Origin: Armatimonadota bacterium | GTDB taxonomy: Bacteria; Armatimonadota; UBA5829; DSUL01 | Length of the DNA stretch: 64,000 nt | Direction: 5' to 3' | Assembly: GCA_039811685.1 (NCBI GenBank) | Contig: JBDHZC010000004.1 | Location: 224,001 to 288,000, forward strand | Shown: positions 1 to 64,000 of the stretch, piece after piece | Numbering within the stretch: position 1 is the stretch's first letter | Layout: each line of letters opens with the position of its first letter | Notes under the pieces: model-generated | The model's input: the letters and a program-made list of their open reading frames with translations, nothing else | What the model was told of the DNA's origin: nothing | Database searches by the model: none | Translations under genes and position numbers: made by a program

Positions 1-102
1 AGAACCAGGAGGCCCGGTGATAGCTCGGCTTCCGTCCATAGGTTGCTCCACGGCCCGCTGCTGTTCGGGTGTCAGGCGTGCAAAAGGCACGAGCCAAGCC
101 AT
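1..102 (-). CDS. 5' part of a putative SF1 (UvrD-like) helicase / P-loop NTPase, truncated by the window edge
   Basis: Not in the ORF track. ATG at 102, preceded by AAGGAG and 3 nt after the Hsp70 stop. Translation MAWLVPFARLTPEQQRAVEQPMDGSRAITGPPGS gives a Q-motif plus the start of Walker A. Confidence 0.8.
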   Translation of the reverse strand, partial: MAWLVPFARLTPEQQRAVEQPMDGSRAITGPPGS

Positions 103-105
103 TTG

Positions 106-2499
106 CTACTCCTTCCCGCTGGGACCGATTGGGAGCACCCCTCCTCCGTCTTCTCCATTGCCACCCATCTTTCGGCGACGGCTTTCTTCGTCACAAGCCG
201 AAAGGAGTTTGTTGTCTCCTACCATACGCGCTGCAAGGCGCAGCCAGCCCACCTCCCAATCCTCCAGAGCTTCAACAGGTCCGAACGTCTCAAGAGCTTG
301 CGACAGCGCTGCATCTCGCCCGTCCTTGTCGCCTTGCCCGCTTAGGATTTTAGCGTAGAGAACGAGGTAGCCTGCTTCCCGTTCGCGTTCCAAAGCTTGC
401 TCAACCAACAAACGCGCTTTTTGAAGTTCACCGCGATGCTCGAGAGAATCGGCGAGGTTAAATAGGGGCCCACCCCAGTTTGTGCCAGCTTGGGCCGCGG
501 CCGTGTAGAAAGTCTCCTCCCGTTTATGATCGCCTAACCGCCCTGCGTAGATTCCGGCCAAGTTCAGCAGGCCCGGTTGCGGAGTACCGGCGATTGTATT
601 TGCTGTCTTTAGATGACTGAGAGCCCGCTCGAATTGCCTTACCTCTGCACAGAGTACCGCGAGCTCCCGGAACGCGGCCACGCGGGCCCATCCCGCGTAA
701 TCTCCTGTTCTAATCTTTTCCTCGATCTCAATAATCTTACCGCGAGTCTCGTTTGGGTCGACCACGTGGGTCAGAGGCCGTTCAACTGTGAGGCCGAATG
801 GACTCCCCGGCGCTCCAGCGCGAAATGCCCGTATTGCCAGCATCTGGTTGTCGTCCATATGATACTGAACTACTAGGGATTCCCCCTTGGTCACCGGTCC
901 CGAGATCCTCCAAATCGCAGATTGCAGCCGACGCTGGGCACGTCCGTCGTCAGCCGTCAGATCGATCCGAAGATCCAATGATTCAGCTGTCTCCGGTATG
1001 CTAAGGGTGTCTATCTGGCCCCAGCCGTCCGCAGGATATGGCACAGCTTCGCCCTTGGGAATCAGGGTGAGAATCCCATCTCTTGTGCGGAGGCCGATGC
1101 TATCGCTCAGAACTGGCTGAATAAGACCCGCGCCAAAAAGGCGCAGTGCCAATGAGTGCAAGGCTGCCCCCTCGGCGACGGCAGTCTGTATCTGTCCGTG
1201 GTCGTCAAAAGTCCGCACTTGTGCTTGAGGCCCCAGGTGTTGTTCCAGCGCCTCCACAACCTGTGGAATCAGGCTGCTGCCGCCGACGAGTAGCACTGTA
1301 TCCACGTCGGTTGGTCGCAAATTAGAGCGGGCTAGCGCATCATCCAGCGGCGCAAAGATGGAGCATGTGACGCCGTAATCACCCTCAATAGGCACTGTGA
1401 TGTCTTCGTCGAGAAACGGAGCGAGGATTGCCTCGAACTGTTCTAGCGTGAGAGAGGGGCTGGGTAGCAGAAGCTGCCTGCCATTTAACACACACTGATG
1501 GCTTGATGGAAGTACTGCAGTGTGGCGATCGGTATCTGTCGGATCGAAACGCTTGAAATCCTTGAGCCTTCGTACGCTGTTGCACAGCGATATCTTCAGT
1601 GACTCAGCCACGCCGAGAAGGGCTGGCTCCAGGAAGTACTTTCGCTCCTTGAACTCTATTTCGCTGGACGATATCCCATTTGCTTCGAGCAATGCAGGAA
1701 TCAGGACTTCATGTACAATGGAGTTATCAATGTCACCACCACCAAGCCGGTGGTAACGAGACACCGCTAGCGGAGCCACGCTTATCGGACGCTCCGGTGA
1801 CTGGCGCGTGAGCTGAAGTACCGCTATGTCGCAGGTGCCGCCGCCGAAGTCGAACACCACAAGGCGCGACGAGCCGCAGCGCTGCAGGGGATCCTCGTCT
1901 GGTAGGCCGTTGAGAAAAGTCAGAAACGCTCCAATCGGCTCATCAAGCAGATCCCCCGGCATTATCTGTATGCCTGCTTCGCGTGCCGCCTCCACAGTGT
2001 CCGAGCGCTGGGGCACCTGGAACGAGGCAGGTACCGTAACGACGGCCCTCTGAATGGCCGTGTCGTCGCGCAGCGTTTCCACCAGACACCCTAAAACTTT
2101 CGCTGCGATGTCGCGTGCGCATCGAAAGCCTTCCGGCGCCTGGTTGTAAGTGCGCGTAATGCCCATTTCATTCTTGCATTCGTAGAACAGGTCCCGGTAA
2201 GGTAAGAGGTTATACTCGGTGCTCTCAGCTCTTAGCCGCTTGGCGCCTTCCCCGACAAGTACCCGGTTTGGCAGAACAGCCACCACCGAAGGGAACAGCG
2301 GACTCGTAGTATTGCCGGCATTTAGTGTCTCTTGGGGAATATCGAGGCAACGCACCTGGACGCTCTCTGGCTGGTTTGGATCCCAGCTTGCCTCGGCGAC
2401 AGTTGAATTCGTTGTACCGAGATCAATGCCAATTCCCGTTACGGCTTCATCGGGTACGTCGTTCTGTCGTGCTGCCATAAGTTCACTGAAGTAGCTCAT
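106..2499 (-). CDS. Atypical Hsp70-family ATPase with C-terminal TPR-like repeats
   Basis: GIDLGTTNS, VVFDFGGGTCD, LGGGDID, LLVGGSS and AVAEGAA actin/Hsp70 motifs. Degenerate beta-sandwich region, then helical TPR-like repeats. AAAGGA RBS. Confidence 0.85.
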   Translation of the reverse strand: MSYFSELMAARQNDVPDEAVTGIGIDLGTTNSTVAEASWDPNQPESVQVRCLDIPQETLNAGNTTSPLFPSVVAVLPNRVLVGEGAKRLRAESTEYNLLPYRDLFYECKNEMGITRTYNQAPEGFRCARDIAAKVLGCLVETLRDDTAIQRAVVTVPASFQVPQRSDTVEAAREAGIQIMPGDLLDEPIGAFLTFLNGLPDEDPLQRCGSSRLVVFDFGGGTCDIAVLQLTRQSPERPISVAPLAVSRYHRLGGGDIDNSIVHEVLIPALLEANGISSSEIEFKERKYFLEPALLGVAESLKISLCNSVRRLKDFKRFDPTDTDRHTAVLPSSHQCVLNGRQLLLPSPSLTLEQFEAILAPFLDEDITVPIEGDYGVTCSIFAPLDDALARSNLRPTDVDTVLLVGGSSLIPQVVEALEQHLGPQAQVRTFDDHGQIQTAVAEGAALHSLALRLFGAGLIQPVLSDSIGLRTRDGILTLIPKGEAVPYPADGWGQIDTLSIPETAESLDLRIDLTADDGRAQRRLQSAIWRISGPVTKGESLVVQYHMDDNQMLAIRAFRAGAPGSPFGLTVERPLTHVVDPNETRGKIIEIEEKIRTGDYAGWARVAAFRELAVLCAEVRQFERALSHLKTANTIAGTPQPGLLNLAGIYAGRLGDHKREETFYTAAAQAGTNWGGPLFNLADSLEHRGELQKARLLVEQALEREREAGYLVLYAKILSGQGDKDGRDAALSQALETFGPVEALEDWEVGWLRLAARMVGDNKLLSACDEESRRRKMGGNGEDGGGVLPIGPSGKE

Positions 2500-2542
2500 G
2501 CGATTCCTTTCTTGCCAAGTTTGTGATGAGTTCCTTCCACCC

Positions 2543-5338
2543 TCACACGTCGTACACCTTCAGCACCTCATCACCATAGTGGTTGATGACTTTGACGGCG
2601 ATTTTGCCGGATTCGGGACGGGCGAAGGGGCGGCTTGTGGTGAGGTAGAGATCGGCCCACGCAGCTTCGTCCACCTCCGCTCGGAGCGCTCTCTTCAGTT
2701 TGTCGTATGGCTCGCCTGCGCCTGTGAAATAGGCGTGGCGCACGAAGAAGCTCTCTTCGTTGTAGCTCGTGTCTATGAACCAGGCGGCGATCTCGTCGGT
2801 TGCGTCTGACCGGAGCTCGCCAGTCGTCGGATCGTAGATGTCCACACCGCGGATAGTCACCTGCACCTGGTCGCCAGACAAGTGGCTCACCACGATATCC
2901 GGCTCTCCGAAGATCATGAAGAGGTTTCCGGCGCCGGTTTTCTTCAGGAGTTCGTCGCCCATCGTGAGGTCGGCGTTGATCCTTGTGGGAAGGACGACGA
3001 GGTTTCCGTAGCGCTTCGTCTCCTCGCCGACGTGTGGATCGAAGGCGAGGCCGGCGATGAGGAGCGTGTCGAATCCAGCGCCCTTCACAGCCTCCTTGGC
3101 GGCTTCACGTACGAGGTCCGGCGTGACGGTCCCAAACTCCGGGCCCACACAGACGGCCACCCGCTTTGTGGTCTCCCCTTCCGTATATTCACCGGCCGCG
3201 TGCAACCACTCGCCAGGGTAGATGTCCAGACGGTCGAACTTCAGCCGCTCACCCTTGACGGTGTTCTGGACACCGGCCTTCTTCATGTTTTCGATGATGG
3301 TGACGCCAAACTCGCCCGCTCCGCGGATAGAGAACTGGTAGCCGTCCTCCGTCGGCTTTTCAAGCTCTTTTTTGCTCTGCACGGATATCTGGCGGTGAGG
3401 AGACAGGCTTTCGACGGTGAAAGGGCCTGTAACGCGGATGCGCTTGTTGTCTTCGTAGGGCTTGTCGTAGAGAAACTCGGCGTCGGCCCGGCGGGCGATG
3501 CTGGCGTCAATCTCCTGCTGGCGCTCCCGGCGCAGGTCCCACCATTTCTTCAGCAGGGCCTCCGCCTCACTGCCCACTGGCTTCTTCCCGCTGTCCCCTG
3601 TCCGCGGCACTTCCCACTCTTCCCAGCTCTTTCCGAAGGCCTGGTTGATTTTTGCTCGCAAGTCCTCCAGCGCGGGCTGCCACTTTTCGTGGATGGTGTC
3701 TATCTCTTCGTTGTTGGCGATGGATTTCAGCGTGATGTGCGGCACGCGCTGGTAAACAAAGCCGCGCTTGATGTCGTGGCCAGTGGTCAGTGATTGGTGG
3801 TCAGTGGGCAGTGAGGCGTGGTCGGCTTCCAGCCCTCTGATTTCGGACTCTTTCTTGCGCCCCTCGGGGGAATCGGCCAGCAGGTAGTAAGGAAACTTCG
3901 CGCACATAAGGCGTGTGCGGGCAAGGGTCAGCGCTACGCGAGAGGTGTCGCAGGTGATCCAGCGGCGTCCCCACTGCTCCGCTACGTACGCCGTCGTGCC
4001 GCTGCCGCAGGTGGGGTCCAGGACGAGGTCGCCGGGGTCGGTGGTCATGAGGAGGCAACGCTCGATCACACGGCGCGCGGTCTGGACCACATACTGCTTG
4101 TCTTCGCTCCAGCCTGCTATGACGGTGTCAGTCCAGAGAGCGTTCAGTGGGACAGCACCGAAATCGTCGAGGAACCTAATGTACCCTGCCGAACTGCGCC
4201 GCGCGGAAACGCGACCGGCAGTGATCAGACGCGCCATACCTTCAGGGTTCGACTTGTAGCTGTTCGCATATGTGCGCCCGTTCACTACCACCTCGAATAC
4301 AGGGTTGCCTTGTGTCGCCAAATTGTCGTGGCGGAACAGCTTGCTGCCGGCCGGCAGCTGTTGTATCGCAGCTAAATCATCTGTCGGGAGTGTGCGGGTA
4401 CTTCCGTCAGGCAGCATTGCATAGCGGTATTCTGCTGTGCCGCCACCGCCCAACTCCTTGTTTAGGTAAAGCTGATGGTACTTCACAGCCTCTCGGTTCT
4501 TCGTGTACCACAGCAGATAGTCTGCAACCCCGGTCAGCAAGCGCGACTGGAAACCGCTGGTTTTCGCAAAGACTATCTCGCCGCAGGAATTCTCACTCCC
4601 AAACACCTCGTCCAGAAGGCACCGCACCAGGTGCACGTTCTCATCACCAATCTGCACGAACACGCTGCCGGATTCAGTGAGAAGCTCGCGGGCGACGACC
4701 AGCCTGTCGCGGAGATACGCGAGGTACGAGTGGATGCCGTACTCCCACGTGTCCCGGAACGCCCGGACCTGCTCCGGCTGGCGCGTCAGGTCAGAGGCTG
4801 CCCCGTCCTTCACATCGCGCTTGCGCGTGGACACCTGCCAGTTGCTGCCGAACTTGATGCCGTAGGGCGGGTCTATGTAGATCATCTGGACCTGCCCCTT
4901 CAGCCCCTCCTTCTCCGCCAGCGAGTTCATCACCAGCAGGCTGTCGCCCAGGATCATCCTGTTGGACCAGTGGTTGGCGTGCTCGTAGAACTGAATCTGT
5001 TCCTCGAACGGCAGGCCGTTGAAGGCATCGCCGAACAGATCGAGCTGGGCGGGGGGCGCTGGAGACGCTTGGGCGCTCGCCTGCCGCCGGAAGTCCTCGA
5101 TAATCGCCTGCGGGTGAATCTTCTCCTGAATGTAGATGGGGACAGACAGCACGGACAGGTCCTCAGCGTCCTGCTGGTCCTTGCCCTTCCACACAAGCTG
5201 GGGGTCCAGCGACGGATCGCGCGGATACAGCACCGCCTTCGGCTTCTGCTCGTCCTCGCTTACAAACCCTCGAAGCTCCTCCGTCGGTATGTTCGGCCGG
5301 GTGTCGGAATGGGTGATGTTCTCAATCTTCTTGTTCAT
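2543..5338 (-). CDS. Type III-like RM methyltransferase (Mod), beta-class amino-MTase
   Basis: Motif IV YIDPPY precedes motif I LDPTCGSGTT. Start set at MNKKIE (5338). Confidence 0.9.
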   Translation of the reverse strand: MNKKIENITHSDTRPNIPTEELRGFVSEDEQKPKAVLYPRDPSLDPQLVWKGKDQQDAEDLSVLSVPIYIQEKIHPQAIIEDFRRQASAQASPAPPAQLDLFGDAFNGLPFEEQIQFYEHANHWSNRMILGDSLLVMNSLAEKEGLKGQVQMIYIDPPYGIKFGSNWQVSTRKRDVKDGAASDLTRQPEQVRAFRDTWEYGIHSYLAYLRDRLVVARELLTESGSVFVQIGDENVHLVRCLLDEVFGSENSCGEIVFAKTSGFQSRLLTGVADYLLWYTKNREAVKYHQLYLNKELGGGGTAEYRYAMLPDGSTRTLPTDDLAAIQQLPAGSKLFRHDNLATQGNPVFEVVVNGRTYANSYKSNPEGMARLITAGRVSARRSSAGYIRFLDDFGAVPLNALWTDTVIAGWSEDKQYVVQTARRVIERCLLMTTDPGDLVLDPTCGSGTTAYVAEQWGRRWITCDTSRVALTLARTRLMCAKFPYYLLADSPEGRKKESEIRGLEADHASLPTDHQSLTTGHDIKRGFVYQRVPHITLKSIANNEEIDTIHEKWQPALEDLRAKINQAFGKSWEEWEVPRTGDSGKKPVGSEAEALLKKWWDLRRERQQEIDASIARRADAEFLYDKPYEDNKRIRVTGPFTVESLSPHRQISVQSKKELEKPTEDGYQFSIRGAGEFGVTIIENMKKAGVQNTVKGERLKFDRLDIYPGEWLHAAGEYTEGETTKRVAVCVGPEFGTVTPDLVREAAKEAVKGAGFDTLLIAGLAFDPHVGEETKRYGNLVVLPTRINADLTMGDELLKKTGAGNLFMIFGEPDIVVSHLSGDQVQVTIRGVDIYDPTTGELRSDATDEIAAWFIDTSYNEESFFVRHAYFTGAGEPYDKLKRALRAEVDEAAWADLYLTTSRPFARPESGKIAVKVINHYGDEVLKVYDV
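3563..3818. repeat. Perfect 17-bp inverted repeat (3563-3579 / 3802-3818) within degenerate heptamer arrays inside Mod
   Basis: CGCCTCACTGCCCACTG versus CAGTGGGCAGTGAGGCG. Heptamers CAGTGGT CAGTGAT TGGTGGT CAGTGGG CAGTGAG GCGTGGT at 3781-3822. Confidence 0.85.
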
Positions 5339-5921
5339 GGGTCCTCTGGGCCTCATGGGACGCACGCTGAATGTTACGTTGCCGCAGCCGCGCCCGCGTC
5401 ATGCGCTCGCGCAGGCCACCTTCCTCAAGGAAGGACTTCTCCAGGCTTCTCAGCAGGCGGTCCAGCAGATAGTTCGTCTGGTGAATCAGGCAGATGATGG
5501 TGTTTGCCGCGACCTCCGGAGGCGCGTGGGCCACACGAGTCTCATAAGTCTTATAGGACACATGCTCCCCGTACGCCAGCTTCCGGATTACCTGCGCCTG
5601 CGGGTGGTTTTTGTCCCACGCCGGCAGTTTGCGCGTGCGCAGAAAGTCGCGGTAGTCCTCCAGAAGCTCCTCCAGACTGGCGCGCGCGACGTTCATCAGC
5701 TTGATTTCCGTCTCTTTGGAGGTCGCCGAAGCCATGCTCCCTTCCACGATGTTTTGCTTGCCAGACCTTGCCGCCTGAATCATCTGATCGTGTGTCCGGC
5801 TGCGCCTGTCAACAAAGCGCTGACAAAAGGCGGCCGTCGCGTCATAGACGATCCTGGCTTTCTGGTAGGCCGCAAGGTCCTGGTAGCCTCCGTGCTTCGG
5901 GATGAAGCCTGCTTCAGACAT
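5322..5921 (-). CDS. Four-helix-bundle protein (23S rRNA-IVP/Avd-like, suffix-domain type)
   Basis: GGYQDLAAYQKA, DQMIQAARSGKQNIVEGS, ARASLEELLEDY and C-terminal FLEEGGLRERM. Confidence 0.85.
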   Translation of the reverse strand: MSEAGFIPKHGGYQDLAAYQKARIVYDATAAFCQRFVDRRSRTHDQMIQAARSGKQNIVEGSMASATSKETEIKLMNVARASLEELLEDYRDFLRTRKLPAWDKNHPQAQVIRKLAYGEHVSYKTYETRVAHAPPEVAANTIICLIHQTNYLLDRLLRSLEKSFLEEGGLRERMTRARLRQRNIQRASHEAQRTHEQED

Positions 5922-5953
5922 CGGCATGGGTCTTGTGGGTCTCATGGGACGCA
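5336..5953. repeat. 29-bp direct repeats (5336-5364, 5925-5953) built from 9-mers, flanking the four-helix-bundle gene
   Basis: CATGGGTCCTCTGGGCCTCATGGGACGCA versus CATGGGTCTTGTGGGTCTCATGGGACGCA (26/29 identical). Related 9-mers at 5534-5564. Confidence 0.85.
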
Positions 5954-8919
5954 TGATGGAGCCAGGCCCGTATCGTCTGCTTCGCATCCCACGGATCGCT
6001 TATCTCCAGGAACGCCCAGCGGCCGTAGCCGCCGTGGTTGTTGATGGCTGGAACCCACAGTGTCCGGGCCGTAGCGGTCTTCGCCGTCTTGTCCTTTCTC
6101 TTTTCACCGGAGCACTCGAGGATCAGGTTCAGCGTCTGTCCGTCCCCCTGCCGGACGTGGCAGATGAAGTCCGGGATGTAGCTGCGCTCCTCCCCGGAAA
6201 GCGAATAGGGAATTGTGAAGCCGAGGTTGTGGTTCTTGACGTAGTGTGCGACTTCGACCATCTCCTCCAGCGCCTGCGCAAGTTTTTGCTCCCACGACTC
6301 CGTGTCGGCCACGACGTGCGAGATGTGGCACTTTTCCGGATCGGTCGCATACACCGGGCGCGTTGTGTCGAAGTCCACGTAGCGCGTGGAGCCGACGGTG
6401 TCATACGGTCGCAGGATCGGTATCAGCCGCTTTTCGCCCTCCTGGGACGCCACAATCGCCCTGTAGATACGGTCGGCGGCGTCGTGCTGAAACTGGGTCA
6501 GGAGCATAAGCTGCGGGAAGCAGTTGTCCTTGCAGGTGAGGCATTCCTCAAGCCAGCGGCGGGCGATTTCGACCAGATCCGGGAAGTACCAGTGTTTGAT
6601 ATTACCCTCTTCGTCCCGGAAGTACGCCTCGAGCGTCCGTTTGGCCAGGATAAAGGCCACCTCTTGCATTCGGTGTTTGCGAAGGTCATCCAGGTTGTGA
6701 ATAACGGTTTCACCGACAAAGGCGCCCATCTTCGTGCGAGTGGTAACATCTTCGGTCGTGAGGGCGAAGCGTGAATCCTCTGTGAAATCTGCGGTCAGCC
6801 GCTCCGCGGGAAACTCATAGCGGTATCCCGAAACACGCGGGAAGGTGATCTCGCATGCAATCCGGTCTTCCAGCGCCCGGACGCGCGTGGGGATCGGTCC
6901 GGGTTTCGGGTCGGTCATCGAACCGGCCGCCGGGATAAAGGAAAACGGAACGCCGTACACCTCTGCGTATTCTGCGGGGAACAGCCCGTTGTCATCCGGC
7001 TGATGGCTCATTCGGCGCAGCCCGCGTCCAACCACCTGCTCACAGAGGAGCTGTGTCCCAAATGCGCGTACCCCGAGGATATGGGTCACGGTGTTCGCAT
7101 CCCAGCCTTCGGTGAGCATTGAGACTGAGACAACGCAGCGCACATGCTCCCCCAGCTTTCCCCGTTTACCGACCGTGTTCATAACCTCGCGCAGCAGGTC
7201 CTCATCGGTCAACTTGCTGGCGTCGCGTCCAGGGAAGCGCGCTACATACTCCGCCTTGAACTCCTCGATCTCGGCGGCGGCTATCTTCTTGAACTCATCG
7301 CTCATCGCCTCGCCCGATTCGAGCTGCTCGCTGTCAATCAGAATCGTGTTCGGACGGTGCAGCCACTGGCCGTGCTCGACATTGCTGAAAAGAGGGAGCG
7401 CCCCGGGCACATTGACCGTCTGGCCATCTTCGAGCGGTTTCTCCCATCCGGCGATGAAGTCGAAGACGAGCTTCGAAACGTTCGTGTTGTTGCAGACGAC
7501 AATGAACACCGGCGGAACGCCGGAATTACCGGCGTCATCTGTGCTCTGCTCCCACTGCCGGTAGTATTTCTCGTAGTTGCCGTAAAGGCTGCGAATGGCG
7601 CCTTCCAGCTCTGCTGGCAGCTTTGGTTCAACGGGAGCAGCCTCCGTGCCGCGGCCTTTTTTCGGGAGATCGTCCCGGATGCGCGTCCACAGATCGCGGT
7701 ACGTCGGCTGGTCGCCCGTCATGGAATCGTCCGCTACGGGCACGCGCGGGACTTTCACGATGCCGGACTCGATGGCGTCCACGAGAGAGAAGTCCGAGAC
7801 AACCCACGGGAACAACATCCCTTCCGGATAGCCTGACCCGCGAAGGAAGAACGGTGTTGCGGACAGATCGTAGATGGCCTTTACACCTATCTTGTTCTTG
7901 ACCGCCTCAATGCCTGATATCCAGACGCGGGCTGCTTCGTCGCGCTTCTGCGCCTCTTTGCGCTCATCGCCGGTCAGCTTTTCTTCGGGGGCTTCCGGCT
8001 TGCGCCTGTAGCAGTGGTGCGCTTCGTCGTTGATGACGATGATGTTCTTCTTCGAGCCAAATTGCCGGCACACTCTGCGCACCATTTCATCGGGCGTCTC
8101 CGTGAACGTCGAGCTTGACGAACCTCCACGCGACTGCAGCACCTCTTTGGTGAGCTTCCCGGCCGAGATCTTTTCCCGGTGGAGGAATGCGTGGTAGTTC
8201 GTGATGAGGATATTGGCCTGACCGAGATCTTCGCGCATGTCGGCGGGCACAACATCCATAGTCCGGTAGTAGTTGTCCCCGTCGTTTGGGAGCAACACGC
8301 GCAGGCGGTCTTTGATGGTGATTCCCGGCGTGATAATCAGAAAAGTATCGGAAAAGCGCGTGTCCTGCCGGTTTGCCAGCTTGTTGAGGGTGTGCCAGGC
8401 GATAAGCATGGCCATAACGACCGTCTTGCCAGTTCCCGTGGCCATCTTGAGCGCAAGGCGGTCCAAACCGGGATTGCTGGCGTTGTTGAAGTCTTTCAGC
8501 TTTGTGGCCAGGGACGCATCGCCCATTTTGCCCGCGCACTCGGTTAGGTAGATCAGAGTCTCCAGCGCTTCGATCTGGCAGAAGTAGAGCCGCCGCTCGC
8601 GATCTTCAGCGGTCCAGTGCGCAAGAAGCTGCCGGGTAACGGGGGTAACGCCTGGTCTGCCCTCCCGCCGCCACAATCCCACGCGCTCGCGCACCAGATT
8701 GATGAAGGTATTCTCTTCGATTCGCTCCTGCGTCCATTCCGTAGCCAGCACAAGCTGTTTGCTTTTCTTCTTGGCTTTTGGGACGGGAATGAAGTAGGAG
8801 CTGCGCCTGCGGCTTTCGACGATGTCGCTCGTGATGCCATCTTCATCGAAGCGGAAGTGGCGGCGGGGCTCCTCAAAAGGAGAGTTGATAACGGGGTTTT
8901 CGATTACGACCTGAGCCAT
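5914..8919 (-). CDS. Type III-like restriction subunit (Res): SF2 helicase plus C-terminal PD-(D/E)xK-like nuclease
   Basis: MATGTGKT, DEAHH, SATP, LTEGWD, QVVGRGLR; YIPDF...LILECSG. Confidence 0.9.
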   Translation of the reverse strand: MAQVVIENPVINSPFEEPRRHFRFDEDGITSDIVESRRRSSYFIPVPKAKKKSKQLVLATEWTQERIEENTFINLVRERVGLWRREGRPGVTPVTRQLLAHWTAEDRERRLYFCQIEALETLIYLTECAGKMGDASLATKLKDFNNASNPGLDRLALKMATGTGKTVVMAMLIAWHTLNKLANRQDTRFSDTFLIITPGITIKDRLRVLLPNDGDNYYRTMDVVPADMREDLGQANILITNYHAFLHREKISAGKLTKEVLQSRGGSSSSTFTETPDEMVRRVCRQFGSKKNIIVINDEAHHCYRRKPEAPEEKLTGDERKEAQKRDEAARVWISGIEAVKNKIGVKAIYDLSATPFFLRGSGYPEGMLFPWVVSDFSLVDAIESGIVKVPRVPVADDSMTGDQPTYRDLWTRIRDDLPKKGRGTEAAPVEPKLPAELEGAIRSLYGNYEKYYRQWEQSTDDAGNSGVPPVFIVVCNNTNVSKLVFDFIAGWEKPLEDGQTVNVPGALPLFSNVEHGQWLHRPNTILIDSEQLESGEAMSDEFKKIAAAEIEEFKAEYVARFPGRDASKLTDEDLLREVMNTVGKRGKLGEHVRCVVSVSMLTEGWDANTVTHILGVRAFGTQLLCEQVVGRGLRRMSHQPDDNGLFPAEYAEVYGVPFSFIPAAGSMTDPKPGPIPTRVRALEDRIACEITFPRVSGYRYEFPAERLTADFTEDSRFALTTEDVTTRTKMGAFVGETVIHNLDDLRKHRMQEVAFILAKRTLEAYFRDEEGNIKHWYFPDLVEIARRWLEECLTCKDNCFPQLMLLTQFQHDAADRIYRAIVASQEGEKRLIPILRPYDTVGSTRYVDFDTTRPVYATDPEKCHISHVVADTESWEQKLAQALEEMVEVAHYVKNHNLGFTIPYSLSGEERSYIPDFICHVRQGDGQTLNLILECSGEKRKDKTAKTATARTLWVPAINNHGGYGRWAFLEISDPWDAKQTIRAWLHHASHETHKTHADV

Positions 8920-9143
8920 GGTATCTCGTGTCAGCCGTGTAGTCCGCGCACGCTGATCAGCTTAATATAGCGAATCACCGGCCTGCGGTCAATCAGAAGC
9001 TGAAGGAGAGAGCGCAATACAGCCCAATTTCGTCCCCTGGAACCTGCCCCCGACTTTTGTTCGTTGGGCTAAAATGGAGTGGTTCGCACAGCCGCTCCCA
9101 GTGCGTCAGCATCCGCTCGGTCAACAGTAGGGGTTTTGTGTCT

Positions 9144-12107
9144 ATGTCTCAAGACAAAATCATCATTCACGGCGCGCGCCAGCACAACCTTAAAGATATC
9201 GATCTTGAGATTCCGCGCGACAAATTGGTGGTGATTACGGGACTGTCCGGCTCGGGCAAGTCTTCGCTGGCCTTTGACACCATTTATGCGGAGGGGCAAC
9301 GCCGGTATGTAGAGTCGCTCTCAGCCTACGCGCGGCAGTTTCTGGGGCAGATGGACAAGCCGGATGTTGACGACATTCAGGGGCTGTCACCCGCCGTCTC
9401 CATCGACCAGAAATCCACCACGCGCAATCCGCGCTCTACTGTTGGCACGGTGACGGAGATTTATGACTACCTGCGCCTGCTGTTTGCCAGGGTGGGGACC
9501 CCGCACTGTCCGAAGTGCGGTCAGGCGGTTGCCCAGCAGACCACAGAGCAGATTGTGGATACCGTCCTCAGCCTGCCGGAGGGTAGCCGGCTTCAGATTC
9601 TCGCTCCTCTCGTGCGTGGTCGCAAAGGCACGTATCAAACGGTTATTGACGACGTCCGCCAGCAGGGGTACGTCCGCGTGCGCGTTGACGGGCAGATGCA
9701 CGAGGTGACCGACGACATTGAGATGGATCGCTACAAGCAGCACACCATCGAGGTTGTCATTGACCGCATCGTGCTGCGCTCGGACGCCGGGCAGCGCATC
9801 TCTGATTCTATCTCCACGGCCCTGCGCTTGGCCGGTGGCAACGTGAGCGTTTTCGTTCAGTCCCGTAAAGAAGGCGACCAGGACGGCTTTGATGAGCAGG
9901 AGCTCACCTTCAGCGAACACTTCGCATGCCCGAACTGCGGCGTCAGTCTGGAAGAGGTCGCACCTCGTAACTTCTCCTTCAACTCTCCCTATGGCGCCTG
10001 CCCTGAGTGCCACGGGCTGGGTGCGTTTCAGAAGATAGACGCCGACCTTGTCATCCCGAACAAAAAGCTGTCAATCAATCAGGGAGCTATTGCGCCACTC
10101 GCTCGCTCGACCAGCGAATACTGGCAGAAGGTTCTAAAGGGAGTTGGCGAGGCGTACGGCTTTACAATGGATACGCCTGTTGAAGACCTGACTGCCAAAC
10201 AGTTTCAGATTTTGCTCAACGGTTCCGATCGGCAAATCGAAATACACTCTGAGAGCAGGTATGGGCGCGGGAGCGTGTGGCAGACCCGCTTTGAGGGCGT
10301 GCTCAACTGGCTGGACAGGCGCTACAGAGAATCGACGTCTCCTCAGCTTCGCGAAGAGACCGAAAGACTGATGACCAGCCACCCGTGTCCGTCCTGTCAC
10401 GGCGCTCGCCTGAAGCCGGAGAGCCTGGCCGTAACACTGGGGGATCGCAATATTTCGCAGGTGACGGAGCTGTCAGTCAGCGCCGCACTGGACTTCTTCG
10501 ACGGACTCGCTCTTTCTGAGCGTCAGCAGATTATCGCGCGGCAGGTCGTCAAAGAAATCAAAGTACGTCTAGGTTTTCTACGAGATGTTGGACTGACCTA
10601 CCTGACTCTCAACCGTGCAGCAGGCACGCTTGCGGGGGGCGAGGCTCAGCGCATCCGTCTTGCGACGCAGATAGGCTCCGGCCTGATGGGCGTCTTGTAC
10701 ATTCTGGACGAACCAAGCATCGGGCTTCACCAGCGCGACAACCATCGCCTCATTGAGACTCTTGTGCGCCTGCGCGATCTCGGGAACACGATCATCGTTG
10801 TGGAGCATGACGAGGACACGATGCGGGCCGCGGACTGGATCATTGATATTGGTCCGGGAGCCGGAGAGCACGGCGGCTTTGTCGTGTCCGCAGGTCCGAT
10901 CGAGGAGATTATCAGAAATTCGGAGTCTTTTACCGGCCGCTACCTCGCCGGAGTTGAGCGCATCGAAGTCCCGGTTGAGCGCCGATCGCCAAACGGCAAG
11001 TTTGTCGAAGTCAAAGGCGCTACGCAGCACAACCTTAAGAACATAGACGTGCGCATCCCGCTTGGAGTATTTACCTGCGTGACCGGAGTCTCTGGTTCTG
11101 GCAAGTCGACTCTGATTCAGGAGACTTTGTATCCGCGGCTGATGCGCGAAGTCTATGGAACCTTCCGTGGCGCGGGCAAGCACAGAGAAATGAAGGGGGC
11201 GGAGAACGTCGACAAGGTCATCGACATCAATCAGTCCCCGATCGGTCGCACGCCGCGTTCAAATCCAGCCACCTACACGGGTGTTTTCGATATGATCCGG
11301 CAACTCTTCGCTCAGACTCCGGATGCCCGTATGCGTGGGTACAAGCCCGGCCGTTTCAGCTTCAACGTGAAGGGAGGCCGCTGCGAGTCATGCCACGGGG
11401 ATGGGATCATCAAGATTGAGATGCACTTCCTGCCGGACGTCTATATTCCGTGCGAGGTGTGCAAAGGCAAGCGTTATAACCGGGAAACGCTGGAGGTTCG
11501 CTACAAAGGCAAGACAATCGCGGACGTTCTGGACATGACCGTCCAACAGGCGCTGGAGTTCTTCCGAAATATTCCTCCCATCGCGCGAAAGCTCTCGACA
11601 ATTCACGATGTTGGACTGGACTATATCAAGCTGGGACAACCCGCGACACAGCTTTCGGGGGGTGAGGCCCAGCGCGTGAAGCTGGCTACGGAACTGGCCA
11701 AGCGCGGCACAGGGAAGACCCTGTATATTCTCGATGAGCCCACCACCGGACTCCATTTCCACGACATCAAGAAGCTGCTGGAAGTCTTGCAGCGCCTGAC
11801 TTCTCAGGGCAACTCTGTACTGGTTATTGAGCATAACCTGGACGTCATCAAGACAGCAGACTGGATTATTGATATGGGGCCGGAAGGTGGCGAGCAGGGC
11901 GGTACAGTCGTGGCGCTGGGGACACCAGAAGCTGTCGCCGCGTGCGAAGCCAGTCATACCGGACGCTTTCTCAGGCCCATGCTGGACGCAGAGAAAGTGC
12001 AGCAGGCGGCGTTGAATGCCTCCATAGATTCAGCCTCCGAGAACGGCAGCGGCCGACGTCGTCCGGCTAGAAAAAGCGCGGTGAAAAAGGTGGAGGCTGC
12101 CGCTTAG
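9144..12107 (+). CDS. uvrA: Excinuclease ABC subunit A
   Basis: [33 protein letters not shown] and zinc-finger CxxC motifs. Start at MSQDKI. Confidence 0.97.
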
Positions 12108-12116
12108 AGGGACGCC

Positions 12117-12782
12117 CTAGCTCTCCCGCTCGAAGACGACGCGGGCCGGGCTTCCGTCTGCGCCTGCGAACTTGGCGGGCAGGCAGATCATCTTCCACCA
12201 CCCACCGCCGACGTCCGTCAGATCCAGCCCTTCCACCGCAATGACGCGCGCGCCAAGGACGATATCGTGGACAGTATGCGAGCCTGTGTTGAAGCCTTCG
12301 ATAGAGAGATAGTCAACGCCAATCAGGCGAATTCCTCTCTCCACAAGCCAGCGTGCCCCCGACTCTCCAATGTGCGCATAGTCCCGGGTAAAATCTCTGA
12401 TTCGCATCAGACCTCGAGTCGTATTGGAAGTTCGCAGAATCAGGCGCTGGCATTCAGGCGTATTTTGCAGATCATTCGCTTCAATTGCGCCCCTATGCTG
12501 TGCCAGATCCAATACATAGGCGGGGCCAATCAGGGTGTCAAGATTGAGGGTATCCACTCCTTCATCGCAATCGACAAAGTGGCATGGGGCGTCGAGGTGG
12601 GTTCCGGCATGGGCGGAAAAGCGCGCGTGAGTGAGGTTGCAGGAGTCACCGTTGCGGATTGAGGAAATGCGTTGTAACTCAACGGGTGGGTCTGTCGGCC
12701 AGACCGGCGTACCCGGCCCAAGCGGGACGGAAGCGTCTACGCGGGTTGTCCGGCGTGCATCCTGCATTGTGGAGCGGCTCAC
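12117..12782 (-). CDS. Cyclase family metal hydrolase (kynurenine formamidase-like)
   Basis: HAGTHLDAPCHF, GVDYLS, ADGSPAR. GTGA overlap with the upstream gene. Confidence 0.9.
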   Translation of the reverse strand: MSRSTMQDARRTTRVDASVPLGPGTPVWPTDPPVELQRISSIRNGDSCNLTHARFSAHAGTHLDAPCHFVDCDEGVDTLNLDTLIGPAYVLDLAQHRGAIEANDLQNTPECQRLILRTSNTTRGLMRIRDFTRDYAHIGESGARWLVERGIRLIGVDYLSIEGFNTGSHTVHDIVLGARVIAVEGLDLTDVGGGWWKMICLPAKFAGADGSPARVVFERES

Positions 12783-13018
12783 TCCTGGATCAGTATTCGG
12801 ATTCGACTTCTCAGAGTCTCAGGACACCGGCACTCCTGTCCCTTTTCTCTCACAACTTTCCAGAATGAGGCCTCGAACTCGAACAGCCCGCAGCAGTGTC
12901 TGCAAATGTTCAGGTGCTCTTCGACCTCTTCAAGTGATGCAGTCGCGCCTTCCCTGTCAAGGAATTCGTACAACCGCGCGACTGCCTCCCGGCAGCTAAT
13001 CTGTCTGCGTTCCGACAT
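12779..13018 (-). CDS. Zinc-binding anti-sigma factor (zf-HC2, RshA/RsrA-like)
   Basis: [13 protein letters not shown] and HLNICRHC (HxxxCxxC), directly downstream of the ECF sigma. Confidence 0.88.
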
Positions 13019-13577
13019 ATCCCATTTCACGAGCCTGCTCGTAAAGCAATTTCTGTAAGAGTTTGCGCCCTCGATAGAGCCGAGAGCGGACGGTGCCAAT
13101 TGGAATCCCGAGAATGTCCGCGATTTCCTGATACGCGAATCCTTCCACAGCGTTCAGAATGACAACCATTCGGAACTCCTCTGGGAGCTTGTCGATGGCG
13201 GCCATAATGTCCTCGTGGACGAACTTCCCCAGGACCTGGGATTCCGGGTTTTCCGATCCCTGATTGTTGCGGCTGACTTCATTGAGAAAGTAGAAGTCTT
13301 CAACTTCTGGCAGATCAACACGTTCTGGCTCTCTGGATTTCTTTCGGTAGCTGTTGATGAACGTGTTGGCCAAAATTCTAAACAGCCACGCCCTGATGTT
13401 TGTTCCGCGTTTGTACTGATCAAAGTGACGAAATGCAAGCAGCATTGTCTCCTGAACCAGGTCTTCGGCCTCCGCGGGGTTGCGCGTCATGCGCATTGCG
13501 CCCGAATAGAGGCTGTCCAGGTGCGGAATGGCCAGTTCTTCAAATTCTCTGCGTGTGCTGTTATCTGTTGCCGTCAT
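12996..13577 (-). CDS. ECF RNA polymerase sigma factor (SigH/SigR-like)
   Basis: [30 protein letters not shown]. Start estimated at MTATDN. Confidence 0.92.
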
Positions 13578-13769
13578 GGTCGCATGCCCTGCTGCAGCTT
13601 CGTGGGCACAAGTTCGCCTGTTCTGGAGCGCCGCATCTCCAGCTAGCCGGAGTATACCCAAGCCACTCGGATAAGGCTACAGCGAACGGCCTGATACTCC
13701 GCTCGGCCTGAATTCTTGTTTGCGCAATGCGCCGACTGCAGTACAGAGTGTAGGGCGAGGTCTAATTCA

Positions 13770-14300
13770 TTGTCAGATCTATTTCCCATCTACTGCCGCT
13801 CGTGCCACAAGCAGATTGACGCCTCAGCTCGCGTCTGTCCGTTTTGCGGAGAGGCGCAGGGACTGAGCGGCGCCACTCCATCTCCTCCCGCATATACACC
13901 CGGCCCTTCGCAGCAAGCCTCTCAGAGCGCTACCGCAACCCAGACGTCTGCCGGCGCCCTGGATTTTTGCCCGTATTGTCAGACGCAGGTCACTTCTGGA
14001 GATATTTACTGTCGCGCATGTGGACATGCGCTTGTGCCCGGTGTCCGGATGTCCGACTCAGATGTCGCGCAGGCCTATGCTATCAGCGCTGTCATAGCAG
14101 CTCTGCTGTGCGCTTCCCCGGCGGCGGTCGTTCTTGGCTTGATTGCGATGGTTAAGGGGTCTCGCGGTCTGGGCTGTGCGGCTATTGTTCTGTTTCTTAT
14201 GGTCAGCGCCGTGTTGGCGTGGATGTCATTTGGCGCTGTGCACTCTCTGCTTCCACACGCTCTTCCCAGGTCTTTGCCCGGGCTGGGGCTGCCCGAGTGA
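13770..14300 (+). CDS. Double zinc-ribbon membrane protein
   Basis: CRSC..CPFC and CPYC..CRAC, then two hydrophobic helices. TTG start is uncertain. Confidence 0.75.
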   Translation: MSDLFPIYCRSCHKQIDASARVCPFCGEAQGLSGATPSPPAYTPGPSQQASQSATATQTSAGALDFCPYCQTQVTSGDIYCRACGHALVPGVRMSDSDVAQAYAISAVIAALLCASPAAVVLGLIAMVKGSRGLGCAAIVLFLMVSAVLAWMSFGAVHSLLPHALPRSLPGLGLPE

Positions 14301-14330
14301 ACCAAAGACGCTGGATTTTCGGTATTATTA

Positions 14331-14753
14331 GTGTGGCGGATGTCGAGCGGCCGACTGACCTGTGTCAATCGGTACAGTGTCAGTAGGAAAGTCCGGGCTC
14401 CACAGGGCAGGGTGCCGGATAACGTCCGGGGCCGGACGGGGCTGCGCTCCCAGAGCGCTCAGGCCTCCAGGAGCGATACGCGTCCGGTACGGAAAGTGCC
14501 ACAGAAAAGAAAACTCTGACGCGCGGTTGGGATTTCCCGCCAGCGCTCAGAAAAGCTGAAACGGTGGTGTAAGAGACCACCAGGCCCGTCGAGAGGCGGG
14601 CGCTGGGTAAACCCCACCTGGAGCAAGGCAAGGAGAGGGAGCCCGCGGCCCGCGGTTTCCTCTCCGGTGCAGACCGCTTGAGCCGCAGCGCAAGCTGCGG
14701 CCTAGATAGATGGCCGCATAGAACAGAACCCGGCTTACGGACATCCGCCACGC
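14331..14753 (+). ncRNA. rnpB: RNase P RNA, bacterial type A
   Basis: AGGAAAGTCCGGGCTCC, GGAAAGTGCCACAGAAA, GGTAAACCCCACCTGGAGCAAG, ACAGAACCCGGCTTAC; P1 GTGGCGGATGTC/GACATCCGCCAC. Confidence 0.97.
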
Positions 14754-14923
14754 TTTCGGTCCTGCCAGGACATGTTCGGACTGTCTGCTCTGATTTCCCG
14801 TTGGGCCGCCTTTTCACTTGGTAAGACACCGTCCGCGCTGTAGTTTGTATAAGTTATCTCAACATAGTTGTATTCACCTGGACTGTTAAGAGGGGTTGGT
14901 AAGGGCACTGAACTAACAGCCAC

Positions 14924-15508
14924 TCACGCACTCTTATCGCTGAGTGCCCGCTCAATTCTTGTATCTGGAATCAGCCACATAACAGCTACCAGCACAAAGA
15001 TTGTCTGAGCCAGCCATGGCCGCACGAAAGCAAGTGCGAACGCCAGCAAATACAGCAGTGTTGATGCCTTCCCCTTCTGATCTTTGCCGATGGCCTTCTT
15101 GAGAACTGAATCCGTGCCCTGAGAGCGGATGATCGCTGCTTGAAGAACAAAGTAAGCAGTGGCTGTGGCCAGAAGATCGATCGCGTAAACGGCGGTCGGA
15201 AGGGTCGAATCGTGGTTGTTTCCCATCCATCCTGTAGTCACGGGCAATAGCGACAGCCAGAAGAGCAGATGGAGATTCGCCCAGAGAATCGCTCCCGTCA
15301 CGCGTTTACATGTGTGCAGCATGTGATGGTGGTTGTTCCAGTAGATACCAACATAGATGAAGCTCAGCACGTAGCTGAGAAAAACCGGCAGAAGCCCGGA
15401 CAAGGCGCCAGCTGTATTGCCGTGCGGGACTTTGAGCTCCAGGACCATAATCGTGATGATTATCGCCAGTACGCCGTCGCTGAAAGCCTCCATCCGTCCT
15501 GTGCCCAC
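14924..15508 (-). CDS. TMEM175 family potassium channel
   Basis: RMEAFSDGVLAIIITIMVLEL and YWNNHHH. Confidence 0.92.
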   Translation of the reverse strand: MGTGRMEAFSDGVLAIIITIMVLELKVPHGNTAGALSGLLPVFLSYVLSFIYVGIYWNNHHHMLHTCKRVTGAILWANLHLLFWLSLLPVTTGWMGNNHDSTLPTAVYAIDLLATATAYFVLQAAIIRSQGTDSVLKKAIGKDQKGKASTLLYLLAFALAFVRPWLAQTIFVLVAVMWLIPDTRIERALSDKSA

Positions 15509-15627
15509 TGCTGTCTTGCTCCACCCTCCTCTTGGCTGACGCGCGCATTATAATCAAGGCAAATATCGCCCGGCACGCTGCGCTCGCGGGCAAGCTGGTC
15601 CTGCCTTGGCAGTAGTAAGATGAGCCT

Positions 15628-16236
15628 ATGACTACTGAGAGACTCCAGCAACAGATAGGATTCATCCTTGAGATCGACAAGCTCAAACGGGTATTGCGGC
15701 AGACTGTGCTCACCGATGCCTCGCGTCCGGAAAACAGCGCCGAACACTCGTGGCACATTGCGCTGATGGCCTTTCTTCTTCAGGACTACGCCGCGGGCGA
15801 TATCGACCCAATGCGCGTGGCAAAAATGCTCCTCATTCACGACATCGTGGAGATCGATTGCGGAGACACGTATTGCTACGACGAGCAGGGGATGATCGGC
15901 AAGTACGAACGTGAGCAGGCGGCGGCAAAGCGGATTTTCGGTCTTCTGCCAGCGGATCAGTCAGCAGAGCTTCTGGAGCTTTGGGAAGAGTTCGAGGCGC
16001 GAGAGACGAATGACTCCCGATACGCCAATGCGCTGGATCGCTTCCAGCCATTGCTGCACAACTTTGCGACTGAGGGACTGACGTGGCGCGACCACGGCGT
16101 AACTGCGGACAAAGTCCTGGCGCGCAACCAGCACATTGCGGATGGCGCGCCGGATGTGTGGGAGTATGCCAGAGAAATGATCCGGGAAGCAGTAGCTCGG
16201 GGCTATCTTCTTGAGTCGAAAAAGTCTCCTCTCTGA
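15628..16236 (+). CDS. HD-domain hydrolase (YfbR/HDDC2-like)
   Basis: ENSAEHSWH, LIHDIVEID, ALDRFQP. Confidence 0.9.
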   Translation: MTTERLQQQIGFILEIDKLKRVLRQTVLTDASRPENSAEHSWHIALMAFLLQDYAAGDIDPMRVAKMLLIHDIVEIDCGDTYCYDEQGMIGKYEREQAAAKRIFGLLPADQSAELLELWEEFEARETNDSRYANALDRFQPLLHNFATEGLTWRDHGVTADKVLARNQHIADGAPDVWEYAREMIREAVARGYLLESKKSPL

Positions 16237-16353
16237 GTGCCGCGCGCGGAAGGTCTTGACAGGGCAATTCTCGAAGCTTTTCCAACATACAGGCGGCTGT
16301 GCCGCTATCTGTCCATGGTACGATCCGGTGATTCACAGTTGGTAGAGGTGCGA

Positions 16354-17364
16354 GTGAAGGTTAAGCTTCTGATGACTGCGTTTGTTTGCGCTGCGGCTGT
16401 TTATATGGCCGGGTGCTCAAAAACGCGATCTGAAAATCCTGCCCGGAGCAGTCGTAGCGCGTTGACGATTGCCGTGATTCCGAAGGGCACCACGCACGAT
16501 TTCTGGAAAGCGGTGCATGCCGGCGCCGAGAAAGCCGCGCGAGAGCTCGACGTAAAAGTGAGCTGGCAGGGGCCGCTCAAGGAAGACGACAGAGAGGCGC
16601 AAATCCGCACTGTCGAAGACTTTGTCAACTCGGGTGTCTCCGGCATCTGCCTGGCGCCGTTGGACGACACCGCTCTGGTGACTCCGGTCAACAGCGCTGT
16701 GCAGCAGAATATCCCCGTCGTTATCTTTGATTCTGACCTCAAGAGTGACCGCTACACCAGTTTTGTCGCCACAGACAACTACAAAGGCGGGCAGCTTGCC
16801 GGTCACCATATGATCAGTCTGCTGAACGGCAAAGGGCGCGTGCTGGTCCTGCGTTATCAGGAAGGCAGCGACAGTACTTTCAGGCGGGAATCGGGCTTTC
16901 TGGACGCACTCAGGAAGAGTCCGGGAATAAAGGTCATCAGCGCGAATCAGTACGGCGGTGCGACGCGAGATTCGGCGCTGCGTGCCAGTGAAGACCTCCT
17001 GACGCCGCTGAAGCAGGGCGCAGGAATCCAGGTCGACGGCATCTTCTGTCCAAATGAGTCAACAACCTTTGGAATGATGCGAGCGCTGGAAAACGCCAAA
17101 GTCGCAGGCACTGTCAAGTTTGTCGGCTTTGACAGCGCTCACGAACTGGTGGACGGACTGAAAAACGGACACGTGAATGCCCTCGTCGTCCAGAATCCAC
17201 TGAAAATGGGTTATCTGTCTGTCAAGACGATGGTACAGCATATCCGGGGCGAAGCAGTCCCAAAACGCATTGATACTGGCGTGGAGCTTGTGACGCGGGA
17301 CAACATGGATCAGCCTGCTGTCAAGGATCTGCTGAATCCTCCAATTGAGAAGTGGCTGAAGTAG
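16354..17364 (+). CDS. Sugar ABC transporter substrate-binding lipoprotein (RbsB-like)
   Basis: Lipobox MAGC, ATDNYKGG, VGFDS, VVQNPLKMG. Start is uncertain. Confidence 0.88.
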   Translation: MKVKLLMTAFVCAAAVYMAGCSKTRSENPARSSRSALTIAVIPKGTTHDFWKAVHAGAEKAARELDVKVSWQGPLKEDDREAQIRTVEDFVNSGVSGICLAPLDDTALVTPVNSAVQQNIPVVIFDSDLKSDRYTSFVATDNYKGGQLAGHHMISLLNGKGRVLVLRYQEGSDSTFRRESGFLDALRKSPGIKVISANQYGGATRDSALRASEDLLTPLKQGAGIQVDGIFCPNESTTFGMMRALENAKVAGTVKFVGFDSAHELVDGLKNGHVNALVVQNPLKMGYLSVKTMVQHIRGEAVPKRIDTGVELVTRDNMDQPAVKDLLNPPIEKWLK

Positions 17365-17398
17365 CCGCACGGCACAGACTTCGGAGCTGCCGGGGCTG

Positions 17399-18394
17399 GT
17401 GAGCGTCTGCAACAGGCTACTCGCTGCAGCGGAAAAAGCTCTGTTGGTCGCCTGGGTAGGCCCCGGACTTGGTCTTGTCTTCGTCTATCTTCTCTTCTTT
17501 TTTCACGCTCAGCCCTCGTTTCACAGTTGGGGAAACACGGAGACGATCTTCCGTCAGACGTCTATCGTTGGCACGGCGGCTATTGGCCTGACCCTGGTCA
17601 TCATTGCTGGCGGTATTGACCTGTCGGTGGGATCGGTTGTCGCTGTCTGCACAGTTGCGACCGCGCTGCTGCTGCGTGCCGGGGCGCCCTCTATTGTCGC
17701 GGGGCTGGCGTCTATCTTTCTCGGCCTGATCACGGGCTTTATAAATGGCCTCATCATCACAAAGCTGCGCGTCGTACCGTTCATTGTCACGCTTGGCACT
17801 CTGTCGGTATTCCGTGGACTCGCCAAGGGTCTGGCGCTGGAGCAGACCGTAAGCGCCCCCTCCACCTGGATCAATGGTATCCTCGCCGCGCTCAGCCCGG
17901 ACAAGCGCTGGATGTTGTTTCCGATTGGCGTCTGGGTTATGGCGCTTGTGGCAGCTCTGGTCGCAGTACTCTTGCGCGTGACAAGGCTCGGCCGCTACTT
18001 CTTTGCGATTGGCTCAAACGAACAGGCGGCAAGGCTCAGTGGGGTGCCGGTAGACCGGGCAAAGGTTTGTGTTTACACGCTGGCAGGCGCTCTGGCTGGT
18101 CTTGCCGGGTTGATGCAGTTCTCCCGCCTGACGGTCGGTGACCCGACTGTCGCTGTTGGACTCGAGCTCGACGTGATCGCCGCCGTCGTGATAGGAGGTG
18201 GAAGCCTCAGCGGCGGGCAGGGTTCGGTACCCGGATCGCTCTTTGGCGCGCTTATCATGACGGTTATCAGCAACGGTTGCCGCCAGGTTACTCCTCCGTT
18301 GCCAAACTGGACTCAGGAAATCATAACAGGCGCCATCATTGTTCTCGCCGTTGCTGTTGATCGCCTCAGACAGAGCCGCCGCATGGCACATTAG
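17399..18394 (+). CDS. Sugar ABC transporter permease (RbsC-like)
   Basis: GGIDLSVGS, GSNEQAARLSG, ELDVIAAVVIGG. Confidence 0.92.
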   Translation: MSVCNRLLAAAEKALLVAWVGPGLGLVFVYLLFFFHAQPSFHSWGNTETIFRQTSIVGTAAIGLTLVIIAGGIDLSVGSVVAVCTVATALLLRAGAPSIVAGLASIFLGLITGFINGLIITKLRVVPFIVTLGTLSVFRGLAKGLALEQTVSAPSTWINGILAALSPDKRWMLFPIGVWVMALVAALVAVLLRVTRLGRYFFAIGSNEQAARLSGVPVDRAKVCVYTLAGALAGLAGLMQFSRLTVGDPTVAVGLELDVIAAVVIGGGSLSGGQGSVPGSLFGALIMTVISNGCRQVTPPLPNWTQEIITGAIIVLAVAVDRLRQSRRMAH

Positions 18395-18458
18395 GCTTTT
18401 CGACGTTCTCACTCTCGACGTCTCCTCTTATGAAGAAACGCTCACCAATGCTGATACA

Positions 18459-19610
18459 ATGACTGTATCTGTCATGAACGCGCCGACTTCCGCCTACATC
18501 CATATCCCGTTCTGCGCTGCCAAGTGTGGGTACTGCGATTTCAACTCTTACGCGGGGTTGATGCCGTTGGCCGACCGCTATGTGGAGGCGCTGTGCCGCC
18601 ACATCGAGACTGCAAATGCACACCTTCGAGCCCCTCTCAAGACAGTCTTTTTCGGCGGAGGGACGCCCAGCATCCTTCAAGCCCGTCACCTCGAGCGCAT
18701 TCTCCACTGTCTGCGGCAGACCTTTGGCCTCGATCCGGATGCGGAAGTCACTCTGGAAGCCAACCCTGAATCGGCGACCTTTCAAAAGCTGTGCAAGACA
18801 CGGGAAGCTGGCTTCAATCGCATCAGCATCGGCGCGCAGTCCTTTGACGACAGTGTTCTTGAGTCGCTCGGCCGCGTGCACACGCATCAGCGCTTTCTGA
18901 GCGCTTTGGCAGATGCGAGGCGCGCGGGTTATGCGAATATAAGCTTCGATCTTATGTTCGCTCTGCCCGGGCAGACACTCCAGAATGTGCTTGAGACAGT
19001 GCGTCAGGCTATCCAGCTCGCGCCTGAGCACATTTCAGCCTACTGTCTCACAGTCGAAGAGGGCACGGACTTTCACAGGCTTCACCGTCTGGGCAAACTG
19101 GAGTTGCCGGACGAAGACCTGCAGGCCGAGATGTTCCTCTCCATCCAGTCAGCCCTGACTCAAGCGAACTTTGAACACTATGAAATCTCCAATTATGCCC
19201 GCCCGGGCTTTCGGTGCCGGCACAACGAAGTTTACTGGCGCAATGAACCCTACTGGGGTTTCGGGACAGGGGCTGTCGGCTACGTTCAGGGACAGCGTAC
19301 AAAGTGGGAGATCAATCCGCGCGACTACATTGAACAGATTGAGCAAGCCGGTCAGCCGAGGGTAGAGGAATCAGAAAAGCTGGAGGGCAGGGCGCTACTT
19401 GGAGAGACTATCATGCTGGCGCTTCGTACGGCGGAGGGGATCGATCTCGACAGTGTATCACAGCGCTTTGGCACAGACGTCGCTGCGTGTTACTCGGGCG
19501 AGATTCAGCGATTCTCTGCGGCTGGAGTCCTGCAGCGCTCTGGAAGCACGCTTTGCCTGACAAAAGACGGTCTTCTGCTGGCAAATGAGATTCTTTGTGA
19601 GTTCCTCTAG
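18459..19610 (+). CDS. hemW: Radical SAM heme chaperone HemW (HemN-like)
   Basis: YIHIPFCAAKCGYCDFN, GGGTPS, YEISNY, HNEVYW. Start is 18459 or 18474. Confidence 0.88.
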   Translation: MTVSVMNAPTSAYIHIPFCAAKCGYCDFNSYAGLMPLADRYVEALCRHIETANAHLRAPLKTVFFGGGTPSILQARHLERILHCLRQTFGLDPDAEVTLEANPESATFQKLCKTREAGFNRISIGAQSFDDSVLESLGRVHTHQRFLSALADARRAGYANISFDLMFALPGQTLQNVLETVRQAIQLAPEHISAYCLTVEEGTDFHRLHRLGKLELPDEDLQAEMFLSIQSALTQANFEHYEISNYARPGFRCRHNEVYWRNEPYWGFGTGAVGYVQGQRTKWEINPRDYIEQIEQAGQPRVEESEKLEGRALLGETIMLALRTAEGIDLDSVSQRFGTDVAACYSGEIQRFSAAGVLQRSGSTLCLTKDGLLLANEILCEFL

Positions 19611-19645
19611 TCGGCGGACTACGGGCGGTGAACGCGATTTCGTCC

Positions 19646-19674
19646 TTGACAGCAGCCTGTGCGTGACTTATATT
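19646..19674 (+). promoter_or_regulatory. Sigma70-type promoter
   Basis: TTGACA-17 nt-TATATT, about 240 nt upstream of the GHL10 gene. Confidence 0.7.
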
Positions 19675-19912
19675 TGAAGTAATTCAAAGAGTGGCAGCGG
19701 TCCTGGCTCGCTGCCCGCGTTATTCAGCAGCCCGGCCCCAAGCGACTGGCCGTCGGGGTTTTCCGGCGGTAGCCGCACGGTTCGCGGCTCTGAGGTCCGA
19801 CTCATCTCACTCACACGTTTCCTTGCGCTGGCTGACGTCCAGCGGACTGGTGTGAGAAATCGATTACGCCGCGAATACGCCTGCCGGCTGTGGAACACTA
19901 CTGACAGAAACT

Positions 19913-22900
19913 ATGACTCTGACACTGAAGATATCTACCACCCTGCGAGCCCTTCGCTCAATCACCCTCGCGATAGCACTCACTCTCGCTCTTACAGCGT
20001 CCAGCAGATCTGCAGAATTGCGAGGCTGGTGGGTGGATGCGTTTGGCGCGGGCGCCCGCAGCCAGTCCGAGGTCACCAAACTGCTGGGGACGCCCGGCGT
20101 TGCCTCCAGCAAAGGGGACATTCGCAACGCCAACTGCAATGCGGTGTTTGTTGAGGTTCGCCGTCGAGCTGACACAATGTATCCATCCGGAATGGGTGAG
20201 CCTTACATGTCTGGCCTAAGCCCGTCCAACTTCAACGCGCTGCAGGCCATTATCAACGCCGCCCACGACACAACCGGCGGAAAGCAGCGCATCGAGGTGC
20301 ACGCCTGGATTGTCACGTTCGCAACGGCCACCGGCTCTTCGGTCAGCCCGGTTTACTACCAGCACAACAACCCGAATGACCCGGACAACTACTGGATCAC
20401 GCTGGATGATGCGGGGAACGAAACGGATGACAAAGCATTCGATCCGGGACATCCGAAGGCCGCGCAGTATATTCACGATGTCTGCATGGATCTCGTCAAT
20501 AACTTTGACATTGACGGTCTTCACTTTGACTATATTCGCTTTACCGGCATAAACCAGGGTTACAATCCGACCAGCATCAGCCGCTTTCGTCAGCAGTTTC
20601 CTAACAAGCCGGCGCAGATTCCCTACACTGATGACGATTTTGAGCAGTGGCGCCGCGACCAGGTAACTGCTGTCGTTCGCAATGTCTACGCAAGCGTTCA
20701 GCAGTCCAAACCATGGGTCAAAGTATCCGGCGCGTTTGTCGGAGGCGCACCTGGCCCAACAGCCTCCACGCGCAACGCTTTCAAGAACACGCGGCCTTAT
20801 TATCAGTACTACTCCGACTGGGACAGTTGGCTGCAGGAAGGCATCATTGACATGGCGGTGCCGATGATGTACTTCGACCAGGCGGGCTCTTACGCGGCGG
20901 ATTACACGCGCTGGATGAACTTCGGCAAAGATCGCAAGGCCAGCCGCCAGATGGTGATCGGTCCCGGAGTGTACCTTAACTCTCTTTCCAACGCTATCTC
21001 ACAGATTAAGCAGACGCGAAACCCCTCTCCATCCGGCAACTATGCGGATGGTTTTGCGGGTTATTCCTACCGCGTTCCGTATGCCGGAGGCACGTGGGCA
21101 GGGTTTGCTCCCAGCCTAGTGTCACAGGTGACGCCGTCGCCGACCGATATCCCCACAATGCCATGGAAAACAGCACCGACGAAAGGGCACATACGCGGTC
21201 ATATCTTTGACGGATCCACGGGCGCTCCCGTGGATGGCGCCAGTGTAACAGTCACTGGCCCGGTAACCCGTACTCAGAAATCTGACGGAACAGGGCACTA
21301 TGCCTTCATAGACTTGCCGCCCGGCACTTACACTGTCTCGGTCGCAAAGCCTTATTTTGCTTCTGCTTCAGCGCAGCAGGCTGTGGCGGCCGGAACGATG
21401 GCTGTGCGTAACTTCACTTTGTCTCCAAGCGGCTGTACGTACGCGACGATATCCGGTGTAACAGCGCAAGGGATCAGCACGCAGTTTGCCACAATCCTGT
21501 GGACAACCGACTTACCTTCAGACAGCCGGGTGGAATACGGCACTACTGCCTCTTATGGCTCTATGACGCTGCTCGATCCCGCCCTGGTTACGAATCACAG
21601 TGTGGTGCTCTCCGGTCTCTCCGCCAATACACTGTACTACTATCGCGTGATATCTACTCCAGGTGGTGGTTGTAGCAGCGTGTCGTCCGGCTCCACTTTC
21701 ACCACAACAGGCGTAGCAGTGCCGGACGTCGTCATAGAGTCCAGAAAATCGAATGGCACGCTCACGCCGTCCCCATCCTACACAGAGGCAGGTTCGTGGG
21801 GTGACAGCACTGCCAAGAGTTCCGCTCAGGGTCTCAGCGGTTCTGGATCCCGATACGCAACCAATTTCACAGGCGCTACGGCCACATTCGTGCCCAGTCT
21901 GCCTTATTCGGGACCGTACGAGGTTTACGTCACATGGGGGGCTTCATCCAACGGCGCCAGCACCAACTTCAAAGTCATCTCCGGGGGCTCTGTAGTCTAC
22001 AACCATAACTGGGATCAGAACAATGCGCAGCCTTATGAAAATCAGTGGCAGTACGTGGGAGAATACACGTTCAATGCTGGCCAGTCGGCTTCAAATGCCA
22101 GTGTCAAGATTGACGGAAACGCTTCCTCGAAGGGGACTACAGGCGGTACTCCCAGGCTGATGTCCGATGCGGTGAAGTTTGTGTTCAAGGGGTCGGCAGG
22201 TGACGTAGAGCCTCCATCGCGTCCCGCGGGGCTGCAGGTGCAAAGTGTCACTACCAGCGAAGTTCACCTCTCCTGGACGGCCTCCACGGACAATATCGCG
22301 GTAACCGGTTATCGCATCTACAAGGATAATCAGCCTGTTGCCACTGTGTCAGAACCTGAGTACACAGATGTCGGGCTCTCGGCAAATACCTCATTCAGCT
22401 ACGGTGTCTCCGCTTATGACGCAGGGGGCAATGAGTCCGCTATTTCTGTTCCAGCCACCGCTGTTACGCTCTCAGAGGCTCCGACACCCGAGACAATCAC
22501 CTGCAACAAGAATGCTGGAGACTGGTACACCACGAGCGACTTTGTGTTCAGCACTCAGGGCGGGTTTGGCCCCGGTCGGGTGGCGAAATACCGCGTTGCC
22601 TGGGATAAATCGCCTACACACACCTGGGGAGGTTCTGGGGAAAGTGACTGGACTCAGTTGGGACTGCTGAAGTACGCTTCGTCGGAAGGCAGTTGGTACT
22701 TCCATGCCCAGAGCTACAATTCTGCCGGAGTCCCCAACGGGTCATACGACTTCGGCCCCTACAACTTCGACGCAACCGCACCCACCATCCCTGCCGTTAC
22801 AGATGATGGCGCGACGACTACCAGCGTTTCCAGCCTGCACGCCTCTTGGAGCGCTACCGATCCGGGAAGTGGGGTCGCGGAGTATGAGTACCGGCTCCTG

Positions 22901-23677
22901 GAGCAGGGTGGGCCAGTCATAAGGGATTGGACCAGCGCCGGTTCCGCGACTGAAGTGACCGTCACTTTCCTGTCCTTAGCCCCTGGTAAGACCTATGTTT
23001 TTGAGGTCAGGGCGACCAATGCCGCCGGTCTGACCAGTGGTGTCGGGACGTCTGACGGGATCACAGTTGTTGCCGGGCAGAGTGTGGCGCGAATTGGGCA
23101 GCTCAAACAGCTTGAGGATGATACTGTCATTCAATTGAGCTCCGCCAAGCCCGTCTGTGCTGTATTTGGCTCTGAACTGTACATCTGTGAGTCAGATCGA
23201 AGCGCCGGTATCAGCGTGGTGGGTAACGGATTTTCTCCTGGTGATCTGGTCAGTGTCAGTGCGACGCTCACGACAACCGCGTCTGGTGAACGCCAGTTGA
23301 AAGATGCCATCCTTACGCCTGCCGGGAGTGGATCGCCCCTGAAAGCGCTCAGCGTGTCAGTTGCGTCGCTCGGAGGAGTCTGGTCCGGTGTGTACACTCC
23401 GCCAGTTGGCGGCGCGCCGGGGCTGCAGAATACGGGGCTTCTGGTTCAGGTTACTGGGCGCGTGACTTTTGCGGGGGCCGACTTCTTCTACCTGGACGAC
23501 GGGTCCAGCATCAGCGATGGCTCCGGGTATATCGGAGTAAGGGTCTATTGTCCGATTGACGCTGTTCCTGCTGTGGGGACGACAGTTTCAGTCACTGGTA
23601 TCAGCTCGTCCTGGAAGTCTGGCGCGCAAGTGTGGCCGATGATCAAGGAGGTCTCCGGAGGAATCTCTACGCCGTAG
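19913..23677 (+). CDS. Secreted GHL10 (DUF187) glycoside hydrolase-like multidomain protein
   Basis: Signal peptide; ELRGWWV, VHAWI, DGLHFDYIRF. Then carboxypeptidase-regulatory-like, FN3 and golvesin-like (SDAVKF) modules and a beta-rich C-terminal module. Confidence 0.85.
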   Translation: MTLTLKISTTLRALRSITLAIALTLALTASSRSAELRGWWVDAFGAGARSQSEVTKLLGTPGVASSKGDIRNANCNAVFVEVRRRADTMYPSGMGEPYMSGLSPSNFNALQAIINAAHDTTGGKQRIEVHAWIVTFATATGSSVSPVYYQHNNPNDPDNYWITLDDAGNETDDKAFDPGHPKAAQYIHDVCMDLVNNFDIDGLHFDYIRFTGINQGYNPTSISRFRQQFPNKPAQIPYTDDDFEQWRRDQVTAVVRNVYASVQQSKPWVKVSGAFVGGAPGPTASTRNAFKNTRPYYQYYSDWDSWLQEGIIDMAVPMMYFDQAGSYAADYTRWMNFGKDRKASRQMVIGPGVYLNSLSNAISQIKQTRNPSPSGNYADGFAGYSYRVPYAGGTWAGFAPSLVSQVTPSPTDIPTMPWKTAPTKGHIRGHIFDGSTGAPVDGASVTVTGPVTRTQKSDGTGHYAFIDLPPGTYTVSVAKPYFASASAQQAVAAGTMAVRNFTLSPSGCTYATISGVTAQGISTQFATILWTTDLPSDSRVEYGTTASYGSMTLLDPALVTNHSVVLSGLSANTLYYYRVISTPGGGCSSVSSGSTFTTTGVAVPDVVIESRKSNGTLTPSPSYTEAGSWGDSTAKSSAQGLSGSGSRYATNFTGATATFVPSLPYSGPYEVYVTWGASSNGASTNFKVISGGSVVYNHNWDQNNAQPYENQWQYVGEYTFNAGQSASNASVKIDGNASSKGTTGGTPRLMSDAVKFVFKGSAGDVEPPSRPAGLQVQSVTTSEVHLSWTASTDNIAVTGYRIYKDNQPVATVSEPEYTDVGLSANTSFSYGVSAYDAGGNESAISVPATAVTLSEAPTPETITCNKNAGDWYTTSDFVFSTQGGFGPGRVAKYRVAWDKSPTHTWGGSGESDWTQLGLLKYASSEGSWYFHAQSYNSAGVPNGSYDFGPYNFDATAPTIPAVTDDGATTTSVSSLHASWSATDPGSGVAEYEYRLLEQGGPVIRDWTSAGSATEVTVTFLSLAPGKTYVFEVRATNAAGLTSGVGTSDGITVVAGQSVARIGQLKQLEDDTVIQLSSAKPVCAVFGSELYICESDRSAGISVVGNGFSPGDLVSVSATLTTTASGERQLKDAILTPAGSGSPLKALSVSVASLGGVWSGVYTPPVGGAPGLQNTGLLVQVTGRVTFAGADFFYLDDGSSISDGSGYIGVRVYCPIDAVPAVGTTVSVTGISSSWKSGAQVWPMIKEVSGGISTP

Positions 23678-23709
23678 GCGCGCAACGGATCATCGCTTCA
23701 GGAGTAGCA

Positions 23710-23737
23710 ACGGCCGCCTGCAAACGCAGGCGGCCGT
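23710..23737. terminator. GC-rich hairpin between convergent genes
   Basis: ACGGCCGCCTGC-AAAC-GCAGGCGGCCGT. Confidence 0.65.
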
Positions 23738-23779
23738 CCTTTCACCGGGTTGGCCGCAGTGCGGCCATTTATGCAACTT

Positions 23780-24592
23780 CTACCTGGGTATCGGTGGCGC
23801 CGGGTTGTCTGGTTTCGCGCTGCCCTTCTCCAGTTTCAGCGCCCACTTGATTCCGTGAAGAATATGCTGCTGATAAACCGGGTTTTCCCAGACATCTATC
23901 CGGTGTCCGAGCGATGTGTAAAACACCCGGCCCTTCCCATAGTCTTTCACCCAAGACACCAGAAAGTCACCAGCAGCCGGGGTGTCAGCGCACGGGTCGG
24001 TTGTCGTGCTGAGCAGCACATGCACGTCCGGTCTATTGTTTTCTTTGAAGAGATAGATCTCATCGAAGATTGTCCAGCTCTTGCCGAGCTGCTTCACCGC
24101 CGGATGCTTCAGATCGTTGACGATCGCCTCGATCGAACACTGCTTTCGATGCGTCCTGAACTCACCACCCAGCATCTCAACATAGCTTCTGTCGCCTTGA
24201 ACCTCAGAAGGGTGATAAGTGTCGGATGCGCTGTGCATCCCCACAAAGCCCTTGCCTGTCTTCAGCCAGTCCAAAAAGCCGTGCAGATCCGGGATACCGA
24301 GGTTTCCCGTAGTATTGGCGAATACCACGCCGTCATAGGCCTTCAACGCAGCTACCGACATCTTTTGTTTGACTTCGGCTTCATCCCTGGCGTAGTCCAC
24401 GTCGTAAATTCCGCTCTTAGCTCCCAGGTCTGCCAGTACTTCTTCAGCGGTCGGGATGGAATCGTGCCGGAATGCTGCGGTATGAGTCACGACCAGAAGA
24501 TGTTTCGTTGCTTTGGGAGCGGCGAAACACTGAGACCCCGCAACAGTCAACGCCACCACCGCAACCGCCATCACAATGGACGATTTCTTCAT
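23780..24592 (-). CDS. Secreted ThuA-like domain protein
   Basis: Signal peptide, FRHDSIP, GFVGMHSASD, GRVFYTSLGH. Confidence 0.88.
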   Translation of the reverse strand: MKKSSIVMAVAVVALTVAGSQCFAAPKATKHLLVVTHTAAFRHDSIPTAEEVLADLGAKSGIYDVDYARDEAEVKQKMSVAALKAYDGVVFANTTGNLGIPDLHGFLDWLKTGKGFVGMHSASDTYHPSEVQGDRSYVEMLGGEFRTHRKQCSIEAIVNDLKHPAVKQLGKSWTIFDEIYLFKENNRPDVHVLLSTTTDPCADTPAAGDFLVSWVKDYGKGRVFYTSLGHRIDVWENPVYQQHILHGIKWALKLEKGSAKPDNPAPPIPR

Positions 24593-24631
24593 TATGCTCT
24601 CCCATCTTGACAGCGCGGATGTCTTGTCTGT

Positions 24632-25801
24632 CTAGCTGTTAACCGAGGCAAACTCAACTGGAGGAGTCTTCGAACCAACCGGTCGAAGCGCCTGCACGCT
24701 CACCTCTGCAGCTATTTCCGACGCGATAGACCGGTATTCCTCCGCCACGCGCGACTCCGGCGCTGCAATGACAGTGGGAACTCCCTTGTCTGAATCCTCG
24801 ACAATGCGCGGGTCAAGTGGCAGCCGTCCCAGGAAGCGCACGCCAAAGTCCTTCGCCGCCTGCTCCGCGGCGCCTTTGTGCCCGAAGATATCGGTTTCAT
24901 TCTGGCAGTGCGGGCAGACAAACGTAGCCATGTTCTCAATAATCCCAAGCACCGGAACTGTCAGATTCTCAGATCGGAACATACGCACCGATTTGCCAGC
25001 TATCTTGGTTGCCAGGTCCTGTGGAGTCATAACAACTACAACACCGCTCAAAGGGACTTGCTGTGCCAGGCTCATTGGAGCGTCTCCGGTTCCCGGCGGC
25101 AGATCAACAATGAGATAGTCCAGGCTCCCCCAGTACGTATCTGTCAACATCTGCCTAACTGCGCTGGCGACCAGCGGGCCACGCCAGATTACAGCCGTGT
25201 CTGAAGGCGCCAGGAATCCGAGAGACATCAGCTTGAGGTCGTACTTCTCCAGCGGGATCATCTTCCGCTTGACCTCACCTGTGTTGTGATCCGGAATATC
25301 CTCGAGCATCGGCTGTTCATGAATGTCGAGCATCATCGGGAGGCTGGGGCCGTAGATATCGCAGTCCAGAAGGCCCGTATTCGCGCCAGCTTTCTGCAGG
25401 GCGGCCGCTATATTTACGGACACAGTGGATTTGCCCACGCCGCCTTTGCCGCTGGCGACTGCGATAACATTTTTGACGCCGGGCAGCGCCTGTTGTTCAA
25501 AAGACTTGGGAACCTGGCTGGCCCAGCGGATATTGACCTTCTCAACGCCGGGCAGCGCGCTGACAGCAGCCGTGCAATCGTCCTCAATCGTGTTCTTCAA
25601 AGGACACGCGGGTGTCGTCAACACTACTTCAAAATCTACAACACCGTCTGTAACAATGATGTCCCGCACCATGTTGAGCTCGACAAGCGAGCGGTGCAAT
25701 TCTGGATCATTAACTGTGCGCAAGACTTCCAGAACTGCCTCTGAGGTCAGGCCGGAATCCTTAGCGCCACTTTCCTGCTGGTTTTTACGACCGAAAATCA
25801 T
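24632..25801 (-). CDS. mrp: Mrp/ApbC iron-sulfur cluster carrier ATPase with N-terminal DUF59
   Basis: DPEL..LTTPACP, SGKGGVGKS, DLPPGTGD, ENM..CPHC. Confidence 0.93.
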   Translation of the reverse strand: MIFGRKNQQESGAKDSGLTSEAVLEVLRTVNDPELHRSLVELNMVRDIIVTDGVVDFEVVLTTPACPLKNTIEDDCTAAVSALPGVEKVNIRWASQVPKSFEQQALPGVKNVIAVASGKGGVGKSTVSVNIAAALQKAGANTGLLDCDIYGPSLPMMLDIHEQPMLEDIPDHNTGEVKRKMIPLEKYDLKLMSLGFLAPSDTAVIWRGPLVASAVRQMLTDTYWGSLDYLIVDLPPGTGDAPMSLAQQVPLSGVVVVMTPQDLATKIAGKSVRMFRSENLTVPVLGIIENMATFVCPHCQNETDIFGHKGAAEQAAKDFGVRFLGRLPLDPRIVEDSDKGVPTVIAAPESRVAEEYRSIASEIAAEVSVQALRPVGSKTPPVEFASVNS

Positions 25802-26539
25802 GAAGACCTCCGAGTGGATTATCACTAAAGAGACTGATGTGTGGCAAACCGCGGGTCAATGGCGTGACTCTTCGGTTCTCCACCCTGTCTCTCCCTGCAG
25901 AGCTGCTGGCATCTTACAGACTCCGCATGCCTTGCTGGATATTTCGCCTGCCCGGCATGGGCTTCTGGCAGCACCTGGACCAAAACTCGGGGGGATAGCA
26001 AGGCTTACAAGACCGTTGAGGCGAGGCGGATATGGCAGCGCCGGGTCAGCATATTTGGTTCCAGTCTCCGGAAGGATTGTGGAACAAACAACTAGCCCCG
26101 GTACGGCCGAGGGGGATGTTTGCTCCCGTGCCGGGATAGCCCACTTCGGGTTCTGTTTTTCGCGCAGCAGAGTCTGTGAGCGCGCCCAGTCGTGACAGAT
26201 AGCCGGAGCGGCCAGAGGCCGAATCTCGGCTGAGAGGTCTGCCAGAGTCGTAAGCTGTTTGTGTGGGTGCTTTACAGCCACCGAGCGCGTTGAGCTTTAG
26301 CGCGAATGCCGGTGAAGTCTTCTTGCAGACCTCACTTGCGTGAAACTGTTTACAATTTAGATTCGTGCAGTTGGGACAAAAGGGTGCGCGCGTCGCAGCG
26401 CCCTTTGACGGGGTATCCAACTCTTTCATAGCGGCCAGGATTTGACGTCGCCGGAGGAGCTGGATCGGCAGTAAAGCGCTAGCCGACTGCACTGAGATGG
26501 TCTGGTGCGGATGCGCCGCTGCGACGATGGGAGGGATAG

Positions 26540-27424
26540 TTGGACCAGAGTAAGCCGCTTTACACTAGAAGCATAGACATTCCAAGCCTGCCAAGTGGCA
26601 TGGCCAGTATTGTCTCCGTGGCCAGTTCAGACAGCGCGACGGCTGATGACGTCGCCAACGCGATCATGCTGGACCCAGCGCTCTCGACCAAAGTGCTCCG
26701 GATGGCCAACTCGGCCTTCTACGGGCGCTTGACGAAGGCCGAGACCGTCACGCAAGCCGTAGTCACACTCGGGTTCAGCGCTGTCAAGACCGTTGCGCTG
26801 GCTGCCTCTGTGGTTGACCACGTACTGCCGGAAACCGGCGTTCCAGGTCTCAGTTGGCAGTCTTTCTGGCAGCACTGTGTCGCAACGGGCGCCGCTGCGG
26901 AAATCATTGCCCGCTATCTCACTGGTTCCAGACGGGGAAGTGAGTCTGCCTTTGTTGCGGGTCTGTTGCATGACGTCGGCAAACTCATCATTGCCCGCAA
27001 TTCTTCTGAAGACTTCGGAAAAGCTGTCTGGATCGCATCAGGAACAAATGGCGATATGCGCTTTGCCGAACGCAAGGTCTTCGGGACTGATCACGCGACT
27101 GTCGGCGCCCTTCTTGCGCAAGAGTGGCGGATTCCAGAAGCGATCGGCCGCCCGATCGGGCAACACCACGATATGAATCCTGGCGCCGATCCGATGGTGC
27201 TGGCTGTCAGCGGAGCGAACCTGCTTTCAAAAGCCATGTATGGCGGATATCTTACAGACTGTAAGGTCCAGGTGAGCGCTGCAGAGGTGACTCGCGCCTG
27301 TGGATTGGAAGAGTCAGCTTTGCAGAGTGTGGCGTCCGAAGTGCCTCAGCGGCTGAGTGAGTGTGGCGAAGTCTTGTCCTGGGCGGCAAATATGCCCGAA
27401 GGCGGTGCGCTCAAAGCCGCATAA
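26540..27424 (+). CDS. HDOD domain protein
   Basis: DPALSTKVLRMANSAFY, AGLLHDVGK, GTDHATVG. Confidence 0.92.
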   Translation: MDQSKPLYTRSIDIPSLPSGMASIVSVASSDSATADDVANAIMLDPALSTKVLRMANSAFYGRLTKAETVTQAVVTLGFSAVKTVALAASVVDHVLPETGVPGLSWQSFWQHCVATGAAAEIIARYLTGSRRGSESAFVAGLLHDVGKLIIARNSSEDFGKAVWIASGTNGDMRFAERKVFGTDHATVGALLAQEWRIPEAIGRPIGQHHDMNPGADPMVLAVSGANLLSKAMYGGYLTDCKVQVSAAEVTRACGLEESALQSVASEVPQRLSECGEVLSWAANMPEGGALKAA

Positions 27425-27459
27425 CTCACCTTTGATCCTTGGCCTCCCTCTCCAGAAAC

Positions 27460-27492
27460 CGGCCCTGAGAAATCTCGGGGCCGTTTTGGTTT
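27460..27492 (+). terminator. Intrinsic terminator after the HDOD gene
   Basis: CGGCCCTGAG-AAAT-CTCGGGGCCG followed by TTTTGGTTT. Confidence 0.75.
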
Positions 27493-27565
27493 GTCTTACA
27501 GGTGACTGTGCTGGAATTCTGAGGCTCTGATATTGTAAGGTATGGGGGGAGGTTATTTCGAGGAT

Positions 27566-28711
27566 ATGCGGGCTTTCTTCTTTCGATTGATAATCGGGTT
27601 GGCGACGCTGAGCCTTGTCGGGATGTGCGCTTCAATAGCTGAGGCCGGTCTGGTTGTTGGCGGGGTTGTGGTGGACGCCTCTACAGGTGCGGCCCTAACA
27701 GGAGCCACCGTTGCGCTTTTCGATGACAGTGGAGACGTGGTTGGTACAGATCTCACAGATGGCGACGGGACGTGGGCCATTGAGACTGAGTGGAAGCACG
27801 CGCATCTCAAAGCTCCCTCCAGCGGTGGCAGTCTCTTCTCATCGTTGATTGGCGTTGTCACCTGGCCGGTTCGCACAACCGCTCGCTTCGTCGGCGGGTC
27901 TACAAAGGCGCTTTTCAAGGGCGCGGCGAGAGCGGCTGGTGGCGCGGCGGTTGCCGGGGTGTCTGTGGCGGCTGTATCGGGCGCAGGCCCTGTAGCGGAA
28001 GCGGCCGTGGGACAGATAGGCCGCACCGTTGGACGCGCGGCCTCCGATGCTGTGGTGGGAGCTCTGGACGATGACTCGCCCGAGGACGAGCGATCTGACC
28101 AGATGCGGAACAGTGACCCTCAACCCGGAGAGGTCACAGTGCGCGTGTGGAAACAGGGAGCCAAAGACTATCATGGTCGTGTGTCGGTCTATGCTCTCGA
28201 ACGCTTCCGCGATGAGAACGGGCACAGCAAAGCTGCGGCGACTGTTGACCCCGTCCTGCTCGCCTCTGAAGAATCAGGTGGTGTGTCGTCCGCTCCGCGC
28301 CACTTTGGGATTCTCAACCACGTCTCAGCCGATCCTATGATCGTCGAGGCGGGCGCTACAGTCAGGCTCAGTTGTCAGATGCCTCTGCCTGACGAGATGC
28401 TATCTTCGACCTGCGTCGTCGCGTGGGACCTGTCGACACGCCAGCGGCAGTCACTGACTCGTACGGAGGAGGGAGCCTGGCAGGGAGAAATGGAGCTTCC
28501 GAAAAAAGGCCCTTACAGAAACCATGAAATCACCATCGTTGCCTATCGCAACCTGGATCAAAAAGCCGGTGGTGACGAAAAGTTGGAAGCGCGTCTCTGG
28601 GACAAAGATGCGTGGAATCCGAGGAAAGCCTACCCGGTTGACCCGGTGCTTCTGGTTTCGCGCAATCGAGGCCAGGTGACGGTCACCGTCATCAAGCCGC
28701 CCAGGCCCTAG
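27566..28711 (+). CDS. Secreted hypothetical protein with carboxypeptidase-regulatory-like domain
   Basis: Signal peptide; GGVVVDASTGAALTGATV..TDGDG; Gly/Ala-rich insert. Confidence 0.7.
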   Translation: MRAFFFRLIIGLATLSLVGMCASIAEAGLVVGGVVVDASTGAALTGATVALFDDSGDVVGTDLTDGDGTWAIETEWKHAHLKAPSSGGSLFSSLIGVVTWPVRTTARFVGGSTKALFKGAARAAGGAAVAGVSVAAVSGAGPVAEAAVGQIGRTVGRAASDAVVGALDDDSPEDERSDQMRNSDPQPGEVTVRVWKQGAKDYHGRVSVYALERFRDENGHSKAAATVDPVLLASEESGGVSSAPRHFGILNHVSADPMIVEAGATVRLSCQMPLPDEMLSSTCVVAWDLSTRQRQSLTRTEEGAWQGEMELPKKGPYRNHEITIVAYRNLDQKAGGDEKLEARLWDKDAWNPRKAYPVDPVLLVSRNRGQVTVTVIKPPRP

Positions 28712-28742
28712 ATCGATCTAGCTCACAAACGATTGGCGATCT

Positions 28743-29627
28743 CTATGCTGTCTGGGCGACGGGATCGGCAAAGAGCGATTCGACGAACTCCTCCGGATTG
28801 AACACTTTCAGATCGTCCAGTTGTTCGCCAGTGCCGACCAACTTAACCGGCACTCCCAGTTCATCACTGATACTGATGACTGTCCCACCGCGAGCGGAGC
28901 TGTCCATTTTTGCCAGTACAAGGCCCGTAATATCGACAGCCGACAGAAACTCCCGTGCCTGCGATATCGCGTTCTGCCCTGTAGTCGCGTCCAGTACCAG
29001 AAGCGTCTCATCCGGACCTCGCCCATTGGCCTTCTCCACTGCGCGCGTGATCTTCTTCAACTCTTCCATCAGGTTGGATCTGGTGTGCAGGCGCCCGGCC
29101 GTGTCCACGATAACGATGTCGACGCCTCTGGCCTTGGCCGCGGATACGCTATCGAAGACGACAGCGGCCGGGTCGGCGCCCGGAGCGTGCTTGACAATCT
29201 GACAGCCCACACGCTGCGCCCAAATTTCAAGCTGATCGATCGCCGCCGCGCGAAACGTGTCCGCAGCGGCAAGCAACACCTGCTTTCCCTGCTGCGTGTA
29301 CATATACGCCAGCTTCGCAATGCTTGTTGTCTTGCCAACTCCGTTGACGCCGGCAACGAACACGACGGTGGGAGGAGTGTCTCCTGTGGCGATTTCCTGC
29401 GACGTATTCGCCCCCATCATACCTGCCAGCGTCTCTTTCAGCGCCGCCTGTACGCCGTCTGCGTGCTGTCTGGACTCTCGTATGCGCTCGAATATCTTCT
29501 CGACCGTCTCGTAAGAGACATCTGCGCTCAGCAATGCCTCTTCCAGCTCCTCTTCCGTCGCCGCGTCGAGAATCGTCTTGCCCTGAATCTTACGAGCAAT
29601 GTTCTTGAATACGCCCAAAAACCGCAT
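28743..29627 (-). CDS. ftsY: Signal recognition particle receptor FtsY
   Basis: GVNGVGKTT, DTFRAAA, DTAGR, GTGE. Confidence 0.96.
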   Translation of the reverse strand: MRFLGVFKNIARKIQGKTILDAATEEELEEALLSADVSYETVEKIFERIRESRQHADGVQAALKETLAGMMGANTSQEIATGDTPPTVVFVAGVNGVGKTTSIAKLAYMYTQQGKQVLLAAADTFRAAAIDQLEIWAQRVGCQIVKHAPGADPAAVVFDSVSAAKARGVDIVIVDTAGRLHTRSNLMEELKKITRAVEKANGRGPDETLLVLDATTGQNAISQAREFLSAVDITGLVLAKMDSSARGGTVISISDELGVPVKLVGTGEQLDDLKVFNPEEFVESLFADPVAQTA

Positions 29628-29731
29628 TCGCCGTGTCAAACCCCTCTTAGTGTAGTCTTCAGGATGTTAGACCCAGAGTTGTGCCAGGCGCAAGTCGCTC
29701 GTGGCCCGATAACCGCCCAGTTGCGTTGTCG

Positions 29732-30676
29732 TCAGGGAGAGCTCATCAGCTTTAGGCCCGGCGTACGCGTCCTCATTTTGAGCAGAGAGTCCGTTGTCGG
29801 GTCGGTGATGTAGAGAGTCTTTCGATCGGGACCGGCGAAGGCGATATTGCTTGGCCCGTGCCCTGGGCCTGTCGGCATCACATAGCTATCGAAGGTTTCT
29901 CCACGCGGGGAAATCACCAGCACCTGATGCGCTCCAAAGTGCGCGACCCACAGATTGCCTGCAGTATCAAACGCTATACCGTCCGGCTCTCCTTTCCCTG
30001 CGCTGGACAAGTCTGCGAATTCCTGCGCCCTGCCAAGCATGCCGTTGCTCCGCACGGAGAATCGCAAAATCCGGTTCTTTTGAGACTCAGCCACATAAAG
30101 CCAGCGCCCGTCCGCACTGAACGCCAGGCCATTAGGGAAGGCCAGACCGTCTGCTACGCGCGTGACTTTGCGCGTCGTAGCTTCCACTCGGTACACGCAC
30201 CCTGTGGGATTGCGGAGTCCCGACCCTGCAGGGTCTGTAAAGTACAGATTGCCCTTCGCATCAAAGGCCAGATCGTTTGGCCCCCGGAAGCCTTTCACGC
30301 GGTATTTTTCGGCGTATATCTCGCAGCGTCCATCTGGATGGATTCTCACGATGGCGTTCCGTTCGTTGTCGCACGCAAAAAGCGAGCCGTCTTTGTAGAA
30401 CGCAAGGCCGTTGGTATTCCTGAACTGGAGTGGGTTGTCAATGCGGCTACTCTTCAGCCATTGCGCTTCACATTCTCCGTCCAGAGAGACTCGCGCAATT
30501 GCGTTTCCTGATGCCTGCGAGCATACGACATGCTGCTTTCCATCGTAAGCGGGGCCTTCGGGAAACTTCAGACCCACGCAGACCTCAGTCACTTCTGCCA
30601 GGCTTATCTGAGCGCAAATTACCCCACAAACCACTGTCATCGCGGCAATCCTGAGCCGTTTCCACCGTATCTTCAT
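29732..30676 (-). CDS. SMP-30/gluconolactonase family beta-propeller, secreted
   Basis: FPEGP, GPND, FPNGLAFS, PDGIAFD. Start estimated from GGAG RBS. Confidence 0.88.
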   Translation of the reverse strand: MKIRWKRLRIAAMTVVCGVICAQISLAEVTEVCVGLKFPEGPAYDGKQHVVCSQASGNAIARVSLDGECEAQWLKSSRIDNPLQFRNTNGLAFYKDGSLFACDNERNAIVRIHPDGRCEIYAEKYRVKGFRGPNDLAFDAKGNLYFTDPAGSGLRNPTGCVYRVEATTRKVTRVADGLAFPNGLAFSADGRWLYVAESQKNRILRFSVRSNGMLGRAQEFADLSSAGKGEPDGIAFDTAGNLWVAHFGAHQVLVISPRGETFDSYVMPTGPGHGPSNIAFAGPDRKTLYITDPTTDSLLKMRTRTPGLKLMSSP

Positions 30677-30899
30677 TCCCATCTCCGCTTTGCGCATTTC
30701 GACGCCACCTGTTCTCTCTTCCTTACCACTTTCCACCCCACTGAGTAGATAGCCGTGGCCCGCTTCCCGCGCCAAAGCCGAGTTCTGCTCAGTTGACAGG
30801 CCACAGATCGTGGCAGTCTGTACTCTGTGTTGATGTATACTGACTATACCTCTCTGTAGCCAGACGTGTATCCCAACGGCGGCGATAAGGAGTTATGAA

Positions 30900-31697
30900 G
30901 TGGCTTTTCAACTCAATGACAATGATGTTATGTCGTACCATCGCGACGGTTTTCTGCTTGTCCCTCGACTTTTTGACAGTGAGCTGATTGCGATGCTTTC
31001 CCATACGGCGCGAGCAGATCAGCGCTACCAGTCCCTGGCGGTAGATAGAAGCGATCGAGAAGGCGCTGCGTCGCGTCTGTCCTTGCGCTATGATCTGCCT
31101 GAGGATCTGTACGGTGGTCTGGTGCGCTCAGAAGACATCGTTCTGACCACGGAGAGGCTTCTGGGTGAAGAGGTCTACCACTATCACCACAAGATGATGA
31201 TGAAGGAGCCGTTTGTTGGAGGCGCATGGGAGTGGCATCAGGACTACGGCTACTGGTATCACGGGTGGTTCCTGTCTCCCGCAATAACAAGCTGTATGAT
31301 AGCCGTTGATCGGGCGACCCGCGCGAATGGCTGCTTACAGGTTATTCCTGGATCGCACGCTCTCGGCCGCATCGACCACGGGGGCGTGGGAGATCAAATG
31401 AGCGCCAACCAGGAGCGCGTGGACGCTATTCTGTCTCGCTACGAAAAGACCTACGTGGAGATGGATCCGGGAGATGCTCTCTTCTTCCATTCAAACCTTC
31501 TGCACCGCTCAGACCAGAACACGAGTCCGGATCCGCGCTGGGTACTCATCTGCTGTTATGCCGCCCGCTCAAACGAACCGGCCAACGGCCTGCCTCCGGC
31601 TTACGAGTATCTGGAGCGCTGGAGCGTAGATCGTATCAAGGAAATTGGCAAGCAGCACCTGATGAGTCTCACCGGGTCTTCATCGGCCAGCCCATAA
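30900..31697 (+). CDS. Phytanoyl-CoA dioxygenase family Fe(II)/2OG enzyme
   Basis: WHQDYGYW, NGCLQVIPGSH, LHRS. Confidence 0.9.
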   Translation: MAFQLNDNDVMSYHRDGFLLVPRLFDSELIAMLSHTARADQRYQSLAVDRSDREGAASRLSLRYDLPEDLYGGLVRSEDIVLTTERLLGEEVYHYHHKMMMKEPFVGGAWEWHQDYGYWYHGWFLSPAITSCMIAVDRATRANGCLQVIPGSHALGRIDHGGVGDQMSANQERVDAILSRYEKTYVEMDPGDALFFHSNLLHRSDQNTSPDPRWVLICCYAARSNEPANGLPPAYEYLERWSVDRIKEIGKQHLMSLTGSSSASP

Positions 31698-31733
31698 AGA
31701 CTTCGCAGAGACGCTAACCGCTATGGGCGGGAG

Positions 31734-32486
31734 CTACTTGCCCATCTTTCGCAGATTCTCGAGACACTTGGCAACAGCCTCGAGTGGAGCGCAAGGATAG
31801 GATTCCTGCTCGACGATGTACCACTCGGTGCTGCCGATGTTCTCGCACAGGTCAAAGATGAGCGGCCAGTTCACGTCTCCTTCACCAACCAGAGCCTTGT
31901 CGTTAGTTGCGGAGTGTTCTTTCAGGTGGACAGTAAGCGCGCGGCCGGGGTAGCGCTTGAGAATAGGCGCTGGGTCTGCGCCTCCCACCAGCGCGTTGCC
32001 GGTGTCAAGCTGCATCACGACTTCCTTAGGTGTGTTAGAAAAAAAAGTGTCCCACGGCCACTCTCCGTCCAGCGCCTGGAATTCGATGTGGTGATTGTGG
32101 TATCCCACGCGCATTCCTTCCGCCACGGCGAGCTCGGCGGATTGTGAAAACATTCGGGCAGTCTCCAGCCAGGCGTCGCGCGAGCTCGTGCGCTCGGCAG
32201 GCAGTCCTGGAACGATCAAGAATCTGTTTCCCAGAGCTTTGTTGAACTCTATGGTCGTTCCAATCTCCTGCGCTGTGATCGTATCCAGTCCAGTGTGTGT
32301 TCCCGCGCACTTCAGCCCCAACTCCGAAAGCATCGTTCGGAGCTCTTCGGCGGAGTAGCCGTAGTATCCGGCAAACTCCACGCCCGCATAGCCCATGTCA
32401 GCCACTGCCTTGAGTGTGCCGGGAAAGTCCTTTGCGCAGTCGTCACGCACGGAGTAGAGTTGAACGGCGATAGGTATGTCGGGCAT
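31734..32486 (-). CDS. Sugar phosphate isomerase/epimerase (xylose isomerase-like TIM barrel)
   Basis: QLYSVR, YHNH, QLDTGN, HLKE, IVEQE. Confidence 0.9.
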   Translation of the reverse strand: MPDIPIAVQLYSVRDDCAKDFPGTLKAVADMGYAGVEFAGYYGYSAEELRTMLSELGLKCAGTHTGLDTITAQEIGTTIEFNKALGNRFLIVPGLPAERTSSRDAWLETARMFSQSAELAVAEGMRVGYHNHHIEFQALDGEWPWDTFFSNTPKEVVMQLDTGNALVGGADPAPILKRYPGRALTVHLKEHSATNDKALVGEGDVNWPLIFDLCENIGSTEWYIVEQESYPCAPLEAVAKCLENLRKMGK

Positions 32487-32788
32487 TGGTAAGCGCTCCA
32501 GAGTCATAGATTAGTGGACAAGGGTCTGGAATGACCAGTTTCCACGCTGAAGTTCGCTAAGCGTTAGCGCCTTTCCTATGTCTCCTCTGCAGAATGTCTA
32601 ATCAGTGAGAAAATCCTGGACATCAGCGTTTGCTCTGCTGGAATTCTAGCGTTTCACGGAGCGATTTCGGCAAGTATCACATCTGCCAATCGCGATTGAG
32701 CCCCACGCACGGTCCTCTCGCCTGTTAAGAATCGGATGCCAGCCTGGACACCTGATTTTTGCCAGTTTCTGGAGGCATTTCACGAAAT

Positions 32789-32804
32789 TGGCACGGAAGT
32801 TGCA
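32789..32804 (+). promoter_or_regulatory. Sigma54 -24/-12 promoter
   Basis: TGGCAC-GGAAG-TTGCA, an exact consensus match upstream of the PEP-CTERM gene. Confidence 0.8.
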
Positions 32805-32932
32805 CCAGTAACAGCAGGCGAAAGGACGCCTGCAAATTCGTCAGACTTTGGTCGGCTGAACCCTGAACCAGCCGTAGAAGTAACACCCACAAACGCCAGC
32901 CACCAGGCGGTTAATACTACAGGAGACAGGAC

Positions 32933-33586
32933 GTGCATCCTTTGAACAAGACTCTCACCTTCCTCGGACTTGCTGCTGCAATCATCTGCTCTGGCGGCCT
33001 TCGCGCATCGGCTGCTGTGAATCTGGAGCTGAGGCCCATCACCCAGAACGCCAATATCGGAGAGACTCTCGGCTACGATCTGTACGCCTTGTCAACTACA
33101 GGCAGCGACGAGTTCGTGTCTGCTATGGACGTCATTCTTACTTGGGATCCCGCTCTGATCCGTCCCGAGGTTGGCACAGATGGAATGGGTGCCCCGCAGC
33201 CGGAGTGGGATTTCGACGGTCTGCTTTACCAGGCCAGCGGCATCAACAATCGTGATATGATCACAGGAGATATCATTAACGACGGCGCCTTCATGTACAC
33301 CGCAGCCGCACCGCTGGGCACTCCCGTCGCTATCTCGCCCACTGGTCTGAAGATCGTGGAGTTTCGCTTTACGGCGCGTGCGATGACGTCCGGCACGTCC
33401 ATTCAAATCCCCGCTGCGTTTGGCCAGGATCAGACGAGAGTCTTTGACGGAATGAACGCCAATACCGACATCAAAGGACTACTCACCGGCGCCCGTATGA
33501 CAGTTGTTCCTGAGCCAAGCGGCCTTCTCGCTCTGGCCACAGGAGCGGTGTCGCTCCTCGGCCTTATCAGACGTCCGCGAGTGTGA
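32933..33586 (+). CDS. PEP-CTERM sorting-signal protein with cohesin-like domain
   Basis: AGGAG RBS, signal peptide, C-terminal VPEPSGLLALATGAVSLLGLIRRPRV. Confidence 0.9.
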   Translation: MHPLNKTLTFLGLAAAIICSGGLRASAAVNLELRPITQNANIGETLGYDLYALSTTGSDEFVSAMDVILTWDPALIRPEVGTDGMGAPQPEWDFDGLLYQASGINNRDMITGDIINDGAFMYTAAAPLGTPVAISPTGLKIVEFRFTARAMTSGTSIQIPAAFGQDQTRVFDGMNANTDIKGLLTGARMTVVPEPSGLLALATGAVSLLGLIRRPRV

Positions 33587-33613
33587 TCAATCCCGCTTTA
33601 GTCTGACAGCATC

Positions 33614-33640
33614 AAGGGCCGGCGCCTGGTGTCGGCCCTT
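33614..33640. terminator. Hairpin between convergent genes
   Basis: AAGGGCCGGCGC-CTG-GTGTCGGCCCTT. Confidence 0.65.
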
Positions 33641-33660
33641 AGTTCTGTACTACGCGCAAC

Positions 33661-36504
33661 CTATTGTTGACGCCGGCGCTTGGCGTCCAGCAGTTTTGAG
33701 CGAGTCGGCGCGGGCGTGCTCTCAGGTAGAGAAGAGCCACTGAGGACCCCGCCACTCTCGTCCTCCTTTACGAGGACTTGCGCTTCAGACGTCGTTGAAA
33801 TGTCCATTCCGGCCCCCGCTGGCGGGTCAGTGCTTCTCACGCGCTTTCTATTCAGTAGATCAGACGTAGAAGGCGCCTCTGCAGAGCGAGGCTGTCTGCG
33901 AGGCAGGAGCCGGGCTGCTTTCTGCGCAACTTCCAGCGCTTCCGTCGGGGACAGTATCAGCCTGCGCACGGCGATATCCAATGGCATAAGGAGGAGCGCT
34001 ATCAGGGTGAAGAATCTCCAGACTTCTGTGTAGCGTCGCTGATTTCGGGGCGCTTTTTCGAAGACCGTGCGAGGACTCGGATTGAAGCGCCCTCCGGATG
34101 TCCGTGCCAGCTCTCGCAGCAGGGGCGTATTCGCCTGAGTTGTCCGGTACTCCTCCGGGTAGGCCAGGCTGGCTGAAGCCATGCTTTGCGCTCTCCCGTG
34201 TCCCTGCTCTGACACGCTTACAATGTAGTCACCTGGCTGAGTTGCCGGAAATGACCCCTCATAGCGTCCTCGCGCCGTCTGCTCGAGCGCAATATCGGCC
34301 GTGCTTCCGCCTGGCAGAACGGCGTGCGCGCGAAGACGCCTGTCCGGTGCCGATTTGCCGTCCGTGGAGGAAGCCTCCACCCGCACATGCGCTCTACCGT
34401 TCTCAATGTCCATTGTTGTCTCCCACTGAGAACTCTGGCTCCGGCGCATTACCCAGCGCACGCTCTGTGCCCAGAGAGCTGGAAAAGTCGGCCAGGACAA
34501 CCAGTGCGCTGCCCATCTCGAACGCGCGTCTGACGTGAAAGCCAGCGAACGCCCCAAACCGTATTGCCAGCTCGCTAGAACTGGATCACCTCGGTGTGAA
34601 AACAGCGCCTGATTCGCCGTAGCCTTCGGCGTGGTGGAAACGTAACCCAACAGAGGCGGCATCTGCTGAAAGTCCAGATTCCGGACAGGCTCCTGGTTTG
34701 CGTTGATTACGGGTTTGAACGCCTCTTCAACAAGCAGAGAACGCGACGCAAGCAGCGTGTCCCGCGTAAAGATTTTTGGCAGGTTGCGGGCGCTCTGCGT
34801 CAAATAGAACGTTCCTTTCCCAGCCCCGGCAAGCTGTTTCAGAAAAGGGACATCCGCTCCGTCACCGATCGCCACAACGCTGACTGTTATTTTCTTTGTG
34901 GCCATTTGCTGTGCCAGTTGCAGACATCCGGCCTGATCCTCTGCATCACTACCGTCGGCCAGAAGAATGACGTGGCGAATCGCGGTGGTTTGTGCGGAAA
35001 GCAGTCGCTCCGCCCGTACAAGGCTTGGATAAACCATTATTCCGCCGCCTCCCGCGCGAATGCTGCGGATATCTCGCGAAAGAGACAGTTTTTGTGAGGC
35101 AGGCCGCAATGGCGCAACCAGTTTCGGGTCAGAATCGCAGGCGATGACCCCGAGTTCGTCCGTTGGTTGAATAGCGTCGATGCATGCTACGGCAGCCTCG
35201 TTGGCAATGCGGATCTTTTCAACTCCCTGCTCCTCAATGCCCATTGACCCGGATTTATCCACAACAATCAACAAGCTCAGAGAAGGGACGATCTGCTGAC
35301 TGCGAATAGTCATTCGCACGGGAAGCGCGTCTTCCACCGGCGTCTTGAAGTAGCCACCTGCGCCGAAGCTCTGAGATCCACCGATCATGATCAGCCCGAC
35401 TCCCAGTTGTCTGACTGCGCTTCGGATCGCCAGCATCTGGTTTGCGGACAGATCCGTAGCCGGCACATTTGAGAGAATCAACCCGTCTATCCCCAGATAA
35501 TCCGCTGCGGTCTCGGGAATCTGAAACGGGCGGATGACTTCGGGGGAGATTCTAGCTGCTTTCAGAGCGCTGATGAGTGGCTCATCCAGCCGGGCGTCGT
35601 CTGTGGCCAGCAGGATGCGTGGCCTCCCAGTCACAACTGCAAAGGCGTACGCTTTGTTATTCTCAGCCTCTGTGTCGGCGCCAGGCTGCAGGTCCGCTCG
35701 GTAGTGAAGGCTGCCCTCTTTTTCCGCCTTCTGCGGGATCAGAAAAACAGACCGTCCAGCGCTGAGAGAGACCGTACGTTCGCCCACTGGCTGACCATTC
35801 CGATAAACGCGCAGTCGTGCTGTCTGCGCTCTGTTGGCTCCAACTACCACCCGCGCCTCAAAGGGTTCGCCAGTCTTCAGACTGGACGGGATGCTGAAGG
35901 ATTCCACCCACGCCTCATCCTGCTTTGGGCTGCCTGTCGAAACTGTATCTATCGCAATGCCGCCGCTCTGAGCGATATGGGCCTGCGCTGAGGCGTCTCC
36001 TACAGTCTCGTTCCCGTCCGAGAGCAGCACAATGTGCCGCGATGCGCTGTCTGGAAGAGATGCCATCGCGAGGCGAAGCGCAGCCGCTATATCTGTCCCT
36101 GCATCCCGCGCAACCGCCTGCGATTTTTCGGGAAGCCGGCCGTGAGAAGGGGACGACTCCACTCTTGCATCGGAGCCAAAGACAATCAATCCAGCGCTGT
36201 CACCGGAGCGCATCCCGTCCTGAGATGCTTTTATCCATTCCAACGCTTTGGCCTGGCTGTCTCCTGACACGCTTCTGGAGACGTCCAACACGTACATTGT
36301 GCAAAGCTCGCGCACTCGGGTCACTGTTTGAGGACCCGCAACCGCCATAATCAATGCCGCTACTATTACACTGCGAAGAAGAGTCGCAGTGAGGCTGCGC
36401 GCAGGGTTCAGCCCGGCCAAACTCTCGCGCGACGTGCGCCAGACCAGATACAGGACAGGCGGTAGCGCCAGCAGCCAGTAGGGGTGAAGAAAGCGAACTC
36501 CCAT
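33661..36504 (-). CDS. Membrane-anchored double-vWA protein with glutamine amidotransferase-like domain
   Basis: MIDAS LDVSRS and VDKSGS; GLIMIGGSQSFGAGGY; WQYGLGR. Confidence 0.85.
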   Translation of the reverse strand: MGVRFLHPYWLLALPPVLYLVWRTSRESLAGLNPARSLTATLLRSVIVAALIMAVAGPQTVTRVRELCTMYVLDVSRSVSGDSQAKALEWIKASQDGMRSGDSAGLIVFGSDARVESSPSHGRLPEKSQAVARDAGTDIAAALRLAMASLPDSASRHIVLLSDGNETVGDASAQAHIAQSGGIAIDTVSTGSPKQDEAWVESFSIPSSLKTGEPFEARVVVGANRAQTARLRVYRNGQPVGERTVSLSAGRSVFLIPQKAEKEGSLHYRADLQPGADTEAENNKAYAFAVVTGRPRILLATDDARLDEPLISALKAARISPEVIRPFQIPETAADYLGIDGLILSNVPATDLSANQMLAIRSAVRQLGVGLIMIGGSQSFGAGGYFKTPVEDALPVRMTIRSQQIVPSLSLLIVVDKSGSMGIEEQGVEKIRIANEAAVACIDAIQPTDELGVIACDSDPKLVAPLRPASQKLSLSRDIRSIRAGGGGIMVYPSLVRAERLLSAQTTAIRHVILLADGSDAEDQAGCLQLAQQMATKKITVSVVAIGDGADVPFLKQLAGAGKGTFYLTQSARNLPKIFTRDTLLASRSLLVEEAFKPVINANQEPVRNLDFQQMPPLLGYVSTTPKATANQALFSHRGDPVLASWQYGLGRSLAFTSDARSRWAAHWLSWPTFPALWAQSVRWVMRRSQSSQWETTMDIENGRAHVRVEASSTDGKSAPDRRLRAHAVLPGGSTADIALEQTARGRYEGSFPATQPGDYIVSVSEQGHGRAQSMASASLAYPEEYRTTQANTPLLRELARTSGGRFNPSPRTVFEKAPRNQRRYTEVWRFFTLIALLLMPLDIAVRRLILSPTEALEVAQKAARLLPRRQPRSAEAPSTSDLLNRKRVRSTDPPAGAGMDISTTSEAQVLVKEDESGGVLSGSSLPESTPAPTRSKLLDAKRRRQQ

Positions 36505-36522
36505 TTTATGTACGCGCTCTCC

Positions 36523-38337
36523 TCACATGCGTCTATGAAAAAGAAGCCACTCCGTGCAGAGCACGGCCAGCGCAGCCAGTACGAACCACGGATAAAGCTC
36601 TTTGTTGGCCGCTGAGGTGTGTGATTCGGCGGCTGTCTCGGCCGCGGGTGTGTCGGGCCTCGCCACTCGCAAGTCCGACTGCTCAGTTGACGAGAGATTC
36701 ACCGCGAAGACGCCCGTCCGTTCACCCTGTTTCCACGAATACAGCCCGGCCGTCAGTGTCTCGGAGAAGTCTTCAATGCCTTCCGGCAGCGCTATCCTCC
36801 TTCCATCAGGGGTAGTGACGGTAGTGATCCGCTTGGATCTCGCCTCCAGCCGGACAGTTTCGCCGGGAGTGTACGACCCCGTGACCTCTCTCTGATTCAG
36901 CAGCCACGCCACTGTGTTTGAGACGAGAATCGGAAACGTCACGCGCAGCGGCAGATCGGATTGAACAAAGTCCCACCCGAAGCTGATTTTCCGCATCCCG
37001 TTCTTCTGCCCGCCAACAATCAGAGGATTTCCTCCAGCTTCGGCCAGCGTACTCGCCCATTCCGCCGGCCTGAGAGAAGAAAACTCCGCAAAGCGCATGC
37101 TGGAAAGCTCTGCGTGTCGCGAAATGTCTACGCCGGGACGCCAGACGGGCTCGTCAGATTCTCGGACTGCGCCTGTCTTTGCGGGGGCGCCAGGACCGCT
37201 GGAGCTGATAAACCACTCGGCGCCGGGAGCCTCAGCCTCCGCATCTGTTCTATCCCAGATGACGATGTCGAAGGCTCCCAGTTTGTTTGGCGAGGGAGCT
37301 GTTTGCGCCTTTGTCACTTCAAGCTCATCATCTGTCGCCAGAGCTTGTTCCAGAAACATATTGCCAGGACCTACTATCAGCACTCTCGCCTTGCGCGTCC
37401 GCCCGATGACCGCATAAGCGATGTTGTCCTGCGGCAGCGCATCTTCTGGTGTTATCCGCGCCACAAGCACTCCGCTTACGGAGGGCGGCAGGTCAAACGG
37501 CAGTCCCTGCGACTGCCCCGGTTTCAGTTTCACTTCACGCGCGTCAATGAGTCTATCGTTGAGGCGCAGGCTCAGGGTCACTTCGGCAGCCTCTCCAGAG
37601 TGACCCAGGTTCGACAAGCGTACGAAAGCGCCCGTCCTCCCGGCCTGCCGGTCCACATTCAGCAGGGTGATTGCCGTATTAGCAGCGCTTGCGCCGGCGC
37701 GGATAGTCTCGAGGGGCAGCCCCGCGCGCAGGTCCTCCGGCAGTTCCGGATAAGACCCGTCGCTGTAGATGATTATCCTTGCCGATCGGCTGCTCTTGCA
37801 CGCGGCCCGTGCCAGGGCGACCGCATCCTGCATGGATGAGGGTAGTTGCGTCTGGCGTACTAACCCCAAAGCCGAGTTCAAAGCAGCCTTGTCAGACGTC
37901 ATCGGGGATAGGACCTGAGTACGTTGTGACGCGGCAATGACAATCGCCTGATCTGCCGGACCCAGATCGCGTACCAGATTTCGTGCTCGTTCAATCACCC
38001 ATCTCAGTCGGGTGGGGCGTGCGTCTGTTGCAGCCATCGAAGCGGAGTTGTCAAGAATGAGAGCTATCATCTGTCCGCGGCGTTGCCGGGCGTGCGCAAA
38101 GGGTCTTGCGGCGGCAAATGCGATAGCTATGAGCGCAGCGATCTGTAAAGCCAGTAGCGCAGTGGCGCGTAGCCTCTGCCATGGACGGTTGGCCTGCATG
38201 TCTGCGGTCACCCTGCGCCAGAGCATCGAGCTGGGCACCCGGACTTCTGTGCGTTGCGTCTTCAACAGATACAGCGCCACGACAAAGGCGACAAGCGGCC
38301 CAAGCAGCCAGAGGGTTCCTGCGCTCAGCAGTCCCAC
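36523..38337 (-). CDS. BatA/vWA domain protein
   Basis: LYLLK..VPSSMLW N-terminus, LDNSASM, C-terminal TM with EWLLFHRR. GTG start overlaps the upstream TAG by 1 nt. Confidence 0.85.
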   Translation of the reverse strand: MGLLSAGTLWLLGPLVAFVVALYLLKTQRTEVRVPSSMLWRRVTADMQANRPWQRLRATALLALQIAALIAIAFAAARPFAHARQRRGQMIALILDNSASMAATDARPTRLRWVIERARNLVRDLGPADQAIVIAASQRTQVLSPMTSDKAALNSALGLVRQTQLPSSMQDAVALARAACKSSRSARIIIYSDGSYPELPEDLRAGLPLETIRAGASAANTAITLLNVDRQAGRTGAFVRLSNLGHSGEAAEVTLSLRLNDRLIDAREVKLKPGQSQGLPFDLPPSVSGVLVARITPEDALPQDNIAYAVIGRTRKARVLIVGPGNMFLEQALATDDELEVTKAQTAPSPNKLGAFDIVIWDRTDAEAEAPGAEWFISSSGPGAPAKTGAVRESDEPVWRPGVDISRHAELSSMRFAEFSSLRPAEWASTLAEAGGNPLIVGGQKNGMRKISFGWDFVQSDLPLRVTFPILVSNTVAWLLNQREVTGSYTPGETVRLEARSKRITTVTTPDGRRIALPEGIEDFSETLTAGLYSWKQGERTGVFAVNLSSTEQSDLRVARPDTPAAETAAESHTSAANKELYPWFVLAALAVLCTEWLLFHRRM

Positions 38338-39242
38338 TAACTCACCGTACCTCGCCCGCGGAGCATGCGCCCGAAGATATCCATAATCGCCATGTCTGTT
38401 TGGACCGTGAGGAAGCTCAATCCGCTGCGCAGACACTCATCCCGCAGATTCGCTTGTAGTCGAGAGAGGGCCTTCTGGTAGTCGCGGATCAAGGATGCCG
38501 TGATGGAGACGTCCAGACTCTGCTCGGATTCACTGTCAAGCAGGCGCAAGTCACCGGTCAGTACGGGCCGCACGTCCTCAGGGGAGAGTACCTGCACGGC
38601 GGTAGTGTCAAATCTGCGAACCCCAAAGCCCCGAAGCTCTGTCCAGACTTCTTCTTCAAGGAAGTCGGAAAGCAAAATAGCCACGCCAGGTGTTTTTTCT
38701 GAGGCCAGAAACGTCTGAATCGCCGCTCCCAGCTCCCCTCGGCCGTCGCACTTGAGATCATCAAGCCACTTCAGCATCCGGTGGGTATGGGCACGGCCGC
38801 GCAGCGGACCGATCGGCCGGCTCTGTTCGGCGCCCAGCGGATACAGTTTTACTCTGTCCATCCCGGCAAGCCCGACGTAGCCCAGCGCTGCCGCCAGCTT
38901 GCGCGCATAAAGCTCCTTGCTAGGATCGCCGGTATCCATAGACCGCGTGCAGTCGATCAGAATGGAGAGAGTTCTGTCTTCATCCAGTGAAAATAGCTTG
39001 AGGAAGAGCTTCTCAGAGCGCGCGTACAGGTTCCAGTCCACTCTGCGAAAGTCGTCCCCGGGCGCATACTCGCGAAAGTCCGCAAACTCAACACCAGAGC
39101 CGCGCCGGGGCGATTTGCGATCGCCCGCCAATTGTCCCGGCAGCCGGCGTCTCGACACCAGCCTCAATCGCTCCAGAGTCTGAATAAGCTCTGCGTCCAG
39201 CAGAGTTGAGCCGATCACTTTTCTACCGGCTTCAGGCGTCAT
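38337..39242 (-). CDS. DUF58 domain protein
   Basis: GSGVEFADFREYAPGDDFRRVDWN, LLSDF. Confidence 0.92.
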   Translation of the reverse strand: MTPEAGRKVIGSTLLDAELIQTLERLRLVSRRRLPGQLAGDRKSPRRGSGVEFADFREYAPGDDFRRVDWNLYARSEKLFLKLFSLDEDRTLSILIDCTRSMDTGDPSKELYARKLAAALGYVGLAGMDRVKLYPLGAEQSRPIGPLRGRAHTHRMLKWLDDLKCDGRGELGAAIQTFLASEKTPGVAILLSDFLEEEVWTELRGFGVRRFDTTAVQVLSPEDVRPVLTGDLRLLDSESEQSLDVSITASLIRDYQKALSRLQANLRDECLRSGLSFLTVQTDMAIMDIFGRMLRGRGTVS

Positions 39243-39246
39243 CTGG

Positions 39247-40242
39247 CTAGACAGGCAGCTTTTCGTCAGGCTGAGCGGCGCGGACCGCCATCTCGACGAT
39301 CATATCTGCAGATATCTGCTCCGCTTCTGCTTCAAAGTTGAGAATCAGTCTGTGCCGCAGTGCCTGTGCTGAGGACTCTTCCACATCCTGCGTAGCCACG
39401 TTGAACCGCCCATCCAGAAGCGCGCGCACTTTCGCCGAGAGCGCCAGGGCCTGAGCGCCGCGTGGACTTGCGCCGTAGCGCACGTAGTGCCGCACTTCGG
39501 CCGGAGCCAGTTCGCTCTCCGGGTGCGTGGCCATCACAATGCGCAGAAGGTAGTCCCTGACGTGATCTGCCAGCGCAATCTCGCGCACAGTCTCCTGCAT
39601 CTGCACAATGCGCTCACCCGTCACGACTGGCTTGACCGCCGGCTCTTCGCCAGTCGTTGTGCGCTCCAGAATGGCGCCCATCTGCGCCTGCGTTGGAAAA
39701 GGAACCAGCAGCTTAAGCATAAAGCGGTCTAGCTGCGCTTCCGGCAGAGGGTAGGTGCCCTCCATTTCAATCGGGTTCTGTGTCGCAAGTACAAGAAATG
39801 GAGATGGAAGCGGGCGGCGCTCACCTCCCACCGTTACAGCCTGCTCCTGCATGGCCTCCAGAAGCGCAGACTGGGTCTTTGGCGTGGCGCGGTTGATTTC
39901 GTCAGCCAGGATGATGTTGCCGAAGACGGGTCCCGGTTGAAACCGGAACTCACGTCCAGCCGGCGTGTCGGCGACAATATTGGTCCCAGTTACGTCCGCG
40001 GGCATGAGGTCTGGCGTGAACTGAATACGGCTGAAGCTGCAACTCACCGCTTCCGCCAAAGATCGCACCAGCAGCGTCTTGCCCAGGCCAGGCGCACCCT
40101 CCAGCAGAGCGTGCCCACCGGTGGCCAGGCAGCTCAAAGCCCCGTCAATCGTCTCGGTCTGCCCAACAACAACGCGTCCGATCTCTTCGCGCAGCGCAGA
40201 AAAGGTTTCGCGGAACTCTTCCGCGCGTTGCTCTATACTCAT
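39247..40242 (-). CDS. moxR: MoxR family AAA+ ATPase
   Basis: GAPGLGKT, RIQFTPDLMPAD, DEINRA, ATQNP, LPEAQLDRF. Confidence 0.95.
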   Translation of the reverse strand: MSIEQRAEEFRETFSALREEIGRVVVGQTETIDGALSCLATGGHALLEGAPGLGKTLLVRSLAEAVSCSFSRIQFTPDLMPADVTGTNIVADTPAGREFRFQPGPVFGNIILADEINRATPKTQSALLEAMQEQAVTVGGERRPLPSPFLVLATQNPIEMEGTYPLPEAQLDRFMLKLLVPFPTQAQMGAILERTTTGEEPAVKPVVTGERIVQMQETVREIALADHVRDYLLRIVMATHPESELAPAEVRHYVRYGASPRGAQALALSAKVRALLDGRFNVATQDVEESSAQALRHRLILNFEAEAEQISADMIVEMAVRAAQPDEKLPV

Positions 40243-40253
40243 AGCTCTCTCCA

Positions 40254-41918
40254 TCATCTCAGCGCGTCAAAATACTCTTGCACGCGTTTGCGCTCCGAAA
40301 GTGGGACGTCCTCGCGGGATAGCGCCTTCTCGGCCGCGTCCCGATACTGCGGGTAAACCTCGTAGTAGGGAACAGAAGCGCGTGCGCCGGGCTCAGGTGC
40401 GCTCTCAACCTCCACACGCTTCATCTGGCCATTTTTGTTAATCAGTGAGCTCGCCCTTGCGGGCACTTTTTGTGTCTGGGTGGCGCGCGGCGCGTAGAGC
40501 TTTGCCCAGTCTTTGTCGAGGTGACTCGCACCTGGGATGCGCCCGCCATCCCGCGCGTTGCCCGTCCCTTTTCGGCCTCTGGCTTCTCTGTCAGTTGAAC
40601 CGTATTCGTTACGGCCTGGCAACTGACCGCTGCAGATAGCGGCTGCTTCCATTTCAAGCGCTTGAATCTCCATCAGCGATCCCAACTTGTCGCCTGCTCG
40701 TTGCGCCGCGTCCAGCGCCTTCTGTGCAGCGCGCCAGTCCATGCTGTTCAGCGCTTCAACGACCTTTTTGTAGTGCTGAGCGATCTGCTGCATGTTCGCA
40801 TTCTCAAGCGCCTTTGCCAGAGCGTTGAGATACTGGCTCACGTCCTCCTGGGTTGCTGGCGACGGCTTCAGACCAAGCCTCCTGCGCATCTCTGCCAGCA
40901 GTTTGTTGGCCTCCTGAAAATCTTTCATCCCGTAGAGCTGCGCCAGCCTTTCGACCATCTCTGACGGAATCTCTATGTCCTGTCCGTTGCCGCTGCCGTG
41001 AGTCGCTCTTGGGAAGGAGCCTTTGGCCGGCATGCCTGAGCCGCTACTCAGCGTAGCCTCGTCCTTTACATGCCTGCCATCTCCGGCTGAGGTGGCCGCA
41101 GCCCTTTCGGCTCGCAGTCTGGACGCAGCTTCCTGCGCCAGATACTCTTTTGCTTCAGCGTAGCGCTGCGGAACCATTGACGCGCCGATCGCCGCATTGG
41201 CCTGCGCCAGCTTTTCGGATTTCTTCAGTAGAGAGTCTGACATTTTGTTCAGCTTTACGTGCGCGTCTGTCGGCGAAAGTCTGCCGGACTGCAGTTGCCG
41301 TCCGAGTTTGTCCAGCCGCTCTGCCAGTTGCCGATCTGCCTGTGGCTCTTTGTTGATACGGGCCGCCACCTTTCTAAGCTGTGAGCCCTGCTGGCGGATC
41401 GCGGCCTGCTCCTGCTTTTTCAGCGGAGAGTGCAGGACGGAAAGTGACGGCAGTGCGATGGCCACAATCAGAACGAGCGTTGCTGCAACCGGCAGTCGCC
41501 AGTAGCGCTGATGAACCAAAGGAATGGCCCGCGCGATATCCACGCTCTGAAGGCTTTCGAGTGCATCCCGTGCCAGAATCGTGCGTTGTGGATGCGCTGT
41601 ATTTGCTGCCCATACGGCGCTCGACAGCCGGTCCTTGAGATCAGAGTGGCGCTCAAGAGTTCGGCAAACCGCAAACTCATCCAGTCGCACGAGCAATGAA
41701 GCAAGAATTGCGGCCAACATCCCTCCCGCCGCGCCAACTATCGTTACAGTAGCGGGACTAACTTCCCATAGCAATGCCCACCATCGCCCGCCGAAGGCGA
41801 TGCCGGCAGCAGCGGCGAAGAGCCCTGCAGACAGGCCCACAAACGCCCATTTGACCGCAATCGCCGTCCGGACCCTCTTACGAAGCCGATGAATCTGTGC
41901 GCCCAACTCCCGTGCCAT
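40254..41918 (-). CDS. Membrane-anchored coiled-coil hypothetical protein
   Basis: N-terminal TMs, LKDRLSSA, long helical region, C-terminal VP..RVQEYF. Confidence 0.75.
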   Translation of the reverse strand: MARELGAQIHRLRKRVRTAIAVKWAFVGLSAGLFAAAAGIAFGGRWWALLWEVSPATVTIVGAAGGMLAAILASLLVRLDEFAVCRTLERHSDLKDRLSSAVWAANTAHPQRTILARDALESLQSVDIARAIPLVHQRYWRLPVAATLVLIVAIALPSLSVLHSPLKKQEQAAIRQQGSQLRKVAARINKEPQADRQLAERLDKLGRQLQSGRLSPTDAHVKLNKMSDSLLKKSEKLAQANAAIGASMVPQRYAEAKEYLAQEAASRLRAERAAATSAGDGRHVKDEATLSSGSGMPAKGSFPRATHGSGNGQDIEIPSEMVERLAQLYGMKDFQEANKLLAEMRRRLGLKPSPATQEDVSQYLNALAKALENANMQQIAQHYKKVVEALNSMDWRAAQKALDAAQRAGDKLGSLMEIQALEMEAAAICSGQLPGRNEYGSTDREARGRKGTGNARDGGRIPGASHLDKDWAKLYAPRATQTQKVPARASSLINKNGQMKRVEVESAPEPGARASVPYYEVYPQYRDAAEKALSREDVPLSERKRVQEYFDALR

Positions 41919-41922
41919 TTCT

Positions 41923-43545
41923 CTACTCTACCACAGCTTCTCTGGATGCGTATGGTTCTTCAGTACCGGTCAAGTCGCCTCGAGAGTTGGATTCACGCTG
42001 TGATCTCGTCAGCGCTCGGGCGGCTACAAACAAGAAGAGCAACGTAGCCGCGAGATTGGTGATGATCGCCGCGAGGGACAGAGACGGCGCGGCCGCTGAC
42101 AGACGACCGCCGTCCCTTGCCCAGGCCACAAAAGGTAGCAGCGGCAACGCGCGTGAAATTATGCTGCCGGCCAGGATTTTTGACTGGCTGGGTGACAAGA
42201 ACGTGACCACGAGTGAACTCGTCACGGACCAGAAAATCGCTACCGAGAAAAAGCATACGAGACGCGAGAAGACGACTCTCCTGGTCAACGAATAGACCAT
42301 AATTCCAAGCGCGGCGCTTGCTGCCGCCTGACTCAGCGTCACCCACGTCAACTGGAGAGCCTGTGTCAGATTATCTGCCACCCTGCCACTTCTGGTGGCT
42401 CCAATACAGCAAATCACGCACATTACTGCAGCCCACACGAGACTGAACCAGAACCCACCGGCGCATTGTGAATGAAACCAGCTCTTTGGACTCCGGAGAG
42501 TCTGGCTCAACGAAGAAAGCAAATCGCTTCCACGTCCGATCCGGGCTGCGATGCTGAACTGAGGCGCGGTCAGGACTGCCAGAGAGCTCACCAGGATAAA
42601 CCATTTGGAAACGTCCCCATTTGTAACGCCAGTGGTACGAGGGTCTCTGAGTGTCATTAGCGCAGGAAAGGCGCAAACCGTGAGGAGTGTAAACAGGATG
42701 CGGACACGAGGGGCGCGGTCTTCATTGAAGTTGGGGATGTTGGCTGTGGCTATAGCCGCCAGCAGCCACGCGAGAAGTCCGCTGATTACGCCCGTTAGCA
42801 CCACAGCATGCACGCGCACACCCAGTATTTTTGTGGTCGCATCGGACGGCCCAAAAATGCCAGTTGCCCACCCTGGGAGAATACCCATCCACGCCGGGTT
42901 GGGGGACGCAGAGTACAGCCATCCGGTCCAACCCGATGCAATGAGAGAAGCCGTCAGATTCGGAATTGCGGAATAGGCCACGGCGAATAAATATGCGGCT
43001 ATCGCTGCAAGAAAGCTTTTCCTGAAAAGGGAAGATGCGAGTACTCCTGCAGCAGCCAGAACGATGCCGTACGCATACAGTCCAACGTAGCGCGCAACCA
43101 CTTCGCCAGGAGATACCCCGCCAAAAACAAGGCATAGCATCGAAAGCGGAAAACTGCTCAACAAAAGCAGGCTCAGCAGCAGTATAGCGGGTAACAGCTT
43201 TCCAAAAACGATCTCTTTCGGCCTTAAGAGAGTGGATACGAGCAATTCCATCGTCTGTTGCTCGTGCTCGATTGTCAGGACCCACGAAGTCAGCCCTGGC
43301 GTGACTACGGCGATTAGGCATGCCTGGCAGAAAAACAGAATCGCCAGAAGTTCCTGTCCTGAACTCTGAATCGTTTCGTAGAGCGCCGGGCGCTGTGATC
43401 TGACGCCGTATGCGAGGAGCATGACGAGCGAGAGAATGAGGACATAGCAAAACAGCAGGAGGTAGCTGCGTGAACCTCGCGCGCGCATTCGCATCTCGCG
43501 AACGGCAATGGGGTTGTCCAGTCTCCAACTGCCGACCACGCTCAT
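41923..43545 (-). CDS. ABC-2 type transporter permease
   Basis: NPIAVREMR, EHEQQTMELL, IVFGKL, many TMs. Confidence 0.85.
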   Translation of the reverse strand: MSVVGSWRLDNPIAVREMRMRARGSRSYLLLFCYVLILSLVMLLAYGVRSQRPALYETIQSSGQELLAILFFCQACLIAVVTPGLTSWVLTIEHEQQTMELLVSTLLRPKEIVFGKLLPAILLLSLLLLSSFPLSMLCLVFGGVSPGEVVARYVGLYAYGIVLAAAGVLASSLFRKSFLAAIAAYLFAVAYSAIPNLTASLIASGWTGWLYSASPNPAWMGILPGWATGIFGPSDATTKILGVRVHAVVLTGVISGLLAWLLAAIATANIPNFNEDRAPRVRILFTLLTVCAFPALMTLRDPRTTGVTNGDVSKWFILVSSLAVLTAPQFSIAARIGRGSDLLSSLSQTLRSPKSWFHSQCAGGFWFSLVWAAVMCVICCIGATRSGRVADNLTQALQLTWVTLSQAAASAALGIMVYSLTRRVVFSRLVCFFSVAIFWSVTSSLVVTFLSPSQSKILAGSIISRALPLLPFVAWARDGGRLSAAAPSLSLAAIITNLAATLLFLFVAARALTRSQRESNSRGDLTGTEEPYASREAVVE

Positions 43546-44483
43546 TGCACAATTCCCTTCGTAAGTCGCATGAAGGCATCTTCCAGGTTCATTTCCGCCG
43601 GGGAGAAGGACAGCACTCGGAATCCCGCTTGCACCAGACGCTTTACAATTTCGTGCTCTGAGTCCTGCGGACCAGTGTAGGTGACAATCAGGCGTCCGTC
43701 CTGTGCGGCAGCGCTGGCTACTCCCGGCATTTCGGCAATCTCTGCGAGCGCTTCCTCCTGACGCTCCAGAACGCGAATATGAATCTTCCGTCCCTCCTGG
43801 AGTGCGGCTGTAATATCGCGCACAGGGCCCGCGACGATGAGACGGCCGGCCTCAATCACAGCAATTTTGTTGCAGAAGTCAGCGAGCTCAGGGAGAATAT
43901 GGCTTGAGACCAGAATCGTCTTCCCCATCTCCCGCAGGTCCTTGATAATCTCTTTGAATTCGACCCTCGCTCTGGGGTCCAGTCCGCTGGCGGGTTCGTC
44001 GAGGATGAGGAGCTCCGGATTGTGAAGCAGCGTCTTGGCCAGACACAACCGTTGTTTCATTCCTCTGGAGAGGCTTTCAACGTAAGAGTCTCGCTTTGGC
44101 GCGAGGTCTGTAATTTCAAGCACATCTCTGGACGCCTGAGCGCGCTCAGCAGGAGGCAGACGGTAGGCCGACGCAAAAAAGTCCAGATACTCCCAGACCT
44201 TCAGGTCATCATAAACTCCAAAGAAGTCTGGCATATATCCAATCATTTTGCGGATCTGATACGGGTCTTCCAGAACGTCCACACCGCACACCCGGACTGT
44301 GCCTTCAGTCGCATCAAGCAGAGTTGCGGCAATCTTAATCGTCGTCGTTTTCCCGGCGCCGTTTGGGCCGACGAAGCCCAGCACATCCCCGCGCTGCAGA
44401 GTGAGCGACAGATGCTCCACCGCGCTCAATGCGCCGTAGGTTTTGGTCAGATTGTCAACTTCCAGCACAGGTGATCTGGCCAA
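43542..44483 (-). CDS. ABC transporter ATP-binding protein
   Basis: GPNGAGKTT, LSRGMKQR, LDEP, SSH. TTG start is estimated. Confidence 0.93.
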   Translation of the reverse strand: MARSPVLEVDNLTKTYGALSAVEHLSLTLQRGDVLGFVGPNGAGKTTTIKIAATLLDATEGTVRVCGVDVLEDPYQIRKMIGYMPDFFGVYDDLKVWEYLDFFASAYRLPPAERAQASRDVLEITDLAPKRDSYVESLSRGMKQRLCLAKTLLHNPELLILDEPASGLDPRARVEFKEIIKDLREMGKTILVSSHILPELADFCNKIAVIEAGRLIVAGPVRDITAALQEGRKIHIRVLERQEEALAEIAEMPGVASAAAQDGRLIVTYTGPQDSEHEIVKRLVQAGFRVLSFSPAEMNLEDAFMRLTKGIVQ

Positions 44484-44485
44484 CG

Positions 44486-46783
44486 CTAGTACCTCAGGGT
44501 GATCTCCGGTGGTCTGATCCGGGAATGAGCCGCCAAGTTTGCCTTGACAAGGATATCGTGCGTTGCAGAGACGGCGGCCTGCGGCAGTAGTCTCTGCAAT
44601 GATGCACCGGCGGCAGGTACAGGCTGCCACCCGCCCGCCTGCCAGTCCCAGTAGCTCAGCCGCGGCGCCGGTCCAATCTCGGGCTTGGCTCTAAGTTCTA
44701 TCTCTTTAGCTTTCAAATCAGTCCAGATATCTCCCACCCGAAACTGCCAGATGCCTGCCGAGATGGTCGAAAACGCAGTGACGGTGCGGGGGGAGGCCTC
44801 TTCAGGTGTCAGGTCTCGCGCCCAGCTCAAACGCCCTGGCCGCACCAGAGTACTTTGCCCGCTCGCAACATCAATGCTGGTTGTCATCACGTACACCGAG
44901 AATGCTTCCGCCTTCCGCGCCGGAGGGTCACACGCGACAGGAACTGCCGGATTCGGGCTGAGAGCTGTAATAGTCAGCGAGCTCAGGTCGCCGGGTGTGG
45001 CATCGCGTATTTGATCGAAAACTATCCCGCCGACCTCTTGCGACCACGACTGCGACGTACTCGAACGCACCACACGAGAGTTGTCCATCGCCATTGTCTC
45101 TCCCCGCTTGATGCTCTTGATCTGCCGCAAGTCATTCCCACAGTAGAGGCGTATGTCAACGAGCTTGGATTGGCTGATGTTGGTGACAGTACCGCGCAGC
45201 TTCCCCCCTGCGTCCAGGCGCAAGTCTATTTTCAGGGGCGTCTTGAGCCGCCGTGTGCCTGAGAGGCCGTAGTAGTTGATCGTCCACTGACGCGCATGGA
45301 TGCTCCTCTTCGAGATGCTGCTTTCGTCTGTGACGTCCATGAAGACATCCTCACGCTCTGAGTCATCCTCAGGGGAGAAAGGGGACGGCAGCCACCAGGA
45401 CTGGCCGCGTGGGACACTCAGAGTGTACGTCCTTGTCGCTGGAGTCAGCAGATTCCCTATGACGTCATCTCGCCATCGCTCCTCTCCTGGCCGGCCATAC
45501 AGAATCGCTATTTGGCGCTGGGTAAGCAAACGCCCGTACACTCTGGCCCCGATTCCCCACGCTACTGCGGTGAAAATCAGAACCACGGCGGGAGTTGTCA
45601 ACCAGAGCAACTGCTTCCGGTCCAGCCTGTTCAGAACAAGGAAGTTTCCGGCTGTCACTACCAGAAGGTAAGCGAGGAGAAACGATCCGACAATGTCGAG
45701 GCCAGGCAATCGGATCTTTGCGCTTTCGGCCAGATGTCTTGTTACAGGGACCGTGTCAATTCGCGGGGCGTCGTACGGGGCGTAACAGACGGACAGCACC
45801 TGCTCGAGTAACTCTTCATAGCTACCCCACTGTTGCAGGGCGGCGCTTGTCGGGTCCACAGACAGGAAGAAGACAGATCCTGCGCCGTAGGGTCTGCCTG
45901 TCAGGACTGGAGTGTCGCCCCACCGCAGGAAAACGCGTGCGTCTGTCTTTGGGCGCCCTTCTGCGTAGAAGATGGGAGTACCTGAGCCCGGAAGTGTCAC
46001 TGATGAGGCCCTCTCGACGGTGACGGGGAGAATATTCCGGAAGAACTCAGCGTCAAACCGCCCAATATCCGGAGCGGCCGTAACAAGTACCACTCCTCCA
46101 GCAGCCGCATAGTCCTCGACAACCCGCAACGTCTGAGGAGAAGCCGATCTCGGGCTGAATCCTGTTAGCAGGAGACAGCCGGCGGGTCCATAGTAGCCCA
46201 CAGTATCAGAAGCCTGAGCCGAATCTTCAATTCTGTCAAGCGCTGCGACTTCCAGACCTTGTATGTCCGGCATTGGTGGGTATTCTATTGGCACGCCAAT
46301 CTCGTTGAAACCAGGAGGCGGCGCGGGAGGCCTTCCAAAAAAGCTCAAACCCATGGGGATGCTCAACCTGCCTGATGACTCACCGATGGCGCACAGGACA
46401 GTCTGGCTACTCTCTGGTTCGGTCCACTTTGCTTTGGTGCTACCTTTTGTGGAACCGTTGCTGTCTCGCAACAAAATGTCGCACAGGTCAGGCCATGCTC
46501 CGACGGAATGGCACACTGCAAAGTAGACGGAGCGCCCCCTGGCGCTTACGGAGACAGGTATCTCTGTGCGGCTCGGTTCCCGGCGACCCTGGGTGCTGAG
46601 TATGAGCCTTCCTCGAAAGGCCTCGCCGGAGTTTGTCACGGTGATACGCAAGGGGACAGGTGCGCCACTCAGCGCATAGCCGCCAATCCCTGCTTTTGCC
46701 TCCAGCGTCACCTTTGCGCAGGCCGGCCCGGTCAAGAGCGCCGCAGACAGCGCTAAGGCCCCCAGCCAGATCGAATTTCTCAT
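44486..46783 (-). CDS. Exported/membrane hypothetical protein with GATase-like domain
   Basis: Signal peptide, AAAGGVVLV, YGAGSVFF, two central TMs; first gene of the MoxR operon. Confidence 0.75.
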   Translation of the reverse strand: MRNSIWLGALALSAALLTGPACAKVTLEAKAGIGGYALSGAPVPLRITVTNSGEAFRGRLILSTQGRREPSRTEIPVSVSARGRSVYFAVCHSVGAWPDLCDILLRDSNGSTKGSTKAKWTEPESSQTVLCAIGESSGRLSIPMGLSFFGRPPAPPPGFNEIGVPIEYPPMPDIQGLEVAALDRIEDSAQASDTVGYYGPAGCLLLTGFSPRSASPQTLRVVEDYAAAGGVVLVTAAPDIGRFDAEFFRNILPVTVERASSVTLPGSGTPIFYAEGRPKTDARVFLRWGDTPVLTGRPYGAGSVFFLSVDPTSAALQQWGSYEELLEQVLSVCYAPYDAPRIDTVPVTRHLAESAKIRLPGLDIVGSFLLAYLLVVTAGNFLVLNRLDRKQLLWLTTPAVVLIFTAVAWGIGARVYGRLLTQRQIAILYGRPGEERWRDDVIGNLLTPATRTYTLSVPRGQSWWLPSPFSPEDDSEREDVFMDVTDESSISKRSIHARQWTINYYGLSGTRRLKTPLKIDLRLDAGGKLRGTVTNISQSKLVDIRLYCGNDLRQIKSIKRGETMAMDNSRVVRSSTSQSWSQEVGGIVFDQIRDATPGDLSSLTITALSPNPAVPVACDPPARKAEAFSVYVMTTSIDVASGQSTLVRPGRLSWARDLTPEEASPRTVTAFSTISAGIWQFRVGDIWTDLKAKEIELRAKPEIGPAPRLSYWDWQAGGWQPVPAAGASLQRLLPQAAVSATHDILVKANLAAHSRIRPPEITLRY

Positions 46784-46997
46784 CAGGCAGCCATTCTACC
46801 ACACCGCGTACAGCTCATTTGCGCAGGCAGTCTCCTGGAAGGCGCCTTGAGTGTGGGATGACTGTCACTCTGCCGCCTCTGCGACGCCGCACTTACCGGG
46901 CGTTGCTGTCAAAGTGAAGCCTGCAACAGCGCCGGGCGGTCAGGTGTTAGACGCAGCTTTCCGCCGCGCCAGTTCCCTGTTCTGCCAGGTCTGCCGG

Positions 46998-47852
46998 CTA
47001 GCCTGCGCTGTGTTTGCGGCTCGTGGCGCGCCCGTTGCTGTCCGTGAGGGCTTCAATCAGAACTTCGAAAGCGTGCTCGGGGCTGTCGCTGTAGGTTATC
47101 AGGTCCAGGTCTTCAGGGCTGATGGTTCCCCATTTGACCAGAGCTTCGAAGTTGACCACTTCTTTCCAGTACTCACTGCCATACATGATCACGGGCAGTC
47201 TGCGCCGGATTTTGCGCGTCTGGAGCAGCGTTAGCAGATCCATCAGCTCATCCAGCGTGCCGAAGCCTCCGGGAAAGATACACAGGCCACGGGACATGTA
47301 CACAAACCAGTACTTGCGCATAAAGAAGTAGTGAAACTCCATAGCAAGTTTGTCCGTAATATAGGAGTTGCACTGCTCTTCAAAGGGCAGGCTGATGCCA
47401 AGTCCAATCGTTTTTCCGCCAGCCTCGGCCGCGCCGCGGTTAGCCGCTTCCATAATCCCAGGTCCGCCGCCGGAGCAGACAAGGAAGCGATTCCAGGAGC
47501 CTTTGAGCGACAATGCCCACTCGGTGATCATGTATGCGAGCTTGCGAGCGTCTTCATAGTAGTGAGACATCTTGAAGTCGGCTTCAGCCCGGCGAAGCTG
47601 CATTTGATGCAGCACGCTGTCGGGATTCTTGAGAAGCCGCATTTCAGCCCGCTGAAGTTCGCGCTCCGCAATGTCAGGCTGCATAGTGCGGGCGGACCCG
47701 TAAAATACGACAGTGTCTTTGACCTTCTCTTCCCGGAATCTGTGGAGGGGCCCGAAGTACTCTGAGAGAATTCGCACCGCGCGCGCATCCGGACTGGCTA
47801 GAAACTCGAGATCGAGATAAGCCCTTTGAGCTTTGGATTTGTGGTCTGCCAT
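46998..47852 (-). CDS. LOG family nucleotide phosphoribohydrolase
   Basis: YGSAR, GGGPGIMEAAN, FFMRK, PGGFGTLDE. Confidence 0.92.
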   Translation of the reverse strand: MADHKSKAQRAYLDLEFLASPDARAVRILSEYFGPLHRFREEKVKDTVVFYGSARTMQPDIAERELQRAEMRLLKNPDSVLHQMQLRRAEADFKMSHYYEDARKLAYMITEWALSLKGSWNRFLVCSGGGPGIMEAANRGAAEAGGKTIGLGISLPFEEQCNSYITDKLAMEFHYFFMRKYWFVYMSRGLCIFPGGFGTLDELMDLLTLLQTRKIRRRLPVIMYGSEYWKEVVNFEALVKWGTISPEDLDLITYSDSPEHAFEVLIEALTDSNGRATSRKHSAG

Positions 47853-48220
47853 AGAGTGATTATTGGTGTTTCAGGGAGTGAATTTGCACGTTGTGCCCGT
47901 ATAGTGACGCAAGGAAGCGTCTGTTGCGCCTGTGTTGTGTGACGTGTAACGCCGACAGTCGCAGTATACTACCGGAGCGGTCGTTGAGGCCGCAACAGCA
48001 CACGTTGGGCGGTACCGTCCTGGTTAGTGCCGTCTCCTGCGATCCGGCAGGTGTTTCAGTGAGGGGCGCAGAATAGGGCTGTGTTGTCTGAGACCTCCAA
48101 AACACAGGGCGCTTTCAGCTTATGTGCGCAATAACCCTAAACGGGCTGTGCCCTGACCGCCGATAATACTCGAAGAACGGCCGATTGCCCTGAAGGCTGG
48201 CCAGGATTGGGAGAAGTAAA

Positions 48221-48490
48221 ATGTCTCAGGCCGCACAGGCTCGCAAGGCAGAGTCCGTACAGTCATTTGCTCAGAACGTCAAGGAACCGGAAGCTCTCGC
48301 GCATATGCAGGATTTGCGAAAATCTATCGTCCGTAGTAATCGTCTGTGGCTGCTGGCATTTGTTGCCGTGTTGGCCGCCAGTTTCTTCCTTATGTGGTTC
48401 TTTGGCAGGCAGGATCGGATGATGGAGAAGCGGGACACAGAGCGCATGACCTCTCCCGGGACTTCACAGAGCGCTCCTTCCAGTCGCTGA
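48221..48490 (+). CDS. Small single-TM hypothetical protein
   Basis: GGAG RBS, one hydrophobic helix. Confidence 0.6.
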   Translation: MSQAAQARKAESVQSFAQNVKEPEALAHMQDLRKSIVRSNRLWLLAFVAVLAASFFLMWFFGRQDRMMEKRDTERMTSPGTSQSAPSSR

Positions 48491-48804
48491 CTCTTGCGCC
48501 AGGCCAATGGCACAGCTCTTTCAGGGCTGCGCTTCCTCTCTGCCTCACCTGTTTTTCGTCAGATTCATTGCGCAGGCCGGGCGTCCTCGCGCCGGCTAAT
48601 CGCAGGCGTTTGCTCTGCGCTCCTGTTTCGTCACACTTCCTGATCGGCATCCAGTCCGCCTTGACATCCCCTCTGAAAACACTTACAGTACGACCGCCTG
48701 ATATTTTGTGAAAGAGGGCCCTTGCTTGTCTTTGCGATACCCAGTCTTTCAGTCCTGGTCAAGAGTTCGTCGAGGCAAAAGGGCCACCAGAGCGGACTTG
48801 CCAA

Positions 48805-49629
48805 ATGAAAACCTGTTTCAACACTGTCACCTGCGGGGCGGATAAACCGCTTGAGCAGACAATCGACTATGTGGGCGCGTGTGGATATGACGGCATCGAG
48901 GTAGAGGCCGGGCGCATTGATGACTATCTCACCCGGCACTCACTCGAAGACCTCAAGCGTCATCTTGACAGAAACAACCTTGCTGTCGCCGCTATTATGG
49001 CCTTCCCGTTTTTCGCCTTCAATCTCGCTGAGCAGAACAACCATATCCAGCGAGTCCAACATTACGCCAGGATCGCTTCTGATCTTGGGTCTGACACCCT
49101 CCTGTGTTTCATCTGCGACGCGCCGCCCTCAGGTACGGGCATAGCCCACGCACTTGAAATCGCGGGCCGCTCAGCGCAGCGCTACGGAGAGGCTTCGGCT
49201 TGTTTTGGCGTTAAGTGCGCCATAGAGCCCATCGGTGGGTCCAGCTTCATCCCTGGTCCCCGGCAGGCTCTGGCGGTTGCAGGCGCTTCGGGCAGTGATT
49301 CTGTCGGAATAATGATGGACACCTTCCACTACTACAAGTCCGCAGTCCCAATCGAAGACATTCGCGCCATCCCCCAGAGCCAACTCCTTATCGTCCATGT
49401 GAATGATTGCCCGGACATACCCGCAGCGGACCTCAACGACGGGCACCGCATCCACCCTGGTCACGGGGTCATCCCGCTCGTTCAACAGTTCCGCATTCTG
49501 AAAAGCGATATTGGCTACGACGGTTTTCTCAGTATTGAGATATTCAACGAGAAGTACTGGCAGGAAGATCACGAAAAAGTGATCCGCGACGCGAAAGACG
49601 CGCTGGATCGCGTGCTGGCGCAGGTGTAG
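48805..49629 (+). CDS. Sugar phosphate isomerase/epimerase (IolI-like)
   Basis: GYDGIE, AIEP, DTFH, HVNDC, SIEIF. Confidence 0.88.
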   Translation: MKTCFNTVTCGADKPLEQTIDYVGACGYDGIEVEAGRIDDYLTRHSLEDLKRHLDRNNLAVAAIMAFPFFAFNLAEQNNHIQRVQHYARIASDLGSDTLLCFICDAPPSGTGIAHALEIAGRSAQRYGEASACFGVKCAIEPIGGSSFIPGPRQALAVAGASGSDSVGIMMDTFHYYKSAVPIEDIRAIPQSQLLIVHVNDCPDIPAADLNDGHRIHPGHGVIPLVQQFRILKSDIGYDGFLSIEIFNEKYWQEDHEKVIRDAKDALDRVLAQV

Positions 49630-49632
49630 CCA

Positions 49633-50721
49633 TTGGGGGATCCCTTGAACTCCACGAAGGATAACAACTCCCGCCTGAGAATTGGTTTTGTCGGCGCCGG
49701 GGCAATGGGGCAGACCGCTCATCTTCAGAACTTTGCTCTCATCCCCGACTGTGAGATTGTCGCCCTGGCAGAAGGACGCAGGAAGACTGCTGAGATGGTG
49801 GCCGCCCGCTATGCAATTCCCGCTGTGTACCCGGACCACAGGGCCATGCTGGCGGAGGCAGACATTGATGCCGTTGTCGCCATTGTCCCTTACGCTCTGC
49901 ACCCTTCAATCGTCCCTGACATCCTGAACGCCGGCAAGCATCTGCTTACTGAAAAACCCATCTGTCTGCGCCTGGACAATGCCCGGCGCCTGGCCTCACT
50001 GGCTGAGGAGAAGAAGCTGATTTACATGGTGGGCAACATGAAGCGTGCGCTTCCAGCATCTGTAGAGGCCCGGCGCAGGATTGAGGAGTGGAAGCTGTCC
50101 GGAGCTATAGGCAGAATGAACTACGTCCGCGCCAGTATGCCTCCGGGAGACTGGGTTTTCGGTGTGCAGTGGCGCGCCAGCGCGGGAGATAATGCGCCTG
50201 CCTATCCCGGAGAAACCTCTGAGAGCCCACCGGAGTGGATGGGGGAGCTTGGAGAAAAATACAACGCGTTCGTCAACTACTTCATTCACCAGGTCAACAT
50301 GATCCGCTATCTGATTGGTGAGGACTACCACGTCGTCTTTGTGGACAAATCCGAGGCCGTCATGCTCTCGGAGTCCGACAGCGGTGTCACCATTGCGCTG
50401 GAGATGAAAGGGCACGGCCTCCACAAGAGCTGGGAGGAGTACTACATGGTGTCCTTTGAGAGTGGACGCGTAGATCTCTCACTCCCGGCGCCAATGGCAC
50501 AACAAAACGGCGGCGACGTGCGCTTCTATATCGCTTCGGAAGGCAATCCGCGCTGGGAGCGGCCTGTAATTGATCCAGTGTGGAGCATGCTGGCACAGGC
50601 CCGGCATTTTGTAAGTTGCGTCCGGCAAAGTAAGCAGAGCTGCAACCCAGCCTCTGAAGCGCTCAAAGACCTCGAAGTTGCGGAGCAGTATATAAGAGCG
50701 CTCAGCTCATCTCTGAGGTAG
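49633..50721 (+). CDS. Gfo/Idh/MocA family oxidoreductase
   Basis: IGFVGAGAMG, GKHLLTEKP. Confidence 0.9.
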   Translation: MGDPLNSTKDNNSRLRIGFVGAGAMGQTAHLQNFALIPDCEIVALAEGRRKTAEMVAARYAIPAVYPDHRAMLAEADIDAVVAIVPYALHPSIVPDILNAGKHLLTEKPICLRLDNARRLASLAEEKKLIYMVGNMKRALPASVEARRRIEEWKLSGAIGRMNYVRASMPPGDWVFGVQWRASAGDNAPAYPGETSESPPEWMGELGEKYNAFVNYFIHQVNMIRYLIGEDYHVVFVDKSEAVMLSESDSGVTIALEMKGHGLHKSWEEYYMVSFESGRVDLSLPAPMAQQNGGDVRFYIASEGNPRWERPVIDPVWSMLAQARHFVSCVRQSKQSCNPASEALKDLEVAEQYIRALSSSLR

Positions 50722-50806
50722 AGAATCTTGCGTCTGACCCTTTCAGAATCGAGAGAGGAGTTGCTTGGTCGCTGGTCTGCGTATGGACGAGCTGCTAGAG
50801 TTAGTG

Positions 50807-51049
50807 TCAGGCGCTGTCTTTGTGGCAGGTTCTTCGGATAACTTTGCTCCAGACGTCACTGGTAACGTGGCGCGGAGCCAGAAGATAGAGGCACAGCCCT
50901 TCTCGCGTTGGGGAGAGAAGCTCAAGGATACGGCGATCAGTCGCGGGACGCAGCGGCGCAGTCTCAGGGGATGAATGAGGGATCAGCTCTGTCTGAGCCG
51001 TCGCTTGCGCATCACTTTGAATGTGTTCGTCTACGTTGAAGTCGGCCAT
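50807..51049 (-). CDS. Possible small hypothetical protein (80 aa)
   Basis: GAGAGG RBS before ATG at 51049 (MADFNVDEH); no family recognised. Confidence 0.4.
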   Translation of the reverse strand: MADFNVDEHIQSDAQATAQTELIPHSSPETAPLRPATDRRILELLSPTREGLCLYLLAPRHVTSDVWSKVIRRTCHKDSA

Positions 51050-51167
51050 TGTGAGCCTCTCGCTCGTTGTCCGTACCCAACAACTGCAAAGGGAAGCTGT
51101 CTTGTCGGTCAACAGATAGCAGACTGCGTGGCGATAGGCGGTGTTCCGGCTTACGTCGAGAATTCGC

Positions 51168-51203
51168 AAAAAAAGCCGGCGCACACGGATCGCGCGCCAG
51201 CTT
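51168..51203 (-). terminator. Intrinsic terminator
   Basis: Minus strand AGCTGGCGCGCG-ATC-CGTGTGCGCCGGCT followed by a T run. Confidence 0.8.
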
Positions 51204-51352
51204 CATCCTGATAATTACTCCTCAGCAGAGCGCATTTTCGTACGTTTACAGTTCACCAACCGCCGCGAATTCGAGAACTCAGGTTACAGCTGTGCATCTC
51301 GGAATTTACCGGTGTAGAAATATGTCGGCTGGTAAACAGACCACTGCGCCCT

Positions 51353-52213
51353 TCAGTTGTTTGCGCGAGGGCGGTTGTTACCCTGAGAAGCGCTGCGGTT
51401 ACGTCCTTGCCGGTTCGCGCCTCGATTGGACCTCCACATCTCACGCTGAGCCTCTCGCCATTGCTGGTAGGTGGGAGAATTGCTGTTGCGCAGATCTCTG
51501 TACGCCTGCATCCGCGCTTCCATCAAGGCTTTTCGATCTGTCGGATTCATGGCAATGTCATCAGCCATAGACCTCTCAAGAGCCTGAGCGCGGTCCTGGC
51601 GATTCATCTGCAGAAAGCTCTGATCCTGTTGACGGCTGAGATCGGCGTACCCGAGCGCGTTAGCCGAGACCGGCGCCGCCGGGTTGATTTCCCCCACATC
51701 TGCGGGAATCTCCGAACCGATCAAGAGATAGACTGGCTTCAAGCCCAACTGTTTGGCTGTCTCTGCCACCTGAGTGCGTTTGGCATCTGACTTCGTCAGC
51801 GTAAGCTGAGAACCAGTCTGCGGATCGTAGAGCATCATTGTCCTGGCAGCTTCGAGCTGTTGAAGGAGAGCAGCCTGCTGCCGGGCTTTGTCCAGCTCGT
51901 CCTTTTTGGATGTCCCGTCTGGAATAAAAACTTGACGCCAGGTTGCCTTGGTCGCTCTGGCCACAGCATCCAGTACCTGCTCCAGTGGAGTCTGAGTGAA
52001 GTTGCCGCTGAAGTGCGCTGTGGCAACGCCATCTACCAGCACAGGGATACTGGCTTTCTCTGTAAGCGCTGTCGCGACTGCACTGAGGCTCAGGTCTTCT
52101 GCGCTCAAAGAGACGGGCGGTCCTCCAGGTGCGGAGCTGTCTTGAGCGGTGGCTGGAATGGCCGATGAAGCCAGCGCCGCTGCTATTGCCACGGCCAAAA
52201 ATCTGGGCTGCAT
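51353..52213 (-). CDS. Secreted hypothetical protein with STN/secretin-N-like domain
   Basis: Signal peptide; VSLSAEDLSLSAVATAL..PLEQVLDAV pattern. Confidence 0.65.
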   Translation of the reverse strand: MQPRFLAVAIAAALASSAIPATAQDSSAPGGPPVSLSAEDLSLSAVATALTEKASIPVLVDGVATAHFSGNFTQTPLEQVLDAVARATKATWRQVFIPDGTSKKDELDKARQQAALLQQLEAARTMMLYDPQTGSQLTLTKSDAKRTQVAETAKQLGLKPVYLLIGSEIPADVGEINPAAPVSANALGYADLSRQQDQSFLQMNRQDRAQALERSMADDIAMNPTDRKALMEARMQAYRDLRNSNSPTYQQWREAQREMWRSNRGANRQGRNRSASQGNNRPRANN

Positions 52214-52407
52214 AGCTCTTGTTCCCTTTCGATCAACTGCTGACGCTCTGGTCAGGCATAATTCTCTTGGATTATAGACGAACGGAGACCCGGTAGTCTT
52301 AACAGGTGTCTGGCCGCAGCCGCAAGAATGAACCGCAGAGGTTCAATTGCTGGCATTTTCGCCGCTATGTTATACTGGGAATAACTTCTTGGGAGTGTAA
52401 ACGCGTT

Positions 52408-53331
52408 ATGGGTAAGTTCATTTTCCTCAATGGGCAGGTGGTTCCGCACGAACAGGGCGTGGTCTCCGTATACGATCATGGATTCCTGTACGGCGATGGT
52501 GTCTTTGAGGGGATCAGGACTTACAATGGGCGCGTCTTCAAACTGGATGAGCACATCGAAAGGCTCTTCCATTCCTCGCATGCGCTGATGATTGATATTG
52601 GGATGACTCCGCAGGAGATGCGAAACGCAATCCTCGATTTGAACAGGCGCAACGAGCAGCGAGACGGCTACAATCGCATCACGGTGACTCGCGGGGTTAC
52701 TCTGGGGCTGGACCCCAAAAACTGCAAGCAGGCCACAGTCGTCATTATGAACGATGGGCTTGCTCTGTACCCGAAGCAGATGTACGAAGAGGGACTGGAC
52801 GTTGTCACAGTGTCCACGCGCGTGGCTATGCCGCAGACTGTGGAGCCTCGCGTGAAGTCGCTGGGCAAGTATGTGGCGAACATCCAGGCGAAGCTGGAAG
52901 CCAACCGTGTTCAGGCGGGTGAAGGGCTGATGCTCAATACGCACGGCTATGTTGCCGAGTGCACGGGTGACAACATCTTTCTCGTGCGTGATGGCAAAGT
53001 CATCACGCCGCCTGCGTGGGCCGGAATTCTTCAGGGGATCACACGTAACACGGTCATGCAACTGGCCAGCGACCTTGGCTATGACGTGATTGAAGACATC
53101 TTCACTCTCTTTGATGTGTACACGGCGCAAGAGTGCTTCCTCACTGGAACGGCCGCGGAAGTCATCCCGGTACGCTCGGTGGACGGGCGATCTATAGGCT
53201 CTGCGGCTCCTGGGCCGGTTACTGTACATCTGATGAGCGCTTTCAGGGAACTTACGAGGACCTCAGGTGTTCAAATATACGAGAGTTCGCAGGTGACTGA
53301 CGAGCCTCTGTCAACAGCGCCGGTAGGGTAG
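52408..53331 (+). CDS. ilvE: Branched-chain amino acid aminotransferase
   Basis: DHGFLYGDGVFEGIR, ECTGDNIF, ILQGITR, FLTGTAAE. Confidence 0.93.
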   Translation: MGKFIFLNGQVVPHEQGVVSVYDHGFLYGDGVFEGIRTYNGRVFKLDEHIERLFHSSHALMIDIGMTPQEMRNAILDLNRRNEQRDGYNRITVTRGVTLGLDPKNCKQATVVIMNDGLALYPKQMYEEGLDVVTVSTRVAMPQTVEPRVKSLGKYVANIQAKLEANRVQAGEGLMLNTHGYVAECTGDNIFLVRDGKVITPPAWAGILQGITRNTVMQLASDLGYDVIEDIFTLFDVYTAQECFLTGTAAEVIPVRSVDGRSIGSAAPGPVTVHLMSAFRELTRTSGVQIYESSQVTDEPLSTAPVG

Positions 53332-54086
53332 GCAGCAGGTTATTGCGCTAAGCACACCTGGAGCGCTGATAGCGAGGGTTTGAGAGCCGTGGAAGAAGCT
53401 TGACTTCCGCGGCTCTTGCGTTCTGTGGGTGTTAGTGCCCCATCTACGCGAAACGCCAGCGATCCGTGTGGACATTCCGTCCAGCGGGGAGGACAACCGT
53501 GGGGTAAGTTGCTAAGAATCTCAGGCTCTCACGCATCTCGCTGCGATTTCCAATAGCTGCAAGATCAGCCGAGGGAATCAGTATGATGCGCTAGCCGGTT
53601 GGTCGGGGGTGACTTTCTGGTTGTTCTGAGATATGCTTTGAAGATTGATTTCCAGTAACTGCGCCGCCTGAGTGTAACGGAACCTGAATCCTCCAAGCAC
53701 AGTTATGTAAAGAGAAGGCTGTGTGGGATGAGACATTCCCGGCGGACTCATCATAGAGATAGTTGCCGGTGCGCAGTTGCGGTTTGGAAACTCTTCCGTT
53801 CGGACAGATAGTCCGGGCTCGCATTGAGGAATGATAGAGTAAGTGTGAGCAGGCGACCGGGCGACGAGGCGCATGCGGGTATAGTAACAATGCCCGCGCG
53901 CTAAGGTAGGACGGATTCGGAGTCTGGGCGTCACAGCGGAAAAATGGCTGAGGCGCAATGGGAAGAGTCTAAAAGACAACGGTCTGAAAACCGATTCTAA
54001 GAGTTAACAGTGGTTAAGAAGTTTCTGGCGATGGCTACTTTAGCGCCGCCAACTGGCAACCAGCCACGAGGGGAGGTCTGACCAAA

Positions 54087-56564
54087 ATGTGGCAACGATT
54101 CACCGAGCGAGCGCGCAGGGTTGTGTTCTTTGCGCAGGAAGAGGCGAACAGGCTCGGCGAGAACTATGTGAGCACCGAGCATCTGCTTCTGGGTCTGGTC
54201 CGTGAGAATGACAGCGTGGCCGCGAGGATTCTGGATCGACTGGGCGTGTCTCTAAGCCGCATTCGGGCGGAAGTAGAGCGTCAGGTCTCTCGTGGGGATG
54301 GCCGGCTTGGTCAGGACATGCAGCTTACACCTCGTGCAAAGCGCGTCATTGATCTGGCCTACGACGAAGCCCGCCAGCTCAACAACAACTACATCGGGAC
54401 CGAGCATCTTCTGCTCGGGCTGATCAGAGAAGGTGACGGCCTGGCTGGCAGAGTGCTGCAGAAGCTGGGTGTGGACCTCGAGAGAACTCGTCGCGAGGTT
54501 ATGAATCTCCAGGATACGGATACCGCTCTGTCAACAACGCGGACGCGCTCCCGGACGCCGACCCTGGATGAGTTCGGCCGTGATCTGACAGACCTGGCTC
54601 GTTCTGAAAAGTTGGACCCTGTCATCGGGCGTCACTCAGAGATCGAGCGCGTTATACAGATTTTGTCCCGTCGCACGAAGAACAACCCGTGTCTGATAGG
54701 GGAGCCGGGTGTGGGCAAGACCGCAATTGCCGAGGGCTTGGCGCAGCGGATCGCCTCCGGGGACATCCCCGAGATGCTCAAAGACCGCCGCATTGTCGCT
54801 CTCGACCTTCCGGGGCTGGTCGCTGGCACCAAGTATCGGGGTGAGTTCGAAGAGCGGATGAAGCGCGTCATTGACGAGGTTCGCAAGGCTTCCGGCGAAG
54901 TCATCCTTTTTGTCGATGAGCTCCACACGCTGGTTGGGGCGGGAGCTGCTGAGGGCGCGATTGATGCCTCCAACATCATGAAGCCTGCGCTGGCGCGCGG
55001 TGAATTGCAGTGTATCGGCGCAACAACGCTGGATGAATTCCGCAAGTACATCGAGCGCGACGCTGCTCTTGAGCGGCGCTTCCAGCCTGTTCAGGTGCGA
55101 GAGCCGTCTGTGGAAGACGCCATTGAGATTCTTCGCGGGCTGCGGCCGCGCTATGAAGAGCATCATGGCATCCAGATTGAGGATGAAGCTCTGGTCGCTG
55201 CCGCCCGCCTGGCGGATCGCTACATCAGCGATCGCTCTTTGCCCGACAAAGCTATCGATCTCATTGATGAGGCGGCGTCCCGCGTTCGGTTACAGCTGGC
55301 CCTGCCTCCGGTGGAGTTACGGGAAGTGAACGTTGAGCTGCAGTCCATCAGCAAAGAGCTCGCGTCACTCCCGCAGAACTCGGAGTACGAGCGAGCAGTT
55401 GATTTACAGGCTCGCGAGCGAGAGCTGAAGGACAGGCTCTCCGACCTCAGCCGGGACTGGGATGAGCGCCGTGAGCAGATGCAGCAGACTGTCTCAGAAG
55501 ACGAGATTGCGCACATTGTGTACTCGTGGACGGGTATTCCGGTCTCGCGGCTGGTAGAAGGCGAGACGGCTAAGCTGCTCAAAATGGAGGAAGTTCTGCA
55601 CCACCGGATTATCGGGCAGAACGAAGCCATCGAGGCGATCAGCCGGGCAGTGAGGCGAGCGCGCAGCGGGCTGAAAGATCCTAAGCGGCCGATGGGATCG
55701 TTCGTATTCCTCGGGCCGACTGGCGTGGGCAAGACAGAGCTTGCACGAGCGCTGGCGGAGTTCCTGTTTGACAATGAGGACAACCTCATCCGAATTGACA
55801 TGTCTGAGTATATGGAGCGCTTTGCAGTCTCCAGACTGGTTGGGGCGCCTCCCGGATATGTTGGGTACGATGAGGGCGGTCAGCTCACAGAGCAGGTTCG
55901 CCGCCGCCCGTACTCGGTAATTTTGCTGGACGAGATTGAGAAGGCGCATCCTGAGGTGTTCAACATCCTTCTGCAGGTTATGGAGGACGGACGCCTGACG
56001 GACGCTCAAGGACGAGTCGTGGACTTCAAAAACACGGTTCTGATTATGACGTCCAACATTGGGGCTCATCTGATCGCAGGAGAGTCCACGATGGGGCTGC
56101 GCAGTCTGAAGCCTGTCGGCGAAGATCAGAAGTCTTACGAGGGTATGAGGAATCGCGTGATGGAAGAGATGAAGAAGGTCTTCCGTCCGGAGTTCATCAA
56201 CCGCGTGGACGAGACCATTGTGTTCCATTCGCTCAGCAAAGACGAGATCGTTCAGATTGTTGACCTGATGCTGGATCGAGTGAGAGTGCAGCTTCGCACG
56301 CAAGGGATGGAGCTGGAAATCTCCCGAGAAGTCAAGGAACTGCTGGCGGAGGAAGGCTTCGATCCGACATTTGGCGCGCGGCCTCTACGCAGAGCCGTTC
56401 AGCGTCAGATTGAAGATCCGCTGTCCGAAGAGATTCTGCTCGGCCGCTTCAGCGACGGCGATAAGATACGCGCTGAGGTGGAGGACGGCAAGATCTTCTT
56501 CACGAAGGCGGATGCTTCTCTGGACAAGCTGGCCTCGGTTGAGGAGCAGCCATCGAAAAACTGA
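54087..56564 (+). CDS. clpC: ATP-dependent Clp protease ATP-binding subunit ClpC
   Basis: Two Clp-N repeats, [19 protein letters not shown] ClpP-docking loop. Confidence 0.95.
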
Positions 56565-56612
56565 CTTGCCTGTGACCCTGAACCTGGGGTCTATGTAATC
56601 TAACATCTGAAA

Positions 56613-56640
56613 GCAGCCCCGGCGCAAACGCCGGGGCTGC
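56613..56640. terminator. Perfect GC hairpin after clpC
   Basis: GCAGCCCCGGCG-CAAA-CGCCGGGGCTGC; no U-tract. Confidence 0.55.
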
Positions 56641-56715
56641 TGACGTACTGGTGCGCGGTTTCGTGCTACAATCCTGCTGTTCACAGTCGCCGGAAACCGA
56701 CAACTTGTAGCTCCC

Positions 56716-58095
56716 ATGCCCAAGACAACAACCAAATTTGTATGCCAGAGTTGCGCCTATGAGTCCCCGAAATGGATGGGGCGCTGTCCTGACTGCGGTG
56801 AATGGGCCTCTATGATTGAAGAAATCGTCACCCCCCGCACTAATGGGAAAGGCCGCACAGCCTCGGGCCACGCTCCAGCAGCCGTGCCTCTGGGTGATAT
56901 TGAGCTGGCTGATCAGGATCGCACAACAACCAGCCTGCCGGAACTGGATCGTGTGCTGGGTGGAGGCCTTGTCGCCGGGTCGCTCGTTCTGATTGGAGGA
57001 GATCCGGGCATTGGCAAATCCACGTTGCTGATGCAGGTATCTGGGAACCTGGCCAGTGGAGGCTCCAGAGTGCTCTATATCTCCGGGGAAGAGTCACCGA
57101 GGCAAATCAAATTGCGAGCGAGGCGGCTCGGCATTGTAGCAGACACCATTCACGTGAGCTCAGAAACGGATGCGAGCGCGCTGGGTGCGCTGGTCGAGAC
57201 CTGTGCGGCGGACACTATTGTCGTGGACTCTATCCAGACCATGTCCGATCCGTCTTCGCCGTCTGCCGCCGGCACTGTAAGCCAGGTGCGCGGCTCAGCG
57301 TCACTCATCGCAGAAGTCGCAAAGTCTCGCGGGATTCCGGCGTTCATCGTCGGCCATGTGACTAAAGAAGGCTCGCTTGCAGGGCCGCGAGTTCTGGAGC
57401 ACATGGTTGATACGGTGTTGTATTTCGAGGGTGAACGCGACAATGCTTATCGCATTCTACGGGCGGTCAAGAATCGTTTCGGAGCGACGGACGAAGTGGG
57501 CATTTTCGAGATGCGCGGCGACGGATTGGCGGAAGTTCCGAATCCTTCGGCGTATCTGCTGGCGGAGCGCGACGAACACGGGTGCGGGAGCGTGGTGTGC
57601 CCGACACTGGAGGGAACACGCCCGCTTTTGGTGGAAATCCAGGCGCTGGCCGCTCCCAGCTATTTCCCTGCGCCGCGCCGGATGGCCAGCGGAGTGGACT
57701 TCAACCGCTTTCTGCTTGTCCTTGCTGTGCTGGAGAAGCGCGCTGGAGTATTCCTGGGAAAGTCTGATGTGTACGCGAACGTCACGGGCGGCTTGCGTCT
57801 GGTCGAGCCTGCAACGGACCTCGCTGTCGCAGTCGCGGTGGCTTCCAGCATAAAAGACGTTCCAGTGCGCCGTGGTACAGCCGTACTTGGAGAGGTTGGT
57901 CTGGCAGGAGAAGTGCGCGGTGTCTCGCAGGCCGAGCGGCGCATTCGGGAAGCGGCGCGGCTTGGTTTTGACAGAGTCATTTTGTCTCAACGCGACAAGT
58001 CTCAGATTCAGGACGGCAGGGGCGTGGAGTTGATGGGTGTGCGCTCTGTCGCTCAGGCTGTGCACCAGGCTCTGGCGGACGGATCCGGCAGCTGA
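56716..58095 (+). CDS. radA: DNA repair protein RadA/Sms
   Basis: CQSC..CPDC, GDPGIGKS, KNRFG. Confidence 0.96.
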   Translation: MPKTTTKFVCQSCAYESPKWMGRCPDCGEWASMIEEIVTPRTNGKGRTASGHAPAAVPLGDIELADQDRTTTSLPELDRVLGGGLVAGSLVLIGGDPGIGKSTLLMQVSGNLASGGSRVLYISGEESPRQIKLRARRLGIVADTIHVSSETDASALGALVETCAADTIVVDSIQTMSDPSSPSAAGTVSQVRGSASLIAEVAKSRGIPAFIVGHVTKEGSLAGPRVLEHMVDTVLYFEGERDNAYRILRAVKNRFGATDEVGIFEMRGDGLAEVPNPSAYLLAERDEHGCGSVVCPTLEGTRPLLVEIQALAAPSYFPAPRRMASGVDFNRFLLVLAVLEKRAGVFLGKSDVYANVTGGLRLVEPATDLAVAVAVASSIKDVPVRRGTAVLGEVGLAGEVRGVSQAERRIREAARLGFDRVILSQRDKSQIQDGRGVELMGVRSVAQAVHQALADGSGS

Positions 58096-58407
58096 TTCCG
58101 CCTGATTGCTCAAAGCGCGCAGCTGGGGCGGACGCTACGCCGCTTTTGCTGCTAAAATCACACGGTAGCCTGACACTGTCCGCTCACACGCCTGGTTCAT
58201 GCACACGGCTGTCACCAGGGAGCTGTCCGTCCATTTGTCAGGCGTCCAGGTCGTTACCAGGGTGGTTTTACAACTCTCGAAAGATTGCGTCTCTTTGAAC
58301 TGCTGTCATTCTTCTGAACTCTTTGTGAAAGAGCTGGCTCTGCCCTCAGTCCAGCTCAGCATTGGGCTTCGTGGCTCATCGCCTCCAAGTAAGGTGACCT
58401 CTCGCAC

Positions 58408-59295
58408 ATGAGACCGCCTGGACCGTTGACGTTGAATAATGGCTATGTTGCGGCCTCCGTTTACTGGGCGCTGGTGGAGGATGGCCCCACTGGAGATATG
58501 ACCACGGACGCCTGCGTCGACTGGACAGCGCGTGTGGACGCCAAAATCATTGCCAAGGCTCCCGGCGTTATTGCTGGCACAGAGTTTGCTCGCGAAGCGT
58601 TCCACCAGTGCGGTGCGCATTGCGAGCTGAAAGTTGGGGACGGTGATCGGGTCGTGCCCGGGCAGATCATTCTGGTTCTGGAGCAGCAGCCCGCTCGCTC
58701 CGTCTTGAAGGCCGAGCGCGTTGCCCTCAATTTTCTTGGACATCTCTCTGGTATTGCCACGACTACGGCTGAGTTTGTCAAAGCGTGTGAGGGCACTGGA
58801 GCCGAAATCCTCGACACAAGAAAGACGACTCCGGGGCTGAGGGTGGCAGAGAAGGCTGCTGTAAAGGCGGGTGGGGGCCAAAATCATCGCCAGGGTCTCT
58901 CAGACGGAATTCTCATCAAAGAGAATCACATACGCGCGGCTGGCGCTATCAGCCGCGCCGTGAGTCTGGCGTTGCAGGCTGCTCCTGACGATCAGTTTGT
59001 AGAGGTTGAAGTCACCAATCTTGACGAGATGCGCGAGGCCATGGACAACGGCGCCAAAATCGTCCTGCTCGACAACATGAGTGAGGAGATGATGAGGGAG
59101 GCTGCGGCGAAAGCAAAAGAGCGCGGAGTCCGTACGGAAGCCTCGGGAAACGTCAATCTGGAGAATGTGCGCCGGATTGCGCAGACAGGTGTTGACTACA
59201 TTTCTATCGGATGGCTGACGCACTCCGCCCGAGCTCTTGATCTCAGTCTCCTGGTCGAATATGAGCCACTGCCCGATGTCGTGGTTGACGTGTGA
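58408..59295 (+). CDS. nadC: Quinolinate phosphoribosyltransferase
   Basis: DTRKTTPGLR, LIKENH, EVEV, LLDNM, EASG. Confidence 0.95.
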   Translation: MRPPGPLTLNNGYVAASVYWALVEDGPTGDMTTDACVDWTARVDAKIIAKAPGVIAGTEFAREAFHQCGAHCELKVGDGDRVVPGQIILVLEQQPARSVLKAERVALNFLGHLSGIATTTAEFVKACEGTGAEILDTRKTTPGLRVAEKAAVKAGGGQNHRQGLSDGILIKENHIRAAGAISRAVSLALQAAPDDQFVEVEVTNLDEMREAMDNGAKIVLLDNMSEEMMREAAAKAKERGVRTEASGNVNLENVRRIAQTGVDYISIGWLTHSARALDLSLLVEYEPLPDVVVDV

Positions 59296-60059
59296 GCGAC
59301 GTGTCAGCTTCTGACAAGCTGCCTGTCGAAGTCGTTCGTGTCTCCTCTATCGACTCGACCAGCAGTTATCTCGCACAGCTTGTGGCCTCCGGCGCACGTG
59401 TGGGAACTGCCGTTATTGCCGGAGAACAGACTTCAGGACGCGGCCAGCTCGGACGCCCATGGCACTCTCCCAGAGGCGCCTTTTTCCTCTCAATAGCCCT
59501 CACCGGCGCTGATCCTCGATGCCTTGTTTTTGGGCTGCCGGTTGTTCTGGCGCGTACACTACGGTCTGTGTGCAACTTGCAGGCCGGCTGTCGTTGGCCC
59601 AACGATATTGTCGTTGATGGCAGAAAAATCGGAGGGGTCTTGATCGAAAGCAGCGCTCGTCAAAGTGTCTGGATTGTCGGCTGCGGAGTGAACGTCAACG
59701 TTTCTGAGTTTCCTGAAGACCTGCGTGGCAGTGCGACAAGTGCGCTTATTGAGACCGGACACGTGGCGCCACTGGAGGGCGCCGATGGATTCGAAGAAGC
59801 CTTCTTCGCCCATCTCAACGAGTTCATTTGCAGTCCAGACGCCCGCCATCTGTCTGGAGTTCTAACTCTCTGGCGGAGCTTCGACACGACTGCAGGAAGT
59901 CTGGTACGCGTGAGACGGCAAGAGACAGAAGGGGTAGTGGAAGCCGTAGCAGTGGACGGGATGGGGCGTCTTGTGACAAAAGACGGTGAAGAGTTTGAGG
60001 TTGTTGTCGGTGCGAGCACACTGGAATGGCTGCGCGCCGGGCCGGCCCCTCACATCTAG
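59292..60059 (+). CDS. birA: Biotin-protein ligase (no N-terminal HTH)
   Basis: [34 protein letters not shown]. Confidence 0.88.
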
Positions 60060-60082
60060 AGGATATTTTCGGAGGCTGCATT

Positions 60083-60859
60083 TTGCCAAAGCTTGTTTTG
60101 ATCAGACACGGAGAGAGTACCTGGAACAAAGAAAACCGGTTCACTGGCTGGACCGATGTGGATTTGTCTCCTGCCGGGATCGACCAGGCCGTCAGCGCCG
60201 GGCGGTTGCTGCGGGATGAAGGTTTCACCTTCGATATCGCGTACACGTCCGTCCTCAAGCGCGCGATACGCACGCTGTGGCTTGTCCAGGATGAGATGGA
60301 TCTGCTCTGGATTCCGGTCTACAAGTCCTGGCGGTTGAACGAGCGCCACTATGGCGATCTGCAGGGGCTGAACAAGGCGGAAACGGCAGCTAGATTTGGA
60401 GATGAGCAGATAAAAATATGGCGCCGCAGCTACGATGTACCGCCACCTGCGCTTGATCCCTCCGACGACCGCTACCCCGGCCACGATCCGCGCTACCAGA
60501 GTCTTTCAGATGAAGAACTCCCGCTCACAGAGTGTCTGAAAGACACTGTCGCGCGCTTCCTGCCTTACTGGCACGAAACAATAGCGCCTGTAATTGCCAG
60601 CGGCAAGCGGGTCATTATTGCTGCGCACGGCAACAGCCTCCGGGCACTGGTGAAGTATCTGGACAATATCTCAGACTCGAGTATCGTGGATCTGAATATT
60701 CCCACGGGAGTTCCGCTTGTCTATGAACTGGACGCCAACCTCAAACCCATCAGACAGAATCGCTCTGTAGAGCCACTGAGTGGCTATTATCTAGGTGATC
60801 CCGCGGCTATTGCCGCGGCTGCGGCTGCAGTGGCGGCTCAAGGGAAGGCGAAGAGCTAG
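60083..60859 (+). CDS. gpmA: 2,3-BPG-dependent phosphoglycerate mutase
   Basis: LIRHGES, LNERHYG, AHGNSLR. GGAGG RBS before TTG at 60083. Confidence 0.96.
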
Positions 60860-60931
60860 GTCTCTGGACGGAAATAGCTGTTGATGTCGGGCGCGTAAGG
60901 CGAACCTCGCCGCTGTGAAAGACAGGACAGT

Positions 60932-61297
60932 CTACACGCCCGCCATGTCGCGGAAATAGACTATCTGCTGGAGAGCTTTTTCGTGTGAAGGGTCGATAGC
61001 CAGAACTTTCTCGAAGCCAGCCTTAGCCTCCTCGAACATTCCCAGCATGGCGTGCGTCATGGCCAGATCGCACAGGACCTCGACATTGTCGGTCGTCAGT
61101 TCTGCAGCTTTTTCCAGCTCTTCTATAGATTCGTCGAAGAGTCCCTGGAAACCGTAGACCAAGCCAAGCTGCCGATGCGCCTCCGCATTGTTCGGATCCT
61201 CAGCAATCACTTCATTGATTACGGCCACTGCGTCGTCGTAGGCGCCGTCTATTTTGTGTTGTATTGCTACGCGAAGGCGCTCCACGGTGTCCGCCAT
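60932..61297 (-). CDS. Small TPR protein
   Basis: DPNNAEAHRQLGLVY and related TPR-pattern helices. Confidence 0.85.
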   Translation of the reverse strand: MADTVERLRVAIQHKIDGAYDDAVAVINEVIAEDPNNAEAHRQLGLVYGFQGLFDESIEELEKAAELTTDNVEVLCDLAMTHAMLGMFEEAKAGFEKVLAIDPSHEKALQQIVYFRDMAGV

Positions 61298-61548
61298 TAC
61301 CTCTGCCCGTCGCCTCTACTTTCTTGTTGCGGCTTCACACACAAACAGGCGCGATCCCAAAAGAACGGCAACTGCGGCGGCTGCCGGAGTCGAGTCAGCC
61401 TGCTACCTAGAAGTATAACACCGCAGCGCTCCCTGCATCAAGAGCAGGTCTATGTGATGTTCCTGTGCGCAACTGTGCCTGGGCCGTCGTAGCATTCTGG
61501 CTGATGAAGGGCACTGGGCAGATCGAGGAGAAACAGCGTATCAGTGCC

Positions 61549-64000
61549 ATGAGCGCCGCGTCAGCCACAGTTCTCAGAAGTCATTTTGGCTTCGGCAAAT
61601 TCCGGCCGGGACAGGAAGAGGCTATCGAAAATCTCACGTCCGGCAAGCATACGCTCGTGGTTATGCCCACTGGGGCGGGGAAATCACTCGTCTACCAGCT
61701 CGCCGCCCTTCAGCTTGGTGGGCTTACCCTTGTCCTTTCTCCGCTTATCTCGCTGATGAGGGATCAAGTGGATGCTCTCACGCGAAGGCGGATCCCGGCG
61801 ACGTTCATCAACAGCTCACTTTCGCAGGCGGAGCAGTCTCGTCGCCTTGCTGATACGGTGGCAGGCCGCTACAGACTCGTGTATGTAGCTCCAGAGCGTT
61901 TGCTCAGTGTCGCGTTTCAGCAGGCTCTATCGAACCTTCATCTGAATTTGCTGGCGGTGGACGAAGCGCACTGTGTCTCAGAGTGGGGACACGATTTTCG
62001 CCCTGATTATCTGCGCATCGCTGAAGTGCGACGTAAGCTGGGGTCTCCAGTCACGGCTGCGTTGACTGCGACGGCGACTGTGCGCGTCCAGGATGAGATC
62101 ATACGTCTCTTAGAGCTGAGTAGTGCCGAGGGAGTTATCACGGGATTCAACCGTCCGAACTTGAGCTTCGAAGTGCGCTATGCTGGGGATAGCCGGTCCA
62201 AACTTCTCCTCTTGCGCAGGCTGTTGTCCGAAGAAAGCGGTATCCCGGCCATCGTTTATTGCGGAACGCGGCGGGATAGCGAGGAGGTCGCGGCCTTTGT
62301 GTCCGAGGCGCTGGGGATTGAGGCGCTAGCTTATCACGCAGGTCTCGAAGATGGGTCTCGCGATCGTGTGCAGGCGGCGTTTATGAACGGCGATGTGCCG
62401 GTCGTCGCCGCAACTTGCGCGTTTGGAATGGGCATCGACCGGCAGGATGTGCGGCTGGTTGTGCATTTTTCGCTCCCTGGAACCCTCGAAGCTTACTATC
62501 AGGAGGCCGGGCGCGCTGGACGCGACGGTGATCCTGCACGAGCTGTGCTTCTCTACGCTCCTCAGGACAGATCACTGCAGGAGTTTTTCATAGAGAGTGA
62601 TGCGTTTGATGAAGACGACCTTTCCCATGTCTATCAGGCGCTGACGACCTGCGTCAAGGACGAGACGTGGGTGGATCCGGATAATCTCTCGCGTGCGACC
62701 GGGTTTGGGGAGACCCGGCAGCGGTTGGCGCTTGCCGGACTGGAGAAGGCCGGAATGCTTCAAAGGCTTGGGGATGAGGGCAGAGCGATGCTTGTTTCGC
62801 TCGGTGGCTGGCATCCTGAGGAGGCAAAACGCGCTGTTGCGGCCGCTCGTCAGCGTCAGGATTTCCGCTTGCGGCAGCTTGATCTGATGGTAGGCTATGG
62901 CGAAACAGATAAGTGCCGCAGACGGATCATCCTCGATCATTTTGGCGATAGTAGTCTGGGTGTCGCCGACGATTGCTGTGACAACTGCCGGTCGCTCGCC
63001 GTAGCTCGCGTTGTAAAGGACACGCCTCGTGAGTTCAGTACGCTGCCGCAGAACGAGAAGACAGCGCTGGTGATTCTCGATGCCCTGCGCCGCCTGAATT
63101 GGAGCGTAGGGCGCACAAAGCTTGGAGATTTGCTCGTAGGCAGCAAGAGCAGGGCAATGCGGGAGTGCGGCTACGATCACAGCCCCTACTACGGGCGTCT
63201 CGCGCGCTTTAAGCGCGAGGACGTGATGGACATGCTGCAACAGCTTGTGGAAATGCGATACCTTCAGGCGTCCAGCGACAGATTTCGTCCCGTGCTGAAG
63301 CTCACAGATCTGGGTGAAGAGGCAATTCGGCTTCGAGCTTCAATCCCGCTGCGTCTGCCTCGTTCTGCGAGTGTGCCTCCAGCGCGCTACGGAAAAAAAG
63401 CGCAGCACAGCGTGAGTTCTGCTGCATTAACTTATCAGATGTTCTCAGAGAACATGGTCCCCGAGGCTATTGCGGCGGAACGCAACCTTTCGATTAGTAC
63501 GGTTTACGCACATCTTGCGTTGTTCATCGCACAAGGAGGGCTGCAGATCGAGAGCGTCGTATCACCGGACCGCGTCGCCGCGATTCGCGTTGCAATAGAG
63601 CAGATAGGTAACGCCGAGGCTCTTTCACCAGTGAAAGAGTTGTTACCTGATGAGGTAACGTACCATGAAATACGCTGCGTTGCAGAAGACTGGAAGAGAG
63701 AACACTCTGCAGGTGCGGATGCCAGTAACATTCGCAAAGCCATACTGGAGTGTGTCAGAGCGCATCCTGGTGAATTGCCGCGCAGTCGCATCGCGGATCT
63801 GTTGACGGGCTCCCACGTCGACCGGCTGGGCGAGTGGCGTCGTGGGCCGTTTTTCAAGAACCTGTCAGGTGACAAGTCTGGCACGGTCCTGCGGGCAATA
63901 GACGATTTGATCGAGGACGGGCAGATCAAGCTCGATGATCGGCGCAAGGTCTGGCCCGCTTGGGACACAGCTTATCAAGGCGCGCGCGAGGACGATCTAG
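61549..64000 (+). CDS. recQ: RecQ family ATP-dependent DNA helicase, truncated by the window edge
   Basis: Not in the ORF track. FRPGQ, MPTGAGKS, DEAHCVSEWGHDFRPDY, QEAGRAGRDG, CRR..CCDNC. Frame is open to 64000; alternative ATG at 61504. Confidence 0.93.
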   Translation, partial: MSAASATVLRSHFGFGKFRPGQEEAIENLTSGKHTLVVMPTGAGKSLVYQLAALQLGGLTLVLSPLISLMRDQVDALTRRRIPATFINSSLSQAEQSRRLADTVAGRYRLVYVAPERLLSVAFQQALSNLHLNLLAVDEAHCVSEWGHDFRPDYLRIAEVRRKLGSPVTAALTATATVRVQDEIIRLLELSSAEGVITGFNRPNLSFEVRYAGDSRSKLLLLRRLLSEESGIPAIVYCGTRRDSEEVAAFVSEALGIEALAYHAGLEDGSRDRVQAAFMNGDVPVVAATCAFGMGIDRQDVRLVVHFSLPGTLEAYYQEAGRAGRDGDPARAVLLYAPQDRSLQEFFIESDAFDEDDLSHVYQALTTCVKDETWVDPDNLSRATGFGETRQRLALAGLEKAGMLQRLGDEGRAMLVSLGGWHPEEAKRAVAAARQRQDFRLRQLDLMVGYGETDKCRRRIILDHFGDSSLGVADDCCDNCRSLAVARVVKDTPREFSTLPQNEKTALVILDALRRLNWSVGRTKLGDLLVGSKSRAMRECGYDHSPYYGRLARFKREDVMDMLQQLVEMRYLQASSDRFRPVLKLTDLGEEAIRLRASIPLRLPRSASVPPARYGKKAQHSVSSAALTYQMFSENMVPEAIAAERNLSISTVYAHLALFIAQGGLQIESVVSPDRVAAIRVAIEQIGNAEALSPVKELLPDEVTYHEIRCVAEDWKREHSAGADASNIRKAILECVRAHPGELPRSRIADLLTGSHVDRLGEWRRGPFFKNLSGDKSGTVLRAIDDLIEDGQIKLDDRRKVWPAWDTAYQGAREDDL

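Follow-up and report, generated by a model that had tools for sequence, protein, structure and literature searches.

Do the five tightly packed genes at the left end of this stretch form one extended restriction-modification (RM) system, or were modules of separate origin brought together in one operon? The window, meaning the whole stretch of 64,000 nucleotides that was analysed, comes from a wastewater bacterium, and the operon is of the restriction-modification type and carries an added two-gene cassette. A sequence-only reading had described Res, a four-helix-bundle gene, Mod, Hsp70-TPR and a helicase-like gene on the minus strand, with a 43-nt gap containing a ribosome binding site (RBS) between Mod and Hsp70-TPR and a 3-nt gap before the helicase gene, and both the genes and the gaps were found where it had placed them. 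We assign a probability of roughly 0.55 to the locus being a composite of three independent modules, with the cassette most likely acting as an autonomous anti-phage or anti-mobile-element module. The modules would be a Type III-like RM system with Res and Mod of the BPTD_3080 type, a small four-helix-bundle gene put between res and mod, and, at the 3' end of mod, a mobile cassette of Hsp70-TPR and a compact UvrD-like helicase, which appears often to ride at the end of, or within, RM and other defence operons.

An RM operon with added genes

Res (5914..8919, minus strand, 1001 aa) has an SF2 helicase domain (Pfam ResIII, 4.8e-12) and a putative C-terminal endonuclease-like domain and was assigned to its family by the NCBIfam model NF046055 ('BPTD_3080 family restriction endonuclease'; 1226 bits, cut-off 800). 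The match to RE_endonuc (0.0024, 18.1 bits) stayed under the cut-off of 23.4, and the classical Type III Res models matched weakly (PADLOC REase_III, 5.7e-08; NF012027, 27.6 bits at a cut-off of 564). Mod (2543..5365, minus strand, 940 aa; true start likely the ATG at 5338) belongs to the beta class of N6/N4 DNA methyltransferases in a Type III-like RM system (Pfam N6_N4_Mtase PF01555, 4.1e-29), which agrees with Type III membership for the Mod part, and PADLOC MTase_III (PDLC03632) covered nearly its full length with 1015.6 bits. While typical Type III systems are ordered mod, then res, here res comes before mod and the four-helix-bundle gene lies between them. The longest reading frame of the latter (5322..5987, minus strand) encodes 221 aa with a 'suffix' domain and was matched by TIGR04258 (84.6 bits, cut-off 40) as well as TIGR02436; its true start is likely the ATG at 5927. 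Two copies of a 34-nt direct repeat with 85% identity (5336..5369 and 5925..5958) bracket this gene and duplicate the junction of upstream-gene end and downstream-gene start, and an insertion between res and mod is the best explanation.

The cassette is bracketed by a 73-nt direct repeat. Its inner copy (2539..2611) comprises the last 22 codons of mod, the stop codon and 4 further nt, and its outer copy (G000:C4:222806-222878, outside the window) lies 31 nt past the end of the helicase gene and is separated by 3 nt from the stop codon of a copper P-type ATPase gene that runs convergently. The copies are spaced 3733 nt apart and are 96% identical, the three differences all being synonymous third positions. 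Independent contigs span both copies plus flanks, and the junctions, including both flanks of the outer copy, are identical in contigs of independent public runs. Since a repeat of the mod 3' end encloses it, the cassette at this locus is, as judged from the sequence, an insertion at the 3' end of mod in a pre-existing RM operon, and the host operon is left unbroken. A comparable repeat of coding sequence for a C-terminal methyltransferase tail was detected at locus L035, in a different frame and immediately past the called IIG methyltransferase-like ORF on the upstream side. Among 40 testable loci, flanking direct repeats were clear in two cases and weak in a third (L046).

The three modules now probably form one transcript. 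In the 43 nt that separate the mod stop from the Hsp70-TPR start (2500..2542, minus strand) an AAGGAA RBS is located 5 nt before the ATG, and the Hsp70-TPR stop (TAG at 108-106) is followed 3 nt later by the helicase ATG at 102. Simple consensus scans returned no promoter-like or terminator-like site in either of the two short gaps, and every terminator-like site on the minus strand lay within a gene. The site counts were not clearly above those of shuffled sequences: the first scan yielded 1 promoter-like and 3 terminator-like sites (1.9 and 4.4 expected), the second 2 and 12 (2.5 and 7.9, sd 2.8, in shuffles). One promoter-like site (8964..8992, minus strand; TTGACC, 17 nt, TATATT), a consensus match from a count at chance level, precedes res by 45 nt within the spacer between res and the divergent uvrA gene.

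Across the phylum the cassette was present in 13 of 401 genomes, scattered across families, and the copy in a genome of the same family shares only 34% identity. The BPTD_3080 Res family was detected in 74 of these 401 genomes, namely in 3 of the 13 that carry the cassette and in 71 of the 388 others. Cassette and RM system are adjacent in the present genome alone, which is one of the 13 cassette genomes and one of the 74 RM genomes, and Mod/Res of this family occurred at one of 80 other loci (L018). Together with the insertion flanked by the 73-nt repeat, these counts do not support the earlier notion of one extended Type III-like RM system, as the pair is not tied to the RM family. The record titles name many different phyla, and some proteins are nearly identical between phyla, for instance those at L003 (Clostridia) and at L007 and L008 (Acidobacteriota). 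The cassette is self-contained and spreads horizontally. Full-length members were absent from 50,697 phage records and 72,556 plasmid records, and mobility is therefore deduced from phylogeny and repeats alone.

The Hsp70-TPR protein and its helicase partner

Hsp70-TPR (106..2499, minus strand, 797 aa) comprises a nucleotide-binding domain (NBD, residues ~20-455), a linker, a beta substrate-binding domain (~460-580) and TPR repeats (~583-797) that occupy the position of the alpha-helical lid. With canonical Hsp70 proteins (DnaK, HscA, HscC) it has in common the NBD with its catalytic motifs, the linker and the beta substrate-binding domain; unlike them it has no alpha-helical lid and scores below equivalog level (DnaK TIGR02350, 95.5 bits at a cut-off of 822; HscA, 85.5 at a cut-off of 708). 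Pfam HSP70 matched at 2e-26 and TPR_2 remained under its cut-off. The family profile aligned with DnaK chains over profile positions 22-559/566 and with consensus TPR over positions 611-708, and designed consensus TPR proteins, CTPR390 (E 0.72) among them, gave weak alignments to the TPR region. Compared with the true DnaK of the same genome (L002:11001-12836), the protein is 27% identical over residues 23-487 and retains the motifs; the phosphate-1, phosphate-2, adenosine and Lys/Glu motifs of Hsp70 were invariant across 23 sequences, in keeping with the proposed Hsp70-fold ATPase. A search with the C-terminal 338 aa among 1.84 billion proteins recovered 327 representatives at E<=1e-3, each standing for a cluster at 50% identity. 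Full-length matches were ~780-830 aa long and matched at ~460-790, a few being longer (up to 985 aa), and the family has one architecture only.

The first 34 codons of the helicase gene (1..102, minus strand) run off the left edge of the window, where the Walker A motif begins as GPPGS. The call of a helicase-like gene, which had been based on this motif, proved sound once the sequence was extended to the left: the whole gene (G000:C4:222909-224102, equal to L002:16909-18102, minus strand) encodes a compact UvrD-like SF1 protein of 397 aa with the full motif GPPGSGKS. It was matched by Pfam UvrD-helicase (PF00580, 8.9e-11) and UvrD_C (6.3e-09), its best PADLOC match was C3a187 NERD+UvrD (3.4e-19), and the SF1 motifs are kept across 24 helicases. 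These helicases share an acidic-hydrophobic C-terminal tail, DDLxDLL-COOH (DDIDIL-COOH at this locus), that is preceded by a variable linker. Defined by a final residue L, F, I or M and at least two acidic residues among the last eight, the tail was present in 41 of 47 helicases from genome loci and the own gene and in 74 of 78 from metagenome loci. This shared ending suggests that the helicase may dock to the TPR or the substrate-binding domain of Hsp70-TPR. A covariation analysis of tail class and Hsp70-TPR columns, based on at most 9 independent pairs, did not clearly single out the TPR region, which held 7 of the top 20 columns as against 29% of all variable columns.

The two proteins are an obligate, translationally coupled pair. 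Where at least 400 nt were available downstream, the helicase directly follows Hsp70-TPR in 63 of 69 genome loci, and Hsp70-TPR lies directly upstream in 69 of 71 helicase-seeded metagenome loci, where at least 300 nt upstream were required and Hsp70-TPR had to end within 400 nt. An overlap of 4 nt was seen in 38 of 53 gene pairs and any overlap in 40. Neither gene of the cassette codes for a nuclease, a toxin or a membrane effector. Hsp70-TPR matched no family at E<=0.01, nor any HEC model, among the HMMs of PADLOC-DB v2.0.0 (2023), a release that may predate later names, and a literature search for the Hsp70-TPR/helicase pair found no paper. The earlier idea of an undescribed module therefore stands in so far as the pair is real, conserved and unnamed.

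Comparison with known systems

One of the closest parallels is the CoCoNuT Type III system. In the excerpted text of PMC11090510, CnuD is described as an Hsp70-like NBD/SBD protein with HEAT-like repeats and degenerate ATP-binding motifs, and CnuH as a UPF1-like SF1 helicase with a helical insertion and OB folds. On this partial description, CnuD and Hsp70-TPR have equal domain order, helical repeats following the Hsp70 NBD/SBD next to an SF1 helicase gene, and both occur in predicted defence loci that often lie beside RM-type systems. By the same description, Hsp70-TPR is set apart from CnuD by invariant ATP-binding motifs, and the helicase from CnuH by being UvrD-like (SF1A), 397 aa long and free of insertions. 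In addition, Pfam searches of the five genes and the left flank revealed neither a McrB-like NxD GTPase (CnuB) nor a DUF2357 McrC (CnuC).

The likeness to Gabija that had been proposed is loose. What stood is the two-gene layout, the UvrD-like SF1 ATPase without a nuclease of its own and the partial similarity to GajB (PADLOC, best match 1.9e-14 over residues 128-293; PDB, 6e-05). PcrA (1e-07) and UvrD are the best solved relatives of the helicase. It is ~100 aa shorter than GajB and carries the tail motif, and its partner is Hsp70-TPR in place of GajA, an ATPase-TOPRIM (OLD-family) nuclease that had no match among the five scanned operon genes, helicase included.

Parallels to the tail come from chaperones. 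TPR co-chaperones, Hop and CHIP among them, bind the EEVD tails of eukaryotic Hsp70 and Hsp90. The pair resembles this arrangement in its acidic-hydrophobic extreme C-terminus, flexible linker and TPR domain in the partner, and differs in that the TPR is fused to the Hsp70, the tail sits on a client-like helicase and the binding is putative. TAC systems combine a SecB-like chaperone with a true toxin-antitoxin pair, and TAC antitoxins carry chaperone-addiction tails. As in TAC, the chaperone may control its partner via a C-terminal extension and phage proteins could compete for the chaperone, although the cassette has neither a SecB-like chaperone nor a toxin-antitoxin pair. TAC defence systems are also mentioned in the excerpted text of PMC13069673.

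Defence neighbourhoods and the role of the pair

The expected enrichment of defence genes near homologues was borne out. Strong PADLOC matches (E<=1e-20) within 5 kb were obtained for 35 of 73 loci and were for the most part RM-like; of the 38 loci whose flanks reach at least 6 kb, 21 had such a match. PADLOC-positive ORFs made up 61 of 257 neighbours versus 2 of 34 ORFs in the rest of the window (Fisher p=0.015; the control comprises 34 ORFs from a single genome, and related loci are non-independent). The neighbours include RM types I, II, IIG, III and IV, Hma, BrxL, Hachiman, DarTG, Dnd/Pbe-like genes and type III CRISPR accessory genes. Under the composite reading, the Hsp70-like protein would be an ATP-driven switch whose substrate-binding/TPR part grips the helicase by its acidic-hydrophobic tail. 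A signal of infection, for example a phage protein caught by this part, would alter the nucleotide state, and the helicase would be released or activated to act on invading DNA or replication intermediates, or to burn ATP. A more specific version, chaperone-gated immunity, is offered tentatively and is rather doubtful: an Hsp70 with TPR in place of the lid would leash a UvrD-like motor by an EEVD-like tail, phage proteins would unleash it, and the cassette would spread via methyltransferase 3' ends by junction duplication that keeps the host operon intact.

RM-like genes are the commonest neighbours (a tally of ~25 of 73 loci), which lends some weight to the pair being a guard of RM systems, as the sequence-only reading had suggested, or a helper. 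PrrC guards EcoprrI in this manner and fires when a phage anti-restriction protein blocks the enzyme. The pair might likewise watch translocating restriction enzymes and fire upon their blockage, or assist them by clearing host DNA of restriction complexes that have stalled or are attacking it, which would provide restriction alleviation in a new host. Genes embedded in RM and Hma operons are known from PrrC in EcoprrI and PADLOC's Hma-embedded candidates (HEC), and the cassette is plugged into RM-type operons in like fashion: in 13 of 63 loci it is chained to a PADLOC-positive gene, most often for a methyltransferase, that ends no more than 150 nt upstream, both clear flanking repeats consist of methyltransferase 3' (C-terminal-tail) coding sequence, and at L071 the cassette lies between R and M genes that are contiguous in six other loci. 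It adjoins Hma genes at L061 and L026, and HmaB/HmaC and HEC are among the neighbourhood matches. On the Hsp70-TPR tree the RM labels do not cluster (14 rows required 13 changes; shuffled mean 12.7), and the RM association has therefore been gained or lost many times. Yet a role as RM guard or helper is unlikely, as the partner RM systems are of unrelated types, Hachiman, DarTG and CRISPR accessory genes occur as well, roughly every second locus lacks an RM-like gene within 5 kb, and in the phylum sample the BPTD_3080 RM system adjoins the cassette in this genome alone (see the genome counts above). RM systems are the most abundant class of defence, and chance alone would therefore make them the most frequent neighbours in defence islands of any kind.

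The 38 of 73 loci with no strong PADLOC match within 5 kb, many of them with short flanks, would fit a non-immune role in accessory DNA maintenance, with an Hsp70-like remodeller and an SF1 translocase clearing roadblocks or adducts, or restarting forks, and spreading horizontally as a stress-fitness gene pair. Relatives of UvrD, PcrA and Rep strip proteins from DNA, and the kinship of the helicase to PcrA and UvrD, the lack of a nuclease or toxin and the nearby uvrA are in line with such a role. It is nevertheless held to be improbable, given the rare and patchy spread, the enrichment of defence genes and the insertion into RM operons; moreover, uvrA adjacency does not recur among neighbour clusters seen in at least three loci. 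Still less probable is a selfish addiction element or hitch-hiker, not primarily antiviral, in which a chaperone-controlled and potentially harmful helicase would stabilise the host island by a logic resembling toxin-antitoxin-chaperone systems. The tight, obligate coupling of the two genes, a tail reminiscent of TAC antitoxins and the plugging in without breakage of the host operon speak for it, whereas no toxin fold was recognised in the cassette and five loci keep Hsp70-TPR without the helicase.

If the pair is a defence system, a chaperone fold would join the known switches of bacterial immunity, and two proteins would provide a simple model of an Hsp70 cycle gating a nucleic-acid motor. 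If chaperone-gated immunity holds, prokaryotes would be using the eukaryotic co-chaperone logic of Hsp70, TPR and tail, with the Hsp70 fold serving as the sensor switch of innate immunity in place of a STAND NTPase. The family is large and spread over many phyla, and its restriction mostly to uncultured environmental lineages may explain why screens in model organisms missed it. The junction-duplicating insertions, with repeats of 73 nt for the cassette and 34 nt for the four-helix-bundle gene, suggest that RM operons may gain passengers while remaining unbroken.

Gene content of the locus

Family scans agreed with the labels that the sequence-only reading had given to the minus-strand genes at this locus. 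The res gene (5914-8919, minus strand) encodes a protein of 1001 aa with a ResIII helicase domain, which scored 1226 bits on the NCBIfam model 'BPTD_3080 family restriction endonuclease' (cut-off 800). On the same strand lie a gene for a protein with four-helix-bundle and 'suffix' domains (5322-5987) and the mod gene (2543-5365; 940 aa), whose product scored 1015 bits on the MTase_III model of the defence-gene HMM collection PADLOC. A spacer of 43 nt with an AAGGAA ribosome-binding site separates mod from the Hsp70-TPR gene (106-2499, minus strand), whose 797-aa product was matched by Pfam HSP70 (2e-26) and weakly by TPR models. The helicase gene starts on the minus strand with an ATG at 102, 3 nt past the Hsp70-TPR stop codon, and leaves the window. 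Extension of the genome to the left completed this gene, which encodes a 397-aa UvrD-like protein and is followed, in the left flank, by a convergent copper P-type ATPase gene. Simple consensus scans detected one promoter-like site 45 nt upstream of res; promoter- and terminator-like sites were not clearly more numerous than in shuffled sequences and none was located in the short gaps, so that a single transcript from res to the helicase gene is plausible. Short identical contigs from one metatranscriptome library mapped to the outer repeat described below, to part of the Hsp70-TPR gene and to mod, but DNA carry-over is possible and these contigs are no evidence of transcription. The true DnaK of the genome (611 aa, 826 bits on Pfam HSP70) is encoded together with an Hsp20 and a DnaJ-like protein 5-9 kb to the left of the window (L002:9376-12836, on the left-flank stretch of the same genome). 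The location of these genes a few kb from the Hsp70-TPR gene is probably a coincidence.

Pairing of the Hsp70-TPR and helicase genes

Thousands of Hsp70-TPR relatives were detected, and the best 120 listed have lengths of 774-854 aa, show 43-49% identity and are annotated at source just as 'Hsp70 family protein'. Scanning one genome per species with an Hsp70-TPR profile matched at least 601 stretches, of which 470 encode relatives, and the best 80 loci were kept. Among these best 80 of at least 470, a helicase homologue lies directly downstream of the Hsp70-TPR gene in 63 of the 69 loci with at least 400 nt beyond the gene. Five of the exceptions are orphans with housekeeping genes downstream (L039, L063, L064, L073 and L076), and the sixth, L054, is a remnant left by a deletion. 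Of 18 conserved TPR columns, four to five are lost in L063 and L064 and none in the other three orphans. The pairing was also analyzed in reverse with a helicase profile on metagenome contigs (598 stretches matched, 269 relatives, 80 loci kept), and an Hsp70-TPR homologue was found to end within 400 nt upstream of the helicase gene in 69 of 71 loci that offered at least 300 nt of upstream sequence. Of 53 gene pairs, 38 share a 4-nt overlap. A third core gene was not found, as 25 small upstream ORFs yielded only three phmmer pairs and no shared family, with none of them at this locus.

The family profile of the Hsp70-TPR protein aligns to solved DnaK chains over the nucleotide-binding domain, the linker and the beta substrate-binding domain (positions 22-559/566), and its positions 611-708 align to consensus TPR proteins. 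The TPR repeats occupy the position that an alpha-helical lid would have. Identity to the DnaK of the same genome is 27% over residues 23-487. In 23 sequences there is no variation at the residues that we take to be the phosphate-1, phosphate-2 and adenosine motifs and the equivalents of the catalytic Lys and Glu. A search of 1.84 billion proteins with the C-terminal 338 residues (beta substrate-binding domain plus TPR) retrieved 327 representatives and no second architecture for this module; full-length matches, in which the matched part has the same position, are about 780-830 aa long, apart from a few that reach up to 985 aa. ESM Atlas matches to the Hsp70-TPR protein (106-2499) comprised eukaryotic Hsp70-plus-TPR clusters from Chlorophyta (715 aa) and diatoms (728 aa) with feature scores of 0.89-0.91, and shorter bacterial forms of 635-657 aa in Bacteroidota, all of them possible relatives of the Hsp70-TPR family.

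The SF1A hallmarks retained in the helicase are the Q motif, Walker A and B and motifs III-VI, and a domain scan and alignment revealed no accessory domains in its 397 aa. After a variable linker, its C-terminus is conserved as D-D-[LI]-[LT]-D-[LFI]-[LF]-COOH. Tails that end in L, F, I or M with at least two acidic residues among the last eight were found in 41 of 47 genome-derived and 74 of 78 metagenome-derived helicases. No usable signal came from covariation of tail class with Hsp70-TPR columns, for which at most nine independent pairs were available; the high ranks of R670 and R689 can serve as a lead only.

Relation to the RM genes and flanking repeats

The sequence-only reading had joined all these genes into one Type III-like RM operon extended by the Hsp70-TPR and helicase genes. 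This view did not hold, as the pair shares a locus with Mod/Res of this family in only 1 of 80 loci (L018), where four other ORFs separate Mod from the pair. Across 401 genomes of the phylum, the Res family is present in 74 and the cassette in 13. Both occur in the source genome and in two others (G203 and G204), and within this sample they are adjacent in the source genome only. The pair is not part of this RM system.

The pair is bracketed by a 73-nt direct repeat with 96% identity and a spacing of 3733 nt. The inner copy consists of the last 22 codons of mod, the stop codon and 4 nt, and the outer copy is located 31 nt beyond the helicase stop codon and 3 nt from the stop codon of the copper ATPase gene. 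The copies differ at three sites, all of them synonymous third positions, and both cassette junctions were reproduced by contigs from other public runs. A comparable arrangement was detected in a Verrucomicrobiota MAG (L035), in which a repeat of at least 52 nt (L035:1104-1155 and 5014-5065) flanks the pair and represents coding sequence of a methyltransferase C-terminal tail ('..AEELDFVVNYDIKYRLG'). This repeat follows shortly after the called upstream ORF, which is IIG methyltransferase-like, and is in another frame; its outer copy has two amino-acid changes and reaches the contig end. Among 40 testable loci, clear flanking repeats were found at these two only. A flanking repeat in L046 is weak (40 nt, 87%), the repeat in L056 was rejected as low-complexity G-rich sequence, and tblastx repeat matches in L032, L042, L062 and L067 were set aside as low-complexity.

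A second direct repeat of 34 nt with 85% identity (5336-5369 and 5925-5958) brackets the four-helix-bundle gene and duplicates the junction between the end of res and the next start, i.e. the end of the upstream gene and the ATG context. An inserted gene is thereby supplied with a start context, and one also remains for the gene downstream. The four-helix-bundle gene looks like a second plug-in insertion in the same style as the cassette, and since both are bracketed by repeats the operon took up two passengers unbroken.

A cassette-free counterpart of the RM genes was not found: Mod was matched in 7 of 41 genomes (best match 54%), no close relative carries the RM genes, and five genomes of the same family do not have uvrA next to the copper ATPase gene. 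In public runs, the joints 369->4226 and 375->4226 are supported by just 24-28 nt on their sides, the first in a contig of high depth (93) and the second at depth 2.8. These joints were read as homologous mod genes of other organisms rather than as a cassette-free allele.

Defence neighbourhood and candidate function

Neighbouring ORFs were called with a simple greedy caller and clustered, and 223 representatives of 257 ORFs (at least 200 aa, within 5 kb of the pair) were scanned with PADLOC v2.0.0. Near-copies of L075 (L077 and L078) and loci in whose cluster a clean Hsp70-TPR ORF was missing (L043, L045, L055, L059 and L080) were left out, and five generic matches were set aside (RtcR-like, PsyrT-like helicase, PP2C, STK_OB and WYL). 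At least one defence match (E<=1e-20, within 5 kb) was detected in 35 of 73 loci, and in 21 of 38 at the same E-value when at least 6 kb of flank was available. HKD-SNF2 helicase-nucleases occur in 15 loci in all, with ISP-type methyltransferases in eight. Further neighbours include Eco57I-like IIG enzymes, Type I, II and IV enzymes, HmaB and HmaC (Hma), BrxL, Hachiman, DarTG, Dnd/Pbe-like genes and type III CRISPR accessory genes. PADLOC models matched 61 of 257 neighbour ORFs, compared with 2 of 34 ORFs from the remainder of the window (Fisher p=0.015), a comparison in which the loci are not independent, the control is small and one of its two matches is UvrA on a UvrA-like model. The housekeeping UvrA gene of the window (9057-12107, plus strand) scores 2.3e-105 against 'mad3', so lone PADLOC matches can be false defence positives.

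In 31 of 63 loci the pair is preceded within 150 nt by a gene on the same strand, and for 13 of these 31 a PADLOC match is the nearest or next-nearest gene. At L071:6750-17182 the pair is situated between an HKD(PLD)-SNF2 helicase-nuclease gene and its ISP-type methyltransferase gene. In L012, L021, L028, L031, L067 and L081 these two genes adjoin each other with 4-9 nt between them. RM labels are spread over a FastTree phylogeny built from 65 Hsp70-TPR proteins (13 changes for 14 rows; the mean after shuffling is 12.7), and near-identical Hsp70-TPR proteins were found across different phyla. Phage and plasmid collections contained no full-length member, with matches confined to the nucleotide-binding domain at 25-31% identity, and a PHROGs search returned generic Hsp70-like and helicase families only.

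The pair is most likely an autonomous anti-phage or anti-mobile-element module. The frequent RM neighbours could also mean that it guards or helps RM systems, but the diversity of the partners and the many loci without any RM make this unlikely. A role as a DNA-maintenance accessory would agree with a cassette that contains no effector and is about equally improbable, given that the cassette is rare and located in a defence context. A selfish addiction cassette appears still more doubtful.

For the preferred module, we infer every functional step: the Hsp70 fold would act as an ATP-driven switch, the substrate-binding and TPR part may serve as sensor and also as dock for the helicase tail, and the helicase would provide the output. 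This scheme fits a general statement in a preprint (10.64898/2026.10.19.760177) that Hsp70-like NTPases can replace STAND NTPases in tripartite conflict proteins. The pair also resembles Type III CoCoNuTs, in which, according to PMC11090510, CnuD is an Hsp70 NBD/SBD-plus-repeat protein and CnuH an SF1 helicase. Compared with that description, the cassette has neither McrB nor McrC, its helicase is UvrD-like rather than UPF1-like and its ATP motifs are intact. On these grounds the cassette is not a CoCoNuT member. It is classed as a candidate defence-island NTPase-sensor plus SF1-helicase module, and none of the PADLOC v2.0.0 models matches its Hsp70-TPR protein. Full-text searches of the open literature, together with passages of PMC11090510, PMC7159879, PMC8195603, PMC13069673, PMC12458937 and the above preprint, yielded no account of a pair made up of Hsp70-TPR and a UvrD-like helicase, although candidate lists in supplements could hold it.

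Elsewhere in the window, an 825-aa ORF (54087-56564, plus strand) matches PADLOC PDC-M37B (1.3e-41) and DolB (5.6e-31) and may be a generic AAA+ protein. At least half of the words of the stretch spanning window positions -1499 to 4000 (L001) were present in 18 DNA runs from activated sludge, wastewater, bioreactor and soil metagenomes, and the 20 matching rows came from 13 studies.
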